From contig JAQUKH010000003.1 of assembly GCA_028719205.1 (NCBI GenBank), forward strand, positions 62,001 through 126,000: a stretch of 64,000 nucleotides of DNA. Direction: 5' to 3'. The notes beneath the pieces were generated by a model. The model had not been told where the DNA came from. It made no database searches and saw nothing but the letters and a program-made list of their open reading frames with translations. Position numbers and translations under genes: made by a program. This stretch comes from a bacterium (lineage in GTDB: Bacteria; JACRDZ01; JAQUKH01). How positions within the stretch are numbered: the first letter of the stretch is position 1; each line of letters opens with the position of its first letter. This document shows, one piece after another, positions 1 to 64,000 of the stretch.

Positions 1-34
1 GAGGTCGTCAGTTCGATCCTGATCAGCTCCACCA
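1..34 (+). tRNA. tRNA, 3' portion only (likely tRNA-Ala), truncated by window start
   Basis: T-arm GTCAG-TTCGATC-CTGAT followed by AGCTCC-A-CCA, the acceptor 3' end typical of tRNA-Ala; the anticodon lies outside the window. Confidence 0.8.
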
Positions 35-59
35 GATTTTCTGCCGGAGGCAGAAAATC
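35..59. terminator. Hairpin immediately after tRNA CCA (terminator or processing stem)
   Basis: Perfect 11 bp inverted repeat GATTTTCTGCC-gga-GGCAGAAAATC; no U-tract follows. Confidence 0.45.
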
Positions 60-198
60 AGAGCAATCGAAAATAGAAAATCGAGATTTGATTCAAAAAG
101 CTTTTCGATTGCGGTCCCTGCCTGCGGTAGGCAGGAATTCTCGATTATCGATTTTCAAAAGAGTTATACATAGATTGAGATTTAGCAGGGAGTTCCAT

Positions 199-2691
199 TT
201 GGAAAATAATTATCCTTTCAAAGAAATAGAATCAAAATGGCAGAAAAATTGGCTGGATAGAGGCCAGTTCAAGACTGAAGAAAAAAATAAATATAAAAAA
301 TATTATGTCCTGGAGATGTTTCCATACCCATCAGGGCGTATACATATGGGACATGTCCGGAATTATACCATTGGTGATGTTATTGCCAGATATAAAGCAA
401 TGCAGGGATTTAATGTTCTGCATCCGATGGGATGGGACGCGTTCGGGCTGCCTGCGGAAAACGCGGCCATTAAAAATAAGATACCGCCCGCAAAGTGGAC
501 CAATGAAAATATTAATTTTATGCGCGCACAGCTTAAAAAACTGGGATTCAGCTACGACTGGGAAAGGGAGATAAATACTTCTTCACCGGAATACTATAAA
601 TGGAATCAATGGTTGTTTCAGAAATTTTTTGAAAAGGGACTGGTATACCGCAAAAAGTCCGCTGTTAACTGGTGCCCTTCCTGTAATACGGTTCTGGCAA
701 ATGAACAGGTGGTGGATGGTAAATGCTGGCGCTGCCAGAGTGTTGTGGTCCAAAAAGATATTGAGCAATGGTTTTTGAAAATAACAGCTTACAGCGACGA
801 ATTACTCGCGGATCTTGAAAATTTAAAGACATCCTGGCCTGAACAGGTTCTTGTTATGCAGAAGAACTGGATCGGGAAAAGTCAGGGGGTTGAAGTTAAA
901 TTTTCTATTAAAGATTCCAAAGATGACCTTATTATTTTTACCACACGGCCTGATACTCTTTGCGGTGTTACATTTATGGTTTTAGCGCCGGAACATCCTT
1001 TATTATTAAAACTAATTAAAGGAAAACCTCAGGAAAAAGAGGTAACTGGTTTTATAGAAAAGGTAAAAAAAGAGGATCTGACCGTAGGGACATCCTTAAA
1101 AAAAGACAAAAAGGGACTATTTACCGGATCATTTGCTGTTAATCCCATAACAAAGGAAGAGATCCCGATATGGGTGGGAAATTTTGTCTTGATGGAATAT
1201 GGTACCGGCGCGATCATGGCTGTGCCGGCTCATGATGAAAGAGATTTCCAATTCGCTAAAGAGTATAATATCCCGATAAAGGTCGTTATTCAAAATAAAG
1301 ACAGGTCACTTGATGCGGATAAAATGACGGGCGCTTATGAAGATGAAGGGGTATTGGTAAATTCTCTCTCATTTGATAATATCCAAAGCTCATCCGCTAA
1401 AGATAATATCTCTCAATGGCTTGAAAAGAAAAATCTTGGCGCTAAAAAAACAATTTATCGCCTCAGGGATTGGGGAGTTTCAAGACAGAGATATTGGGGA
1501 ACTCCTATTCCAGTTATTTATTGTGATAAATGCGGAGTAGTGCTTGTGCCTGAAAAAGATCTTCCTGTAAAATTACCTGTTGATGTGGAATTTTCAGGTA
1601 CTAATTTATCGCCTCTTTTACAGGATAAAGCTTTTTTGAATGTTGAATGCCCAAAGTGCGGCGGGAAAGGAAGAAGAGAGACTGATACTCTGGATACCTT
1701 TTTTGATTCTTCATGGTATTACCTGAGATACACTAGCCCGAAGGAAAACAAGTCTCTTTTTAACAGTAAATCCATTGAATTTTGGATGCCGGTTGATCAA
1801 TATATTGGCGGGATCGAGCATGCCATTTTGCATTTGCTATATTCCCGTTTTTTTACAAAGGCGATGGCTGATGTTGGCCTTTTTGATATCCGTGAACCGT
1901 TCAAAAATTTATTAACTCAGGGAATGGTGATAAAAGACGGCTATAAGATGTCGAAATCCAGGGGGAATACAGTTGATCCGGACAGTATCCTTGATTATTA
2001 CGGGGCGGATGCCGCGAGATTATTTATACTTTTTACCGCGCCTCCTGAGAGGGATCTGGAATGGAATGACGATGGAGTAGAGGGAGCCGCGCGTTTTATC
2101 AATAGAGTATGGAGATTGGTTAACCGGTATATCGATGGGCATGACAGTAATTTTATTTCAATTCCAAAAGATCTGGATCTTGAAAAAGAAGAAAAGAAGT
2201 TAAATAATATTTTAAATAAGACAATAAAAAAGGTCACTGAGGATATTGAGGACAGGTTCCATTTTAATACAGCTATAAGCAGTATTATGGAGCTGGTAAA
2301 TGAATTATATCTTTTTGACGATATAAAGGTTGAAGGGATAAAACAAAAACCAATTTATATTAATACCATAAAAAGCCTGGTTCTAATGTTGGCTCCTTTC
2401 GCGCCGCATCTTTGCGAAGAATTATGGGAAAAGTTGGATTCACATACAAGTGTTTTAAAGGAAACATGGCCAAAGTTTGACAGTAAGGCGCTGATAACCG
2501 AAGAATATAATCTGGTGGTCCAGATAAACGGGAAGGTTCGCAGCCGTATTTTACTGCCTGCTAATTTAAAAGACAGGCAGATCAGAGAAAAAGTTTTATC
2601 TGATGAAAAAGTTGCAAGCTGGCTAACCGGGAAAACTGTAAAAAAAGTTATACTTGTTCCAGAAAAGTTAATGAATATAGTAACAGAATAG
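199..2691 (+). CDS. leuS: Leucine--tRNA ligase
   Basis: MFPYPSG, HMGH and KMSKS motifs, Zn knuckle, editing domain. Start moved from 88 to TTG 199 behind AGGGAG. Confidence 0.98.
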
Positions 2692-2699
2692 GAGGAATT

Positions 2700-3173
2700 A
2701 TGAATGTATTTGATTCTCTCAGGAAAATTCCGCTTTTTCACAGCCTGAATAATGATGAGCTAAAAAAAATTGCGCTTATTGCGAAAGAAAGCAAAGTCAA
2801 GGTGAAGAGTGTTATTTTTGATGAAGGGATGCCGGGGGATGCTATGTTTGTGATAAAAAACGGGTCAGTCAGGGTAATAAAATCTTTAGGACAGGGGAAG
2901 GAAGAAACACTTTCCATACTTGGGGAAGGCGAATTTTTCGGTGAGATGGCGCTTTTAGACGGAGGTTTAAGATCAGCAAAGAGTGTTGCTGAAGAAGATT
3001 CGGTACTGTTTGTTATTAACAAAGACGATTTTATGAATTTGCTTATAAAAGACGGGCCTTTGGCCGTGAAATTCTTTATTACGATCATTAAGGTTTTTAG
3101 CTTGCGTTTAAGGCAAACAGATGATAATTTCAAAAATATATTACTGAAATATGTAATGGAAGGTAAAAAATAA
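2700..3173 (+). CDS. Stand-alone cyclic nucleotide-binding domain protein
   Basis: FFGEMALLDGGLRSA phosphate-binding cassette; no CRP HTH; AGGAGG RBS. Confidence 0.9.
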   Translation: MNVFDSLRKIPLFHSLNNDELKKIALIAKESKVKVKSVIFDEGMPGDAMFVIKNGSVRVIKSLGQGKEETLSILGEGEFFGEMALLDGGLRSAKSVAEEDSVLFVINKDDFMNLLIKDGPLAVKFFITIIKVFSLRLRQTDDNFKNILLKYVMEGKK

Positions 3174-3186
3174 GGTACTAATAAAT

Positions 3187-4254
3187 ATGAAAAAGTTATT
3201 GTTGTTTGCCATCGTTTTGTTTAGCGTTTTTTTGCATATAAATTGCGCGCATAAAGAATTAACTGAAGAGGAAAGGATTATTTACAATAAAAAAGCTGAA
3301 GACCTTTATAACTCAGGATTAAACTATAAAAAAGAAAAAAGATACTGGAAGGCGAGAAGAAAATTCAACAAAGTAATTGATAATTATGTAGACAGTGATT
3401 TTGCCGATAGGTCCGCGTTTGAAGTCGCGGAGATCTTTAATGAGGCAAAAAGTTATTGGCGCGCTTATGAAAAATATCAAAGGGTTGCGGATGATTTTCC
3501 GTCAACCCGTTTAATGCCGCAGGTGTCTGAAAAACAGATCGGGATAGGAAATTACTACTGGGATAAGGATAAAAAATATGAAGCAGTCGAGATATATAAA
3601 AAGGCGTTAGAAAATGATCGTTTTGGAGAACTTGCGGCAGATATACAATATCGTCTGGCAGGTTATTATTTTGAATACGCGAAGAATTATAAGGGATTGT
3701 TTAGATCTATTTATAAAGAAGACAATTTCGAGGAAAGCATTTTGGAATATAAGAGCGCTTTAGCAAATTACCCAAATCATCCATTATCCATATTGGCAAA
3801 ATATCATCTAGCTTTGGCCTACTACTATACCAGCCGGCCCTGGTACAATGACCAGGAAAATACTGAAGAAGCAATTAGCTTATTCCAGGATCTATGGACA
3901 GAAAATGGGTCAGAGGTATATATTGATGATGCAAAAGAAAAAATGACACAGCTATTTGATAAAAAAGCTGAGAGTGAATACAATATCGGATCGTTTTACT
4001 TAAGGCAAAATTTACTTAAATCTTCGCGGATCTATTACCAGAGTGTTATTGGAAATGATTATTCAAAAATATGGAATGGTAAAGCATACTTTGGGTTAGG
4101 GGAAAGCTATTTTAAAGAAAAGAAATGGGGTGAGGCAAAAGACAATTATGACAAATCTGTTTTTGAAAGCCCGGAAGCAGTTAATAAAAAAATGTTACAA
4201 AAAAGACTTATCAAGATAGAAAAAGAATTAAATGCTTCAAATGAGCAAAAATGA
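3187..4254 (+). CDS. bamD: TPR lipoprotein, BamD/YfiO-like
   Basis: Signal peptide with lipobox-like Cys; TPR repeats; RPWYNDQENT loop and EYNIGSFY motif resemble BamD. Confidence 0.65.
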   Translation: MKKLLLFAIVLFSVFLHINCAHKELTEEERIIYNKKAEDLYNSGLNYKKEKRYWKARRKFNKVIDNYVDSDFADRSAFEVAEIFNEAKSYWRAYEKYQRVADDFPSTRLMPQVSEKQIGIGNYYWDKDKKYEAVEIYKKALENDRFGELAADIQYRLAGYYFEYAKNYKGLFRSIYKEDNFEESILEYKSALANYPNHPLSILAKYHLALAYYYTSRPWYNDQENTEEAISLFQDLWTENGSEVYIDDAKEKMTQLFDKKAESEYNIGSFYLRQNLLKSSRIYYQSVIGNDYSKIWNGKAYFGLGESYFKEKKWGEAKDNYDKSVFESPEAVNKKMLQKRLIKIEKELNASNEQK

Positions 4255-4973
4255 AGAAAAAAGAAAATTACCAGATTTATATCAAACAGATCGAGGCTCT
4301 TTCAAAGATCGCGAATCTTATTACGTCGGGTTTATATATGGAAGAGCTTTTACGTCTTGTAGTTCAAGTTACCGCTGAGATAATGAATTCCAAAATTTCT
4401 TCTTTGATGCTTTTAGATCCTCAAAAAAATGAACTTGTTGTAAAAGCAACACAGTCAATTTCAGAAGAATATAATAAAAAACCCAATATAAAACTGGGGG
4501 AAGGTATTGCCGGCCTTGTTGCGCGCGATAATAAGTCTATATGTGTTTTAGACGTGAAGGAAGATAGCCGCTATTTGAACCAGGATATCGCGAAAAAAGA
4601 GGGGCTTTGTTCTCTTGCAAGCGTGCCATTAGCTGTAAAAGGCCGGGTTATAGGCGTGTTGAATTGTTATACCTCACGTAAACATAAATTCACAAAACAT
4701 GAATTGGATATTCTAAATGCCCTCGCGAGCCAGGCCGCTGTCGCGATCGAGAATGCTGAATTGGATTTGCGCGTTCGTACCGCGGAAGAAGCTTTAACTA
4801 CGCGAAAAAATATCGAAAGGGCAAAAGATATTCTTTCGCAAGACCTGAATATTTCCTCTACAGAAGCTTACAAATTAATTCAAAGACAAAGCATGGATTC
4901 CCGCAAATCCATGCGTGAGATTGCTGAAGCTATAATTTTAGCAAAAGACATAAAGACCGTTATAAAAAAATAA
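4251..4973 (+). CDS. GAF and ANTAR domain RNA-binding regulator
   Basis: GAF domain (GEGIAG, SLASVPL, IGVLN) followed by ANTAR (RKNIERAKDIL...EAYKLIQRQSMDSRKSMREIAEAII). Confidence 0.92.
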   Translation: MKKKENYQIYIKQIEALSKIANLITSGLYMEELLRLVVQVTAEIMNSKISSLMLLDPQKNELVVKATQSISEEYNKKPNIKLGEGIAGLVARDNKSICVLDVKEDSRYLNQDIAKKEGLCSLASVPLAVKGRVIGVLNCYTSRKHKFTKHELDILNALASQAAVAIENAELDLRVRTAEEALTTRKNIERAKDILSQDLNISSTEAYKLIQRQSMDSRKSMREIAEAIILAKDIKTVIKK

Positions 4974-5000
4974 TATAAACCTGCAGATCTGATACCGGAT

Positions 5001-6101
5001 ATGAATAAAAAATCTAATATAAACAGAATTGGAGTGCTTACAGGCGGGGGAGATTGTCCCGGCTTGAACGCGGTTATACGGGCTGTTTTCAGGACCGCGC
5101 ATAATCATTATGGTTTTCAGGTTATTGGAATTTCGGATGGTTATCGCGGATTAATCGAGAAAAAATGGAAAACTCTGGAGAATAGGGATGTTACCAATAT
5201 ACTTTCTTTAGGCGGCACTATCCTTGGGACTACAAACAGGGACAATCCATTTAAATATCGCGTGGAAAACAAAGGTAAAGTTAAATATAAAGATTTATCC
5301 GGACGGCTTATTAAAAATGTCAAGGACATGGGTTTAAAAGCGTTAATAGTTATTGGCGGCGATGGTACCTTGCGGGTGGCAAGTGAATTAATAAAGAAAG
5401 GTTTGCCGATAGTCGGTATTCCTAAAACTATCGATAATGATCTTTCCTGCACGGATGTTACTTTTGGTTTTGATACAGCTTTAAACATTGCCACGGAAGC
5501 ACTGGACAGGTTAAAAACGACGGCTGAATCACATCACAGGGTTATGGTATTGGAAGTAATGGGCAGGGATTCCGGCTGGATCGCTTTAGAATCAGGGATT
5601 GCCGGCGGGGCGGACGTAATTCTTATCCCTGAAATTCCTTATAAGATAGAAAAAGTATGCGATTTTATCAGAGAACGTAAAAAACGGGGAAAACGTTTCA
5701 GTATTGTTGTAGTTGCTGAGGGCTCAATTCCTGTAGGCGGAACTGTTACTATCCAAAGGACTGTGGCAGATCCGAGCATGCCATACCGCCTTGGAGGCGT
5801 AGGTAATAAAGTTGGAAGCCAAATAGAGGAACTGACAGGGATTGAAACGCGCGTGACGGTATTAGGCCATGTTCAGCGCGGTGGAACTCCAACCGCGTTT
5901 GACAGGATACTGTCCACCAGATTTGGTTCAACGTCCGTAGATCTTGCTATGGAAGGTAAATTCGGACACATGCTTTGTTTAACCGGAGAGCATATTAAAT
6001 ATGTTCCCTTGACTGAGGCCGTTGGTAAATTACGGGTGGTTCCCGCGGATGGTGATTTTGTAAAAACTGTCCGCCGAATGGGTGTTTGCGTTGGAGATTG
6101 A
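5001..6101 (+). CDS. pfkA: 6-phosphofructokinase (group III type, probably ATP-dependent)
   Basis: TGGGDCPGLN, GGDGT, PKTIDND, EVMGR, LGHVQRGG. Confidence 0.96.
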   Translation: MNKKSNINRIGVLTGGGDCPGLNAVIRAVFRTAHNHYGFQVIGISDGYRGLIEKKWKTLENRDVTNILSLGGTILGTTNRDNPFKYRVENKGKVKYKDLSGRLIKNVKDMGLKALIVIGGDGTLRVASELIKKGLPIVGIPKTIDNDLSCTDVTFGFDTALNIATEALDRLKTTAESHHRVMVLEVMGRDSGWIALESGIAGGADVILIPEIPYKIEKVCDFIRERKKRGKRFSIVVVAEGSIPVGGTVTIQRTVADPSMPYRLGGVGNKVGSQIEELTGIETRVTVLGHVQRGGTPTAFDRILSTRFGSTSVDLAMEGKFGHMLCLTGEHIKYVPLTEAVGKLRVVPADGDFVKTVRRMGVCVGD

Positions 6102-6116
6102 GTTTAGGGGATATTG

Positions 6117-7031
6117 ATGAAAATTGTAGTTACAGGGGCGACTGGTTTTATTGGGAGCGTGTTGTGCGAAAGATTGCATAAATACGGGTATAAAGTTACC
6201 GCTTTTTCGCGTGAGCCTGATAAAGCAAAGATATTAGCTGATTATGCTGAAATTATAGAGTGGGACGGCAGTTCGGTTGATGTTTTATCAAATTGTTTTG
6301 AAGGCGATTATGGTATTGTTAATCTTATCGGGGAAAATATTGGTTCAGGCTTATGGACTCACGCGAAAAAGAAAATGATCCTGGAAAGCAGGGTTAACGC
6401 GGGGAAAGCGATTACCGAAGCTATTAAAAAAGTTAAAATAAAACCCCGGGTTTTGATCCAGGCTTCTGCAGCAGGATATTACGGGTCTCATGGAGATGAA
6501 ATTATAGATGAGTCATTTCCCGTCGGTACAGGTTTTTTACCAGGTGTTGCCGCGGAATGGGAAGATTCAACAAAAGAGGTTGAAGACCTGAATATTAGAA
6601 GAGTGATCGTTCGAACCGGGGTTGTCCTTGGAGAAAACGGCGGAGCTCTTCCGCGTTTAAAGACTACATTCCATTTATTTTTAGGAGGGCATATTGGAAA
6701 CGGTAAACAATGGTTCTCCTGGATTCATATTGATGACCAGGTTGAAGCTATCTGTTTTTTACTAAAGAATAATGCGCTTAAAGGAATCTATAATCTGACA
6801 GCGCCTAATCCATTGGAAATGAAGGAATTCTGCCATATATTAGGAAAAGTGATGGGACGTCCGTCGAGTTTATTTGTTCCCGGTTTTGTCATTCGGATGC
6901 TTATGGGTGAAATGGCAAAGGAAATGCTTTTATCAGGGCAGAGGGTATTTCCTAAACGATTGATTGACGCAGGATATAAATTTATATATTCTGACGCGAA
7001 AGACGCGCTTGAAGCAATCTTTAAGAAATAA
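6117..7031 (+). CDS. TIGR01777-family NAD-dependent epimerase/oxidoreductase (YfcH-like)
   Basis: TGATGFIG Rossmann motif, ASAAGYYG, GKQWFSWIHIDD, C-terminal DUF1731-like region. Confidence 0.92.
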   Translation: MKIVVTGATGFIGSVLCERLHKYGYKVTAFSREPDKAKILADYAEIIEWDGSSVDVLSNCFEGDYGIVNLIGENIGSGLWTHAKKKMILESRVNAGKAITEAIKKVKIKPRVLIQASAAGYYGSHGDEIIDESFPVGTGFLPGVAAEWEDSTKEVEDLNIRRVIVRTGVVLGENGGALPRLKTTFHLFLGGHIGNGKQWFSWIHIDDQVEAICFLLKNNALKGIYNLTAPNPLEMKEFCHILGKVMGRPSSLFVPGFVIRMLMGEMAKEMLLSGQRVFPKRLIDAGYKFIYSDAKDALEAIFKK

Positions 7032-7051
7032 TACCTTTCAAATTTTAAATT

Positions 7052-7459
7052 CTATTTCTTAAAATATTTTTTTACTTTTGCCTCGATTTGACGGTCAGTG
7101 ATCTTGTCAATAGTTTCTATCCCTGTTATTCTTTCTCCGAGATTTTCTTTTTCCATTCGTTTTTTTAATTCATTTTTTGATTCGCCGGGCCCGAAGATAA
7201 AAATAGATTTCGCGTTACGAATATTCGAAATTATATTATCATAGTAGATATTGAGGTGTCCCGTTAAGTCTCTTTCACGGGAATCATCTGCCGGCAGCTG
7301 GAATTGGTCATACCTGCTGGTATTAGTGTCAGAACCTCTTGAATGACGGATCTGTTCTTCGACGTTTGATTCTATCTTTTTTATTTCTTCTCCTTTATCC
7401 GAAACAAAAACGATAATAGCTTTTCTATGATCGATCCACAAACCGGCTTTTGTTTCCAT
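7052..7459 (-). CDS. Conserved protein, eRF1/host-attachment-like RNase H fold
   Basis: GLWIDHRKAIIV N-terminus and IFIFGPGESK motif; GAGG-type RBS; family call from memory. Confidence 0.55.
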   Translation of the reverse strand: METKAGLWIDHRKAIIVFVSDKGEEIKKIESNVEEQIRHSRGSDTNTSRYDQFQLPADDSRERDLTGHLNIYYDNIISNIRNAKSIFIFGPGESKNELKKRMEKENLGERITGIETIDKITDRQIEAKVKKYFKK

Positions 7460-7519
7460 AAAATTCCCTCCTACTGATTTTTAAACTTAAATATTTTATT
7501 TATTTAGAAAATGCCTATT

Positions 7520-7708
7520 TTATTCTTCAACAGAAATGGCTTCTGAGGGACAGCCTTCGGCTGCTTCCTGGCATTTTCCTTCAAAAATTTCAGGGATTTT
7601 ATTAATTTTTACTCTGGCTGTATCTCCATCCATTTCAAAGACTTCTGGACAGGTCTCTACACAAAGGCCGTCCCCGGTACAGAGTTCCTTGTTGATTTTT
7701 GCTTTCAT
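7520..7708 (-). CDS. Monocluster ferredoxin (CxxDxxC...CP)
   Basis: CTGDGLCVETCP...EGCPSEAI; AGGAGG RBS. Confidence 0.93.
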   Translation of the reverse strand: MKAKINKELCTGDGLCVETCPEVFEMDGDTARVKINKIPEIFEGKCQEAAEGCPSEAISVEE

Positions 7709-7722
7709 TTATCCTCCTTATT

Positions 7723-7911
7723 TTAATCCTCAATAAAAATGGCTTCTGACGGACAGCCATCAACTGCATCATAACATTTAATTTCAAGTAATTCTGGTAT
7801 TGTTGCAATTATTACTTTTGATGTATTACCATTCATTTTAAAAATCTCTGGACAGGTACTTACGCAAAGACCATGTCCCGTACATGCTTTTCTGTTGATT
7901 TTCGCCTTCAT
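7723..7911 (-). CDS. Monocluster ferredoxin paralogue (CxxHxxC...CP)
   Basis: CTGHGLCVSTCP...DGCPSEAI; same length (62 aa) as neighbour; AAGGAG RBS. Confidence 0.9.
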   Translation of the reverse strand: MKAKINRKACTGHGLCVSTCPEIFKMNGNTSKVIIATIPELLEIKCYDAVDGCPSEAIFIED

Positions 7912-8091
7912 TTTCTCACTCCTTATTAAGGCATCATCATATACTTTATTTTTAAATATGTAAACCTGCTAAAGCCACTTTTTTCTGACTTATTCCCACA
8001 TTTATATATTTATTTCCAGTGGGAAAAAGTCAAAAAAAAGTATAATTAGCCAATTACTTTTTATAATTTGTGATATTATAATCGTTTTAAA

Positions 8092-8394
8092 ATGATTAAA
8101 CAAAATTGTTGGGAATTTAAAAAATGCGGAAGAGAAGAAGGAGGAATAAGAGTCCCTGAACTTGGAGTTTGCCCCGCTGCGGTATTTACCGCCGGAGATG
8201 GATTTTGTAGCGGCAAAAATGGCGGAAGGGCTTGCGTGTATATAACTGGCACATTTTGCGCAGGGGTTATTCAGGGGACATACAGAGAAAAAGCAAAGGA
8301 ATGCGGGGAATGCGATTTCTATAATTTATTGAAACAAGAACATGGAAAAGATCTGACTGTTATGTCATTCAATAGATACGCCAGGAAAAAGTAA
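8092..8394 (+). CDS. Cys-rich two-CW-domain-like protein
   Basis: NCWEFKKCGRE...CPA...GRAC...GTFC...CGECDFY. Confidence 0.8.
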   Translation: MIKQNCWEFKKCGREEGGIRVPELGVCPAAVFTAGDGFCSGKNGGRACVYITGTFCAGVIQGTYREKAKECGECDFYNLLKQEHGKDLTVMSFNRYARKK

Positions 8395-8429
8395 AAAAAA
8401 GGGCGCTCCAATGTATTGGGCGCCCCTAC
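8393..8429 (-). terminator. GTAG-type REP hairpin acting as probable intrinsic terminator of the WLP operon
   Basis: Minus strand reads GTAGGGGCGCCCAATACATTGGAGCGCCC then T8, just after the acsE stop. Confidence 0.75.
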
Positions 8430-8456
8430 AAAATCAAAACTAATTTAAACAATAAA

Positions 8457-9302
8457 TTATAATTCCAAAAATGAATCCGCGAACATTATTTCGCCTTTGA
8501 ACATGCGGATCGTTTTATCGACGTGGTTTGCCGGGAATACTTTTCTTATGTCTTCACCTTTAACTACTGCCATGAATTTTTCATCATTGACGTCAACAAT
8601 GGCTCCGCTTAATCCGGCCTCGCGCAGGATCGTCCAATAGACAGATGTTAAAAGCGGTTTCATTGGAGCAGGGGTCATATTAACGACGTTGCTTAAGCCG
8701 ACTAGGGAATGCATTGGCGGTTCATTCATGGTCTGGAACATTTTTATCGCTTCAACAACAAATCTTGATTGATCCTGGTTGCCTTTTACGGTCATGGCAA
8801 GCGGGTCCAGATAGATGCTTTCCATCGGAACGCCGAGTTCAGCGGCTTTGGTCATAATATCAACCGCGATTGAAGCCCTTGTTTCGGCATCAGGAGGAAG
8901 TCCGACACCTGCCAAAGTTAAACCTATTATATTGCATTTATATTTTGCGGCCAGAGGCATGAACGCGTCAAGGCGTTTTGCCTCGCCTGAACAGGAATTT
9001 ATCAGGGCTTTTCCATATTTATCATTATAATGCTGTAATCCCATTTCCATCGCCTTTGGATTTGTCGTATCAAGAGAAAGCGGGACTTTAGCCACCGCAT
9101 GGATGATCTCGCATAACCATGGCAGCCTTTCCGGATCATCTTCAACAGGGCCGATATTCATGTCAAGCATATTTGCGCCGCATTCGATCTGTTTTACGGC
9201 CATTTCCTGCAGAGGGCCTTTGTCGCGGTCTTCCATTGCCTTACGCATGACTTTTGTTACTACATTGATTCTTTCACCGATCAAAAGTGGATTTGGATAC
9301 AT
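8457..9302 (-). CDS. acsE: Methyltetrahydrofolate:corrinoid Fe-S protein methyltransferase
   Basis: Pterin-binding barrel (IGERIN, LSLDTTN, INS, YLDPL, GLSNV); last gene of the acs operon. Confidence 0.9.
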   Translation of the reverse strand: MYPNPLLIGERINVVTKVMRKAMEDRDKGPLQEMAVKQIECGANMLDMNIGPVEDDPERLPWLCEIIHAVAKVPLSLDTTNPKAMEMGLQHYNDKYGKALINSCSGEAKRLDAFMPLAAKYKCNIIGLTLAGVGLPPDAETRASIAVDIMTKAAELGVPMESIYLDPLAMTVKGNQDQSRFVVEAIKMFQTMNEPPMHSLVGLSNVVNMTPAPMKPLLTSVYWTILREAGLSGAIVDVNDEKFMAVVKGEDIRKVFPANHVDKTIRMFKGEIMFADSFLEL

Positions 9303-9393
9303 TAAAATAACCTCCTTAAATTATTTATTTTATTTTACGGTATTATAACAACTAAATATATAAAAACCACAATTTTATATATTTAATTGTAAA

Positions 9394-9419
9394 GGCGCCC
9401 CGATGTACATCGGGGCGCC
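9394..9419. repeat. Perfect 26 bp palindrome, REP-like, after fhs
   Basis: GGCGCCCCGATGTACATCGGGGCGCC; flanks resemble the 8401 copy. Confidence 0.75.
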
Positions 9420-9440
9420 CCTAACAAATTAAATTCAGGT

Positions 9441-11207
9441 CTAGAACAATCCTTTAACTTTGCCGGTTTCCACATCCACATCCACTCTACGATAAGCCGG
9501 ATCGGAAGATGTTCCGGGCATGAGTTTAATAGCGCCCGCGATCGGTACAACAAAACCTGCGCCCTTGTATGTCAGGATATCCCTGATCTGGAGCCTCCAG
9601 CCTTTAGGAGCGCCTTTAATATTTGGATTATCAGAAAGTGAAAGATGCGTTTTAACCATACATGTTCCAAGTTTTGCAGATTCCGGGTCTGCTTCAATAT
9701 TTTTTGCTTTTGTTAAAGCTTCAGGTGAATAATCAACTCCATCAGCACCGTAAACTTCTCTTGCGATCAAGTCAATTCTATCTCTCAATGGAGTGCTTAA
9801 CTCATAGAGAAATTTAAAATTATTAGGTTCGTTACACGCGTCAATGACAGCATCGGCTAGTTCCAATGCTCCTTCGCCGCCTTTTTCCCAATGTTTGGAA
9901 AGCGCGACACGCGCTCCGGCTTTTTCAGCTATTTTGCGAACAGCATTAATTTCATCATCTGTATCAGTATAAAAAGCGTTGATACAAACAACAGGATTAA
10001 TACCCGATTTTTTAACAACTTTAATTAAGTGTGCCAGATTGCTTGATGCACCGGCTTCTACCCAACCGACGTTTTTCATCTTATATTCTTCAGGTAATGG
10101 ACGCCCCGGTACCGGTATAGGAGCCCCGCCATGGCACTTTAAAGCTCTTATAGTAGCAACAACAACCGCTGCATTAGGCTTACTGCCGGAATAACGGCAT
10201 TTAAGGTTCCAGAATTTTTCAAACCCGATATCAGCCCCGAATCCTGACTCCGTTACATGATAATCCCCCAGCTTTAATCCTATTCTATCCGCAATTATTG
10301 AAGACTGGCCGATTGCGATGTTCGCGAATGGCCCCGCGTGAACAAATACCGGTTGGCCTTCGACAGTCTGCATCAGGTTCGGATTTATCGCTTCAACCAT
10401 CCAGGCGGTCATTGCGCCATCCACTTCCAGATCGGCAGTAGTAACAGGATTTCCGGATTTATTATAAGCAACTACTATTTTACCCATTCTTTCACGCATA
10501 TCTTTCAGGTCTGTAGCAACTGCCAAGATCGCCATAATTTCAGAGGAAACAGCAATAGCAAATCCTGATTGCATCATAAAACCGTCCATTTTATTGCCAA
10601 TACCGATCACGATATCGCGGAGCGCCTGAGCACAGAAATCAATGATCCATTTCATCTGAACATTTCTCGGATCAATATCCAGCCGTTTAAGCTTAATTTT
10701 AGCCAGGTGAGCATCATTGTAATTAGCTTCATGCTGTATTCTTGATGTCAGCGCTACCATTGCCAGATTATGAGCGTTCATGATAGCATTGATGTCTCCG
10801 GTTAATCCCAGAGAAAACGGAGTTAGCGGAATACATTGTGAAAGCCCCCCGCCTGCGGCAGACCCTTTAATATTCATTGTTGGCCCGCCTGACGGTTGTC
10901 TGATTGCGCCTACGACGTTTTTATTTCTTTTTCCCAATCCCTGAATTAAACCAATTGTAGTGGTTGATTTCCCTTCACCAAGAGGAGTAGGGGTAATAGC
11001 GGTTACGTCAATAAATTTTCCATCTGGTTTATTTCCCAGACGGTTTAAAACTTTTTTATAGTCTATTTTAGCAACATAATGCCCGTGAGGCAGCAATTCT
11101 TCTTTTTTAAGGCCTAACTTATCTGCCAGCTCATAGACAGTCTTCATACTTTTTTCAGAATCTTCAGCTATTTCCCAATCTGCATGTTTTTTAGGATCCA
11201 GTGCCAT
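9441..11207 (-). CDS. fhs: Formate--tetrahydrofolate ligase
   Basis: [36 protein letters not shown]; start at MALDP behind GAGGAG. Confidence 0.98.
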
Positions 11208-11241
11208 AAAAATTCTCCTCCTTATTTGCAATTAATAGAAA

Positions 11242-13134
11242 TTATATCCCTAATTTTTTTCTTTTTGCAGCAATATGATTTAAAATAAGCTCGCAAGCTT
11301 TGTATGGATCTGCTTCGACCGCGAATTTCCCTCCTGTAATTCCTTCGATGTCTTCATACATTAATTTTTTAAGTTTTGGCGCGCCTGTAACCATATGTGG
11401 AACACCGATAACAACAAGGGCTCCTTGCGCCACAAAATAATTACCGATGGTTATAGCCTTTTCAGACATCCATTCCAGCGCGGCACCCGCGATTGGAAGT
11501 TCGTCATAATCGGTTCCTAATCCATGTTTTATCATTTCCGTGCATGCTACCAGGATACGGCTGTTATCCACACATGAACCCGCGTGGAGGATAGGTGGGC
11601 ATCCGATAGCTTCGCAGACCTCTCTTAAGCCCGGTCCTGCGAGTTCCATTGCCTCAGGGACCATAAGTCCTGCTTTTGCCGACGCGATCGCCGCGCAGCC
11701 CGTATTTACCACAAAGACATTATTTTTGATCAATTCTTTAGCCAATGTTACATTCGCGAAATCCTGCTGGACTTTACAGTTGCTGCAGCCCACAATACCA
11801 ACGACTCCGAATATCTTTCCATTTTTTATATTTTCCACAAGCGGATTATAGGAAGCTCTATAAACACCGCCCTGCATATAACTTAAAGTTTCTGAGCTGA
11901 ACCCGGCGATAATATCCATAGACTCACTTGGTATATTAACTTTGTTTTTGTCGCGATTTTTGAAATTATCTATCGCGATCTTCAGAATATCTTTCGCGGT
12001 TTCATAAGCTTTTGTTTCTTCAAATTGAACATGTATGGCGTCGCGAACCTTTGCCTTTTTAGAAGTTGAAATTATTTTTGTATGATAACAAGCGGCGACT
12101 GAAGGAAGTGACGGCATTATACATTGAACATCAACTACCATTGCCTCTACCGCGCCTGTAACTATGGCTAATTCCTGCTGTAAAAAATTTCCTGCCACAG
12201 GAATCCCTTCACGCATTAATATTTCATTCGCGGTACAACAAATACCTGCTATGTTAACACCTTTTGATCCTGCTTTTTTCGCAAGTTCAACTATCTCTTT
12301 ATCCTGTGAAGCCTCTACGATCATCATGGAAAGGAGAGGTTCATGTCCGTGGACCAGAACATTAACCATGTCTTCGGAAAGAACTCCAAGGTTAACTTTA
12401 CTTCTTATCGGTTTCGGTGTTCCGAACAAAATATCAGTTAATTCGGTCGCGATCATCGCACCTCCCCAGCCGTCCGCGATTGAAACCCGCAGGCTGTTCA
12501 TAAAAGTGTCATAATAATCTGAACCCATACCCATATTTGTGCGGTGCAATGAGGTAACGATCTCTGAATTTACGCCTTCAGGAACAATACCTAACTTTTC
12601 CCATAATTTTAATCTTTTTTCAGGCATCCGTTTTAGAAACCGGAGTCCGCCGTGCGCCTTTTCAAATTCTGATATCGCGGTTTCGGCAACAAGTACTCCA
12701 ATTTCATTCACGCTTTTACCGGTGGTATCTATTCCGTATTCTTTCGCGATAGCCATTAATTTTTTTGTATCTTTTATTTTATAATTTGGAAGCTCCCCTT
12801 TAGCCGCTAAGAGAAGGGTGTGAGCCACATCATAACCATGGTCTGAATGAGCAGCGCATCCTGCCGCCGCGGACCGCAGTAATCCTCTGCTTGCCATTGT
12901 TTCCGCGTCAGCGCCGCAGATGCCTCTGCTTGATTCATCATTCGGATTAATTCTGCAGGGCCCAAGCATGCAATGACGGCAGCATATTCCTTTAACGCCA
13001 TAGGAACATTGTACTTTTACCGCTTCGAATCTGTCCCAGGCGGTTGAAACTTTTTCACTTGTCGCTTTATCCATCATCTTTTCAGACGCTTTATCTATCG
13101 TTCTCGATTTTGAAGTTTTTGGTTCTTGAGACAT
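11242..13134 (-). CDS. cooS: Ni-Fe carbon monoxide dehydrogenase catalytic subunit (AcsA/CooS)
   Basis: D/B-cluster CSYGVKGICCRHCMLGPC; C-cluster ligands in HGHEP, CCTANE, DVQC, GCSN, TGC, GSCVDN; EKA lysine. Confidence 0.97.
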   Translation of the reverse strand: MSQEPKTSKSRTIDKASEKMMDKATSEKVSTAWDRFEAVKVQCSYGVKGICCRHCMLGPCRINPNDESSRGICGADAETMASRGLLRSAAAGCAAHSDHGYDVAHTLLLAAKGELPNYKIKDTKKLMAIAKEYGIDTTGKSVNEIGVLVAETAISEFEKAHGGLRFLKRMPEKRLKLWEKLGIVPEGVNSEIVTSLHRTNMGMGSDYYDTFMNSLRVSIADGWGGAMIATELTDILFGTPKPIRSKVNLGVLSEDMVNVLVHGHEPLLSMMIVEASQDKEIVELAKKAGSKGVNIAGICCTANEILMREGIPVAGNFLQQELAIVTGAVEAMVVDVQCIMPSLPSVAACYHTKIISTSKKAKVRDAIHVQFEETKAYETAKDILKIAIDNFKNRDKNKVNIPSESMDIIAGFSSETLSYMQGGVYRASYNPLVENIKNGKIFGVVGIVGCSNCKVQQDFANVTLAKELIKNNVFVVNTGCAAIASAKAGLMVPEAMELAGPGLREVCEAIGCPPILHAGSCVDNSRILVACTEMIKHGLGTDYDELPIAGAALEWMSEKAITIGNYFVAQGALVVIGVPHMVTGAPKLKKLMYEDIEGITGGKFAVEADPYKACELILNHIAAKRKKLGI

Positions 13135-13173
13135 AATAGTTCTCCTTGTTTTAAATTCGAATTCGAAACATAT

Positions 13174-15363
13174 TTACATTATTGGATCCATTGTTAATGC
13201 AGGGTGATTTACCTTCTGCAAAAATTCAAGAACCGTATTTACGTCTGTGCCGATCGTTTCATCCGCGATCTTATCGATCAATTCAGCCGCTCCGGCTTCC
13301 GTGCCGCGTTTTTGGATACCTTCTTTTAGTTGTTCTTTTAGTTCCTTAGGCATCCAGACTATTCTTTTAATGCCGCCGTCGGCTAATAAAAACTTCTTAC
13401 TTGTTAAATACAAGCGTCCGACTCCTAAAAATCCGGGGGTCTGGTTCCCGCCGCCGACCGAGCCCGCGAGTGTTGAAAATTTCATCCCGCAAGGGGTCAT
13501 TTCAGTAAATCCGCGATTTACGATCATTACTCCATTAGCTTCGGGGAGCAGGGCGATTATACATTCAAAACATCCGCAGGATGTCATTGGATTGTCCATC
13601 ATTGAATAGGCGTTAAAAAAGTTTATTGCCTGATTGGATTTATTATATACAAATTCGTTGACACCTTCCCACTGGCCTTTTACAGGATCAATAGTTCTTC
13701 CTTTGACTATCGGCTGATTTGGGCCGATCGGGTCGATCTCAAATGCGGCTTTTCCGTCGAGCCAGTTGTAAGCGCCGCAAAGTCCAAGGCGCTCAGGTGT
13801 AATGACGCATACATGGTTAGGAGCATAAGACTGGCACAATGAGCAGGAGTAAAACAGGTCCACACTCTCATCCGTGAGCCCGGCAACCCTTTCATCACGT
13901 TCTTTATAAGCTTTTTGGGCTTCCACCATTATCTTTTTAGCTTTGGCTTCATCGGTTATTAATGTAACTTCAACCTTGTCAACGATCGCCGGGAATTCCG
14001 AATGCATTCTCGCGTGAAGTATCTTTCCCAGATGTTCTAATCTGAAGCCTGCTTCATAAGCCTCTTTGCTGATACGGATCCAGTTCATGTCACGTTGGCC
14101 CATATGGAATATACCATGAGCTTCGCTTAAAAAATGATGGATCTTTCGTTCCAGAATTGACTCAAAATCCTTTTGCATTTTTCTTCCGGCGACTTCTACA
14201 AAAATTCCTAACGGATAAAGACCTGCTTTTTCATCAACCTTAGGGCCGTCAATAATAATTTTTCCGTCAGATACTTCGTCCATATTTTTCATGCGAAGAT
14301 ATTCGAACGTGGTAGATTTATTTCCGCCGAATTCAAGCTGTGTATCTTCTTTCCTGACACGTTCACCTTCAAACGCCGGGCCGTATGGGACAGGGACAGG
14401 GACTTTTTCTATTTCAATTTTTAAGCCGCGAACCTCAATCGAAGTATCAACTATTTTATCAATATCAGGCTGCCAGACAACTGCTTCATAACGGGTGACC
14501 CCGGATGGCCTGACTTCCGGAACTTTACTGTGTGATATTGCCGGGAAGCCCATGCTGATAGCTCCCGCTCCGGTAGCCCATTTAATCTCATCTAATTCGC
14601 CTAAGACTAAAGCAAACGCATGAACTCTGTCCAATGTATATTTAAGAATATCTTTATAATTGCCTTTTTTGATACCGCCGAACATCATTGTCGCCCGTAT
14701 AGCCCAATTTAGAGCGTATATTACTGAGATTGTGTCTTTCCCAAGAGGGACGATATATGTTTCCCATCCAAGTTCAATATTTTCCTGGCGTAACTGTTTA
14801 GTTACGCTGTTTCCATTTTTATCTTCACCGGCAAGAAATATAAGGATCTTTCTTTCCTGTAACTGCCGGATAATTTTTACCGCCTCTTTGCTGTCTTTCG
14901 CGGCGCCAAGAACAGCCGCGAATCCTGGCATTCTTCCGTCAACCAATTGAATTCCGAGTTCTCTTAATATGGTATCAGTAATAAATCCGTTATATGTGAA
15001 TCCATCCGGTTCTTTTGCAGGTTCTTCGCCATAAACATAACGGACAGCTTCGATTATTTCTTCCGCGAAAAGAGTTGCTATCCCGCCATCCAGCGCTTCT
15101 CCAAGATAAGGCAGCCATGATTTTTTATCAGGTTCCGAGGAAAGCATGGATTTAGCGTGATTTAAGGAGATTTCCATGTCCCCTAAAGTTTTCAATTCTA
15201 TTCCTGTAATCGCATAGTAGAACGGAAGATAAAATGCCGTGTCCGGAAATTCAAATTTGAGATCCTTTCCTTTTTCAGAAATTGCTTTTTTTAGCAAAGT
15301 TTCCGCTTGTTTTACTACTTGATGTGAACCTCTAATTACAGCTGTTGCGATAAATTTGGACAT
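13174..15363 (-). CDS. acsB: Acetyl-CoA synthase
   Basis: A-cluster motifs CSLCQS, HVC, LCGA, TSCGCFE; bacterial-type N-terminal domain. Confidence 0.98.
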   Translation of the reverse strand: MSKFIATAVIRGSHQVVKQAETLLKKAISEKGKDLKFEFPDTAFYLPFYYAITGIELKTLGDMEISLNHAKSMLSSEPDKKSWLPYLGEALDGGIATLFAEEIIEAVRYVYGEEPAKEPDGFTYNGFITDTILRELGIQLVDGRMPGFAAVLGAAKDSKEAVKIIRQLQERKILIFLAGEDKNGNSVTKQLRQENIELGWETYIVPLGKDTISVIYALNWAIRATMMFGGIKKGNYKDILKYTLDRVHAFALVLGELDEIKWATGAGAISMGFPAISHSKVPEVRPSGVTRYEAVVWQPDIDKIVDTSIEVRGLKIEIEKVPVPVPYGPAFEGERVRKEDTQLEFGGNKSTTFEYLRMKNMDEVSDGKIIIDGPKVDEKAGLYPLGIFVEVAGRKMQKDFESILERKIHHFLSEAHGIFHMGQRDMNWIRISKEAYEAGFRLEHLGKILHARMHSEFPAIVDKVEVTLITDEAKAKKIMVEAQKAYKERDERVAGLTDESVDLFYSCSLCQSYAPNHVCVITPERLGLCGAYNWLDGKAAFEIDPIGPNQPIVKGRTIDPVKGQWEGVNEFVYNKSNQAINFFNAYSMMDNPMTSCGCFECIIALLPEANGVMIVNRGFTEMTPCGMKFSTLAGSVGGGNQTPGFLGVGRLYLTSKKFLLADGGIKRIVWMPKELKEQLKEGIQKRGTEAGAAELIDKIADETIGTDVNTVLEFLQKVNHPALTMDPIM

Positions 15364-15395
15364 AAAATCCTCCTGTGAAAGGCCTTTAGCCTATG

Positions 15396-16739
15396 TTATT
15401 TCCATTCATTTTTAAAAAATACAGGTATAGCATTTGCCTCTCTTGGCCCTACAATAATATTCCAGTCAGGCAACTTTTCTTGTAATGATCCGCTTAAAAC
15501 AGATACATAGCCCGGTATAATTAATTTTTTATGGTTGACTAATTCTGCTGCTTTTATCGTGTTAATAAAATTAGCGATTGAGCCCGCGGAAAATTTCCCC
15601 GCTGCCCAGGCTGTCATTACTGAAAGCCCTTCGGAATCCTGTACCGCGAGCCATGCGGATACCTTGCTGTTCTCGATCTCACCAGCGACCAGAAAGTAGG
15701 TGAGGGAGAAATTTGTTGTTATCATTAAAGGAGAATTCTTGTCAGGATCACCTATCTTGTATATCTTTTGTTCAACCTTCATAGGTTTTTGAGGATCTGT
15801 GTAAATATTTTGTCTTAAAGCGAATAAAGGAAGAACCTTCCACATTTCAGCTGATGAAAGCCCGATAATGGACCCGTATTTTGAGATCGCTACGCTTGCA
15901 AGCATAACTTCCATCATGCTGTCGCCGGATTTATGAAAAAAGGACATTACAGGATAACCGAATGGTTTAAAAGCTTTCTTTATCGCGGATCTCCTGATAA
16001 TAGTAAATTTTTCAATAATATCTTTTGCCTTTAATGCGCCCGGATCAAGAACCAAATCCTTCACACCAAGCGCTGTGATCTTTTCCACAAGATCACTTAG
16101 TTTATTCAGGTCAGGTTCATAGACTGCCAATGAACATCCGTTTTCCTTTGCAGCCTGCGCGAAATCATGATAGTTTGTTTCATTTGCCGCCCAGATAAGA
16201 GGTTTTTTACCGTTAAGGAATGGCAGGGCGGATTTCAGGCTGTCTATTTTATCACTTTTTAAAATTAACGGTAAACTGGTTAAGCCCGTAATTAATTTAA
16301 CAGCCTCAGCAAATTTTTGCGGATCACCTGATTCGTTCTCGATCGCGATAAGATCAACTTTTAAGTGCTGGCCGACACGTTCGACAGCTGCTTTTACAGT
16401 TTTATCAACTTTTTGTTTGATCTCATCAGCTGATGATTTGTCGGATATTACAACAGCGATACCCGGTGTATGATAAAATGTTTTCTCGTGCCTGAACATG
16501 ATCGTTTCTTCACCGACTGAAACTGCATTTTCTCCTGTCCCGATAGTTATTAACCTGATAGGCGGGGCTGACGCGTCGCTTAATTTCGCTTTTGACTCCG
16601 GCGAAACATCAGGGCATTGGTCGAGTGACGCCTGTTTTACAGCGAGTTTCATCGCGAACGCGAGGCATGTCGGAAATTTGCATTTACCGCAATTTGTTTT
16701 AGGTAGATATTTGAATATTTCAATTCCTGATAAAGCCAT
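15396..16739 (-). CDS. acsC: Corrinoid Fe-S protein large subunit
   Basis: LPKTNCGKCKFPTCLAFA, RQNIYTDPQKP, TTNFSLTYF, TAWAAGKF. Confidence 0.98.
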   Translation of the reverse strand: MALSGIEIFKYLPKTNCGKCKFPTCLAFAMKLAVKQASLDQCPDVSPESKAKLSDASAPPIRLITIGTGENAVSVGEETIMFRHEKTFYHTPGIAVVISDKSSADEIKQKVDKTVKAAVERVGQHLKVDLIAIENESGDPQKFAEAVKLITGLTSLPLILKSDKIDSLKSALPFLNGKKPLIWAANETNYHDFAQAAKENGCSLAVYEPDLNKLSDLVEKITALGVKDLVLDPGALKAKDIIEKFTIIRRSAIKKAFKPFGYPVMSFFHKSGDSMMEVMLASVAISKYGSIIGLSSAEMWKVLPLFALRQNIYTDPQKPMKVEQKIYKIGDPDKNSPLMITTNFSLTYFLVAGEIENSKVSAWLAVQDSEGLSVMTAWAAGKFSAGSIANFINTIKAAELVNHKKLIIPGYVSVLSGSLQEKLPDWNIIVGPREANAIPVFFKNEWK

Positions 16740-16771
16740 ATGTTCCTCCTGTTACCATTTATTTTTGTATT

Positions 16772-16830
16772 TGTAGGGGCGAACCTATGTGTTCGCCCTC
16801 TTTGGGCAGACACATGGGTCTGCCCCTACA
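16772..16830. repeat. Inverted doublet of GTAG-type REPs (REPIN-like)
   Basis: TGTAGGGGCGAACCTATGTGTTCGCCC followed by the inverted copy GGGCAGACACATGGGTCTGCCCCTACA, between acsD and acsC. Confidence 0.85.
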
Positions 16831-16835
16831 TACGT

Positions 16836-17753
16836 TTATATCATTTGGTTAACTGTCTGTTTAACTAATTTCATTGCTTCCGGGTGTCTCATTATCAGGA
16901 AATTTCCACCGGCAGTTAAAAAAGTTATACCGGTAACCGCTTCCCAGAGTATCCCGCGTTTTTCTGTGTCTCCCCATTCCGCGATATCCGCTTTTGCCTC
17001 CTTAGCTTTCCAGGCCTCAGGCCCAATGTCGTTTACAATAGGCATCTGCATCATATTGTCATTTTGATGCAGAGCGGCAAGTTTACATCTTTCAATTACA
17101 GAATATGTGTATTCAAGCCCGTATCCTAAAGCGCTTGACATGGTATCCATAATAATTTTTTCTTTGGGAAAACCTGATTGCGAAAGAAGTATATTTAACT
17201 GTTTCGCAAGATTAATATCCAGATCGGAAAGGGCGATCAGATAATGGTTAAATGCCTGGGCCGCGGCGGCAAATGTTTTAAAGTTTTTTTCCTGCGCCTT
17301 TCCGATAATCGAAGGTTTAGCGCACGCGGAGGCACAGGGATTTATTAGTTCGGTATCTTTTTCAGCATGGTTGCAGCCTAATAAGATCAATGGAACAGAA
17401 ATACTTGAAGATACCTTGGCTACAACATCCGCGGCTTCTTTTACAGATCTGTTTTCTTTATCAGGATGCGTTCCGGCCAATCTCAGGCAAATTGCGTCTG
17501 CCTTTAATTCTGTTTCACAAAATTTTGCCCACACGACAGGGTCTTTCATTACTTTGCCGTAAATCTTTGTAAGTGCTTCCGGCCAATCCTGAGGAACAAC
17601 ATCCTGAACCTCCAGGGCAACTATCGGCTTTTTAGCAACTGTACCTTCAAAAGAGAGAAAAGGAAGGGTGTTCTCTCCGCCAATGTCGATGCTCCCGATC
17701 TTGACTTCATTAATTTTTCCCGAATACGTTTCTTTTGGCAGTGTAAATGGCAT
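16836..17753 (-). CDS. acsD: Corrinoid Fe-S protein small subunit
   Basis: IGGENTLPFLSFEG, DINLAKQLN, ALGYGLEY, MRHP; start at MPFTLP behind GGAGGAG. Confidence 0.97.
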   Translation of the reverse strand: MPFTLPKETYSGKINEVKIGSIDIGGENTLPFLSFEGTVAKKPIVALEVQDVVPQDWPEALTKIYGKVMKDPVVWAKFCETELKADAICLRLAGTHPDKENRSVKEAADVVAKVSSSISVPLILLGCNHAEKDTELINPCASACAKPSIIGKAQEKNFKTFAAAAQAFNHYLIALSDLDINLAKQLNILLSQSGFPKEKIIMDTMSSALGYGLEYTYSVIERCKLAALHQNDNMMQMPIVNDIGPEAWKAKEAKADIAEWGDTEKRGILWEAVTGITFLTAGGNFLIMRHPEAMKLVKQTVNQMI

Positions 17754-17767
17754 AAAATCTCCTCCGT

Positions 17768-18523
17768 TCATTTTATATATTTATTCAATATTTTTGTTAA
17801 ACCAATGTAGCATTTTGAATCCGGAGGCAACCCGATCAGCGGTTTGCCTTCAATATCAAATCTTCTTACTTCATCATCTTCAGGAATTGTTCCGCCTAAA
17901 ACCAGATCATTTTTAGTAATTTCATCTGAGACAGAACTTTCTATTTTTTCAGGGCTTCTGTTTAAAATAAGATATTCATTTTCTATCTTTAAGTTTAACT
18001 GTTTAACCAGTTCTTTAATTTTTCCTGCCGCTCTTATTCCCCTGAGATTGTAATCTGAAACCATTAAAAGCAGATCCACTTTTTGGGTGGTTCTGCGGCT
18101 AAAATGTTCCATTCCTGCTTCAGTATCAATTATTACAAACTTATATTCAGTCGTTAACTGATCAATAAATTTTCTTATCAGGTTATTGGCATAACAGTAA
18201 CAACCCGGGCCTTCAGGCCTGCCCATAGCGAGAAGGTCAAACCCTGAAGCTTCAACAAGCGTTCTGTGTATTTCATATTTAACAAAATCAGGTTTACTCA
18301 TTCCCGTAGGAATGTTTTTTTCTCTTTCAAGAGAATTTTCCCTTATATCCGCGACATTTGCGCTTATACTAACACCTAAACATTCGTTAAGGTTAGAATT
18401 AGGATCAGCATCAACCGCGAGAATAGGGGAAAGGTTCTTTTCTTTCAAATATCTTACACAAAGAGAAGCGAGGGTAGTTTTTCCTGTTCCTCCTTTGCCG
18501 GAAAAAGCAATGGTAAAAGACAT
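17768..18523 (-). CDS. cooC: CooC/AcsF nickel-insertion ATPase
   Basis: GKGGTGKT, DADPN, GPGCYC, DTEAGMEH. Confidence 0.93.
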   Translation of the reverse strand: MSFTIAFSGKGGTGKTTLASLCVRYLKEKNLSPILAVDADPNSNLNECLGVSISANVADIRENSLEREKNIPTGMSKPDFVKYEIHRTLVEASGFDLLAMGRPEGPGCYCYANNLIRKFIDQLTTEYKFVIIDTEAGMEHFSRRTTQKVDLLLMVSDYNLRGIRAAGKIKELVKQLNLKIENEYLILNRSPEKIESSVSDEITKNDLVLGGTIPEDDEVRRFDIEGKPLIGLPPDSKCYIGLTKILNKYIK

Positions 18524-19393
18524 TTATATCCCGGATCTTTCCAAAATCATAGGAACCTTATCTTCCATACCAATAGCCATAATATGAACTCCATCACAGA
18601 TAGACCTGAGCTCATTGATCTGGCGGGCAGCTATTTGTATTCCTGTTTCTAAAGGTTTTTCTGATTTTTCCAATTCATTTATGAGGTCTTCTGTGACCCT
18701 GATCCCAGGCACAAATTTATTTAAAAATCTTGCCATTTTAGCGCTTTTAAGAAGTAAAATGCCTGCAATGATCTTTACCTGAAATTGACGGGCAGTTTTC
18801 ATGAATTCTTCCATTTTTTTTGTATCATAAACTGCCTGTGTTTGAAAAAATTGCGCGCCGGCTTTAACTTTTTTCTCAAATTTTAGAAGCTGAGGTTCAA
18901 TAGGGTCTGCTTCGGGGGTAACGGTCGCACCTGTGACAAATGCTGTTTTACCTTTAAGCTGATTACCATTCATATCCGTTCCTCTATTAAGTGTGTTAAT
19001 AACCTGCAATAGCTGGACAGATTCAATATCAAATACCGGCTTTGCCTGTTTATGGTCGCCGGCCTGAGGATGGTCGCCGGTAAGCGCGAGCACATTTCTT
19101 ATACCTAAGACCCATGCGGATAAAAGATCAGACTGGATAGCCAGACGGTTCCTGTCACGGCAGGTCAACTGATATATCGGGTCTAAACCCTGATCTAAAA
19201 TTAATTTTGAAGCTCCAAGAGAACCTAACCGCATTACGGAGCTTTGATTGTCAGTTACGTTGACCGCGTCAACTTTTCCTTTTAAAAGCGAAACGCAATG
19301 GATCATTTCATTTACATCAGTTCCTTTTGGAGGGCCTGATTCCGCGGTAATTATAAATTTACTTGTTTCGAGAGCGTTTTTTAATGTATTCAT
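18524..19393 (-). CDS. metF: 5,10-methylenetetrahydrofolate reductase, catalytic subunit
   Basis: PPKG, CRDRNR, LALTGD, FFQTQ, GVHIM. Confidence 0.95.
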   Translation of the reverse strand: MNTLKNALETSKFIITAESGPPKGTDVNEMIHCVSLLKGKVDAVNVTDNQSSVMRLGSLGASKLILDQGLDPIYQLTCRDRNRLAIQSDLLSAWVLGIRNVLALTGDHPQAGDHKQAKPVFDIESVQLLQVINTLNRGTDMNGNQLKGKTAFVTGATVTPEADPIEPQLLKFEKKVKAGAQFFQTQAVYDTKKMEEFMKTARQFQVKIIAGILLLKSAKMARFLNKFVPGIRVTEDLINELEKSEKPLETGIQIAARQINELRSICDGVHIMAIGMEDKVPMILERSGI

Positions 19394-20052
19394 TTCTTTC
19401 TTTCTAAAATTAACCTGTCGGGTTTTAAATGTTTGCTGTAATTTTTTGCCGGTTGAATATTTTTAAATTTATCTAAATGGTTCAATTTTTTCAGGCGCTC
19501 ATATATCAAAACCCACGCGCAATCCACAGGCCTGTCTTCCGTTGAGATCTCGCATTTTCCTTTATTCATTCCGCCGCATGGCCCGTTCAATAATCCTTTA
19601 GCGCAATTGGTGATAGGGCATATGCCGTCGGTAAAGGCAATTACGCATTCACCGCACATTGAGCAATGTTCGTAAAAATGCCCGTGGCGTTCCACGTTGC
19701 CTAAAAATAACGTATCAACAGCGGGCCTTACAGGCTTTTCTATAACCTCTGAAACTGACTGGGCTCCGGCACCGCACGCGGTAACTAAAATTGAATCTGA
19801 CTTGTCAATGAATTCTCTATGCGGTTTCAGGTCTTTTTTAGTAACGAGAACATGACAGGGTGAATTAATAACAGCAAAGCCTGTAACATTTTTGCCTTCA
19901 GCTTTAAGCGTTTCTATAAGTTCTTTAGTCGCGCATTCACCGCCTGTCTGGCATTCATCCGCGCAGACGGAGCACCCAACGAGGAAAATATTGGTTTCGC
20001 CTTCGAGAGATTTAAGTATTTCCTGAAATGGTTTTTGTTTTGTAATTATCAT
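19390..20052 (-). CDS. metV: Methylene-THF reductase Fe-S subunit
   Basis: GCSVCADEC, CSMCGEC, CPITNCAKGLLNGPCGG, CAW; overlaps the metF start. Confidence 0.92.
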   Translation of the reverse strand: MIITKQKPFQEILKSLEGETNIFLVGCSVCADECQTGGECATKELIETLKAEGKNVTGFAVINSPCHVLVTKKDLKPHREFIDKSDSILVTACGAGAQSVSEVIEKPVRPAVDTLFLGNVERHGHFYEHCSMCGECVIAFTDGICPITNCAKGLLNGPCGGMNKGKCEISTEDRPVDCAWVLIYERLKKLNHLDKFKNIQPAKNYSKHLKPDRLILERKK

Positions 20053-20058
20053 AAAATT

Positions 20059-20913
20059 TTATTTTATTCCGTTGGCTATTTTTGCCGATTTTACGGTGTT
20101 AAGCATAAGCATTGTTATAGTCATGGGCCCGACTCCGCCTGGTACCGGGGTTATCTTGGATGTAATATCCTTTACATCATCAAAATCCACATCTCCGCAG
20201 AGGGTGCCGTCAGGCAGCCTGTTAACACCAACATCTATAACTACCGCGCCTTTCTTAATATATTCTTTTGTAACCATTTTTGGTTTTCCGATCGCTGCTA
20301 TTAAAATATCAGCACGCCGGCATACAGAAGGCAAGTCCTTTGTTTTTGAATGACAGATCGTTACAGTCGCGTTTTCCTGCATTAAAAGCATCGCGACAGG
20401 TTTTCCGACAATATTACTTCTTCCGATAATTACAGCTTCTTTTCCAGCCATATGGACTTTGGAATGTTCCAGCAGTTTTATTACCCCATAAGGTGTGCAC
20501 GCGACAAATGTCGGCAAACCAGCGACAAGTTTTCCGACATTGTAAGGATGAAATCCATCCACGTCTTTTTCAGGGACTATAGTTTCTAATACCAGATTTG
20601 TATTTATCTGATCAGGCAGAGGTAATTGGACCAGGATCCCGTTTATTTTGGGATCAGCATTTAAACTCTTTATTAACTCAAGTAGTGAGTCCTGTGACGT
20701 ATTTTCTTCAAGTTTGTGCTCTTCAGAATAAATACCAAGGTTGGCGCAAGCCTTTTGTTTCATACTGACATAAACTTTGGAAGCAGGATTACTGCCTACA
20801 ATAATAACCGCGAGCCCGGGAGTAATTCCTTTATATCTAAGCTGGTCAACTTCCAGTTTAATTTTAGACTGTATATCATTACTTATTTTCTTACCATCGA
20901 TAATTTCAAACAT
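20059..20913 (-). CDS. folD: Bifunctional methylene-THF dehydrogenase/cyclohydrolase
   Basis: YVSMK, KDVDGFH, GRSNIVGKP, TPVPGGVGPMT; start at MFEIIDG behind AAGGAG. Confidence 0.97.
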   Translation of the reverse strand: MFEIIDGKKISNDIQSKIKLEVDQLRYKGITPGLAVIIVGSNPASKVYVSMKQKACANLGIYSEEHKLEENTSQDSLLELIKSLNADPKINGILVQLPLPDQINTNLVLETIVPEKDVDGFHPYNVGKLVAGLPTFVACTPYGVIKLLEHSKVHMAGKEAVIIGRSNIVGKPVAMLLMQENATVTICHSKTKDLPSVCRRADILIAAIGKPKMVTKEYIKKGAVVIDVGVNRLPDGTLCGDVDFDDVKDITSKITPVPGGVGPMTITMLMLNTVKSAKIANGIK

Positions 20914-21697
20914 TTTTATTCTCCTTAAGTTTTTTTTCCAAATTATCAATTATAACTTTTATCTCTTTTGTTATTTTACTGTTTTTGTCAAAATGATAAT
21001 TTCCAGTTTGATCCTGTTTAAGTATATCCTGGTCGAATGAGATAAATCCCAGTACCGGTAATTTGATCTCATTCTGTATTTTATTTATATCATCATCCGT
21101 TCGTATCCGGTTGATAACGACAAAAACATTTTTTATAGCCAGTTCTTTCGCTAATCGTTCTATGGTATAGGCTGTCTGTAAACTTTTTTTGCCGGAATCA
21201 ATTACAATGATAAGAGCGTCGACAGATTCTGAAGTACCCCGGCTGAGATGTTCAATACCTGCCTCCATATCAATTAAAACAATCTCCTGCATATTTACTA
21301 AGAGATGTTTCAATAAGGTTTTTAAAAGAGCGTTTTCAGGACAGAAACATCCGCCTCCGCCTGTTTTTAATCCGCCCAAAACAAGCAATTTTATGCCATC
21401 ACTTATACTTTTACTATACTTTTCAGGGATGTCATCCACCTTAGGATTCATCCTGAAAAAAGGGCTGTGTATACCGGGTTTTGTCCCGGTTCTTTCAGCA
21501 ATGAGCTCCTTCATTTCTGAAAGAGGAACTATCTCTTTTGTTTCTTTTAAACTTAAACCTAATGATAATCCCAGGTTTGAATCAGGATCAGCATCGAGGG
21601 CTAATACTTTATTTCCTTTAGAAGCAAAAGTAAAAGCAAGCAAACTGACTAATGTTGTTTTTCCAACTCCGCCTTTTCCTGATACAGCAATTTTCAT
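20906..21697 (-). CDS. cooC: Second CooC-family nickel-insertion ATPase
   Basis: GKGGVGKT, DADPD, GGGCFCPE, DMEAGIEH. Confidence 0.93.
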   Translation of the reverse strand: MKIAVSGKGGVGKTTLVSLLAFTFASKGNKVLALDADPDSNLGLSLGLSLKETKEIVPLSEMKELIAERTGTKPGIHSPFFRMNPKVDDIPEKYSKSISDGIKLLVLGGLKTGGGGCFCPENALLKTLLKHLLVNMQEIVLIDMEAGIEHLSRGTSESVDALIIVIDSGKKSLQTAYTIERLAKELAIKNVFVVINRIRTDDDINKIQNEIKLPVLGFISFDQDILKQDQTGNYHFDKNSKITKEIKVIIDNLEKKLKENKNV

Positions 21698-21864
21698 AAA
21701 TATTTTGTTTTTTAAACAGTTTGAACCGTTTAACTCAAGTTTACATCTACAGTTATAGATAGTACATTCTAAATCATATTTAAATTATATAATAATATTT
21801 CTATTTGAAAGGTTGTTTTCCTGGTTGGATGGTAAAAAATATATTGTCAATGGTAATCCTGAGA

Positions 21865-22377
21865 TTACTTGATTTCCAGATATTTTTTGATCTCATCTTC
21901 GATCTTTGGATTATAGCCGATATTCCTGTTTTTAATTTGGCCTTCATTATCCAGAAAGAAGGTGGTAGGAACAGCTTTTATTCCGCCATAAGCGGACGAT
22001 AAATCAGAATTAGACATCATAATTTTAATCAGCAGATTATTTTCTTTATTAAATTTAATAACTTCAGCAACATTTTCATCGACACTAAAAGCAATAATAG
22101 ATAATCCCTTATCTTTATATTTTGGATAATATTTTTCAAGTTCAGCCAGTTCCTGCCGGCAGGAGGGGCACCATGTTGCCCAGAAAAGAAAGAGAGTAAG
22201 TTTACCATTAACAAGGGTTTTTACTTCAACATCTTTACCGTCCAAATCTTTGACAGTTACATTTGGTACATATTTTTTACTTACATTTGTAGATTCAGTG
22301 CCGGCATTGTTGTTAAAAAATAAAACAACTGATACCACACCGATCAGGATTATTGTTATTAGTAATATTTTTTTCAT
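21865..22377 (-). CDS. TlpA/ResA-family membrane-anchored thiol-disulfide oxidoreductase
   Basis: N-terminal TM segment, FWATWCPSC, cis-Pro VPTT. Confidence 0.9.
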   Translation of the reverse strand: MKKILLITIILIGVVSVVLFFNNNAGTESTNVSKKYVPNVTVKDLDGKDVEVKTLVNGKLTLFLFWATWCPSCRQELAELEKYYPKYKDKGLSIIAFSVDENVAEVIKFNKENNLLIKIMMSNSDLSSAYGGIKAVPTTFFLDNEGQIKNRNIGYNPKIEDEIKKYLEIK

Positions 22378-22401
22378 TCCGCTTTTTTCCCCAACAGGAA
22401 A

Positions 22402-23328
22402 TTAAGAAATTTCGCTCAAATATTTTTCAACGGCCATTGCCGCCGTAGCTCCATCTCCGACGGCTGTAACTACCTGTCTTAAAAACTTTTTTCTTATATC
22501 CCCCGCCGCGAAAATACCGGGAATATCCGTTTTCATTTCATCATCTGTAATTATATAGCCTTTTTCATCCGTTTGCACTATTTTTTTTAATAAATCAGTA
22601 TTAGGTTTATGTCCCGCGTAAATAAATATTCCGGAGCAATCAATAAATGAAATTCCTTTAGTTTGGACATTTTCTATTTTTATTTTTTCGACCTGATTAT
22701 TTCCAGCGATTTCTTTTACTATTGAATTCAAAACGATTGTGATTTTGGGCTGTTTTAAAATGCGTTCCTGAAGTATTTTTCCCCCGCGGAATTCGTCGCG
22801 CCTGTGTATCAAATAAACTTTATTCGTGAATTTTGTAAGGAAAATAGCTTCTTCAAGGGCCGCATTGCCTCCCCCGACCACAGCAACATCTTTATTCTTG
22901 AAAAAAGCGCCGTCACAGGTCGCGCAGTAGGAAACGCCTCTTCCCCTGTATTTTTTTTCGCCGGGAACTTCCAGTTCATTAGGTTTCGCGCCGGCCGCGA
23001 TAATGATCGCGTCGCATTGAATATTTGTTCCGTCTTCCAGAACAATTATTTTTTCTTTAGCACCTGCGTTTTTTATTTCAGCTACCTGCCCGAATTCTAT
23101 TTTTGAGCCGAAATGTTTTGCCTGTTTTTCCATATTACTCATCAGGTCAGGGCCTTTTATCCCGTCAGGGTAACCCGGATAATTTTCAATAATATCTGTA
23201 GTGGCCGCCTGCCCGCCAGTACCTGTGCTTTCCAGAATTAAAGTAGAGAGAAATGCGCGGCTGGTATAAATCCCGGCAGACAATCCCGCCGGCCCACCGC
23301 CGATTATTACGACTTGGTATTTTTCCAT
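22402..23328 (-). CDS. trxB: Thioredoxin-disulfide reductase
   Basis: GGGPAG, SYCATCDG, GGGNAA, FAAGD. Confidence 0.97.
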   Translation of the reverse strand: MEKYQVVIIGGGPAGLSAGIYTSRAFLSTLILESTGTGGQAATTDIIENYPGYPDGIKGPDLMSNMEKQAKHFGSKIEFGQVAEIKNAGAKEKIIVLEDGTNIQCDAIIIAAGAKPNELEVPGEKKYRGRGVSYCATCDGAFFKNKDVAVVGGGNAALEEAIFLTKFTNKVYLIHRRDEFRGGKILQERILKQPKITIVLNSIVKEIAGNNQVEKIKIENVQTKGISFIDCSGIFIYAGHKPNTDLLKKIVQTDEKGYIITDDEMKTDIPGIFAAGDIRKKFLRQVVTAVGDGATAAMAVEKYLSEIS

Positions 23329-23359
23329 TTATTTAGTCTCCATATTTATATTATTGAAG

Positions 23360-23379
23360 CAAGGGGTCATGACCCCTTG
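23360..23379. repeat. Island palindrome copy 1
   Basis: CAAGGGGTCATGACCCCTTG, followed by TCTTT. Confidence 0.9.
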
Positions 23380-23468
23380 TCTTTATATTAGGATAATAAT
23401 ATACCATATTATGTTTCGGTTGACAAAAGAAATATGGGGGAGGGGGCGCAAATATATTGTATATTGAA

Positions 23469-23490
23469 ACAAGGGGTCATGACCCCTTGT
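23469..23490. repeat. Island palindrome copy 2
   Basis: ACAAGGGGTCATGACCCCTTGT, followed by CTTA. Confidence 0.9.
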
Positions 23491-23749
23491 CTTATTTCGG
23501 AGATTAAGATTAAAAATGCTTGACAAAACAATGGGGTGATATAAGATATAAAAGTAAGGAATTAAGAAAATAACTGTAAATTTGATATATGCACCTAAAA
23601 TGTTAATGGATATGATTTCTCTCTGTAATTTAAGAGAATAGGACATATCAATTCAAATATTATCTTGTCGGTTTAGCTGATTCTAAAAACTTTGATTGTA
23701 AAATGCCATTTTGAAAATGTCTAAGAGAAAAAGAAAGAAATATGAAAGA

Positions 23750-24871
23750 ATGAAAAGTGATAAAATATTAATTTGTGTTAGCTTAATCATTTTTTATATG
23801 ATTATGAGCGTATCGTATGCCGAATTGACTACTTCCCAAATTGCCAATGAATATTCTGCATCAGTGGTAACTATAGTTGCATTAGATGAAAATGATCAAC
23901 CTCTATCGTTAGGTAGTGGATTTTTTATAAGTTCTGATGGCGAAATTGCGACTAATCATCATGTTCTTGAAGGCTGTTCCAAAGCAATTATAAAAACAAC
24001 AAAAGGAGATAGAGGAGATATTATTGAAATTATAAAAGATGATCCTGTGTTAGATTTACTTGTTGCTAAAACTTCGCTTAAAAATACAAAACCTTTGCCT
24101 TTGGGAGATTCAGACATACTAGTAGCTGGTGAGGATATTGTTGCAATAGGAAATCCTGCAGGTTTAGAAGGAACTATATCAAAAGGTATTATCAGTGGAA
24201 TTAGAAAAAGTGGCGTTGTAAAGTTTATACAAATTACAGCTCCAATATCACCGGGGAGTAGTGGTGGGCCTGTATTTAATTTAAAAGGAAAAGTAATTGG
24301 AATTGCGACAGCATATCTTGATGTGGGGCAGAACCTTAATTTTGCCATGCCTATCAATTATCTAAAATTACTCGATTCTAAAAAAATACAATTAAATGCT
24401 TTACAAAAAGCCGCGTCTTCAAAGGATATTGAAAATGCATCTCAAATTGAAGCAACCCAAATTTATTATAATCAGTGTGACGATGGTACTTCGTTATGTA
24501 GTATCGATTTTGTATTAAAAAACAATAGTAATTATTTAATTAAAAATATAAAGCTATTATTTATTTATAAAACACACCATAAGGAATACCCTGAAGAATA
24601 TAATAATTATAATCTTTCATATGATGAACGACAGAAAATAAAGCCCACAAAAGAATGGGATGAGGTTGTTAGTTACTCGGCATCTACGATAGGAAAAACT
24701 ATATTGCCTAATCTAGCATTACAATTTTCTCACGAACATGTGGTGAAACATTATATGTATAAAAATCAATTTAATACTTTTGAAACAAGAGGATACGTAG
24801 AAATAAGGGTTTTAGACTATGACATTGAAAGATCGGCAGGGTCATCAACAATAGACCTACTGTTGAAATAA
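23750..24871 (+). CDS. Secreted trypsin-like (S1C) serine protease with non-PDZ C-terminal domain
   Basis: Signal peptide; GSGFF, TNHHV, DLL, ISPGSSGGP triad motifs; start uncertain between 23711 and 23750. Confidence 0.88.
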   Translation: MKSDKILICVSLIIFYMIMSVSYAELTTSQIANEYSASVVTIVALDENDQPLSLGSGFFISSDGEIATNHHVLEGCSKAIIKTTKGDRGDIIEIIKDDPVLDLLVAKTSLKNTKPLPLGDSDILVAGEDIVAIGNPAGLEGTISKGIISGIRKSGVVKFIQITAPISPGSSGGPVFNLKGKVIGIATAYLDVGQNLNFAMPINYLKLLDSKKIQLNALQKAASSKDIENASQIEATQIYYNQCDDGTSLCSIDFVLKNNSNYLIKNIKLLFIYKTHHKEYPEEYNNYNLSYDERQKIKPTKEWDEVVSYSASTIGKTILPNLALQFSHEHVVKHYMYKNQFNTFETRGYVEIRVLDYDIERSAGSSTIDLLLK

Positions 24872-24949
24872 TTTTAAATAAAATTTTACCAAAAAATGCT
24901 AACGTATGATATTTTCTCGCAAGGGTTAGTTGACCATATTTAAAAACTT

Positions 24950-25660
24950 TTATTTTTTAATTAACTCCTGTTTTATCTTTTCATTTTCAACATATAATTT
25001 TTCAAGTTTTCTAATAAAACCATCATCTAATTTTACTATGGGATAATCTTTAATAACTTTTTCAAATAAATCTAGTAAACCATAAGAAATATTAGCAATC
25101 CACCATAACCGGTGTTTTGTGAATAATATATCCACTTCATCAAGAAATGTTATAGTTCTTAGATTCTCTGCAAAATTACAATTATTTAGAGTTTGAGCTA
25201 TATTTGGATGAGCAGAATTTTTATTTATTATATCCTTCATATCTTTTATTTTTTCTGAGTAACTCCTATACTTTTCATCGAGCCATTTATAGGCCTTATC
25301 CTTTACTTTATCATTTGGATTTAAAATTCCATCAGTATTAACCGTTCCAAATTCATTTGTATTAGCTTCAAATAACCCATAGCATGCAAGAACAGCTGAT
25401 TCTAATGCATGCCGTAACATCAAATTCATTTGTACATCATGTTTTCTTAATGTTGATAATAATGCAAGGGTTAATGATTTTTGCACCTGAGACAAAAAAT
25501 AAATAAAATTTAAGGCTTTATCTTCATAACCTTCAACAAATTCCCAAAGTAAACCGACAAAATCATTTGCATTAACAAGCACACATCCATATTCTATAAG
25601 GGCTTTTTTAATTTGTTCATTTTCAAGTACTGCTGCGGTTTCAATTTGAAAGTATTTCAT
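24950..25660 (-). CDS. Hypothetical helical protein, possibly HEPN/DUF5677-like
   Basis: LRHALES motif and late SAHPN motif; starts 2 nt after the upstream gene; fold call is tentative. Confidence 0.55.
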   Translation of the reverse strand: MKYFQIETAAVLENEQIKKALIEYGCVLVNANDFVGLLWEFVEGYEDKALNFIYFLSQVQKSLTLALLSTLRKHDVQMNLMLRHALESAVLACYGLFEANTNEFGTVNTDGILNPNDKVKDKAYKWLDEKYRSYSEKIKDMKDIINKNSAHPNIAQTLNNCNFAENLRTITFLDEVDILFTKHRLWWIANISYGLLDLFEKVIKDYPIVKLDDGFIRKLEKLYVENEKIKQELIKK

Positions 25661-25662
25661 GT

Positions 25663-26499
25663 TTAAAGTATTTTTTCAAATTTTTTTAAGTCAATTGCTA
25701 AGTCCTCAAAATTTAGTTCGTCTTTACTGACTTTTCTATTATGGTATTTTGCAAAATATATTAATTTGCTTAATTCTTTTAGTTTATCAATATGCTTGTT
25801 AAGGTTATATGTAACATTTTTTTGTATTTCAGATAATTTATTTTGAGGTAAATTGATATAGTTCAGAATAGAGTAGAAATCAAAACACGAATTGCCGTCT
25901 ATATCCTTAAAAAAAGACTTGTTAAGATAATCGTTACCTAAAGTTTTAAAATAAAGCAAAAGTTTATAGCCAATAAGTATCCTGGGATTTTCTGCTTTTT
26001 TTTCTAATTTAACGGCTTCAAGATAAGCTTCACTAAAAACGAATAAACTGGTAGTTAAAGAGTTAATTTCTTTTTCATAATGTGCGCCGATAGAAATACC
26101 ACCTCTAATAACATACCCAGTTTGTTCTATAAACTCCATACAAAAGTTCCCTATAAGCATAAAATATAAATAAATACAATCGGAAATAACATTTTCTTTC
26201 GAAAAATTAGAATAAGAAAAATCTATCTTATTTAATGGTAAAGTAAACAAAATACTATCCGAAATAAACCTGACATTTATGATATTAAAAACTTTCTCCC
26301 AATAATTTTTTAGCTCGGTAACATCGGAAACAGGGACATTTTTCAACATTACTGCCAGATATTTATTTTTAAATTCACTTGTTTCATTAATCAATATATC
26401 CTCTATTCCTTGAATTGATTCAATATTATCTTTGAGTTTTTCTACAAGTTCCCCATATCCTAATATATCTATATATCCAACTATTGCCTTATCAATCAT
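25663..26499 (-). CDS. Class III nucleotidyl cyclase-fold protein
   Basis: YIDILGY, FISDS, IRGGISIG, AYLEAVKLEKKAENPRIL. Confidence 0.65.
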   Translation of the reverse strand: MIDKAIVGYIDILGYGELVEKLKDNIESIQGIEDILINETSEFKNKYLAVMLKNVPVSDVTELKNYWEKVFNIINVRFISDSILFTLPLNKIDFSYSNFSKENVISDCIYLYFMLIGNFCMEFIEQTGYVIRGGISIGAHYEKEINSLTTSLFVFSEAYLEAVKLEKKAENPRILIGYKLLLYFKTLGNDYLNKSFFKDIDGNSCFDFYSILNYINLPQNKLSEIQKNVTYNLNKHIDKLKELSKLIYFAKYHNRKVSKDELNFEDLAIDLKKFEKIL

Positions 26500-26562
26500 A
26501 AATAATCCTTTCCCTTTGTATTATAACTCAAACACGGGAATTTACATCCTTTCATTTCTGAT

Positions 26563-26964
26563 TTAACAAGGGGTCATGACCCCTTGTCTTTGTGTAATGG
26601 TAACCCCTTGCTTTTCGGCCATTTGTCCTTGGGTATTCCCATGATTGATATTGTATTTTCGTGAACTGATTGATTTTAGTTTTTGTACTATTAAATCCCG
26701 TTCTGATTCTTTGCATACCAGTAAAAGATGAACATGATCTTGGCAGATGTTGTAGGCTATAATTCGTAGTTTCTCTTGATGGGCGATTGATGCGATATAT
26801 TTGGTTATTTCTATTCCGTCTTGATCATCCAGCAAAATGGGTTCAACAAACGGCTGCATTCCTTTGTCGATACGCGATTGTTTGATCACTGCTTCGAATT
26901 CAATCATTCTTTCGCTTACGCGGCTATTGTGTGTAGCCCAAGTAATATGATAAACTTTATACAT
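26563..26964 (-). pseudogene. Truncated IS200/RAYT-like HUH Y1 transposase
   Basis: YHITWATHNSR, DHVHLL (HUH), VQKLKSISSR; the ORF ends at palindrome copy 3 before any catalytic-Tyr helix. Confidence 0.8.
26566..26587. repeat. Island palindrome copy 3
   Basis: ACAAGGGGTCATGACCCCTTGT, followed by CTTT. Confidence 0.9.
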
Positions 26965-26977
26965 ATTAATTAATGAA

Positions 26978-26999
26978 ACAAGGGGTCATGACCCCTTGT
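26978..26999. repeat. Island palindrome copy 4
   Basis: ACAAGGGGTCATGACCCCTTGT, followed by CTTT; lies between the nnr stop and the transposase start. Confidence 0.9.
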
Positions 27000-27001
27000 C
27001 T

Positions 27002-28552
27002 TTACGTTATAATTAACCTCATTGCTTTATAAAAATTCTCTGGCAAATCCTTTGCAGTAAAACCCGTTATTCCTTTTTTCTCCGCCAGTAAATCACCAGT
27101 TTTCCCATGCAAAAAACATGCAAGTTTTAAAGCGTCAGCGGGGCTTAATTTCTGGCCTGAAAAGGAGACAACCATTCCGGCTAATACGTCACCCATGCCG
27201 GCCTGCGCCATGCCGGGATTGCCTGTGGGATTAATGAACTGCTCTCCGTTCGGCAGGGAGATAATTGAATAAGCGCCTTTAAGTACAAGATAAATATTAT
27301 GTTTTTTAGCAAAGTTACGGCTTATTGTTAAACGGTTTGCTTGAACTTCATTTGAAGTTATTTTTGATAATCTGCCCATTTCTCCGGGATGAGGTGTTAG
27401 AAGTGTGGGATATTTTCTTTTTCTTAAAATAGATATATTTTCTGAAAGGGCGTTCAGCCCATCGGCGTCAATTACCAGCGGTTTATCTATCTTTTCTGTT
27501 AAAATATTTATTAATTTTATTGTTTCTTCATCCTGCGACATTCCGGGCCCTAATAAAACTGCATCTTTTGTTTCTGCCAGTTTTAATATTTTTCCTAAAG
27601 AGGAAAGGGCGAAGCTCTTGTTCTTGGTTTCAGGCATTGGATGCAGAATAATTTCAGTTACGCGTTTGCTTAAAGAATTATAAAGTGATTCAGGAACCGC
27701 GAGTTCAACAAGGCCCGCGCCGCTTTTTAAAGCCGCTTGAGCTGCAAGGAGAGGCGCCCCTATATAATTCTTTGAGCCGGCTATAATAAGGACCTTACCC
27801 CTTGAACCTTTGTGTGTGGAGGCCGGCCATGAAGGAATAAGCGGTTTAATGTCTTTTTTTTCTAAAAGATTAATTAAAATCTTATTGTTATTTAAAAGCT
27901 CCGGTGGAAATCCTAGTTTTATAACTTCGAGTTTTCCCGTAAAATCTATCGCGGGCGGCATAAATAATCCGGGTTTTGGCAGATCCATTGTTATAGTTAA
28001 ATACGCTTTTACAGCGATTGTTTCTATTTGTCCTGTATTTGCGTCTACACCGGAAGGGATATCAAGTGAGATTACAGTCCTTTGAGATCTATTTATTGAT
28101 TCAATTACTTTTTGGTGAAGGTCAGGCATTATGCCTTTAAATCCTATTCCAAATATCGCGTCAATTATCAGATCGCAATCTTGCAAATATTTATTTATAA
28201 TACTGACATTTTTCTGAGTAAGAAGGGTGATATCAAATCCGGATTTATGAAGGATATCAAGATTTGTTTTAGCCTCATTTTTAAATTTAGCTGGGTTTGA
28301 TAAAAGAAAAATTTTTAAACTGGCATTAGAAATAAAACTAAAGTGCCTTGCAAGGCATAATCCGTCGCCGCCATTGTTTCCATGCCCCGCGAAAACTATT
28401 ATTTCTTTATTTTCAAGATCGCCGAAATAATTATTAATAATTTTATTTGAAGCCCGGCCCGCATTTTCCATCAAAATGATACCGGGTATGTTATATTTTT
28501 TCAGGGCAAGATGGTCAATATTTTTTATTTCATCTGGAAAAGGGATTTTCAT
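27002..28552 (-). CDS. nnr: Bifunctional NAD(P)H-hydrate epimerase/dehydratase
   Basis: MENAG, GNNGGDG, DIPSG; HKGSRG, DADGL, TPHPGE, GMGDVLAG. Confidence 0.96.
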   Translation of the reverse strand: MKIPFPDEIKNIDHLALKKYNIPGIILMENAGRASNKIINNYFGDLENKEIIVFAGHGNNGGDGLCLARHFSFISNASLKIFLLSNPAKFKNEAKTNLDILHKSGFDITLLTQKNVSIINKYLQDCDLIIDAIFGIGFKGIMPDLHQKVIESINRSQRTVISLDIPSGVDANTGQIETIAVKAYLTITMDLPKPGLFMPPAIDFTGKLEVIKLGFPPELLNNNKILINLLEKKDIKPLIPSWPASTHKGSRGKVLIIAGSKNYIGAPLLAAQAALKSGAGLVELAVPESLYNSLSKRVTEIILHPMPETKNKSFALSSLGKILKLAETKDAVLLGPGMSQDEETIKLINILTEKIDKPLVIDADGLNALSENISILRKRKYPTLLTPHPGEMGRLSKITSNEVQANRLTISRNFAKKHNIYLVLKGAYSIISLPNGEQFINPTGNPGMAQAGMGDVLAGMVVSFSGQKLSPADALKLACFLHGKTGDLLAEKKGITGFTAKDLPENFYKAMRLIIT

Positions 28553-28554
28553 AA

Positions 28555-29778
28555 TTATTTTACATTAGAATATAATGGATCTGTTTCTTCCGGATCTGTT
28601 TCAAGATAATAATCGCAGACAAATTTGAAAAAGATTATTATTAATCCATAAATTGCCCCTAAAATACCATAACCTAAAAGATAGAAAAATGTTTGATTTT
28701 TTGATGTCACGTTTAAAAGCGCGCTGATTAAAAGAGCTAAAAATCCAAAAGCGGGAGAAAGTATTAACGTCAGGATACGTTTTTTATTTTCATCAATTGC
28801 TATAATATTACTTACTAAAACACCAAGCCCGATACCTATACCCAATAATAATCCATCCATGGGAAATAATACAAATGAAAAGTAATTACGGACAAAACCT
28901 GGCGCCAGAAATCCCGCGATAGCGCCTGAAATTACAAATAGAGGATTTTCTATTTTTTTATAAGTAATAATATTATGTAATATAGTAAAGAGAAAACCAA
29001 AACATAAACCAAAACCGGCATCTCTTAAAAAACTTAAAGTAATCGCCTGGCTAAGTGATGTTGCTCCTGTCGCAGTCATATCAAAATTAGTATTGGTATA
29101 AGTTATTGTTTCTATAATAGCTCCAAATAGTCCCGTACCGATCGCAATGAATATCCCATGCATCGCGGATACTAATACCGGCGGAATAATATGCTTTATT
29201 AATGGTTTTAAATATGATATTGAAAGTTTTGTTCCCATTATAATTAATCCTCCCCATATTGCTCCGTATAATGCCCCTGTTAAAATAATAGTAATATTTG
29301 TTGACTGTAAAAGGCTGATTTCAACAGAGGCATTAAAAACAAAATTGCCGATAAATCCGGCTGCTGATCCGGCCAGTAAATAGAAAAAAAGCATTTTTAT
29401 GAGCTCTCCCGGTTTTTTTGCGAAATATTTTTCTAAAAAGGCAAAAGAAAAGCACAAAAGGCTGCTGCTTAAACCGGAGGTATAGAAAATAAGTTTGTTG
29501 TTTAATATGATGCCCGGGATCCCGCCGATAAAAAAACCAATAATTATAGAATTTAAAACAGGGTATTGGCATATTTTAGAGCGTTCTAGGAAAGGAATTT
29601 TTGTTAAAAAAATTGAGAGAAAAATCGCGGAACTTATGAAAAATCCATCTAAAATACCGGAATACAATTCTATTCCGGATATTAATCTTCCAAGCCCCGA
29701 AAAAATGCTTCCTGCTATGATGATACTGACAAAAATGCTTACAATATCAAAAAAATTCTCTTTTTTTTCATTTTCCAT
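28555..29778 (-). CDS. Gly-rich polytopic membrane protein of unknown function
   Basis: About 12 hydrophobic segments with repeated GxxxG patterns; start overlaps the end of acpS. Confidence 0.75.
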   Translation of the reverse strand: MENEKKENFFDIVSIFVSIIIAGSIFSGLGRLISGIELYSGILDGFFISSAIFLSIFLTKIPFLERSKICQYPVLNSIIIGFFIGGIPGIILNNKLIFYTSGLSSSLLCFSFAFLEKYFAKKPGELIKMLFFYLLAGSAAGFIGNFVFNASVEISLLQSTNITIILTGALYGAIWGGLIIMGTKLSISYLKPLIKHIIPPVLVSAMHGIFIAIGTGLFGAIIETITYTNTNFDMTATGATSLSQAITLSFLRDAGFGLCFGFLFTILHNIITYKKIENPLFVISGAIAGFLAPGFVRNYFSFVLFPMDGLLLGIGIGLGVLVSNIIAIDENKKRILTLILSPAFGFLALLISALLNVTSKNQTFFYLLGYGILGAIYGLIIIFFKFVCDYYLETDPEETDPLYSNVK

Positions 29779-30148
29779 TTTTTTCTCCAATTGCCATAGC
29801 TACGGCGTAATTTTCTGTGTGAGAGATGCTGATCAAAAATTTTTTAAATCCCAATTTTTTCGCAAGAAGTTTTGTCCCTCCGGAGAGTGACACTCTGGGT
29901 TCTCCATTCGCGCCGTTTTTTATTTCGATCTCTTTGTATATTACCGGCTTAATATTTTCTCCGAATAACTTGGCGATAGCTTCTTTTGCCGCGAATCTTC
30001 CCGCGTAATTAATATAAAAATTTCGTTTTGCCCGGCAATATTCTATTTCCGGATCAGTAAATATTTTTTTTATAAATTTACCGTTTCTTTTGATGATATT
30101 TTTTATTCTTTTTACTTCAACAATATCAGTGCCGATGGAGTGGATCAT
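29768..30148 (-). CDS. acpS: Holo-ACP synthase
   Basis: IGTDIVE, RFAAKEA, SISH. Confidence 0.96.
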
Positions 30149-30858
30149 TTTAGCATTTCTTTCATTTCCCTTACAGCTTTATCAAGTCCTACTAATACAG
30201 ACCGGGAAATAATACTGTGCCCGATATTTAGTTCTTCAATGCCGGGTATTTGTGTTATCGGCTTGACATTTATATAGTTGAGGCCATGTCCGGCATTTAC
30301 CCGAAGGCCTGATTTTTTTGCAAGAGCCGTGCAATCCTTTAATTTCTGCAATTCACGTTTGATATCTTTTTCTTTTTTCGCGTTAGCGTAATTTCCTGTA
30401 TGAAGTTCAATAAATTCCGCGCCTGTTATGCTTGCTTTTTTAATTTGTTCAGGATCCGGATCAATAAAAAGGCTGACACTGATTTTTCCTTTAGAAAGTT
30501 TTTTTACGGCATTATAAATTTTATCAAAATTTTTAACGCAATCCAAACCGCCTTCAGTTGTTAATTCCTCTCTCTTTTCAGGAACAAGCGTGCATTGTTC
30601 AGGTTTTGTGATAAGCGCGATTCTTATAATTTCGTTAGACACGGCCATTTCCAGATTCAATTTTGTCTGGACTATTTCACGCAAAAGCCTTATATCGCGA
30701 TCCTGAATATGGCGGCGGTCTTCGCGTAAATGTACTGTTATCCCGTTCGCGCCGGATAATTCAGCGATAATAGCTCCCGCGACCGGATCGGGTTCAACGC
30801 CGCCACGCGCCTGGCGGAGGGTAGCGATATGATCGATATTTACTCCAAGTTTTATCAT
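30145..30858 (-). CDS. pdxJ: Pyridoxine 5'-phosphate synthase
   Basis: [39 protein letters not shown]. Confidence 0.98.
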
Positions 30859-30866
30859 AACAAAGT

Positions 30867-30895
30867 ATTCTATACTAAATTTGTTTTTAATGCAA
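30867..30895 (-). promoter_or_regulatory. Sigma70-like promoter for pdxJ
   Basis: TTGCAT-N17-TAGAAT on the minus strand, -10 box 8 nt before the ATG. Confidence 0.55.
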
Positions 30896-30940
30896 ATTTA
30901 TTATATTAATAAATAGGAAAATGAATTATAATTATACTAA

Positions 30941-31468
30941 ATGTCAGATATTAACAGTATTATGTTACCTTTATCAAAATCGCAAATATTCGCTGCAATT
31001 GACTTTGAAACCGCGGATTACGGCCCCGACAGCGCGTGCGCAGTCGCGGTGGTACGGGTCGAAGGTAATGTTATTGTAGATCGTGTTCACTATTACATCC
31101 GTCCTCCTCGAAGGGAATTCGTGTTTTCGTATTTGCATGGTATTTCATGGAATGATGTCGCGGATGCTCCGACTTTTCGCGAGTTGTGGCCCACTCTTTG
31201 CAAAAAGCTTGATGGGGTAGAGTTTATCGCGGCGCATAACGCGAGTTTTGACCGCTCTGTACTGAAAGCGTGCTGCCAAAAAGCTTATCTGGTTATGCCT
31301 TCACACTCGTTCAAATGTACGGTAAGGCTTGCCCGGTCAGTCTGGAATATTTACCCGACAAAGCTCTCCGATGTCTGTAAACATCTTAAAATTCCTCTTC
31401 ATCATCACCATGCTGATTCTGACGCGGAAGCGTGCGCGAGGATTGTAATAGCGGCGTCGTTATCCTAA
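30941..31468 (+). CDS. DEDDh 3'-5' exonuclease (DnaQ-like)
   Basis: IDFETA, AHNASFD, HHADSDA. Confidence 0.92.
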   Translation: MSDINSIMLPLSKSQIFAAIDFETADYGPDSACAVAVVRVEGNVIVDRVHYYIRPPRREFVFSYLHGISWNDVADAPTFRELWPTLCKKLDGVEFIAAHNASFDRSVLKACCQKAYLVMPSHSFKCTVRLARSVWNIYPTKLSDVCKHLKIPLHHHHADSDAEACARIVIAASLS

Positions 31469-32797
31469 ATTATTTTTAAACGCGGACGCGATCTTTTGGG
31501 CTAATTGGTTAATATGGTCCTGGTTTTGTCCTTCGATCATTACGCGGGCCAAAAGTTCAGTACCCGAATAACGCACGGAAAGGCGGCCTTTATTATTTAA
31601 TTCTTTTTCTACTGCTTCAATTGCTTCTTTAACACCTGGAATTGTTGAAAAATCTTTTCGTTCTTTTATAGGAACATTTAACAGAATTTGAGGATAATTT
31701 TCAAATTTATCTTTTAATTTAGACAGTTTTTCACCGGTTTCTTTCATAATACAGGCTAGGTGCAACGCGGTCAGTAATCCGTCTCCGGTTGTCTGATGCT
31801 CAAGATTAATGATATGCCCCGATTGTTCTCCTCCTAATATCGCGTTTCTCTTTTTCATTTCCTCCAAAACATATCGGTCGCCTACATTTGCCCTGATAAA
31901 TTCTACACCCAGATCTTTTATATATTTTTCAAGGCCCAGATTGCTCATTATGGTTGAAACCAGTATATTGTTTTTTAATTTGCCTTTTGATTTTAAATGA
32001 GTTGCCCAGATGGCCATTATCCGGTCGCCGTCAACAATATCTCCATTTTCATCGATCGCGATTACACGATCGCCGTCTCCGTCGAAACAAAAGCCTATAT
32101 CAGCCTTTAACCGGGTTACTTTCCTGCTTATATTCTCAGGATGCAATGATCCGCAATTTTTGTTAATATTTATCCCGTCAGGCAAAATATGATAATTTTT
32201 TATCTGCGCCTTTAATTTTTTAAATAACCTTGGGGCAATATTGAAAAGGGCGCCGTTGCTTGAATCAATAACAATTTTAAATTGAGAGAAATCATAAGTG
32301 GAAGGAATAGTAGAAATAAGATATTTTATGTAGTCGTCTTTATCTTTATGATGAGGAATCACCCTGCCGATCGCGAAAGGTGGTGGCGTAAATTTTACTT
32401 CACCTATATTGTTTTCTATTTCTTCTTCCTGTTCGTCGCTTAGTTTAAATCCCGCAGAATTAAAGATCTTTATACCGTTATCTTCGAAAGAATTATGGGA
32501 AGCAGAGATGACTATTCCTGCGTTAGCATTATAAATTTTTGTAAGATAAGCGATTGCTGGTGTTGGAATAATTCCCAGAGGAAGGACGTTGACTCCCGCT
32601 GAATTAATACCAGCGCTTAGCGCGCACTCAAGCATATCGCATGAAATTCGCGTATCTTTTCCTATTGCGATAACTCCGGTTTTGCCTTTAGTAAGGCACC
32701 ACCCGATGCTTTGTCCGATTTTGAATACAAATTCAGGCGTTAGCGGGAATTCATTAGCCTTGCATCTGATGCCATCTGTTCCGAATAAATTTTTCAT
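31460..32797 (-). CDS. glmM: Phosphoglucosamine mutase
   Basis: FGTDGIR, ISASHN, DGDGDR, GGEQSGH, RYSGTE; downstream of cdaA-cdaR. Confidence 0.97.
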   Translation of the reverse strand: MKNLFGTDGIRCKANEFPLTPEFVFKIGQSIGWCLTKGKTGVIAIGKDTRISCDMLECALSAGINSAGVNVLPLGIIPTPAIAYLTKIYNANAGIVISASHNSFEDNGIKIFNSAGFKLSDEQEEEIENNIGEVKFTPPPFAIGRVIPHHKDKDDYIKYLISTIPSTYDFSQFKIVIDSSNGALFNIAPRLFKKLKAQIKNYHILPDGININKNCGSLHPENISRKVTRLKADIGFCFDGDGDRVIAIDENGDIVDGDRIMAIWATHLKSKGKLKNNILVSTIMSNLGLEKYIKDLGVEFIRANVGDRYVLEEMKKRNAILGGEQSGHIINLEHQTTGDGLLTALHLACIMKETGEKLSKLKDKFENYPQILLNVPIKERKDFSTIPGVKEAIEAVEKELNNKGRLSVRYSGTELLARVMIEGQNQDHINQLAQKIASAFKNNLG

Positions 32798-32879
32798 TTT
32801 AAAGACCTTTTCTTTATATTAAGTTCAAAAATTTAATTTATTATACCAAAAAACAGGGTAAATATAAACATATTGTAAT

Positions 32880-33788
32880 TTAACGGGGTTTTATTGTAAC
32901 ATTAACGGTCTTAGGGTTGTAATTGAGGCATTCTATACCGGCAGGCATAGATATATCGACTTTTCGTTGATATGCGCCCGGGGGAAGTTCATAAAGATCT
33001 ATTGAGGTTTTTATTTCCTCTTTTTGTAATAGATCAATTTTATTTTCTAAACCCTGCAAAGTTATATTTATAGTCTCCGGTAAAGGCCTTGCTTCCAGAT
33101 TTTTGTTCAGATTAAGAAGTGTTATTTCGTGATTTTGAAAAGTTTTTTCCTTCCATAATACAACAGTAACTTTTACAGAATTAATATTTTTTATTCCTAT
33201 TTTTTTTTCTGCTTTTAAATTTACTTCGCGCGTAAAATTGCCGCGAATACCGTCTATAATAATGGGAGTTGTTTCAATATGTGATATTATTTTTAATTCC
33301 CGTTCCGCGCCTTCAATAATAACAGTAGGAGGAACAACAATAAAATCATAAATTAAAAAATTCGAGGCAGGCTGGCCTGTAGTGATCACTTTTATAGGAA
33401 CCTCTTTTGAAACATTATAATCCAGGTCAATGGTAATCTGATCAGGCTCAATTTTTACAACCTCGATCCCTTTTGGAGTGAAAATATTATTTGGTGTCAG
33501 CCTGTAGCTTATTTTGCTTGATTCACGGTCTGAGAGGTCTAATTCTGCCTTCAGCTGATCTTTTGATAAACCGCTAATAACATTTCTTCGTCCCTTGAAT
33601 GTAACATTGATAAATTCAGGAGTATCTCCAAAGATCGCCATATTTGGGGCTTTGGTTATCTGTAAAGGCAGATTAAATGTTATTTCTGATCTGCTGTCTG
33701 CTTGGACATAAACCCACAGGAATATGGCCAGCAATAAAGAAATAATTTTAAGAATAATATTTTTTGTTATCGGATAAATTAAGTTCAT
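32880..33788 (-). CDS. cdaR: YbbR-domain diadenylate cyclase regulator
   Basis: LLAIFLWVYV anchor plus repeated YbbR domains; position between cdaA and glmM. Confidence 0.9.
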   Translation of the reverse strand: MNLIYPITKNIILKIISLLLAIFLWVYVQADSRSEITFNLPLQITKAPNMAIFGDTPEFINVTFKGRRNVISGLSKDQLKAELDLSDRESSKISYRLTPNNIFTPKGIEVVKIEPDQITIDLDYNVSKEVPIKVITTGQPASNFLIYDFIVVPPTVIIEGAERELKIISHIETTPIIIDGIRGNFTREVNLKAEKKIGIKNINSVKVTVVLWKEKTFQNHEITLLNLNKNLEARPLPETINITLQGLENKIDLLQKEEIKTSIDLYELPPGAYQRKVDISMPAGIECLNYNPKTVNVTIKPR

Positions 33789-33800
33789 AATTACTAAATG

Positions 33801-34592
33801 TTATTTCCCCTTTTTCCCCCAGGTAAAACTCTCTTTTTTAGGCATCAAAATTTCTTCAAGCGATTTTTTCAGAGTCAGCGAGTCTATTCCCTGAGAGATT
33901 ATTCCACCTTTTACGAGAGAAATACTTCCGGTTTCCTCTGAAAGAACAATTACTATAGCATCTGTTTCTTCAGTCAGGCCGAGTGCCGCCCGGTGTCTTG
34001 TACCGAATTGTTTAGGAATATGAGGATCTTTGCTCAAAGGTAAAATAGAACCGGCAGAAGCGATTTCATTATGCTGGATAATAATAGCCCCGTCATGCAG
34101 AATGGTATTCGGCGCGAAAATGGTGTTTAAAAGTTCTGTGGAAAGATACGCATGCATCTTTACGCCTGTCTCGATCAGGCTTTGAAGGCCGACATCTCTT
34201 TCTATAACTATAAGCGCGCCATATTTAAGCGAAGTTAAATAATTAACGGATTTTATTATTTCATCGATCAAATATGTTTTGTCACTAAAATAGTATCCAA
34301 ATATTTTTCCGGTTCCAAGTCTCGCGAGCGCGCTTTGGAGTTCGGTTTGAAAAACAATTATGAAAACTATTATCCATATGGTCCAGAGATTTTTTAATAA
34401 CCAGGTAAGTGTCTGGAGCTCAAATCGCTGGGCAAAAAAGGTTGCAATAAGAATAATGGCCAACCCAATGGACATCTGGACGGCCTTTGTTCCCTTTATT
34501 AGATTAAAAAGCCAGTAAAATATTAATGCGACAATAGTAATGTCTACTACATCAAAAAACCGGATATGGGTGAATAAATTTAATAAAAACAT
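33801..34592 (-). CDS. cdaA: Diadenylate cyclase CdaA/DacA
   Basis: Three TM segments, LHDGA and GTRHRAA. Confidence 0.96.
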   Translation of the reverse strand: MFLLNLFTHIRFFDVVDITIVALIFYWLFNLIKGTKAVQMSIGLAIILIATFFAQRFELQTLTWLLKNLWTIWIIVFIIVFQTELQSALARLGTGKIFGYYFSDKTYLIDEIIKSVNYLTSLKYGALIVIERDVGLQSLIETGVKMHAYLSTELLNTIFAPNTILHDGAIIIQHNEIASAGSILPLSKDPHIPKQFGTRHRAALGLTEETDAIVIVLSEETGSISLVKGGIISQGIDSLTLKKSLEEILMPKKESFTWGKKGK

Positions 34593-34627
34593 GATTTATC
34601 AGTTGTATCGGCGACTGTAAACTTATA

Positions 34628-35842
34628 CTAAACACTTAATATTTTTTCAGTCATTTTTATGGCCTTTTTTACAGATCTTACATCATGAACTCTCAGGAAG
34701 TTAGCTCCGTTCAAAAATCCTGCGACAGAGCTTGCGATCGTTCCTTCAAGACGCTCTTCAACTCCAAGTCCTAATATCTTTCCAATAAAAGATTTACGTG
34801 ATGTCCCAAGCAGGATAGGGTGTCCAAGTATTTTAAATTGCCTGAGATTTTTTATTAATTCCAGGTTGTTATCAATATTTTTACCAAATCCGATACCGGG
34901 ATCAATAACTATTTTTTCTTTTTTAACTCCTGCCTTTTCGGCAATTTCAATACTATGCCTAAGATAATCTGTTATTTCAGAAAAGATATTGTTATATGAT
35001 GGATTAATCTGCATATCTTTAGGTTTTCCTTTAATATGCATAATAATTACAGGAACTTTGTATCGAGCGGCAAGCGCGGCCATTTTTTTGTCAAATCGAA
35101 GGCCGCTTATATCATTAATTATTTCTGCTCCTTCGTCTAATGCCGCTTGAGCTACAGATGATTTATATGTATCTATTGAAACAGGTATTTTAATTTTGCC
35201 TGATAGTTTTTTTATGACAGGGAGAACCCTTTTTTTCTCCATAGAGACAGAAACTTTATCAGATCCGGGCCTGGTAGATTCTCCGCCGATATCTATTATA
35301 TCGGCGCCGTCCTCTATCAGTTTGAGGGCCTGTTCACAAGCCATTTCAGGTTCAAGAAATTTGTTGCCGTCAGAAAAAGAATCAGGGGTGACATTAACAA
35401 TACCTATAATATAACATTTTTTATCGAAAGAAAATGTTTTTGATCTGGAGACCAGCGGCTGGGGAATATTTTGATAATTTTTCAGGGCTACATTTAAATC
35501 TTGCCCGAATTTTTTAAATCCGCTGAACGGTTGAATATTTAATTTGGATATGAGATATTTGTATTGTTTTATGGTGCCAAAGATAAGTATATCTGTTTTA
35601 TTGTTTTTTAAGGCGTAGATCTCCTTGCTGACGGCTGCCTCTCCGCCTAACGCGAGCATTTCCTGTTTTAGTATATTCGCGTGCGCACAATCTACTGAAT
35701 AAAGTTTTACAGGAAGTATTACGGCTTTTCCTGCCATAATTTCAATGGCTCGGTTGTCTACACCAATATTAACCAATTCTTTTCTGGCGTCTGCTAAATT
35801 CTTAATGGATATAATTTGCAAATTATACATACTGCTTTTCAA
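34628..35842 (-). CDS. folP: Dihydropteroate synthase with N-terminal extension
   Basis: NVTPDSFSDG, GGESTRPG, DPGIGFGK, SRKSF, RVHDV. Confidence 0.96.
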   Translation of the reverse strand: MKSSMYNLQIISIKNLADARKELVNIGVDNRAIEIMAGKAVILPVKLYSVDCAHANILKQEMLALGGEAAVSKEIYALKNNKTDILIFGTIKQYKYLISKLNIQPFSGFKKFGQDLNVALKNYQNIPQPLVSRSKTFSFDKKCYIIGIVNVTPDSFSDGNKFLEPEMACEQALKLIEDGADIIDIGGESTRPGSDKVSVSMEKKRVLPVIKKLSGKIKIPVSIDTYKSSVAQAALDEGAEIINDISGLRFDKKMAALAARYKVPVIIMHIKGKPKDMQINPSYNNIFSEITDYLRHSIEIAEKAGVKKEKIVIDPGIGFGKNIDNNLELIKNLRQFKILGHPILLGTSRKSFIGKILGLGVEERLEGTIASSVAGFLNGANFLRVHDVRSVKKAIKMTEKILSV

Positions 35843-35853
35843 GTTTTATGGTT

Positions 35854-36432
35854 CTATTCTTTTATCAGTGTAAAGGCTTCGGCTCTGGTAGCAGGCTTTC
35901 TGAATATGCCGCGGATAGCGGATGTAATTGTTCGGGCTCCCGGTTTTTTGATTCCGCGCATTGTAATACACATATGTTCAGCCTCAATTACTACGAGTAC
36001 GCCTTTAGGAGAAAGTTGTTTCATTAATGAATCTGCGATTTCAGTTGTTAATCTTTCCTGGAGCTGGGGCCGTTTAGAAAAGAAATCAACGATCCGGACT
36101 AATTTACTTAGTCCTGTGATTTTGTTCTTGTTTGGGATATATGCTACATGTGCTTTTCCGAAAAATGGCAAAAGGTGGTGCTCGCATATTGAGTAAAGAG
36201 GTATATCTTTTACCAAAATCATTTCGTCTTCATTTTGTGTGGAAAATATTTTCAGGTCTTCATCAAGAGAGCAAGGATTAACATTGCATAATATTTCTTC
36301 GTACATTTTGGCTACCCTTGACGGTGTGTCTAAAAGTCCTTCCCGTTTAGGGTTTTCACCAATAGCCTCCAAGAGCATTTTTATTGCCTGTTCAATTTTT
36401 TTCTTATCAATTGATAAATTTTTATTTTTCAT
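35854..36432 (-). CDS. folE: GTP cyclohydrolase I
   Basis: [23 protein letters not shown]. Confidence 0.97.
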
Positions 36433-36444
36433 ATATTTTATTTT

Positions 36445-38328
36445 TTAAGAAACTTTAGTTTCTTTTTCAGCAATTGGTTCCTGTACTGTTGTATTTTTGT
36501 CTTTATTATGGCCGTCAGAAAAGAATTTTTCTAATTCTTCGGGTGTACTTTTTAAAATTACAGTTACATCCTCGGCATCAAGAACTTCTTTATCCAGGAG
36601 AACATTTGCCAGAATATTCAATTTATCCTTCTTTTCTTCAAGAAGTTTTTCGGCTCTATTATAGCATTCTTCAATAATCCTGCGTATTTCTTCGTCAATT
36701 TCTACGGCAGTTTTTTCACTGTAGTTTTTATCTTTGACAATGTCGCGGCCAAGGAATATCTGTTCATTTTTTTTACCGAAAGTCATAGGCCCGAGTTTTT
36801 CACTCATTCCATATTCACATACCATTTTATGGGCGGCTTCGGTAGCCCGCTCCAGGTCATTTTGAGCGCCGGTAGTGATTTCGCCAAAAATCATTTTTTC
36901 GGCAACACGGCCGCCGAGAAGAACAACCATTCTATTCATAATTTCACTTTTTGTGATCAGGTATCTGTCTTCAGTGGGGAGCTGCAGTGTGTAACCTAAC
37001 GCGGCTATACCGCGCGGTATGATGGACACTTTATGGACGGGGTCGGAACCCGGGATCATTTTAGCAAGAAGGGCATGACCCGATTCATGAAAAGCAACGA
37101 TCTTTTTTTCCTTTTCGCTTATTACTCTGCTTTTTCTTTCAGGACCTGCTACAACCCTTTCAATTGCTTCCTCGAATTCAACCATTTCTACCTTAGTTTT
37201 ATTTCTTCTGGCGGCTAATAAAGCAGCCTCATTTACCATATTCGCGAGATCCGCGCCCGAAAAACCGGGTGTCCGGCGCGCCATGATCTTTATATTGACA
37301 GCAGGATCGATCGGTATATTTTTAGAATGAACTTTTATGATCCCTTCACGCCCGACAATATCAGGCCTGTCAACTACTATTTGCCTGTCAAACCTTCCTG
37401 GTCTGAGCAGTGCGGGGTCTAATACATCCGGCCTGTTCGTGGCAGCGATAATTATTACACCTTCATTGGATTCAAATCCATCAAGTTCAACAAGAAGTTG
37501 ATTAAGTGTTTGTTCGCGTTCATCATGCCCGCCGCCAACACCGGCAAACCTCTGGCGGCCTACCGCGTCGATTTCATCAATAAAAATAATGCACGGCGCG
37601 TTTCTTTTTCCTTGTTCAAAAAGGTCACGTACGCGGGATGCTCCGACTCCGACAAACATCTCAACAAAATCAGAACCGCTGATATTAAAAAATGGTGTAT
37701 TAGCTTCTCCGGCGACCGCGCGTGCTAAAAGCGTTTTTCCTGTTCCCGGAGGCCCGAAAAGCAAAACGCCTTTAGGTATCTTTCCTCCAAGTTTCTGGAA
37801 TTTAGGAGGATCTTTAAGAAATTCTATTATTTCCTGCAATTCCTGTTTTGGTTCATCACATCCCGCAACATCAGCAAACGTTATTTTTGGAGACTTTTCT
37901 GAATGCAGTTTAACCCTGGCTTTTCCAAAAGACATAGCCTTGTTGCCGGGCCCTTGCATTTGACGCATAAGAAAAAACCATAAGCCGATAAATAAAATCA
38001 TCGGTAAAAGTAAATTTAAAGCACTTAACCACCATGAAGAATCAATCGGCTCAACTTTAATGATCACATTTTTACCTCTGAGCATTTTTATCAGTTCGGG
38101 ATCTTCCGGCGCGAAAGTGGTGAAATTTGTACTGTCATTAAAAACTCCTGTAATATTTTTATCTTTGATCTCTACTTGTTTTATTTTACTCTCTTCCAGC
38201 TTATTCAAAAATTCGCTGTAATTAATTTTTACATCCGGTTTCTGTGTGATATTTCCCAGGTAAAATACTGAGATCGCTACTGCAAAGATAATAAGCCAGA
38301 TACTTAGATTTTTATAGAATTTATTCAT
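36445..38328 (-). CDS. ftsH: ATP-dependent zinc metalloprotease FtsH
   Basis: Two TMs, [14 protein letters not shown], second region of homology, HESGH. Confidence 0.99.
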
Positions 38329-38394
38329 TAAATTACCTCAAATTTGTGTTTAATTTTATTGTTATGAATTAAACAGACATTATATATAATATTT

Positions 38395-39384
38395 TTAATT
38401 ATTACAATAGAATAATAATTTATCACCAATTTTTTCAACTGTTAATTTTTGGGGAAGATTAAATTTAGATCTTTTATTCTTTAAAATATTTTGTATAGCT
38501 CTTATGTGATCAAAATTCAGATTATAACCTGAAGTGAAATTTCTTGCGTAAAGCTGAAGGATACGAGCTTGGATAGCAGGGTGGGACCTTATCAATTTTT
38601 TAGCATTTACTACTAAGATTTTATCTGCAGTGTTTTTTAAAACAAATCTTTTTGCGTTTTTTTCTGAAATATTTTCCAGATATTCATTTTCTAAAGCCCA
38701 AATTTTAGCCAAATCATTTAAGTGTTCTTTGATCCGGGATTGATATTTTTTTTCAAGGAAAGGAATTAATTCCAGTCTGATCCTGTTTCTCGTATATAAT
38801 GTTTTATTATTTGAACTATCTTCTCGGAAACATGTATTTTTGTTTTTTAAAAAATTAATTATATCCTTACGGGATATTGGGAGCAGGGGGTGGATCAGCT
38901 GTATTTTTGGCGCAAATAGCCTGTGTCCGGATATCCCGGATAATCCCTGTTTACCGCTTCCTCTTAATAAATTCATCAGCACAGTTTCAGCCTGATCGTC
39001 AGCCTGATGGGCAAGGGCAATTTTATTCGCCTTATGTTTTTTCGCAATTCTTAAAAAGTACTCATGGCGTATCTTTCGCGCGGTATTCTGCAAAGAATGT
39101 TTGTTATTAAAAATATTTTTTTTTACTGAATGAAGGAATAACGGCAGTTCAAGTTTACTCGCCAGATCTTTACAAAATTTCTCGTCTTTTTCTGAATCTT
39201 TTCCGCGCAGATGATAATTAACATGGGCTAAAGAGAGTGAAAGGTTATATTTGTTTTTTAGTTTGTCTAAAAGAAGCGCCAGCGCGGTTGAATCCGGGCC
39301 GCCGGACAGGCCTATAACTATACGGTCATTTTTTTGAATCAAACCGGAAGTTGTAATCTTTTCAAGTAAGATTTTCTCAGACAT
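38395..39384 (-). CDS. tilS: tRNA(Ile)-lysidine synthase, short form
   Basis: SGGPDS PP-loop, HQADDQAET, RNRIR; 329 aa. Confidence 0.94.
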   Translation of the reverse strand: MSEKILLEKITTSGLIQKNDRIVIGLSGGPDSTALALLLDKLKNKYNLSLSLAHVNYHLRGKDSEKDEKFCKDLASKLELPLFLHSVKKNIFNNKHSLQNTARKIRHEYFLRIAKKHKANKIALAHQADDQAETVLMNLLRGSGKQGLSGISGHRLFAPKIQLIHPLLPISRKDIINFLKNKNTCFREDSSNNKTLYTRNRIRLELIPFLEKKYQSRIKEHLNDLAKIWALENEYLENISEKNAKRFVLKNTADKILVVNAKKLIRSHPAIQARILQLYARNFTSGYNLNFDHIRAIQNILKNKRSKFNLPQKLTVEKIGDKLLFYCNN

Positions 39385-39413
39385 TAGGATTGTAATTAGT
39401 GTGAGTGTTGTTT

Positions 39414-39490
39414 TGGTAGCGGTGGTAGGAGTTGAACCTACGACAACACGGGTATGAGCCGAGTGCTCTAACCAACTGAGCTACACCGCC
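39414..39490 (-). tRNA. tRNA-Met (elongator, CAT)
   Basis: GGCGGTG acceptor, CTCATAC anticodon loop, GTTCAAC T-loop, encoded CCA. Confidence 0.9.
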
Positions 39491-39502
39491 ATGTAAACAA
39501 TT

Positions 39503-39536
39503 TAAAAAAGGGTTCGCTTTTTACGCAAACCCCTAT
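39503..39536 (-). terminator. Probable intrinsic terminator between the two tRNAs
   Basis: Minus strand GGGTTTGC-gtaaaaa-GCGAACCC followed by T6. Confidence 0.6.
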
Positions 39537-39563
39537 TTTTTTTATTCGTGAAGCTGAAAATTT

Positions 39564-39640
<77 letters not shown>

Positions 39641-39660
39641 ATTATCTGTACAAAAATATT

Positions 39661-39688
39661 ATTATATACTAAGATTCTATATTGTCAA
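39661..39688 (-). promoter_or_regulatory. Consensus sigma70 promoter for tRNA-fMet
   Basis: TTGACA-N16-TATAAT on the minus strand. Confidence 0.8.
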
Positions 39689-39691
39689 GTA

Positions 39692-39940
39692 TTAATGGTG
39701 TTTTTCACCTTTAATATAGAAATGGGCCAATGGGGCAATAAAACTAAAGAGCATAAAAGTAAACATTATTTCGGAAAAAATCACCATCTTTCCATAATAC
39801 GGCCAGATATGGGATGAAATAGGGGCAGCGCTTTGCTCTACAATTTCTTCTTCAGCCGCCGGAACATTTCTAAAAGATATCGGGGTGAAAAGAATTACAG
39901 CTATCAGGCAGGTGAAAATAAATTTATTTATTTTTCGCAT
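39692..39940 (-). CDS. Small hypothetical membrane protein
   Basis: GGAGG RBS, N-terminal signal-like segment and C-terminal TM. Confidence 0.6.
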   Translation of the reverse strand: MRKINKFIFTCLIAVILFTPISFRNVPAAEEEIVEQSAAPISSHIWPYYGKMVIFSEIMFTFMLFSFIAPLAHFYIKGEKHH

Positions 39941-40026
39941 AATAATTCCTCCATATTTTGGTAAAATAATATTATAATACTTTTTAATATTTACTACAAG
40001 CGATTTAAAAGAATTAAACAGAAAAA

Positions 40027-41082
40027 ATGGTAAAGAAAAAAAATTTAATATTATTTAAGATCATAATTTCATTTTTAGCGTTTAGTCATTTGTCCTGTGA
40101 TCAGGATAAAAATAAGAACAATAGATCAGAACCAGCTGTTAAGAATATTCCAAATGAGAGCGGAAAGTTGGCCGGGTATGAAAAATATTTTGCTGAATGC
40201 AATTTAAAAGGAGATAAACAAACCTTGATCTCGCTGCGAAAATATAGTTTAGAAGGAAAAGATTATTTTCTGCTGGTTGACCCTCAAACTTTGGAAACAA
40301 GTACCCGCAGGATAGATGAATTAGATATAATTCAAGATACTGCTAATGTCATTGAAGAAAAATATGCTAATACAGTTTATTTTAAGGCAATTAAATATTC
40401 AAAACTAAATTCGCAAAAAACTCAGGATGCAGGGATAACACAATTACTGCCGTCAAAACACGGAATTGATCTGACGATTGATCTATGCCCTTCAAAACTT
40501 CCGCTTGATACCACTCTTTTCAATGAACTTATTAAAGAATTAGGTAAAATAGAAAAACCCGTGCCGGTCGCGATAGCTATTACAGGTAAATGGCTGGAGA
40601 AACATGAAAAAGACCTGAAATGGCTGATGAGGCTTCAAAAAAATAATGATTTGTCAATAACATGGATAAATCATTCTTATAACCATAAATATAACAAAGA
40701 GCTGCCATTAAATGAAAATTTTCTTTTAGAGACTGGTACCGATATTAATTATGAAGTATTGCAGATAGAGGTAAAGATGCTTGAATCCGGCATAATACCG
40801 TCGGTGTTTTTCAGATTTCCGGGCCTTGTGTCAAACGACAAAATTTTTAAAAATATTACTGACTTTGGTTTGATCCCGATTGGAAGCGATGCCTGGTTGT
40901 CGAAGAATCAAATTGTTAAAGACGGCAGTATCGTGCTGGTTCACGCGAACGGGAACGATCCTATAGGCGTCAGTAAATTTTTACAATTGTTAACGAAAGA
41001 AAAAGGCAATATATTAAACAAACAATGGTTTCTTTATGACCTTAGGGAAAGTGTTGTGAAATTAGGGGAAGAAAACTTTTAA
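40027..41082 (+). CDS. Lipoprotein with polysaccharide deacetylase-like domain
   Basis: Lipobox-like LSC; LTIDLCP, NHSYNH, FFRFPGL, LVHANG. Confidence 0.75.
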   Translation: MVKKKNLILFKIIISFLAFSHLSCDQDKNKNNRSEPAVKNIPNESGKLAGYEKYFAECNLKGDKQTLISLRKYSLEGKDYFLLVDPQTLETSTRRIDELDIIQDTANVIEEKYANTVYFKAIKYSKLNSQKTQDAGITQLLPSKHGIDLTIDLCPSKLPLDTTLFNELIKELGKIEKPVPVAIAITGKWLEKHEKDLKWLMRLQKNNDLSITWINHSYNHKYNKELPLNENFLLETGTDINYEVLQIEVKMLESGIIPSVFFRFPGLVSNDKIFKNITDFGLIPIGSDAWLSKNQIVKDGSIVLVHANGNDPIGVSKFLQLLTKEKGNILNKQWFLYDLRESVVKLGEENF

Positions 41083-41528
41083 AAACATTTTTTAGCGCAC
41101 TTTTGGTTATTTAGTAAATGTTTTGCTATGATCTTTCCGACAGGATTTTTTTTTGTCGCTAGATAATGCGCGAAGTGGCTGTGGAGGCATTTAATGGAAG
41201 ACAGATCTTTTATGCCGTCAATGCCTTTTTCCTGTGATATATCAGAATGTCCTATGTTTTTTCGATATATAATATAATTTTTATTTTTTTCTAATATTTT
41301 TTGCTTTAAAAGCGGGTCAGCTTTTATTTTTTTTATCAAGCCATCCGATTCTAAACGGGAGATAAGATAGGTTTCGTAAGGGCAGGTTAGCCAGAAGATG
41401 GTGGGAGAAAGTTCAGGTGAGCTTAAAATTACCCTGGGAAGTTTGAAACGGCATCTGTTAACTACTTTAAGAAACGCCCTGGGTTTTCGCCCGAGTTGTT
41501 TTTCAACTATTTCTAATATGTCTTTCAA
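41079..41528 (-). CDS. DUF501 family protein
   Basis: QLGRKPR, PTIFWLTCP, SRLE, KCLHSH; follows the septum formation initiator gene as expected. Confidence 0.85.
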   Translation of the reverse strand: MKDILEIVEKQLGRKPRAFLKVVNRCRFKLPRVILSSPELSPTIFWLTCPYETYLISRLESDGLIKKIKADPLLKQKILEKNKNYIIYRKNIGHSDISQEKGIDGIKDLSSIKCLHSHFAHYLATKKNPVGKIIAKHLLNNQKCAKKCF

Positions 41529-41572
41529 AACAGATTCCTATTTTTTAACCGGTAACGGAAGGTTTTTTGCTT

Positions 41573-41911
41573 TTACTCAGGGGTGATCTGAAATACAATT
41601 TCATCTTTTTTCGCAAGCCCTAATTCCTCTCTTGCCAGCCGTTCGATATATTCGGGATTTTCTTTTAGATTTTTTATTTCTGCCAGCAGCCTTTTATTTT
41701 CTTCCGCGATATTTCCGTTTTGTTCTTTAAGCTGGGTATTAGTATTTCGAAGGTTCCTGAAATGCATGTAACCTTTATCGCTCTTTATGAATATTAAGCT
41801 GAAAAGCAGAAAAATAAAAAATGACCATATGACAAAAATCTGGTTATAAGCTATATGATTTTTTTTATTTTTCTTTGTTCCTCTCAGATCGGTTAATTTC
41901 TGGTATTTCAT
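41573..41911 (-). CDS. ftsB: Septum formation initiator FtsB/DivIC
   Basis: Single TM, coiled coil, IERLAREELGLAKKDE. Confidence 0.85.
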   Translation of the reverse strand: MKYQKLTDLRGTKKNKKNHIAYNQIFVIWSFFIFLLFSLIFIKSDKGYMHFRNLRNTNTQLKEQNGNIAEENKRLLAEIKNLKENPEYIERLAREELGLAKKDEIVFQITPE

Positions 41912-42004
41912 CTTTTTATTATATTGCATTTTTTTGTAGCGTCAATTAATATATTTGTTATAATATTATTCGTAACATATTTAGAAAACTTAAGTAAAAT
42001 AAAT

Positions 42005-42931
42005 ATGAAAAATATAAATAGAAGAACATTTCTTGAAAAAGCTGTAAAATTCACAGGCCTTTTAACACTTTCTAACGTATTGCCAAAAAAGTTTTTATCT
42101 TACGCGATGGAGCCTGAAGTCAAATCCGTATTGGGTGTCGGGAAAGGCGAAAATTATGGAAAGATCACCGGTTTAGCCGTTGATGCCTTAGGCGGAATGG
42201 GAAAATTTGTCAAAAAGGGGGATAAGGTTGTTATTAAACCCAATATCTCGTGGGACAGGACTCCTCCATTGGCCGCGAATGTCCATCCTGAAGTTTTAAA
42301 AGAGGTCATTGTGATGTGCCTTAATGCGGGCGCGGGCAAAATTATTATTTTTGACCGGCCGTGCAATGACCCCAGGCGAAGTTATAAAAATAGCGGGGCG
42401 GTTGATGTCGCGGAAAGTTTTAAAACCAGTCAGGTAAGTTTGATACATGTTGATGATAAAGATTATATTGAAAAAGAACATAAAGACGGGAAATTTATCA
42501 AGAAATGGAATATTTATAAGGAAGCGCTTGAAAATGATGTTTTTATCAGTATTGCCAAGGCAAAACATCATGGGCTTTCAAAACTTACTTTAAGTATGAA
42601 AAATATGATGGGTGTTATGGGCGGGGATAGGGCTATTATGCATCAGCATATTGATCAGAATCTGGCGGACCTGAATTTTCTGGTAAGGCCCAAATTAATA
42701 ATACTTGATGCCGGAAGGGTTGTATGGCGCAGCGGGCCGCAGGGAGGGGATATTTCAGATACTAAGAAAATTGATCAGGTTGTGGCAAGCCGGGATACGG
42801 TTGCTATTGATTCATATGGCGCGACTTTCTTTGATCTTACCGGAAATGACCTGGGTTATGTAAAGATCGGAAAAGAAATGGGCTTAGGAGAAAGTGATCT
42901 AACGAAAGTAGAGATGAATATTAAAAAATGA
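42005..42931 (+). CDS. Tat-exported DUF362 family protein
   Basis: NRRTFL twin-arginine signal; VVIKPNI, KHH, LSMKNMMG, VAIDS. Confidence 0.88.
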   Translation: MKNINRRTFLEKAVKFTGLLTLSNVLPKKFLSYAMEPEVKSVLGVGKGENYGKITGLAVDALGGMGKFVKKGDKVVIKPNISWDRTPPLAANVHPEVLKEVIVMCLNAGAGKIIIFDRPCNDPRRSYKNSGAVDVAESFKTSQVSLIHVDDKDYIEKEHKDGKFIKKWNIYKEALENDVFISIAKAKHHGLSKLTLSMKNMMGVMGGDRAIMHQHIDQNLADLNFLVRPKLIILDAGRVVWRSGPQGGDISDTKKIDQVVASRDTVAIDSYGATFFDLTGNDLGYVKIGKEMGLGESDLTKVEMNIKK

Positions 42932-44421
42932 AATGGCGGCGAAGAGCAGTCCAGATTATAATTTTTGTTCTTTATATATTCCTTTTTCTGAAAACTACAT
43001 ATCAGGGAGAGGATGTTCTTAGTTATCCTGTCAATATTTTCCTCCGGCTTGATCCCTTAATTGCCCTTGTTACTATGATTTCCGTTCGGAAGGTCATCAG
43101 CGGTTTCATCGGGGCTTTTCTTCTTTTGGCCGCGACTTTTATTCTGGGAAGGTTTTTCTGCGGATGGGTTTGCCCGTTAGGCACATTTTTAGATTTTGTA
43201 TCAAGTATATTTTACCGAAAGATAGGGGCGGTTCGCGAACCGCCCCTGCAAGATAAAAAATATCGCTGGAAATATTATCTATTTATTTTTCTTTTGATCA
43301 GTTCGGTTTTTTCTCTCCAGCTCATCTTCCTGTTCGATCCGATAAGCCTTTTAACAAGAAGTTTTACAATAAGCGTTTATCCTGCTTTCAGTTTTTTGTT
43401 TTCTAATGGCCGGTTTTTTCCTTTATCAATTAAAAAAGCGGTTTTTCTTGACACCCAGCCTGTTTTCCTTCTGAATATTTTTATAGCTTTAATATTTATA
43501 GTTATTATATTTTTAGAAAAATTCGGCAGGCGTTTCTGGTGCCGGAATTTATGCCCATTAGGGGCTATGTTTGGCCTAGTGAGCCGGTTTGCTTTGTTCA
43601 GGCGTGTTGTAGGAGAAGGATGCAATGACTGCGGATTGTGCGGCCACAATTGTAAAATGAAGGCTATCAGAGATGATGTTAAAAAAAATCTATCTTTTGA
43701 ATGCATAGACTGCTTTACCTGCGCCGACGCTTGTTCGACACAGGAAGTTAATTTTGTATTCGCGCCGGATATAATGAATTCAAAGCAAAAATTTGACCTG
43801 TCAAGGCGGCACGTGCTTATTTCTGTTGCCGGAGGTGTCCTTGCGGTTCCTGTAATAAAAAATATATATCTTCAAAAAAGCGAATTAATTAAATCAATGG
43901 ATGATTATCTGATCCGCCCGCCCGGGGCGCTGCCTGAAGCGGAATTTTTAAAACACTGCACGCGCTGTGGGGAATGTATGCGTGTTTGTTTAGGAAATGC
44001 CCTTCATCCGGCACTAACGGAGGCAGGATTAGAAGGTTTATGGTCGCCGCTTTTAGTCCCCAGGCTTGGATATTGTGAATTTAATTGTACGCTTTGCGGA
44101 CAGGTTTGCCCTACACAGGCGATCAAAGAACTGACTCAGCCGGAGAAAAGGAAAACCGTGATAGGCCTGGCTCATTTTGATAAAAACAGGTGTATCCCTT
44201 ATTCAAGACAAACGAACTGCATGGTTTGTGAAGAACATTGCCCCGTCTCCCCCAAAGCGATCGTGTTTGAAGAAACTAAAGACCTGACAAAAGAAGGCGA
44301 GCCCATCAAACTTCCCAGAGTTATTGCCGAAAAATGCATCGGTTGCGGAATCTGCCAGAATAAATGCCCTATCCAGGGAAAAGGAGCGATTATCGTGACC
44401 AGGGAAAAAGTAATAAAATAG
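42928..44421 (+). CDS. Membrane polyferredoxin (NapH/MauN-like fused to MauM/NapG-like)
   Basis: CGWVCPLG and WCRNLCPLG; several CxxCxxCxxxC motifs; internal SRR motif; RPPGA. Confidence 0.9.
   Translation: MKWRRRAVQIIIFVLYIFLFLKTTYQGEDVLSYPVNIFLRLDPLIALVTMISVRKVISGFIGAFLLLAATFILGRFFCGWVCPLGTFLDFVSSIFYRKIGAVREPPLQDKKYRWKYYLFIFLLISSVFSLQLIFLFDPISLLTRSFTISVYPAFSFLFSNGRFFPLSIKKAVFLDTQPVFLLNIFIALIFIVIIFLEKFGRRFWCRNLCPLGAMFGLVSRFALFRRVVGEGCNDCGLCGHNCKMKAIRDDVKKNLSFECIDCFTCADACSTQEVNFVFAPDIMNSKQKFDLSRRHVLISVAGGVLAVPVIKNIYLQKSELIKSMDDYLIRPPGALPEAEFLKHCTRCGECMRVCLGNALHPALTEAGLEGLWSPLLVPRLGYCEFNCTLCGQVCPTQAIKELTQPEKRKTVIGLAHFDKNRCIPYSRQTNCMVCEEHCPVSPKAIVFEETKDLTKEGEPIKLPRVIAEKCIGCGICQNKCPIQGKGAIIVTREKVIK
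43223..43249. repeat. REP copy embedded in frame in the polyferredoxin CDS
   Basis: TAGGGGCGGTTCGCGAACCGCCCCTGC, translated within IGAVREPPLQ. Confidence 0.8.
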
Positions 44422-44439
44422 CAATAAAAAAGGTTGCTA

Positions 44440-47400
44440 ATGAAATTCAGGCTGTTTTTATTTATTTATTTTTTTTTAACCTCAGATATTTCCGCTGATC
44501 CGCTTGACAATTGGTACTGGAGAAATCCGCTTCCGCAGGGACATTCGCTTAACAGCGTATGCTATGGCAATAATGTATTTGTCGCTGTGGGACAGTTTGG
44601 CACAATTCTCACCTCAGGTGATGGTGTTAAATGGTCTATTCGAAATTCAGGAGTAAATGACGAGCTCAAAAGCATAACCTATGGTAATGACAAATTTGTT
44701 GTTGTGAGTTGGACTGGAATAATTCTCACATCAAAAGATGGCGTCAATTGGTCGAGACTGAGTTTAGGGGCGTATGGTAATTTGTTTAATGCCATAACCT
44801 TCGGGAATAACATTTTTGCTGTAGTGGGCCAAAGCGGGAAAATTTTCACATCAACTGACGGTATTAGCTGGCTGGATCGAAGTATAGGCGTGAATGAAAA
44901 TTTTATGGATGTAACTTATGGTAATAATAAATTTATCGCGGTTGGCGGGAGTGATACCGGTACAGTTATAACTTCGGTTGATGGGGTCAATTGGTCAATC
45001 CGGAATTTATCGAATAATAAATATCTTACAAAAATAACCTATAGTGATAGTACCTTTGCCGCTGTAGGCAGCAGCGGCACCGGTAAGGGTAATGATACGA
45101 TTTTTACTTCAGTTGATGGTTTTAAATGGTTGAGTGAAAAATTAACTGATCAAAATCCGGATTTAGGCTGGCAGCGGCTGGGTTCCGTGCATACAAGCAG
45201 CCGGTTTAAAGACATAACTTATGGAAATAATTTATATGTCGCGGTTGGCAGTGCCGGTAAAATTTTCACTTCAAGTGACGGCATTAAATGGTCTCCGCAG
45301 AGCCTGGGAGTAACTAATGACCTTAGGAATATAGCCTATGGTAACAGCACATTTGTCGCAGTGGGGAATAATCTGACAAGCCTTATTTCGTCTGATGGTG
45401 TTAATTGGCGAAATCAAGGCCCTAAATGGTGGCGGCCATACAGGTTTAATGGAATAGCCTATGGAAATAATATTTTTGTTGCTGTAGGCAGTAACGGTAT
45501 TATCAGGGCGCTTAACAGCGCTTTTGAATGGCCGCAAAACAGTAAATCAGGAACCAGACAAAATCTTAATGCCATAGCCTGTGGGAATAATACTTTTGTG
45601 GCAGTGGGAGATTTTGGTACGATTCTCACCTCGGTTGATGGTATTCAATGGGTAAATAGAATTTCAGGGACAAGCAATCAGCTTACCGGCATAACTTATG
45701 GGAATAACTCATTTGTTGTTGTGGGTTGGGACAGAGAGACCCGAAGCGGCCTGATCCTTACCTCACCTGATGGAATCAGATGGATGATCCAGAATTTTGA
45801 AAAAGACAATTATTTCCGGTTTACCGGGGTAACCTATGGCAATAACAAGTTTGTTGCCGCGGGTTATGGTAAAATATTTACCTCAGGCGATGGCCTTAAC
45901 TGGTCAAACCCGAGAGTGGTAAACGCGTTCTTTCACAGCATAACTTATGGTAATGATATATTTGTCGCTACGGGTGAGGATGGAGAAACCGGAAGCAATA
46001 TAATTATCACCTCAATTGACGCGGTAAACTGGAAAAGGCGCAGGCTGGGTACAAACAATGGTATCCACGGTATAATTTATGGAAATAGCACATTTATTGC
46101 CGTGGGCGATGCTGGTACCATTCTTCAATCTGATGACCTGTCAGGAAGCCGGTATAAAGATGAACCGTTAAATATTTTAGATTATGTTTATCCTAAACCG
46201 GTAAAATTAAGCAATGAATTTAAGATAAAAATAATTTTTAATAAAACTATTGATACAAAATACCCGCCGAAAGTAGCTTTAATAGGAAATGGCCGGGTAG
46301 TTCCCCTGGTAGAAAAAGGCGGGGTATTTGAAACCACTTCAGAGGTTAATGACACCTATTTAACACCTGATATAGTTTTAGATAAGGATATGGCCGGGGA
46401 AATTACAATCGCGGTAAGCGATGCCAGGGATCGTGATGGGAATATAATAAAAAATATAGCGGATGAAACTTTTATTCTCAGGCCTGATAAGGGATTTAAT
46501 CTTGACAAACCGGGAAACATTATTATCGAAGAAGGCAGTATTATATTTTCCCCGCAAATAAATATAAAATTCAATATTACAGACGCGGAAGAAATGATGA
46601 TCACTGAAGATGTTACATTCAAAAACTCAAAATGGGAGCCTTTCAATTTCACGAAAACTTTTTATTTATCCGATAATGAAGGAGAAAAAACCATATATTT
46701 TAAATTTAAGGATAGAAACGGAAATATTTCCATACCTATCGCAAAAATTATCACCTTTATTATGCCGTTCTACTTTGACCCGAAGAGGATTCAGGGCTGG
46801 GCGGCAGAAGAAAAAAATAGCTTTGAGTCCGCAATGGCGGAGATGCGGAAGAGAACGAATGAAGAGATGGAGAAGTTATCACCTGCAATTGAAGCTGATA
46901 CTGAGCAAAAACCCTCATTTACAGAAGAAATCATGTCTGAAAATGGTGATTATATATTTATAATAGATTATGAGAAAGCGGAAGAAACAGGAGTTGTGCG
47001 TTATACAATAAAAAATAAAGAGGGAAAAATAATAAGTGATTTTACAGCGGATGTTTTGCCCGGAAAGATCTTAATAACAAGTGACGGAGAAAAACTTATT
47101 GTGTTCGGCAAAAACTGGTTTGATAGAAATTATTCAAATAGGATTTGTTTTTATAATCGTAATGGTGAATTGATAGACGAATATTTTTCAGAAAAAAATA
47201 GAAATTTCCTGGATGAAAGTAAAATATCGGGAAATGACAAATACTTTGTTTTAGCATATAATTCAGATAATGAGTCTGGAATATCATTTTTTGATCTGGA
47301 TAACTTTGACAAGCTCTGGGATGTAGATCTGGAGATATATCCAAATGAAATAAAGATATCAAAAAACGGGGATTGGATCATTGTAAGCGGTTTAGAAGTA

Positions 47401-47706
47401 AAAAATATCATAAGTGACGAGAAGCAATATAAATCTTATAAAATATATTTAATAGATAAATCAGGGGAAATTAAATGGTGTAAAGATAAAAAAATACTGA
47501 GAAAACCTGATATTGAAGCCAATTTATTTGTTGATATGGGAGATGAAGGAAGAACAATTGTTTTGAAAGAACAGGAATCAAGATATTCTGTTGAAAAAAG
47601 TATTTATGAAAAGCGTACATATGAGAAATCTTTTTATAAAAATATTGAAGGTAAAATTACTCTGGACAGCACGATAGATAATATATATGAACTGGAGAAA
47701 CCATGA
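44440..47706 (+). CDS. Large secreted beta-propeller repeat protein
   Basis: Signal peptide; 13 repeats of xYGNNxFVAVG...TSxDGxxW; central Ig-like region; C-terminal beta-rich domain. Confidence 0.8.
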   Translation: MKFRLFLFIYFFLTSDISADPLDNWYWRNPLPQGHSLNSVCYGNNVFVAVGQFGTILTSGDGVKWSIRNSGVNDELKSITYGNDKFVVVSWTGIILTSKDGVNWSRLSLGAYGNLFNAITFGNNIFAVVGQSGKIFTSTDGISWLDRSIGVNENFMDVTYGNNKFIAVGGSDTGTVITSVDGVNWSIRNLSNNKYLTKITYSDSTFAAVGSSGTGKGNDTIFTSVDGFKWLSEKLTDQNPDLGWQRLGSVHTSSRFKDITYGNNLYVAVGSAGKIFTSSDGIKWSPQSLGVTNDLRNIAYGNSTFVAVGNNLTSLISSDGVNWRNQGPKWWRPYRFNGIAYGNNIFVAVGSNGIIRALNSAFEWPQNSKSGTRQNLNAIACGNNTFVAVGDFGTILTSVDGIQWVNRISGTSNQLTGITYGNNSFVVVGWDRETRSGLILTSPDGIRWMIQNFEKDNYFRFTGVTYGNNKFVAAGYGKIFTSGDGLNWSNPRVVNAFFHSITYGNDIFVATGEDGETGSNIIITSIDAVNWKRRRLGTNNGIHGIIYGNSTFIAVGDAGTILQSDDLSGSRYKDEPLNILDYVYPKPVKLSNEFKIKIIFNKTIDTKYPPKVALIGNGRVVPLVEKGGVFETTSEVNDTYLTPDIVLDKDMAGEITIAVSDARDRDGNIIKNIADETFILRPDKGFNLDKPGNIIIEEGSIIFSPQINIKFNITDAEEMMITEDVTFKNSKWEPFNFTKTFYLSDNEGEKTIYFKFKDRNGNISIPIAKIITFIMPFYFDPKRIQGWAAEEKNSFESAMAEMRKRTNEEMEKLSPAIEADTEQKPSFTEEIMSENGDYIFIIDYEKAEETGVVRYTIKNKEGKIISDFTADVLPGKILITSDGEKLIVFGKNWFDRNYSNRICFYNRNGELIDEYFSEKNRNFLDESKISGNDKYFVLAYNSDNESGISFFDLDNFDKLWDVDLEIYPNEIKISKNGDWIIVSGLEVKNIISDEKQYKSYKIYLIDKSGEIKWCKDKKILRKPDIEANLFVDMGDEGRTIVLKEQESRYSVEKSIYEKRTYEKSFYKNIEGKITLDSTIDNIYELEKP

Positions 47707-48803
47707 ACAGAAAAATAATATATTTATTTTTGGCTATTTTATCAATAATTGGTATAGGTTGTCTTAAAAAAGTTCCGGTCCAGGAACCCAAAAAGACCGG
47801 GATCGAAGGCCGGATAGTGAATTATGACCAGTTATTGGAAAGCGCTTATGTTTACGCGTATGAGGATTCTGATTTCAGCAAACCGCCTTTATTTGTTTCC
47901 GGCCCGAGCAGGAATGACGGCCGGTATGATTTCGCGATGCCGCCGGGAAGGTATTTCATTACGGCTAAAAAAACAGAAATTGTACCGGATAGCACGGAAA
48001 ACATTTATTTCAGTTATTTTGGCGGGAATCCGATTACCATCAGGCAGGATGAGTATTCATGGGTAGGATTAAATTGTGTAAAGGTTGAAAATGGGGACCT
48101 GAAGGTTTCCGGGAATGCCAATAAAGAGGATACCGTTATTAAGGGGCGCGTAACATATCAGGGGCGCCCGCTTGACGGAGCTTATGTTTATATTTATCTT
48201 GATGATAAAACCGATTTTAAAGGGCCGGGTTTTCAGACTTCTATTCCCACGGATAAAGAGGGAAGTTTCAAATTTGTAAATTTACCTGAAGGTAAATATT
48301 TCCTGACCGCGAGAAAAAGGAATTTACCGGGCCCGTCAGGGCCGATCCAGATAGGCGATTTTTCAGGATATTTTTATTTTAATCCGATAGATTTACACTG
48401 GGGTAAGGCGGTTGAGATCAACATAAAATGTATTGTCCGCGCGGGTGAAATAGGGAAAGAAGTGCTTTCAATAGGAAGCGGAGATATAATTGTACGCGGG
48501 AAGATCATTGACCTGAAAGGCCTGCCGGTTAAAGGAATATACGCGTTTTTATATAAAACATCAGTTATCGGGCATGAGCGTCCGATATATATATCGAATG
48601 TTACGGATGAATCAGGAGAGTACGAGATCCGGTTAAAGGCAAGCGGGAAATACTATATGGGAGCGCGCCAGGTATTTGGCGATTCTCCGCGCCCCGGTGA
48701 GCTTTACGGGCTTTATGATGATACTCCGGACCATTCGGTTACTGTAGAGCCGGGAGAATCAAAAGAAAAACTTAATATAAAAGTCCAACCAATTCTGGAG
48801 TAA
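47703..48803 (+). CDS. Lipoprotein with three carboxypeptidase-regulatory-like (prealbumin-fold) domains
   Basis: Lipobox IGC; three repeats of IxGxV...VYxY...GxF...GxYxLxARK. Confidence 0.78.
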   Translation: MNRKIIYLFLAILSIIGIGCLKKVPVQEPKKTGIEGRIVNYDQLLESAYVYAYEDSDFSKPPLFVSGPSRNDGRYDFAMPPGRYFITAKKTEIVPDSTENIYFSYFGGNPITIRQDEYSWVGLNCVKVENGDLKVSGNANKEDTVIKGRVTYQGRPLDGAYVYIYLDDKTDFKGPGFQTSIPTDKEGSFKFVNLPEGKYFLTARKRNLPGPSGPIQIGDFSGYFYFNPIDLHWGKAVEINIKCIVRAGEIGKEVLSIGSGDIIVRGKIIDLKGLPVKGIYAFLYKTSVIGHERPIYISNVTDESGEYEIRLKASGKYYMGARQVFGDSPRPGELYGLYDDTPDHSVTVEPGESKEKLNIKVQPILE

Positions 48804-48809
48804 AACTCG

Positions 48810-49907
48810 ATGTGGAAGGGAATTAAAAGAAAGTTATACCTTCATAGTTTTTTAAACGCGGTTCTTTTCGTTTTAATTATCAGTTTGGGTATTTTCCTAT
48901 ATCAAAAACGGATCTTGCCCGAGTTAATGCTGATGATCATTTTGGCGGGGATCCTTGTATGGCTGCTGGGAATTCTTTTTACCAGGATGTTTATGAATAA
49001 AGTATCCAAATTAACCAGCAGTGTTGAAAATTCCCTGAAGACGCTTGGAATGGCAGATATTCCGCCGGCTTCTTTCCTGGGTGATGAAATCGATGGCTTA
49101 GTTGAAACGATCAAACTGATCACCAAGATCGTAAAAGAAAGAGATAAATTAAAAGTAGACAAATCGGAACTCGAGACGATATCAAAGGAACTTCTTGATA
49201 AAAATATTGAACTGGGAGAATTTATTTATTCTATTTCTCATGACCTGCGCGCGCCTGTAGTTTCAATAAGCGGATATTCTTCGATCCTCGCGGAAGAATA
49301 TGCCGATAAATTAGATGATGAAGGCAAAAAATATTTAAAAAGAATAAGCGAAAATACATCGTTTATGGAGCAATTGATCCATGACCTTATTGATTTGTCG
49401 CGGGCGGAGAGGATAAATTATGCTTTTCAGGATGTAAATGTTTCGGAAATACTGGAAGTTGTATCTTCTCAATTCGGTGAAGAGATCCGAAAATTGAAGA
49501 TCAATTTTGTGGTGAAATCCAAGCTTAAGAATATTTACGCGGATAAAACAAAAATAATACAGGTATTTAATAACCTCGTCGGCAACGCTATAAAATATAT
49601 TGATACTAACAAGGATCCCTATATAGAAGTCGGAGGAGAAATGGACGGTGAGTTTTATAAATTTTATGTAAAAGATAACGGGATCGGCATATCAAAGTCT
49701 GATCAGGATAAAATATTTAAGCTTTTTTACCGTGTAGAGGGGACAGGGATCTCGGGGACAGGCGTAGGATTGAATATTGTCAAGAAAATTGTTGAGAGGC
49801 ATCAGGGAAAGGTTAGTGTGGAATCTGAAATAGGGAAAGGTTCAACTTTTTATTTTTCGCTTTATAAATCACTTTGTGATATTAAAGAAAAAAATGATAT
49901 TATTTAA
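48810..49907 (+). CDS. Membrane sensor histidine kinase
   Basis: Two TMs, H-box SHDLRAP, NLVGNAIKY, DNGIGI, GTGVGL. Confidence 0.95.
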   Translation: MWKGIKRKLYLHSFLNAVLFVLIISLGIFLYQKRILPELMLMIILAGILVWLLGILFTRMFMNKVSKLTSSVENSLKTLGMADIPPASFLGDEIDGLVETIKLITKIVKERDKLKVDKSELETISKELLDKNIELGEFIYSISHDLRAPVVSISGYSSILAEEYADKLDDEGKKYLKRISENTSFMEQLIHDLIDLSRAERINYAFQDVNVSEILEVVSSQFGEEIRKLKINFVVKSKLKNIYADKTKIIQVFNNLVGNAIKYIDTNKDPYIEVGGEMDGEFYKFYVKDNGIGISKSDQDKIFKLFYRVEGTGISGTGVGLNIVKKIVERHQGKVSVESEIGKGSTFYFSLYKSLCDIKEKNDII

Positions 49908-49921
49908 AGAAGGAGAATTTG

Positions 49922-50362
49922 ATGAAAATGAATTTAATTGAGATCTTAATTGTGGAGGATAATCCTGATCATATTACTTTGATCATGCATGCCTTAAAGG
50001 ATAATAAAGTAGTAAATAATATCCATGTGGCTGAAAACGGGGAATTAGCGATGGATTATCTTTTTCACAGGGGCAAATTCCAGGATGAAAAAAGTTTTCC
50101 GCTTCCTAATCTTATTTTACTGGATGTTAAACTTCCAAAGCTGGATGGTTTTGAAGTTTTAAAGGCTATAAAACAAGATCTGGTTTTAAAAAAGATCCCG
50201 GTTGTCATGCTGACTACCTCGGATAAGGATGAAGAGATCGCCAGGGGTTATAGCGAGGGGGCAAACAGTTATGTTACTAAGCCGGTTGATTTTAATGAAT
50301 TCCGCAGGAAGATAAAAAATCTTGATATGTATTGGGCCCTGGTAAGCGAACTGCCTACTTAA
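49922..50362 (+). CDS. Single-domain response regulator (Rcp1-like)
   Basis: VEDN, LLDVKLP, LTTS, KP, C-terminal YW. Confidence 0.95.
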   Translation: MKMNLIEILIVEDNPDHITLIMHALKDNKVVNNIHVAENGELAMDYLFHRGKFQDEKSFPLPNLILLDVKLPKLDGFEVLKAIKQDLVLKKIPVVMLTTSDKDEEIARGYSEGANSYVTKPVDFNEFRRKIKNLDMYWALVSELPT

Positions 50363-50435
50363 CAAATGAAACTATTATCTTATGGCGGGGTAGATAGAAA
50401 CAGTTTGTTAATTTCGAATTAGAGGAGTAAGTTTG

Positions 50436-51407
50436 ATGGCTGAGGAACTTAAAATAAAAGTTTTAGTGGTTGAAGATAATCAGGACCACTCTTTTTTAGT
50501 GAAAAGGGCGTTAGAAAAAACACCTGAATATTTTTCAGTTAAGATAGTTGATAACGTTGAGAAATGTCTTGAGCTGATCCAGAAAGAAGAATTTAATATT
50601 ATTATAAGCGATTATAAACTGCCCGGATTTTCAGGGCTCCAGCTGCTGTCGCAATTAAAAAAGAAGAACATAGACCTGCCCTTAGTTATGCTTACCGGTT
50701 CAGGTAATGAAGAAATAGCGGTTAAGGCGATGAAAGAAGGGGCTTATGATTATGTAATTAAAGAACCTGACTACTTTAAGACTATTCCTCTGGTTATCAG
50801 AAGAGCGATGGACCGGCATAAAGATAAAAAGGAAAAGGAAAAATTAGAGGCAGAGATAAAAAAGAAAGTTCTGGAGTTAGAAGATGTTAATAAAAAATTG
50901 GCGATCCTTTCGATAACAGACGGGCTCACGGAAATTTTTAACTATCGTTATTTAAGCGAAGTTCTGGAAAAAGAATGCGAAAGGACAAAGCGTATTGAAG
51001 GAAACATTTCCTGCATGATAATAGACATTGATTTTTTTAAAAATATAAATGATAAATTCGGACATCAGGCCGGGGATCATATCCTTCAGCAGTTGAGCAG
51101 GATCTTTTTCAAGAATCTGAGGCGTATTGATACTATTGGCCGGTATGGCGGGGATGAATTTATTTTGATCCTTCCTGAGACAACCTCGGAGGGGGCAAAG
51201 ATCGTAAGTGAGAAATTAAGAAAATTGATCGAAAATAAAGTTTTTGTTTTTGAAGGAAACAGTATCAGGGCCACCATAAGCATTGGTATCGCGTCATTTC
51301 CCGGAGGAAAAGTATTAACCAAAGAAATGGTAATAAAATCGGCGGATGACGCGTTATATCAGGCCAAAAAAAACGGAAGGAACAGGACAGAGGTAATAAC
51401 CTCATAG
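50436..51407 (+). CDS. Response-regulator diguanylate cyclase (REC-GGDEF)
   Basis: REC domain, coiled coil, TDGLT, DIDFFK, RxxD I-site (RRID), GGDEF. Confidence 0.95.
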   Translation: MAEELKIKVLVVEDNQDHSFLVKRALEKTPEYFSVKIVDNVEKCLELIQKEEFNIIISDYKLPGFSGLQLLSQLKKKNIDLPLVMLTGSGNEEIAVKAMKEGAYDYVIKEPDYFKTIPLVIRRAMDRHKDKKEKEKLEAEIKKKVLELEDVNKKLAILSITDGLTEIFNYRYLSEVLEKECERTKRIEGNISCMIIDIDFFKNINDKFGHQAGDHILQQLSRIFFKNLRRIDTIGRYGGDEFILILPETTSEGAKIVSEKLRKLIENKVFVFEGNSIRATISIGIASFPGGKVLTKEMVIKSADDALYQAKKNGRNRTEVITS

Positions 51408-51430
51408 AGGATAAAGGGCCCGGAGCGGTT

Positions 51431-52393
51431 TTAAATATTATCCAGGATCTTGCGCAGGTAACTCAGCGACCGTTCTTCTGAAGCAACAGGCTTTTCGTCC
51501 ACGATATCAAATGCTTTTTTGAGTTTCCTGGGCGGGAATTGCTTCATAAGTTTTAAAATTTCCTCTACCATATTCGGGTCATACCTTTTGTAAAGTATCG
51601 CGGCATATTTAGACGCTCTTTCAATATCTTTTTTCTTGTTGTTTGCCTCTAAATTTTTCCATTGTATTTCCGCGTTTTTCCATGAGTATAAAGGTAAAAT
51701 GTTATATTTTATTGCCGGTTTGCCGGTGAAAATATTATTTTCATCGGCAGCTTGGGCTTCCAGCAGGCCGTATTGCTGCAGTTCCTCCAGGCCTTGTTGC
51801 ATTTGTCTTAAACTCAGGTTATATTTAAGCGCGAGCATATCCGGATCTATTGACCAATGAGTATCAAAAGGAGTTAGTTTAAATTCCATGAGATTAATAA
51901 GATAAATATATAATCCCGTGAAAGAAAGCCTTTTTTCCCAGCCAAAGGACCAGAGAGTTTCGGGAATAGCGAGATAATCTAAAGCGGGATATTTATAAGG
52001 CAGGCGGTCTTCCATTAAACTTAAAAGTTTTATTTCCGGATCTTCTTTAAGATTCCGGTCGAATTCTATAAGCTCATATTTTTCATACAGGATATCCAGG
52101 ATCTTTAAAATATTTTTATTTGCTTTTTTTGCAGTTATATCAGGATAAAGATATTCCTTGATTTTTTTATAATCTGTTTCAACCCGGCCTTTCGCGTTCC
52201 CTTTAAAATTCCTTAGAAAGAAAATATATGTCAGAAAAACGTCTTTTTCATCAGAAAAAAGCATTCTTTTCCCCAGTATCTTATTGGTAAGGAATTTTTC
52301 AGGAAGTAAGACATCTTTTTTAACAAGCTCTTCTGCCGCGAGATTAGCAGAGGAAAAAAAAATGATAATCAGAAAAATAAAATATTTCTTCAT
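51431..52393 (-). CDS. Hypothetical protein with signal-like N-terminus and wHTH/DnaD-like features
   Basis: Long ORF; LALKYNLSLRQMQQGLEELQQYGLL resembles an HTH; ends in SYLRKIL. Confidence 0.6.
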   Translation of the reverse strand: MKKYFIFLIIIFFSSANLAAEELVKKDVLLPEKFLTNKILGKRMLFSDEKDVFLTYIFFLRNFKGNAKGRVETDYKKIKEYLYPDITAKKANKNILKILDILYEKYELIEFDRNLKEDPEIKLLSLMEDRLPYKYPALDYLAIPETLWSFGWEKRLSFTGLYIYLINLMEFKLTPFDTHWSIDPDMLALKYNLSLRQMQQGLEELQQYGLLEAQAADENNIFTGKPAIKYNILPLYSWKNAEIQWKNLEANNKKKDIERASKYAAILYKRYDPNMVEEILKLMKQFPPRKLKKAFDIVDEKPVASEERSLSYLRKILDNI

Positions 52394-52468
52394 AGAATAA
52401 ATTATACCTTAAATATATAAAAAAAGACAAATATTCACATTAATGTGTTACAATGAACGAAAAGGATC

Positions 52469-53329
52469 ATGATAAAGATAAAATTATCAATATTAATCCT
52501 ATTTTTATTTATCGGCTGCCAAAGGGTAAATATTAGGGAAACTGTTGTTAAAAATGGGGAATTAAATAATATATCTATATCAAAAGACACGGTATGGAGC
52601 GGCAGTATATACATTAAAGGTGTAGTTACAGTCAAACGCGGGGTTGTTCTGACTATTCTTCCGGGGACTAATGTTTTATTTGAAAAGACAAAAGTGGACA
52701 ATGATGAGATCGGGGACAGCGAATTAAATATCGAAGGAAAGGTCATAGCGGAGGGGACCAGAGAAGCACCTATTGTTTTTACATCTTCTGAAAAAGAAAA
52801 AAAGCCCGTGGATTGGAAATTTGTGTATCTTTCTTTTAATGAAAACAGCAGGCTTTCCTATTGCAAATTTGAGTATGCCTTTACAGGCCTCCAGGTGCAT
52901 TATTCAGAAGTTCATATTGATCACTGCCTGTTTGAGAATAATGTGGAAGGGATGCGGTATTCCACAGTCAGGCTTCTTTTGGAAAACAGCATTTTTCGTA
53001 ATAACGTCTACGGCTTGAGGTATGAAGAGAGACGGTCTGAAGCGGTAGTAAGGAACAATGATTTTAAACAGAATGAATTTGGTATTTTTTGCGTGATGAG
53101 GTCAGACGATAAAACCAGGTTCCTGAATAATAATATTTCAAATAATAAAAAATATAATTTTATTATGGGGCAGGAACAGGAAAAAAGTATAGACGCGGGC
53201 TCAAATTATTGGGGTTCGGATAATGAGTCTGAAATTTTACAGGGGATATTCGACGGACGCAAAGAAGAAACAGTAGGGATAGTTAATTTTTTGCCGTACC
53301 TGATGAAAAGAGTGGATATTGAAGAGTAA
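52469..53329 (+). CDS. Right-handed parallel beta-helix lipoprotein
   Basis: Lipobox IGC; DTVWSG, LTILPGT, PIVFTS, Asn ladder, NYWG. Confidence 0.82.
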   Translation: MIKIKLSILILFLFIGCQRVNIRETVVKNGELNNISISKDTVWSGSIYIKGVVTVKRGVVLTILPGTNVLFEKTKVDNDEIGDSELNIEGKVIAEGTREAPIVFTSSEKEKKPVDWKFVYLSFNENSRLSYCKFEYAFTGLQVHYSEVHIDHCLFENNVEGMRYSTVRLLLENSIFRNNVYGLRYEERRSEAVVRNNDFKQNEFGIFCVMRSDDKTRFLNNNISNNKKYNFIMGQEQEKSIDAGSNYWGSDNESEILQGIFDGRKEETVGIVNFLPYLMKRVDIEE

Positions 53330-53338
53330 GAATAAATG

Positions 53339-53380
53339 GCATAGCGCATGGGGCATTGAGCATGGCGAAAAGAGCACAAA
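53339..53380. repeat. Degenerate heptamer tandem repeat
   Basis: GCATAGC GCATGGG GCATTGA GCATGGC GAAAAGA GCACAAA. Confidence 0.55.
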
Positions 53381-53402
53381 GTTAAGAGAGGATAGGGAAG
53401 AT

Positions 53403-54356
53403 ATGAAAATACTTGCGCCGGTTGACAGTATTAATGAATTAGACGGATTAATTTCCGCGGGCGTTGATGAATTTTACGGCGGTTTTATTCCTTATAACTG
53501 GTTCAGGGAATATGGAGCGGAAGGTTCTCCTAACCGCAGAAATTTCATGTCCGCCCAGATAAAAAGTGAAAATGAATTTTCACAGATCATAGAAAAGATC
53601 CATTCTCACAATAAGCTGTTTTACCTTACATTAAATCAGAAATTATTTAACGCCGATCAATATCCTCTTATGGATAATTTGATGAAATATATTAAAAGCG
53701 TGCATGTTGACGGGCTTATAGTGGCTGACCTCGGGCTCAGCCTTTTTTTAAAAAAAGGGAATTACAATATCCCTGTCATTCTTTCAACGCTCGCGCAGGT
53801 GATGAACGCGAGATCAGCGAAATTTTACGGCGAAATGGGATTTAAACGGATCGTTCTGTCGCGTGACCTGAGCCTGAAAGAAACGGAAAATATAGTAAAG
53901 AGTAATCCTTCGATCGCTTTTGAGACATTAATGCTTATAGGAAAGTGCTTTAATCTTGAAGGTTTTTGTACTTATGAACATTGTAATCCCAACCGGGTCT
54001 GGCCTTGTAATCAGGAATATAAAATATCTTTTGATAAAAAAAGTAATCTGGAAAATGAAGTTGCCAGGCAAATTAAAGTTTACAGCCAGACAAACAGGAC
54101 AGACGCCTGCGGCTTATGTTCACTGATCCAGCTTAAAAAAATCGGCATAAAAAGCCTGAAGATAGTCGGGCGTGGGGCAACTTTAGAGCGGAAAATACAA
54201 TCAGTGGAGTCTATTAAATCTTTATTAAATCTTATAAAAAGTAAAACACCTGTTGACAATGAACTATTTTACGTTCAGGCCAGAGAAAAATATGAATACA
54301 TATTTAAGCATGGCTGCGCGAAAGTTAATTGTTATTTCCCTGAGTTAACCATATGA
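53403..54356 (+). CDS. Peptidase U32-family Fe-S protein
   Basis: KILAP, GVDEFYGG, GLIVAD, RIVLSRDLS, CFNLEGFC (Cx6C), CGLC, LKIVGR. Confidence 0.88.
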   Translation: MKILAPVDSINELDGLISAGVDEFYGGFIPYNWFREYGAEGSPNRRNFMSAQIKSENEFSQIIEKIHSHNKLFYLTLNQKLFNADQYPLMDNLMKYIKSVHVDGLIVADLGLSLFLKKGNYNIPVILSTLAQVMNARSAKFYGEMGFKRIVLSRDLSLKETENIVKSNPSIAFETLMLIGKCFNLEGFCTYEHCNPNRVWPCNQEYKISFDKKSNLENEVARQIKVYSQTNRTDACGLCSLIQLKKIGIKSLKIVGRGATLERKIQSVESIKSLLNLIKSKTPVDNELFYVQAREKYEYIFKHGCAKVNCYFPELTI

Positions 54357-55153
54357 TAAAAAATAATATCGTAAAAATCGAGAAAGCCGTATATTTCAGT
54401 AATGTTGCTTTTTTAAATAAAATTAAAATAAAGAATAATCTGTCCAGGATTTATTTTGGCGATGAATTCTGCCCGTTCCATTTACCAAAAAAAGACGAGT
54501 TGGAATTAGTCCTTGATTATGTAAAAAAACACAAATTGCAATTTACCTTTGTAACCTCATGGCTGACAGATGAAGTTTTTGAAAAAGTTGAGAAATTAAT
54601 AAAGATCCTTCCTGAAAACTCTGAAGTGGTTATTAATGATTACTCGCTGCTTTCGCTGGACAGGAATAAATATAAATTTGTTCCTATCCTGGGGCGTTTA
54701 TTGAACGGCCAGATCAGGGGCCTGAGGCTTGATTATGAAAAACGGACCTCAAAAAATATTTTAGAGCATTCCCGGGGTTCTCAGCCTCAGACCGGGCTCC
54801 TGGCTGATTTTTATAAAGAGAGGGGAATAAACAGGATTGAGCTGGATAACCTTCCCCAGGGGATAAAAACTAATTTTAAAAATATGGATTTTCACGGATC
54901 CTTATATTATCCTTATGGGTATATTACTGTAACAAGGTTTTGCCCTTATGTTGTCATCAAAAACCGGTTCGGCATTATTTTTTCGATAAAAAGGTGTAAT
55001 AAGGCCTGCCAGCAATTTGGCCTTACTATAGAAAATAAAGAGGTTGACAAAAAAATATTTGTTAAAGGGAACGCTCATTTTTTTAAAAATATTATTATCC
55101 CGAAAAACCTATTGGAATTAGGGATAGACAGGTTAGTAGAAGAATTATTTTAA
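54353..55153 (+). CDS. Divergent U32-like partner protein
   Basis: RIYFGDEFC, EVVIND, RIELDN, RFCP, CNKAC; ATGA-coupled to the U32 gene. Confidence 0.65.
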   Translation: MIKNNIVKIEKAVYFSNVAFLNKIKIKNNLSRIYFGDEFCPFHLPKKDELELVLDYVKKHKLQFTFVTSWLTDEVFEKVEKLIKILPENSEVVINDYSLLSLDRNKYKFVPILGRLLNGQIRGLRLDYEKRTSKNILEHSRGSQPQTGLLADFYKERGINRIELDNLPQGIKTNFKNMDFHGSLYYPYGYITVTRFCPYVVIKNRFGIIFSIKRCNKACQQFGLTIENKEVDKKIFVKGNAHFFKNIIIPKNLLELGIDRLVEELF

Positions 55154-56109
55154 TGGAAAATGTTAAAAACGTTTTTTATGTGATCTATCAGGAAATACTT
55201 ATTATGGGGCCTTATTTCCTGATTAGCGTTTTGATAGGCGCCCTGATGAAAACCTACAAGATCGACCGCTGGCTTTACAGCTTTCTGAACAGGTCCAAAG
55301 TTATTTCAATCCTGATCGCCACTGTCGCGGGTGTGGTGTCGCCCATGTGTTCCTGCGGAATACTCCCCGTTTTTGTTACTCTTCTTGATATGGGCGCTCC
55401 TTTGTCCGCTTCGGTAAGCCTTCTTATAACCTCACCGGTCATGAGTATTGAGGCCTTTATTTTAACCTATGGGGTTTTGGGGTATAAAATGGCATATATT
55501 AAACTGTTCGGTGCGGTATTTATCGGTTTGTCAGCTGGTTTTGTTTTTTTGTATTTAGAAAAAATACAATATTTTTCAGTTAATGTTTTAAAGAGAAATA
55601 TTTATGAAGGTAAAAAAGGAGTATGCCAGATAAGGAGTAAAGAGCATGGTGCAGGGGGCATAGGGCAGAGATTGCCTGTGGATACACAATTGGCTGACAA
55701 CAAACTTTTGTTTTTCTATAAAAGGGCGCGGGAGCTTTTCATTTTTATAGGAAAATTTTCCATTATTGCCATATTAATTGACGCGATAATTTCCGTATAT
55801 GTGCCTTTTGAATGGGTAGAGGCGGTTTTAGGGGAAAAAGGCGGGGTAAGATCGATCATTAATGCCGTTCTGATCGGTATTCCTCTTCCGGTAAATGGAA
55901 TTTCTGTAGTAAATGTTTTGAAAGGCTTAATGGAAAAAGGCATGTCAAACGGCGCGGCTGTGGCTTTTCTTTTCGCGGGGCCCGTTACTGCGATACCTGC
56001 CATTATCGCGCTTGCCGGAATGGTTGAAAAAAGAGTAGTCTTTGTGTTTTTAACTATAGGTATTTTAAGTTCATTTTTATTAGGGCTGGTCGGGCAGTTT
56101 ATTTTTTGA
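55153..56109 (+). CDS. ArsP/DUF318-family permease
   Basis: SPMCSCGILP motif; two hydrophobic halves; FLFAGP. Confidence 0.85.
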   Translation: MENVKNVFYVIYQEILIMGPYFLISVLIGALMKTYKIDRWLYSFLNRSKVISILIATVAGVVSPMCSCGILPVFVTLLDMGAPLSASVSLLITSPVMSIEAFILTYGVLGYKMAYIKLFGAVFIGLSAGFVFLYLEKIQYFSVNVLKRNIYEGKKGVCQIRSKEHGAGGIGQRLPVDTQLADNKLLFFYKRARELFIFIGKFSIIAILIDAIISVYVPFEWVEAVLGEKGGVRSIINAVLIGIPLPVNGISVVNVLKGLMEKGMSNGAAVAFLFAGPVTAIPAIIALAGMVEKRVVFVFLTIGILSSFLLGLVGQFIF

Positions 56110-56233
56110 GAAACTTACCGATAATAACAGGGTATATAATATCAAGGTTAGGTTTAAAAAAGTTTTTATATTTTTTATAAAAATTTGATATAATGGTTTT
56201 GTGCTATTTTATTAATTTAAGGAGAAATAAAAA

Positions 56234-57727
56234 ATGAGAAAAATATTTGTTTGTATTTCCCTTTTGATTTTCGGATTAGCAGTGAATTTCAGCAATGCCA
56301 TGGATTTTAAAGATGTGACAAACGAATCCGGTACCGGTGACCCCGGGCGCGGAAAAGGAGTGGCAGTCGGGGATTTTAATAATGACGGGTTGCTGGATTT
56401 TTATGTTTCGAATAAAGGCGGCGGGAATGTTTTATTCCAGAATATGGGCGGGATGAAATTTAAAGATGTAACAGTCCAGGCCGGCGTAAATGAAGCGGGT
56501 TATTCACTTGGTTCGTGCTGGGGAGATATTAATAACGACGGGTATCTTGACCTGTATGTGCCGAAGGGCGGTGTTTATGAAGTTGAATCCAACCGGTTAT
56601 TTTTGAATAACGGTGATGGAACGTTCACTGATATAACCGCGACGGCGGGAGTCGGAACAAAATCTTTCAGTTATGGTTCCGCGATGGCGGATGTAGACCA
56701 CGATGGATATCTCGATATTTTTTGCGCCAATTACGGGCCGAATAATAAAAACGTTTTGTATCACAATAATGGTAATAATACATTTACAGAGGTGACCGAT
56801 AAGGCGGGATTGGGCGACCTCGGCTGGTGCTGGAGCGCTACTTTCGCTGATGTAAACGGTGATGGTTTTGATGACCTGTACGTAGTTCACGGCAGATACC
56901 CGGCGGGTGAGCGAAATAAATTATATCTTAATAATGGTGATGGAACCTTTAAGGATTTCTCAAAAGAGTCAGGAACAGATGATCCTAACTGGGGCCTGGG
57001 TGCTACATTCGCGGATGCGGATAATGACGGCGACCTGGATCTTTTTGTTTCAAACTATCAGGGCGGAAATAAATTTTTTCTCAATGATGGAACCGGACAT
57101 TTTAAGGATTATACGAAAGAAGCGCGTTTAGATAATTATCAAGGCTGGGGTAAAGGCCCGATTTTTGCTGATTTTGATCATGACGGTTATCTTGACCTGT
57201 ATGAGGCGGATTGCAAAGGGCCTAATCATCTTTATAAAAATAACGGCAAGGGAATATTTACCGATATTACCGATAAGATCCCCGGGATCAACTGCGGCAC
57301 GGTTAAGAGAAGCAAGGGAGTGGCAGTCGCTGATTTTGATAATGACGGGGATATGGATCTTTATGTTGTTAACTGGAATACACCGAACAGGCTTTTTAAG
57401 AACACGCAAAATGATAAAAATTTTCTTAAGGTCAGCCTTGAGGGAAGAGCTTCTAACCGCAGCGCGGTAGGTTCATGGGTAAAGGTTTATGATGCCGGGC
57501 ATCTTGGCGATATGAAATATTTCAGGGGATTGCGGGAAGTAACTACTGCCAGCGGTTTTTGCTCAATGAGCAGTCTGGACCTTCATTTCGGGCTCGATGC
57601 TTCTAAAAAATATGATCTGGATATCAAGTTTACAAATGGGACTAAAGTCGTTATGAATGATGTGTCTTGCGGCCAGACTTTGAAAATAAAAGAACCGGCT
57701 AAGATAAATTCTATCGCGAAAAGATAA
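56234..57727 (+). CDS. Secreted FG-GAP/VCBS repeat protein with ASPIC/UnbV C-terminus (CRTAC1-like)
   Basis: Seven DxxxDGxxD repeats; SNRSAVG...LHFGL; AAGGAG RBS. Confidence 0.9.
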   Translation: MRKIFVCISLLIFGLAVNFSNAMDFKDVTNESGTGDPGRGKGVAVGDFNNDGLLDFYVSNKGGGNVLFQNMGGMKFKDVTVQAGVNEAGYSLGSCWGDINNDGYLDLYVPKGGVYEVESNRLFLNNGDGTFTDITATAGVGTKSFSYGSAMADVDHDGYLDIFCANYGPNNKNVLYHNNGNNTFTEVTDKAGLGDLGWCWSATFADVNGDGFDDLYVVHGRYPAGERNKLYLNNGDGTFKDFSKESGTDDPNWGLGATFADADNDGDLDLFVSNYQGGNKFFLNDGTGHFKDYTKEARLDNYQGWGKGPIFADFDHDGYLDLYEADCKGPNHLYKNNGKGIFTDITDKIPGINCGTVKRSKGVAVADFDNDGDMDLYVVNWNTPNRLFKNTQNDKNFLKVSLEGRASNRSAVGSWVKVYDAGHLGDMKYFRGLREVTTASGFCSMSSLDLHFGLDASKKYDLDIKFTNGTKVVMNDVSCGQTLKIKEPAKINSIAKR

Positions 57728-57749
57728 CATTATACTTACATTCAAATTT

Positions 57750-57788
57750 AAATAACCCTGTGGTAATTTTCCGCGGGGTTATTTTTTT
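57750..57788 (+). terminator. Intrinsic terminator after the ASPIC/UnbV gene
   Basis: AATAACCCTGTGG...CCGCGGGGTTATT followed by a T-run. Confidence 0.7.
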
Positions 57789-57805
57789 CCGGTTTGAGGA
57801 TAAAA

Positions 57806-58942
57806 ATGAGCAAAAAAAAAATAATAGTAGTATTTATATTTAATATCCTTTTTTTATTCAGTTGTTCTCGTTATTTAAAAAAAGATATTGTCCTCCAATC
57901 CGGCCACATCAAAGGAAAAGCTGTTTATCAAAACAAAGGCATTAGCAGCGCCATTGTTTATGTCTATAACAAATCCGAAAAAGATTATTCATTACGACTT
58001 CTTACTTTTTCCTCCCCTTCGGATCAAAATGGTAATTTTTCTCTTGAGCTGAAACCAGGGACCTATTATTTAATGGTTAAAAAAACTAAGGGCCCTGCGG
58101 CAAGTATATTGGAAAAGAATGATTATTTCGGTTATTTGGGCGGAAATCCGGTTAAAGTTTCAGCAGGAAGCTCGGTTGACCTGATCATAAACTGCGTAAA
58201 AAATATTTATACTTCTTCGGAGATCGGGGCCTTTTTAAATGCGGATAAACCGGGTATCTCAGGCGCGGTTTATTATGATGATAAACCGCTGGACAGGGCG
58301 GAGGTCTTTATTTATTTAAGCATGGAAAATGACTTGAGAGGCCCGGCGTATTACTCCGCGGTAACCGATGAGCAAGGCAGATTTTACGCCCCGCTTGAAG
58401 CCGGCACTTATTATATTGTTTTGCGTAAACGGCTCTCGTCAGATCAATTCGGTCCGATCCAGGCGGGGGATTTTTTCGGATATTACGAAGCTAATCCGAT
58501 ATCTCTTAAACAAGGGGAACATCAGAATGTCCTGCTATATGCTCTGAAAAAAGACGCCCCTAAAGGTTCAGCTAATATTGCTACTACCAGCGGTATGACG
58601 GGCGCTGATCAAACATTAATTTCAGGTAAGGTCCATGATCTTGATAAAAAACCCGTGAGCGGCGTATTTGTCTGTCTTTATAAAAATGATGAAATGGTGG
58701 GAAAACCGGAATACATCTCGAATAAAACAGGTGAAGACGGATCTTTTCAGATCAATATGGTTTCTGGCGGTAAATTTTATTTGATCGCGAAAGAAAATTT
58801 CGGGGCTATTCCGCAGCCCAACGATTTTATCGGGTATCTCTCGGAATCAAAGGACCATTCCATTGAAATTACAGCCGATAAAAAACTGGCCGGCCTGGAA
58901 GTAATTGGCGAGAAGATATTATCACGTAATTATGATAAATAG
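57806..58942 (+). CDS. Second three-domain carboxypeptidase-regulatory-like lipoprotein (paralogue of 47703)
   Basis: Lipobox FSC; shares GGNP, GPIQxGDFxGY and DHS motifs with 47703. Confidence 0.78.
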   Translation: MSKKKIIVVFIFNILFLFSCSRYLKKDIVLQSGHIKGKAVYQNKGISSAIVYVYNKSEKDYSLRLLTFSSPSDQNGNFSLELKPGTYYLMVKKTKGPAASILEKNDYFGYLGGNPVKVSAGSSVDLIINCVKNIYTSSEIGAFLNADKPGISGAVYYDDKPLDRAEVFIYLSMENDLRGPAYYSAVTDEQGRFYAPLEAGTYYIVLRKRLSSDQFGPIQAGDFFGYYEANPISLKQGEHQNVLLYALKKDAPKGSANIATTSGMTGADQTLISGKVHDLDKKPVSGVFVCLYKNDEMVGKPEYISNKTGEDGSFQINMVSGGKFYLIAKENFGAIPQPNDFIGYLSESKDHSIEITADKKLAGLEVIGEKILSRNYDK

Positions 58943-59849
58943 AAAATGGGTATTGTTTTATATATTTGTTTATTTTATCTGCAGCGGGCATTCCTTCTGG
59001 CCTTATCAAAAACAAAAAGAAAATAGCTCTCCCCAAAAATCATCTTCCGGTCCTGATGAATTCCCGAAAGAAACCATAATAATTTCAGAGGATACTACCT
59101 GGTCGGGAAAACTGGAGATCAGGCAGGTAGTTTTAATTAAAAAGGGAGTGAGCCTTACGATAGCCCCGGGAACAGAACTGATTTTTTCAGGCGCGAAGAT
59201 AAAAACGGAAGATGTCCATACTATTCAGGGCGGGGGTATAAAGGTCGAGGGGAAAATTATCGCGGCGGGGACCAAAGATAAACCTATCATTTTTACGGGC
59301 AAAGAAAAATACCGGGGCTGGTGGGGAAATATCTATTTAACTTACAGCCAGGATAATATTTTTACTTATTGTATTTTTGAATACGCTAATTACGCTATCC
59401 ATTCGCATTTTTCTTCCTTAACTGTTTCCCATTCCTTATTTGAAAATAATTATGAGGGCTGCCGGCTGGGTTATTCCCAGGCGCTTATTGAGAACTGCGT
59501 ATTCCGTTTAAATGAAAGCCGTGGAATAAATTTCAGGGCGGGGAAGAATAATATCAGGAACAATAGTATTGTGGGTAACAGGGTCGGGATATTCATTTAT
59601 GAGAAAGGGAACCAGTCGGATATTGTTTTAAATAATATTTTTAACAATGCCGAATATAATTTACAACTGGGCGATTTTCACAGGGAAGATGTCAAAGTAT
59701 CAAAAAATTTCTGGGGTAAAAAAGCGGATCACGATAAAATGATCCATGACAATAAAGATGACAATAATCTCGGGAAAGTCGAATATCTCCCTGTTATTGA
59801 AGAAGAGATACATTGGAAGGATGACACAATAGTAAAAAACCTAAGATAA
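58932..59849 (+). CDS. Second right-handed beta-helix protein (paralogue of 52469)
   Basis: DTTWSG, LTIAPGT, PIIFT, FEYA, NFWG, YLP. Confidence 0.82.
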   Translation: MINRKWVLFYIFVYFICSGHSFWPYQKQKENSSPQKSSSGPDEFPKETIIISEDTTWSGKLEIRQVVLIKKGVSLTIAPGTELIFSGAKIKTEDVHTIQGGGIKVEGKIIAAGTKDKPIIFTGKEKYRGWWGNIYLTYSQDNIFTYCIFEYANYAIHSHFSSLTVSHSLFENNYEGCRLGYSQALIENCVFRLNESRGINFRAGKNNIRNNSIVGNRVGIFIYEKGNQSDIVLNNIFNNAEYNLQLGDFHREDVKVSKNFWGKKADHDKMIHDNKDDNNLGKVEYLPVIEEEIHWKDDTIVKNLR

Positions 59850-59868
59850 CAATAAATGAAATAACCTG

Positions 59869-59897
59869 TTGATAAAATACAAAATAAATGGTATAAT
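59869..59897 (+). promoter_or_regulatory. Sigma70 promoter of the menaquinone operon
   Basis: TTGATA-N17-TATAAT with extended -10 TG. Confidence 0.7.
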
Positions 59898-59920
59898 AAC
59901 CACTTTATTATGGAGACAAA

Positions 59921-61360
59921 ATGTTCTATTCCGACATGCAGGAGTTTATAAAGTCCCTGGAGAAAAGCGGGGAACTGAAAAAGGTTAAAACAGAGGTTGA
60001 CGCGAATTTGGAAATTACGGAAATTGCCGACCGTATAGTAAAAAAAGGCGGGCCCGCCGTATTATTTGAAAAGGTTAAAGGTTCGAAATATCCTCTTTTT
60101 ATAAATATGTACGGCACCAAAAAGAGGATGTGCATGTCTCTGGGCGTTGAAAATATAGAGGAAATAAGCGAGAGGATCGAGAATTTATTTCCCAAAGATA
60201 TGCCTAAGAGCCTTTGGGATAAGATAAGTTTTTTTGTCCAGTTAAAGAAAATGGCTGATATACAGCCTCATATAGTTAAGGACGCGATATCTCAGGAAGT
60301 AGTTGAAGAGAACGGCTCGCTTAATGACCTGCCTATCTTGAAATGCTGGCCTGAAGACGCGGGTAAATTTATTACGTTTCCGGTGGTAATTACGAAAGAC
60401 CCTGAAACAGGGCGGCAAAATATAGGGATGTACCGTATGCAGGTTTATGACGGCAGGACCACCGGTATGCATTGGCATCAGCATCATGACGGGGCCAGGA
60501 TCTACCGCAAATACCAGAAAAACAAAGAGAGAATGCCGGTCGCGATCGCTTTAGGCGCGGACCCGTCAGTCATTTATTCCGCCACGGCCCCGCTTCCTCC
60601 GGGTGTGGATGAATTACTATTCGCCGGTTTTCTCCGCGGCAAGGCAGTGCCTGTAGTAAAAGCGAAAATGTCGGATATTCTTGTCCCGGCGAACGCGGAA
60701 TTTATTCTGGAAGGTTATGTTGACCCCGCTGAATTGAGATGGGAAGGGCCTTTCGGCGACCATACCGGATATTATTCACTGGCAAATGATTTCCCCGTGT
60801 TCCATTTGACTTGCATTACTCACAGGAAAAACCCGGTCTATCCCGCGACGATAGTCGGCCGTCCTCCTATGGAAGATTGTTTTATGGGCTGGGCCACCGA
60901 GCGGATATTTTTACCTCTTTTGAAGATAACGCTTCCTGAAATAAAAGATTTCAGCCTTCCTTTCGAAGGTGTATTCCATAATTGCGCGATAGTTTCAATT
61001 AAAAAAGAATTCCCGGGCCATGCCCGCAAGGTTATCAACGCGCTCTGGGGAATGGGCCAGATGATGTTCTCCAAGATGATCGTGATCGTTGACGAAGACG
61101 TTAATGTGCAGGATTATTCCGAAGTGGTCTGGAAGGTTTTTAATAATGTGGACCCTGCCCGTGACACTTTTATTCAGATGGGGCCGCTGGATGTTCTGGA
61201 TCACTCCTCCAGCAATCAAAGCTATGGATCAAAAATGGGTATTGACGCGACAAAGAAAATGAAGGAAGAAGGGCATTTACGTCCGTGGCCTAATGAGATT
61301 AAGATGAGTGAAGAAGTAAAGAAAATGGTAGACGGTAAGTGGAAGGAATATGGATTGTAA
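59921..61360 (+). CDS. ubiD: UbiD-family menaquinone biosynthesis decarboxylase (MqnL-type)
   Basis: EITEI, NIGMYR, EGPFGDHTGYY, GRPPMED, IDAT; adjacent to mqn genes. Confidence 0.93.
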   Translation: MFYSDMQEFIKSLEKSGELKKVKTEVDANLEITEIADRIVKKGGPAVLFEKVKGSKYPLFINMYGTKKRMCMSLGVENIEEISERIENLFPKDMPKSLWDKISFFVQLKKMADIQPHIVKDAISQEVVEENGSLNDLPILKCWPEDAGKFITFPVVITKDPETGRQNIGMYRMQVYDGRTTGMHWHQHHDGARIYRKYQKNKERMPVAIALGADPSVIYSATAPLPPGVDELLFAGFLRGKAVPVVKAKMSDILVPANAEFILEGYVDPAELRWEGPFGDHTGYYSLANDFPVFHLTCITHRKNPVYPATIVGRPPMEDCFMGWATERIFLPLLKITLPEIKDFSLPFEGVFHNCAIVSIKKEFPGHARKVINALWGMGQMMFSKMIVIVDEDVNVQDYSEVVWKVFNNVDPARDTFIQMGPLDVLDHSSSNQSYGSKMGIDATKKMKEEGHLRPWPNEIKMSEEVKKMVDGKWKEYGL

Positions 61361-61364
61361 TATT

Positions 61365-61483
61365 GTAGGGGCATGGCGGTGCCATGCCCGTATTTATCTT
61401 TGTAGGGGCAGACCCATGTGTCTGCCCTTGAATGGATTGGAAAAATATTAAGAAAGAGGGCGAACACGCGGGTTCGCCCCTAC
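61365..61483. repeat. Cluster of three GTAG-type REPs
   Basis: GTAGGGGCATGGCGGTGCCATGCCC; GTAGGGGCAGACCCATGTGTCTGCCC (same as the 16804-16829 copy reversed); inverted GGGCGAACACGCGGGTTCGCCCCTAC. Confidence 0.85.
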
Positions 61484-61494
61484 GAATACGAATA

Positions 61495-62346
61495 ATGAAT
61501 ATTAAAAAGTTTAAATATATTCTTGAGATGGTAAAGATCGAACATACGGTTTTCGCTTTGCCGTTCGCGTATGTGGGCGCGATAATCGCGTCGGGCGGGA
61601 TTCCCGGCCTTAAAAATATAATATTTATTACCCTGGCGATGTTCGGGGGCCGCAGTTTCGCTATGACCTGGAACAGGATCATAGACCGTGAAATCGATGC
61701 CAGGAATTTAAGGACCGCCGGCCGCCATCTTGTGACCGGGCAGGTGAACCTGAACGAAGCTCTTATTTTTTGTTTCGTGTCATTATTGCTTTTTATATAT
61801 TCAGCCTTAAGCCTTGCGCCGTTAGCTCATATTTTATGGCCTCTTTTTATTTTGCCGATGGCTGTTTATCCTTTTGCCAAAAGGTTCAGCTGGTTAAGCC
61901 ATTTTATCCTGGGATTGAGCCTTGCTTTGTCCCCGTTAGGCGCGTTTATCGCGGTAACTAACAAATTACCCGGCCTGCCGGTTTTATTGATCGCTGTAGC
62001 GATCCTGATATGGACCGCGGGCTTTGATATTATTTACGCCTGCCAGGATTTTGAGTTTGACAGGAAAGAAGGGCTTTATTCCATCCCGGCGTGTTTTGGG
62101 ATAAAAAGTTCTTTCTGGTTTACTTCGATGCTTCATTTTTTAACGGTAATTTTGTTCTTTCTGGCAGGATATTTACTGGGATTGAAAATTTATTATTTTT
62201 CGGGCATAGCCATAATTTCTCTTTTTCTTATTTATGAAAATATAATTATGAGAAAAGGCAAATTAGACGAGGCGTTTTTTAAGATGAACGGGCTTGTAAG
62301 CATAACTATTTTTGTTTTCATATTATTGGATTTTTGTTTATTATGA
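61495..62346 (+). CDS. mqnP: UbiA-family prenyltransferase (MqnP-type)
   Basis: KIEHTVFALPF, NRIIDREIDARN, FDIIYACQD; start moved to 61495, past the REPs. Confidence 0.9.
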   Translation: MNIKKFKYILEMVKIEHTVFALPFAYVGAIIASGGIPGLKNIIFITLAMFGGRSFAMTWNRIIDREIDARNLRTAGRHLVTGQVNLNEALIFCFVSLLLFIYSALSLAPLAHILWPLFILPMAVYPFAKRFSWLSHFILGLSLALSPLGAFIAVTNKLPGLPVLLIAVAILIWTAGFDIIYACQDFEFDRKEGLYSIPACFGIKSSFWFTSMLHFLTVILFFLAGYLLGLKIYYFSGIAIISLFLIYENIIMRKGKLDEAFFKMNGLVSITIFVFILLDFCLL

Positions 62347-63413
62347 AAAAAAATATCAGAAAAAAAATAAACGATAACGCGGCATTGAACCGTGATGAGT
62401 GCCTTTACCTTTTTCAGGGGTGTTCGATACATGAGCTTGGAGAGATGGCGAACTTAGCCAACTTAACAAAAAATAAAGGCAAGGTATTTTTTAACGTCAA
62501 CCGGCATATTAATTTAACAAATGTTTGTATCTCGCGCTGCAAATTTTGCGCTTTCAGCAGGGATAAGGGTGAAAAAGGCGCGTATGTTTTCAGCGTGGAT
62601 GATGTTATAGAAAAGGTGAAAGAATCACTGCCTATGGGCATAACTGAGGTTCATATTGTAAGCGGGCTTCATCCGGACCTGACATTCGATTATTATCTTG
62701 ATATTTTACGGGCCGTAAAGAAATTCGCGCCGCAGCTTCATATACAGGGTTTTACCGCGGTTGAGATCCATTATTTCGCGAAGATCACAGGTTTTACCAT
62801 TACAAAGGTGCTCGAAATAATGAAAGAGGCAGGGCTTGATTCTCTGCCCGGCGGAGGTGCCGAGGTATTCAGCCCGCGTATCCGCGAGGAGCTTTGCCCG
62901 AAGAAGGCGACGGGTTTTGAATGGCAGGAGGTTATGACGGAAGCGCATCGTTTGGGAATGAAATCCAACGCGACCCTGCTTTTCGGGCACATAGAAACAA
63001 TAGAGGAAGTTGTGGACCATCTTATTTCCCTGCGGGAACTTCAGAATAAAACCGGCGGATTCCAGTCTTTTATACCTCTGCCTTTTCATCCGCAGTATAC
63101 TTTGATGGAGAATTTTGAAAAACCAACCGGGATCGAGATCCTGAAGATGCTCTCCGCTTCAAGATTAATACTTAATAATTTTACTCATATAAAGGCCTTT
63201 TGGATAATGATGGGTTTAAGGCTCGCTCAGCTTTCGTTAAAGTACGGAGTAAACGACCTGGATGGCACGGTAGTGGAAGAAAAGATCACCCATTCAGCGG
63301 GGGCTACTACCCCTGAAGATATCCCGAGGCTGGAATTGATCCGGTTGATCAGGGAAATGGGCCGTATCCCGGTTGAAAGGGATACGCTCTATAATGAGAT
63401 AAAACAATATTAA
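62343..63413 (+). CDS. mqnE: Aminofutalosine synthase (radical SAM)
   Basis: NRHINLTNVCISRCKFCAF, FTAVEI, PGGGAE, HIKAFW, DGTVVEEKI. Confidence 0.92.
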   Translation: MKKNIRKKINDNAALNRDECLYLFQGCSIHELGEMANLANLTKNKGKVFFNVNRHINLTNVCISRCKFCAFSRDKGEKGAYVFSVDDVIEKVKESLPMGITEVHIVSGLHPDLTFDYYLDILRAVKKFAPQLHIQGFTAVEIHYFAKITGFTITKVLEIMKEAGLDSLPGGGAEVFSPRIREELCPKKATGFEWQEVMTEAHRLGMKSNATLLFGHIETIEEVVDHLISLRELQNKTGGFQSFIPLPFHPQYTLMENFEKPTGIEILKMLSASRLILNNFTHIKAFWIMMGLRLAQLSLKYGVNDLDGTVVEEKITHSAGATTPEDIPRLELIRLIREMGRIPVERDTLYNEIKQY

Positions 63414-63464
63414 CTTCTTTATCCCCTTCAGGGGGACAAAGGGGGCGTTAGGAGTATTAGTTTA

Positions 63465-64000
63465 ATGATCGAATTACTGATCCCAAAATTTAAAATGCCG
63501 GTAAAAGAAAAAAAATGGACTATGCTGCCGAGAGTAGGGCATATTAAATTTTTAAATTGTTTTCCGATCTATTACGCGCTTGTAAAGAATATGGATATTC
63601 TTGATATGGAATTTATTCCGGGATTACCGACTGAATTGAACCGGTTAATGATTGAGGGGAAATTGGACGTAAGCCCTATCTCTTCGATCGAATATTATAA
63701 AAACCGGGATAAGTTTTTGCTCTGCCCTCACTTAAGCGTGAGTTCAAACGGCTCTGTGCAGAGTATTCTTTTACTTAGTAAGGTGCCGGTAAAAAAACTT
63801 GACGGGGAGAAGATCTCCCTGACAGACGCTTCAGCGACCAGTCATGTTCTGTTAAAAATTATTTTAGACACGAAATATAAAATACATCCGGAATATTTTA
63901 CTTCAAAAGAAGATCTGGAAGGAATGCTGAAGAACTCAAAAGCGGCCCTTTTGATAGGGGATAAGGCGTTGGAAGAAAGCCAGAAATTAAACGGTTTATA
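63465..64000 (+). CDS. mqnA: Chorismate dehydratase MqnA, partial (runs off window end)
   Basis: Not in the ORF track; manual translation gives RVGHIKFLNCFPIYY, PTELN, DVSPISSIEY, SATS, LLIGDKAL; AGGAG RBS. Confidence 0.88.
   Translation, partial: MIELLIPKFKMPVKEKKWTMLPRVGHIKFLNCFPIYYALVKNMDILDMEFIPGLPTELNRLMIEGKLDVSPISSIEYYKNRDKFLLCPHLSVSSNGSVQSILLLSKVPVKKLDGEKISLTDASATSHVLLKIILDTKYKIHPEYFTSKEDLEGMLKNSKAALLIGDKALEESQKLNGL

Follow-up and report, generated by a model that had tools for sequence, protein, structure and literature searches.

How did a truncated transposase gene, a block of AT-rich genes, and four copies of one palindrome come to lie between trxB and nnr? We addressed this question in the window, a stretch of 64,000 nt from a metagenome-assembled bacterial genome (G000; 68 contigs, 2.59 Mb). 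The initial annotation read the palindromes as recombination sites for the integron-like capture of gene cassettes by a Y1 enzyme. Our analysis points, with moderate confidence, to a different origin: the interval is probably a decayed, hairpin-associated Y1 (HUH) remnant of the REPtron type, to which foreign DNA was joined at the hairpins. The features of the interval are summarized in Table 1.

Table 1 Features of the trxB–nnr interval (positions in the window).
Feature	Position	Strand	Observation
trxB (thioredoxin reductase), conserved left flank	22402..23328	-	Pfam Pyr_redox_2 E 8.5e-55; DNA 79% identical in G001 and G002
Hairpin unit, copy 1 (core 23360-23379)	23352..23391	+	Apparent solo insertion into ancestral trxB-upstream DNA; conserved on both sides in G002, without the palindrome there
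Ancestral intergenic stretch within the "spacer"	23393..23433		Matches DNA just upstream of G002 trxB (G002:C60:5518-5558) at 88% identity
Hairpin unit, copy 2 (core 23470-23489)	23462..23501	+	Left junction of the cargo; flank type and polarity as in copies 1 and 4
Cargo block, 3,077 bp, 28.4% GC	23490..26566		0.33 percentile of 4,789 genome windows; absent from G001
HtrA/trypsin-like serine protease, N-terminal hydrophobic segment	23711..24871	+	Pfam Trypsin_2 E 2.4e-30, residues 68-198
h236, unknown protein	24950..25660	-	12 homologues only, 44-56% identity
h278, class III nucleotidyl-cyclase-like protein	25663..26499	-	AlphaFold model pLDDT 89.7
Truncated Y1/HUH transposase, 133 aa, THNSR clade	26563..26964	-	Pfam Y1_Tnp 38.3 bits
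Hairpin copy 3, internal hairpin of the Y1 gene (hot spot A), breakpoint, right junction of the cargo	26567..26586	+	
Hairpin unit, copy 4 (core 26979-26998), putative upstream hairpin of the Y1 gene	26969..27008	+	3 bp past the nnr stop codon
nnr (bifunctional NAD(P)H-hydrate repair enzyme), conserved right flank	27002..28552	-	Pfam Carb_kinase, YjeF_N

An exact search of the window for the 20-nt palindrome CAAGGGGTCATGACCCCTTG gave four matches (23360-23379, 23470-23489, 26567-26586, and 26979-26998), all with the same polarity. This agrees with the initial annotation, whose start positions of 23469, 26566, and 26978 include an extra A. The chance that four copies share one orientation is 1 in 8. 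The palindrome did not occur in 100 dinucleotide-preserving shuffles even at 3 mismatches, and its chance expectation was 0. The right flank TCTT was found in all four copies and the left flank A in three of them; the foot of the hairpin is (A)AGA-CAAGGGG / CCCCTTG-TT(T/A). As single-stranded DNA, each copy is predicted to fold into a hairpin whose stem has 9 bp and whose loop has 4 nt (about −9 kcal/mol, with z of about −4 to −5; −9.4 kcal/mol for copy 1). At two or fewer mismatches, only 8 copies were present in the whole assembly, half of them within the trxB–nnr interval and 4 elsewhere, located at gene ends. A match of Rfam MIR169_8 over copies 1 and 2 (34 bits, gathering score 107) was rejected as a chance match to two hairpins, and a literature search with the palindrome strings found no relevant paper.

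The ORF between copies 3 and 4 encodes a broken member of the Y1 (HUH) superfamily (Pfam PF01797), the kind of enzyme that had been proposed. Its Y1_Tnp match exceeded the cut-off of 23 bits but covered only profile positions 20-90 of 121, and the HUH motif DHVH is present at residues 76-79. Scores for two NCBIfam models were below the cut-offs: REP_Tyr_transpos (NF047646; cut-off 80) scored the window copy at 31 bits and five full-length relatives at 41.9-53 bits, and transpos_IS200 (NF033573; cut-off 55) gave 39.4 bits for the window copy and 36-47 bits across the clade. The catalytic tyrosine region is missing, and the ORF ends about 60 residues early. Full-length homologues have 146-226 aa, with LWxQKY and Y..NR.KH positioned after the break, and the YIESQ tyrosine motif of ISDra2 TnpA also aligns with the missing part. 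The end of the ORF falls inside copy 3, which is translated as QGVMTPC; the full-length homologues P0002 and P0003 contain the same peptide and palindrome, and their reading frame continues beyond. The reported stop of the ORF and loss of its C-terminus at copy 3 were thus borne out, the catalytic part being gone exactly from the hairpin onward. At the other end, copy 4 lies 14-15 bp or so before the ATG of the Y1 gene, and the upstream hairpins of the relatives L026, L027, and L056 lie at −45 to −85.

This Y1 gene is present once in the assembly, and no 3′ remnant of it was detected anywhere in the assembly by tblastn (best E 0.22). Since a simple insertion would leave such a remnant, the missing part was either replaced or removed by a deletion between two direct hairpins. 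The earlier statement that cargo arrival removed the C-terminus therefore holds for the loss, and arrival as its cause is one of two readings. As the assembly has no cognate Y1 gene other than this tyrosine-less copy, we conclude from the sequence that the enzyme is dead and the locus is now inert. A clade-profile search of the sister species G001 and G002 found no cognate Y1 gene; distant Y1_Tnp-domain ORFs of other kinds occur in G000, G001, and G002.

We searched 185,579 species genomes for relatives of the enzyme and kept 80 of the 176 found. The clade motifs are a THNSR N-terminus, the HUH motif DHVH, and the tyrosine motif Y..NR.KH (Y[IV]xxNRxKH), and this Y1 clade has apparently not been described so far. 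A GC-rich perfect palindrome was found inside the gene or within 300 bp of it in 71 of the 80 relatives, which belong to many phyla. Palindrome density was 1.38 per kb in the gene, 1.53 near it, and 0.16 further out, an enrichment of about 9-fold. The commonest form was CAAGGGG-N6-CCCCTTG; the centers TCATGA, GCATGC, TTGCAA, and TAGCTA are compensated, and the in-gene and flanking copies agree within a locus. The palindrome lay within the gene in 47 of the 80 relatives, 19 of which carried it at nt 250-350, the site of copy 3 in the window. Its reading frame varied among homologues (QGVMTPC, RGHDPL, and KGLQPLV); therefore, the conserved feature is the DNA and not the peptide. Full-length, free-standing relatives have three units, namely upstream, in an in-gene loop between the HUH and tyrosine motifs, and downstream; those of L026 and L027, which belong to the window's starred clade, are direct and located at approximately −82/−56, 297/315, and 546/589. 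L103 was considered as a further gene truncated at its in-gene hairpin and rejected, as its ORF continues through three in-frame 105-bp hairpin units. The copy number of the hairpin was low (8 in G000, 4-76 in five other hosts), and a reversed control pattern gave 0 matches in 5 genomes. The family-wide co-occurrence and compensatory variation show that the palindrome is the cognate hairpin of this clade, once recognized by the enzyme.

In a REPtron, the Y1/HUH gene is single-copy and lies beside copies of its own palindromic repeat, which is also dispersed at gene ends, with co-variation of enzyme and hairpin (Nunvar 2010; Ton-Hoang 2012; Quentin et al. 2018, PMC6006769). The Y1 gene of the window is similarly flanked by its own hairpin, which is also dispersed in the genome. 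However, the canonical REP, as given in the available part of PMC6006769, has a GT[AG]G tetranucleotide at the hairpin foot, which is absent from the hairpin of the window. The CAAGGGG stem of this clade is conserved across phyla, its copy number is low, and the copies here are direct and not inverted REPIN pairs. Judged by its DHVH and Y..NR.KH motifs, the clade belongs to none of the 12 subclasses listed in Table 1 of PMC6006769. The in-gene palindrome, seen in the relatives and as copy 3 of the window, recalls TnpAY1 subclass 2.4, but the motifs given for that subclass in the accessible text are NH[IFV]H and YIxNNP (Quentin 2018), and this clade, compared by motif only, has DHVH and Y[IV]xxNRxKH.

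The cargo between copies 2 and 3 contains three ORFs and was described from the outset as very AT-rich. Its GC content (28.4%) was compared with the genome mean (37.6%) and the Y1 remnant (38.3%), and its position among same-length genome windows is that of an AT-rich outlier; the cargo is compositionally foreign. As its GC content differs from that of the Y1 remnant, the cargo probably arrived separately from the Y1 element. Both cargo junctions lie 2-5 nt from the palindrome cores, so that the hairpins do mark recombination joints. To this extent, the hairpins can be regarded as recombination sites, as was initially thought; repeated gene capture at them found no support.

Among the cargo proteins, the protease matched Do/HtrA families of NCBIfam, all under the cut-off, and gave protease-domain matches only in PADLOC; no family was assigned to its C-terminal half. 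No Pfam, PADLOC, or PHROG match was obtained for h236, and its lone NCBIfam match was at chance level (E 0.079). Neither a Pfam family nor a PADLOC match was found for h278. In a Foldseek search, its predicted structure resembled adenylyl/guanylyl cyclases and Pycsar cytidylate/uridylate cyclases (E about 1e-5 to 4e-4), and residues D11, D81, and R132-G-G are invariant. Beside the protease, the cargo thus encodes a cyclase-like two-gene unit, which may be an anti-phage module. We rejected h278-h236-protease as a conserved module, as the other two genes lack relatives at all 80 metagenome loci encoding h278 relatives, where the neighbors vary; the palindrome and the Y1 gene were likewise found at 0 of these 80 loci. 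A search for the donor gave no DNA match in phage or plasmid collections.

Comparison within the genus covered two genomes. In the sister species G001 (98% complete), trxB and nnr are 53 bp apart, with no island and no palindrome; the insert between them in G000 is species-specific, 3.6 kb in length. The island-free site of G001 could be a secondary deletion instead of the ancestral state, and the polarity of the event is suggested by parsimony. In G002, a second sister species, both trxB and nnr are rearranged. The pheA and DAHP synthase genes that face trxB in G002 were considered as a clue to hairpin-driven rearrangement and were not found in G000. Homology with G002 stops about 30 bp to the left of copy 2. 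Since approximately 41 bp of the spacer between copies 1 and 2 (23393-23433) are ancestral DNA, copy 1 is a separate solo insertion of a ~40-bp unit into ancestral intergenic DNA, independent of the island. Thus, the proposed partition of the island by the repeats applies to the transposase segment and the cargo, but not to this spacer. A hairpin flank in G001 (G001:C122) was rejected as a homologue of the spacer, as it adjoins an unrelated gene.

We compared 11 distinct solitary hairpin sites from G000 and G001. Seven were clean filled/empty indels between conserved genes (six of ~36-41 bp, one of ~22 bp), one was a shared, orthologous copy, and three touched lineage-specific DNA. These indels indicate that the ~40-bp unit is independently mobile. 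Because the units differ between species without an intact cognate Y1 gene, their movement may be due to some other enzyme or simply to slippage during replication.

From these results, we propose the following history. Copy 4 would be the upstream unit and copy 3 the internal unit of a former Y1 element, and copy 2 is possibly the original downstream hairpin of the gene. About 250 bp after copy 3, encoding the catalytic third of the enzyme, would have been lost, and 3.1 kb of AT-rich foreign DNA, running to copy 2, would have taken the place of the lost 3′ part. The likeliest cause would be breakage and joining at two direct hairpins, either by Y1-catalyzed single-strand excision and pasting or by slippage or recombination between the 20-28-bp repeats. 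We infer both the order of these events and the enzyme making the joints.

It is rather unlikely that a single IS200/IS605-like transposon with the Y1 gene and passengers brought in all 3.6 kb, starting at copy 2 or copy 1 and ending at copy 4, and that its transposase was later killed by an internal deletion between the in-gene and downstream hairpins. IS200/IS605 elements have direct subterminal hairpins on one strand as the bounds of the mobile segment and transpose without target duplication. The layout of the interval is the same; its ends coincide with direct hairpins, and it is absent from G001. The closest solved relative by profile was ISDra2 TnpA (PDB 2XM3, E 6.8e-11, compared with 0.39 for E. 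coli TnpA-REP; IS608 TnpA is 2VHG), and exactly this truncation would result if a deletion joined in-gene and downstream units such as those of L026 and L027. However, the 10-point GC gap between the Y1 remnant and the cargo suggests separate origins, and no second copy of the cargo/Y1 unit was found in G000 or any searched genome. The relatives are also single-copy and not IS-like, and the clade differs from IS200/IS605 in carrying the same hairpin at both ends and inside the gene.

We consider it improbable that a working integron-like system, in which the hairpins serve as attC-like sites for repeated rounds of cassette capture and exchange by the Y1 enzyme, produced the locus. Folded single-strand hairpin sites do bound a gene block here, directly repeated and within a few nucleotides of both ends of the cargo, and the cargo and the Y1 remnant differ in composition. 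Cognate hairpins precisely bracket a type IIG restriction-modification gene beside the Y1 gene in both L062 and L080, in two different orders, and the three solitary sites that border lineage-specific DNA also agree with such a system. The likeness to integrons is a resemblance only: attI, Pc, and an array of single-gene cassettes are absent, the enzyme class is different, and Pfam detected no integrase in all six ORFs of the locus. The cargo is a single block with three genes on both strands, its h278 relatives occur apart from the hairpins, the Y1 gene, and the other cargo genes, and most solitary sites are hairpin-only indels. Genes bracketed by hairpins beside free-standing relatives (enoyl-CoA hydratase, FGE-sulfatase-domain protein, CotH, and FAD oxidoreductase) are of the housekeeping type, as local repeat spread predicts, and the window enzyme lacks its tyrosine. 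No excision or alternative joint at the hairpins was found in the contigs of three runs of one study, but contigs drop rare variants, and this result weighs for neither reading. The integron-like capture put forward in the initial annotation is unsupported.

A reading of the palindromes as ordinary intrinsic terminators or insulators, similar by coincidence and unlinked to the transposase, is very improbable. Terminator-like scores were obtained on the + strand for all four copies and on the − strand too for copy 4, directly after nnr; other copies lie at gene ends, and one unit in G001 stands where G000 has an ordinary terminator hairpin. However, the T-rich tails point along the + strand, whereas four of the five nearby genes are on the − strand, and one copy lies within a coding sequence. 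The accompaniment of the Y1 clade by this hairpin family across phyla, with its enrichment and the empty reversed control, also argues against coincidence. That the junctions are assembly artefacts from a repeat is hardly credible: metagenome assembly into many contigs is open to chimeras at repeats, but this repeat (core 20-28 bp) is shorter than usual assembly words, and a separately built public contig (19,393 nt, depth 8.9), probably from the same sample and so not fully independent, spans 22900-27500 with 0 differences, making the suspected artefact at copy 3 unlikely.

Most relatives are Y1 modules located in frame inside type IIG restriction-modification genes. These modules belong to the same Y1 clade and hairpin family as the window copy, whose nearest relative, L038 (62% over 114 aa), is nested in this manner. 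Unlike them, the window copy is a truncated, free-standing gene, and the G000 genome has no close type IIG gene of the Y1-nesting kind. In the literature covered, we found no paper linking Y1/IS200 with type IIG enzymes. Methylase fusions are not mentioned in the available text of Quentin 2018 and Bertels 2017, and the supplements of the former (REP tables, Figure S10) might hold clade members.

More speculatively, and with little confidence, the hairpins of this clade could be portable single-strand exchange sites, such that the DNA between two direct hairpins is swappable and Y1-driven segment exchange moves defence genes. If so, the 3′ third of the enzyme gene, between the internal and downstream hairpins, would have been swapped for a 3-kb foreign, defence-like block, and in-frame movement of the Y1 module into and out of type IIG restriction genes would rely on the same chemistry.

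The usual picture of REP/RAYT systems is one of small repeats maintained by a domesticated transposase. Three points are added here. First, a separate Y1 clade has a hairpin stem that is shared across phyla and located in the enzyme's own gene. Second, there is natural evidence of the hairpin as a breakpoint, as a gene ends to the nucleotide at its internal hairpin, where foreign DNA is joined. Third, a ~40-bp unit comes and goes between sister species in which no intact cognate enzyme is present. In combination with the in-frame nesting in type IIG genes, these points raise the question of whether hairpin-mediated segment exchange occurs in defence loci. The biology of the window itself is that of a dead remnant, which has the appearance of a wrecked, little-known mobile element rather than of working gene capture.

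The palindrome CAAGGGGTCATGACCCCTTG (20 nt) was found by exact match search at four positions in the window, 23360, 23470, 26567 and 26979 (copies 1 to 4), and 100 shuffled sequences gave no match with up to three mismatches allowed. The right flank TCTT is present in all four copies and the left flank A in three. Folded as single-stranded DNA, each copy is a hairpin whose stem has 9 bp and whose loop has 4 nt (approximately −9 kcal/mol, z −4 to −5). Together with the ORF map, these matches confirm the four palindromes and the gene layout described in the initial annotation. In the whole assembly (G000; 2.59 Mb, 68 contigs, 92.7% complete, 37.6% GC), the palindrome occurs only eight times at two or fewer mismatches, and half of these copies lie between trxB and nnr. 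A public contig of 19,393 nt that was assembled separately, probably from the same sample, covers 22900-27500 with 0 differences. Because this contig is identical and the repeat is shorter than usual assembly words, an assembly artefact at copy 3, which the initial annotation had considered, is unlikely.

Table. Coordinates of the features in the window and in the compared genomes (G000, genome of the window; G001 and G002, sister species of the same genus; C, contig; L, locus with a Y1 relative).
Feature	Position	Strand	Basis or remark
trxB	22402-23328	-	ORF map
Trypsin_2 protease	23711-24871	+	ORF map, Pfam
h236, no Pfam family	24950-25660	-	ORF map
h278, no Pfam family	25663-26499	-	ORF map
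Y1_Tnp ORF	26563-26964	-	ORF map, Pfam; the palindrome forms its final codons
nnr	27002-28552	-	ORF map
One-gene insert, 1.5 kb, 477-aa secreted-looking ORF	G000:C39:2619-4120		Hairpin at one edge only; no G001/G002 match
Segment with ParE-like ORF, 2.35 kb	G000:C6:74815-77164		Hairpin at one edge only; no G001/G002 match
Distant Y1_Tnp-domain ORFs	G000:C14:25790-26116, G000:C26:1964-2137; G001:C76, C41, C136; G002, six places (105–344 aa)
Type IIG ORFs with nested Y1 (among others)	L081:2327-5978, L037:779-4567, L053:2333-6334, L060:2831-6142, L063:916-4143

Homologues of the window Y1 protein are 146–226 aa long, save three short partial ones, and extend beyond the stop of the window ORF, bearing LWxQKY and Y..NR.KH. 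In the clade profile, the tyrosine of Y..NR.KH aligns to the YIESQ motif of ISDra2 TnpA (2XM3, E 6.8e-11). In the window protein the HUH motif (DHVH) is preserved and the tyrosine is absent, and the proposal that the transposase ORF stops at copy 3 without its C-terminus was thus borne out. The translated palindrome, QGVMTPC, is internal in the full-length homologues P0002 and P0003, whose ORFs read on. P0014 and P0019 contain QGGMPPC, a palindrome variant compensated on both arms, and in P0040 and locus L103 the palindrome is read in another frame to give GHDPL. These different frames and variants indicate that the conserved feature is the DNA palindrome and not the peptide.

A scan of 185,579 species, each represented by a single genome, gave 176 relatives of the Y1 gene. 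The 80 best were analysed further; their hosts belong to Ignavibacteriota, Bacteroidota, Gracilibacteria, Spirochaetota, Thermodesulfobacteriota, Deinococcota and others. Palindromes that were perfect and GC-rich (stem ≥8, loop ≤6) were present within the gene at 47 of these best 80 loci, within 300 bp of it at 40, and in either location at 71. Their density in this set was 1.38 per kb in the gene, 1.53 near it and 0.16 further out. Two in-gene hot spots were observed among the same 80 relatives: nt 250–350, where a loop separates the HUH from the Tyr motif (19/80), and nt 380–470 (28/80), where the commonest form encodes NKGLQPLV. The predominant form is CAAGGGG-N6-CCCCTTG, and its centres are variable yet symmetric and agree between in-gene and flanking copies of one locus (e.g. 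L026, L027, L056 and L070). In five hosts with a full-length gene the palindrome pattern occurred 22, 9, 4, 76 and 4 times, and a reversed control pattern occurred 0 times in the same genomes. L026 and L027, full-length and free-standing members of the tree group that holds the window's Y1, carry three direct units, upstream of, inside and downstream of the gene. By position, the upstream unit is represented by copy 4 (−34 to −15 of the Y1 gene) and the internal one by copy 3 (nt 378); in L038, the nearest relative (62% over 114 aa), which shares the N-terminal insert, the internal hairpin lies at nt 364. Sequence comparison thus shows that the hairpin and the Y1 enzyme belong together, as the initial annotation had proposed.

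In 53 of the best 80 of 176 relatives, the Y1 module is enclosed by or adjacent to a type IIG restriction-modification gene. By rule, the module is embedded in such a gene at 42 of the 77 loci of the tree; the same Y1 clade is found in frame within type IIG ORFs of 870–1,330 aa, and the module splits the Eco57I profile in the loci scanned against Pfam. In the 14 aligned loci, embedded or RM-flanked, the module occupies a single site, with FxWxxEFPxxF on one side and GGFDvViGNPPY on the other. The tree intermingles embedded and free copies, and the window's Y1 groups with both kinds. In the isolate genome of L081, all four hairpin copies lie within 5 kb around the type IIG gene. At L062:773-4477 and L080:3900-7400, a free-standing Y1 gene stands beside an intact type IIG gene that has a cognate hairpin exactly at each end; the order is RM-Y1 at the first locus and Y1-RM at the second. 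At L103:2540-2860, a nested Y1 module is otherwise intact, but its loop has taken up three tandem in-frame 105-bp units, each with the 20-nt palindrome of the window.

The layout of the locus resembles that of a REPtron. In subclass 2.4 of Quentin et al. 2018 (PMC6006769), the tnpA-REP genes carry REP copies in frame within them; the subclass has the motifs NH[IFV]H and YIxNNP and GT[AG]G-footed REPs. Compared with the subclass as described there, the clade of the window differs in having DHVH, Y..NR.KH and no GT[AG]G foot. It falls below the cut-offs of both NCBIfam models (RAYT/TnpA-REP and IS200/IS605), and by profile IS200/IS605 TnpA is its nearer match, with only E 0.39 for E. coli TnpA-REP. 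Literature searches found no relevant paper for the palindrome strings and none for a Y1 module nested in type IIG genes. The Y1/hairpin clade is apparently undescribed so far, and the window locus is a dead, free-standing offshoot of it.

The three-gene cargo between copies 2 and 3 (23490-26566) has a GC content of 28.4%, which places it at the 0.33 percentile among 4,789 windows of the genome, in contrast to 38.3% for the Y1 remnant; this difference argues for separate arrival of the two. In the orientation of the Y1 gene, the cargo junctions lie two bases past the copy 3 core and at most five bases before copy 2. The protease is HtrA-like (Trypsin_2, E 2.4e-30), with the NCBIfam Do/HtrA families below cut-off. 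The model of h278 (pLDDT 89.7) matched class III nucleotidyl cyclases, including the Pycsar cytidylate/uridylate cyclases 8JSF and 8JSZ (Foldseek E ~1e-5 to 4e-4); h278 is predicted with confidence to have a class III cyclase fold close to Pycsar cyclases. Its invariant residues D11, D81 and R132-G-G are, as we read the motifs, consistent with this fold. For h236, 12 homologues were found. Among 80 examined of 148 metagenomic loci with h278 relatives, neighbours vary and include one large gene and, by ORF reading, toxin-antitoxin-like genes; these variable neighbourhoods resemble defence islands. A defence role of the cargo is plausible. The cargo DNA had no match in phage and plasmid collections.

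Only two other genomes of the genus were available for comparison. G001 (98% complete) lacks the insert: 53 bp separate trxB from nnr there, and no palindrome is present. In G002, the two genes are on separate contigs with other neighbours, and the ~41 bp directly upstream of trxB are 88% identical to 23393-23433, a stretch of the spacer that separates copies 1 and 2. This match indicates that the spacer is ancestral DNA into which copy 1 was inserted alone, and that foreign DNA starts ~30 bp to the left of copy 2. The gene facing trxB in G002 is a chorismate mutase/prephenate dehydratase gene with an in-frame stop (C60, L012), and nnr adjoins an ftsB-like gene (C79, L010); a tblastn search of G000 detected neither pheA nor the DAHP synthase gene.

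G001 contains eight hairpin copies with the same flank polarity as in the window. No gene of the window's Y1 clade was found in G001 or G002. Each of the three genomes has distant Y1_Tnp-domain ORFs (98–344 aa), and the contigs that carry them lack the hairpin. G000 and G001 have 11 distinct solitary sites, one common to both (G000:C15 and G001:C57). Seven are clean small indels amid conserved genes, six filled in G001 and empty in G000 (~36–41 bp) and one filled in G000 (~22 bp); at one of the seven, the unit replaces an ordinary terminator hairpin. Three border or lie in lineage-specific DNA (G000:C39, G000:C6 and G001:C122), and the relatives' contigs break at the site matching the C6 segment. 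This pattern shows that the ~40-bp unit behaves as an independent small element, either mobile or unstable. Its link to variable genes, the absence of which the initial annotation had set against its own proposal, is loose at most. A second small repeat family (~25–30 nt), seen at G000:C39:8236-8305, has more than 25 near-exact copies in G002 and a few in G001.

The sequence of the locus shows that the Y1 gene was cut at its own internal hairpin and that foreign DNA was joined to hairpins at both ends. The stretch from the internal to the downstream hairpin, about 250 bp, would have been lost, and 3.1 kb of foreign DNA would now lie between two direct hairpins. This may have occurred by one replacement event, or by deletion between direct repeats and insertion at a hairpin. 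Insertion alone is unlikely, as it would leave a 3′ remnant of the Y1 gene beyond the cargo, and tblastn detected no trace of the missing C-terminal part in the whole assembly (best E 0.22). The joints could have been made by a Y1 enzyme or by slippage or recombination on 20–28-bp repeats.

The tie between hairpin and enzyme, the break at the hairpin and the foreign DNA at hairpins bear out part of the initial interpretation, but an integron-like capture system is not supported. There is a single cargo block; the family palindrome, Y1 gene, h236 and protease were found at none of the 80 examined of 148 h278-relative loci; the polymorphisms in the genus are mostly hairpin-only; and the genes between hairpins beside free-standing relatives are ordinary ones. 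Transcription termination by the palindromes would account at best for copy 4 after nnr and leaves the family-wide link between hairpin and Y1 unexplained. The locus, with its hairpin-precise break and foreign DNA joined at hairpins, would thus be a variant of a known, REPtron-like kind of system.
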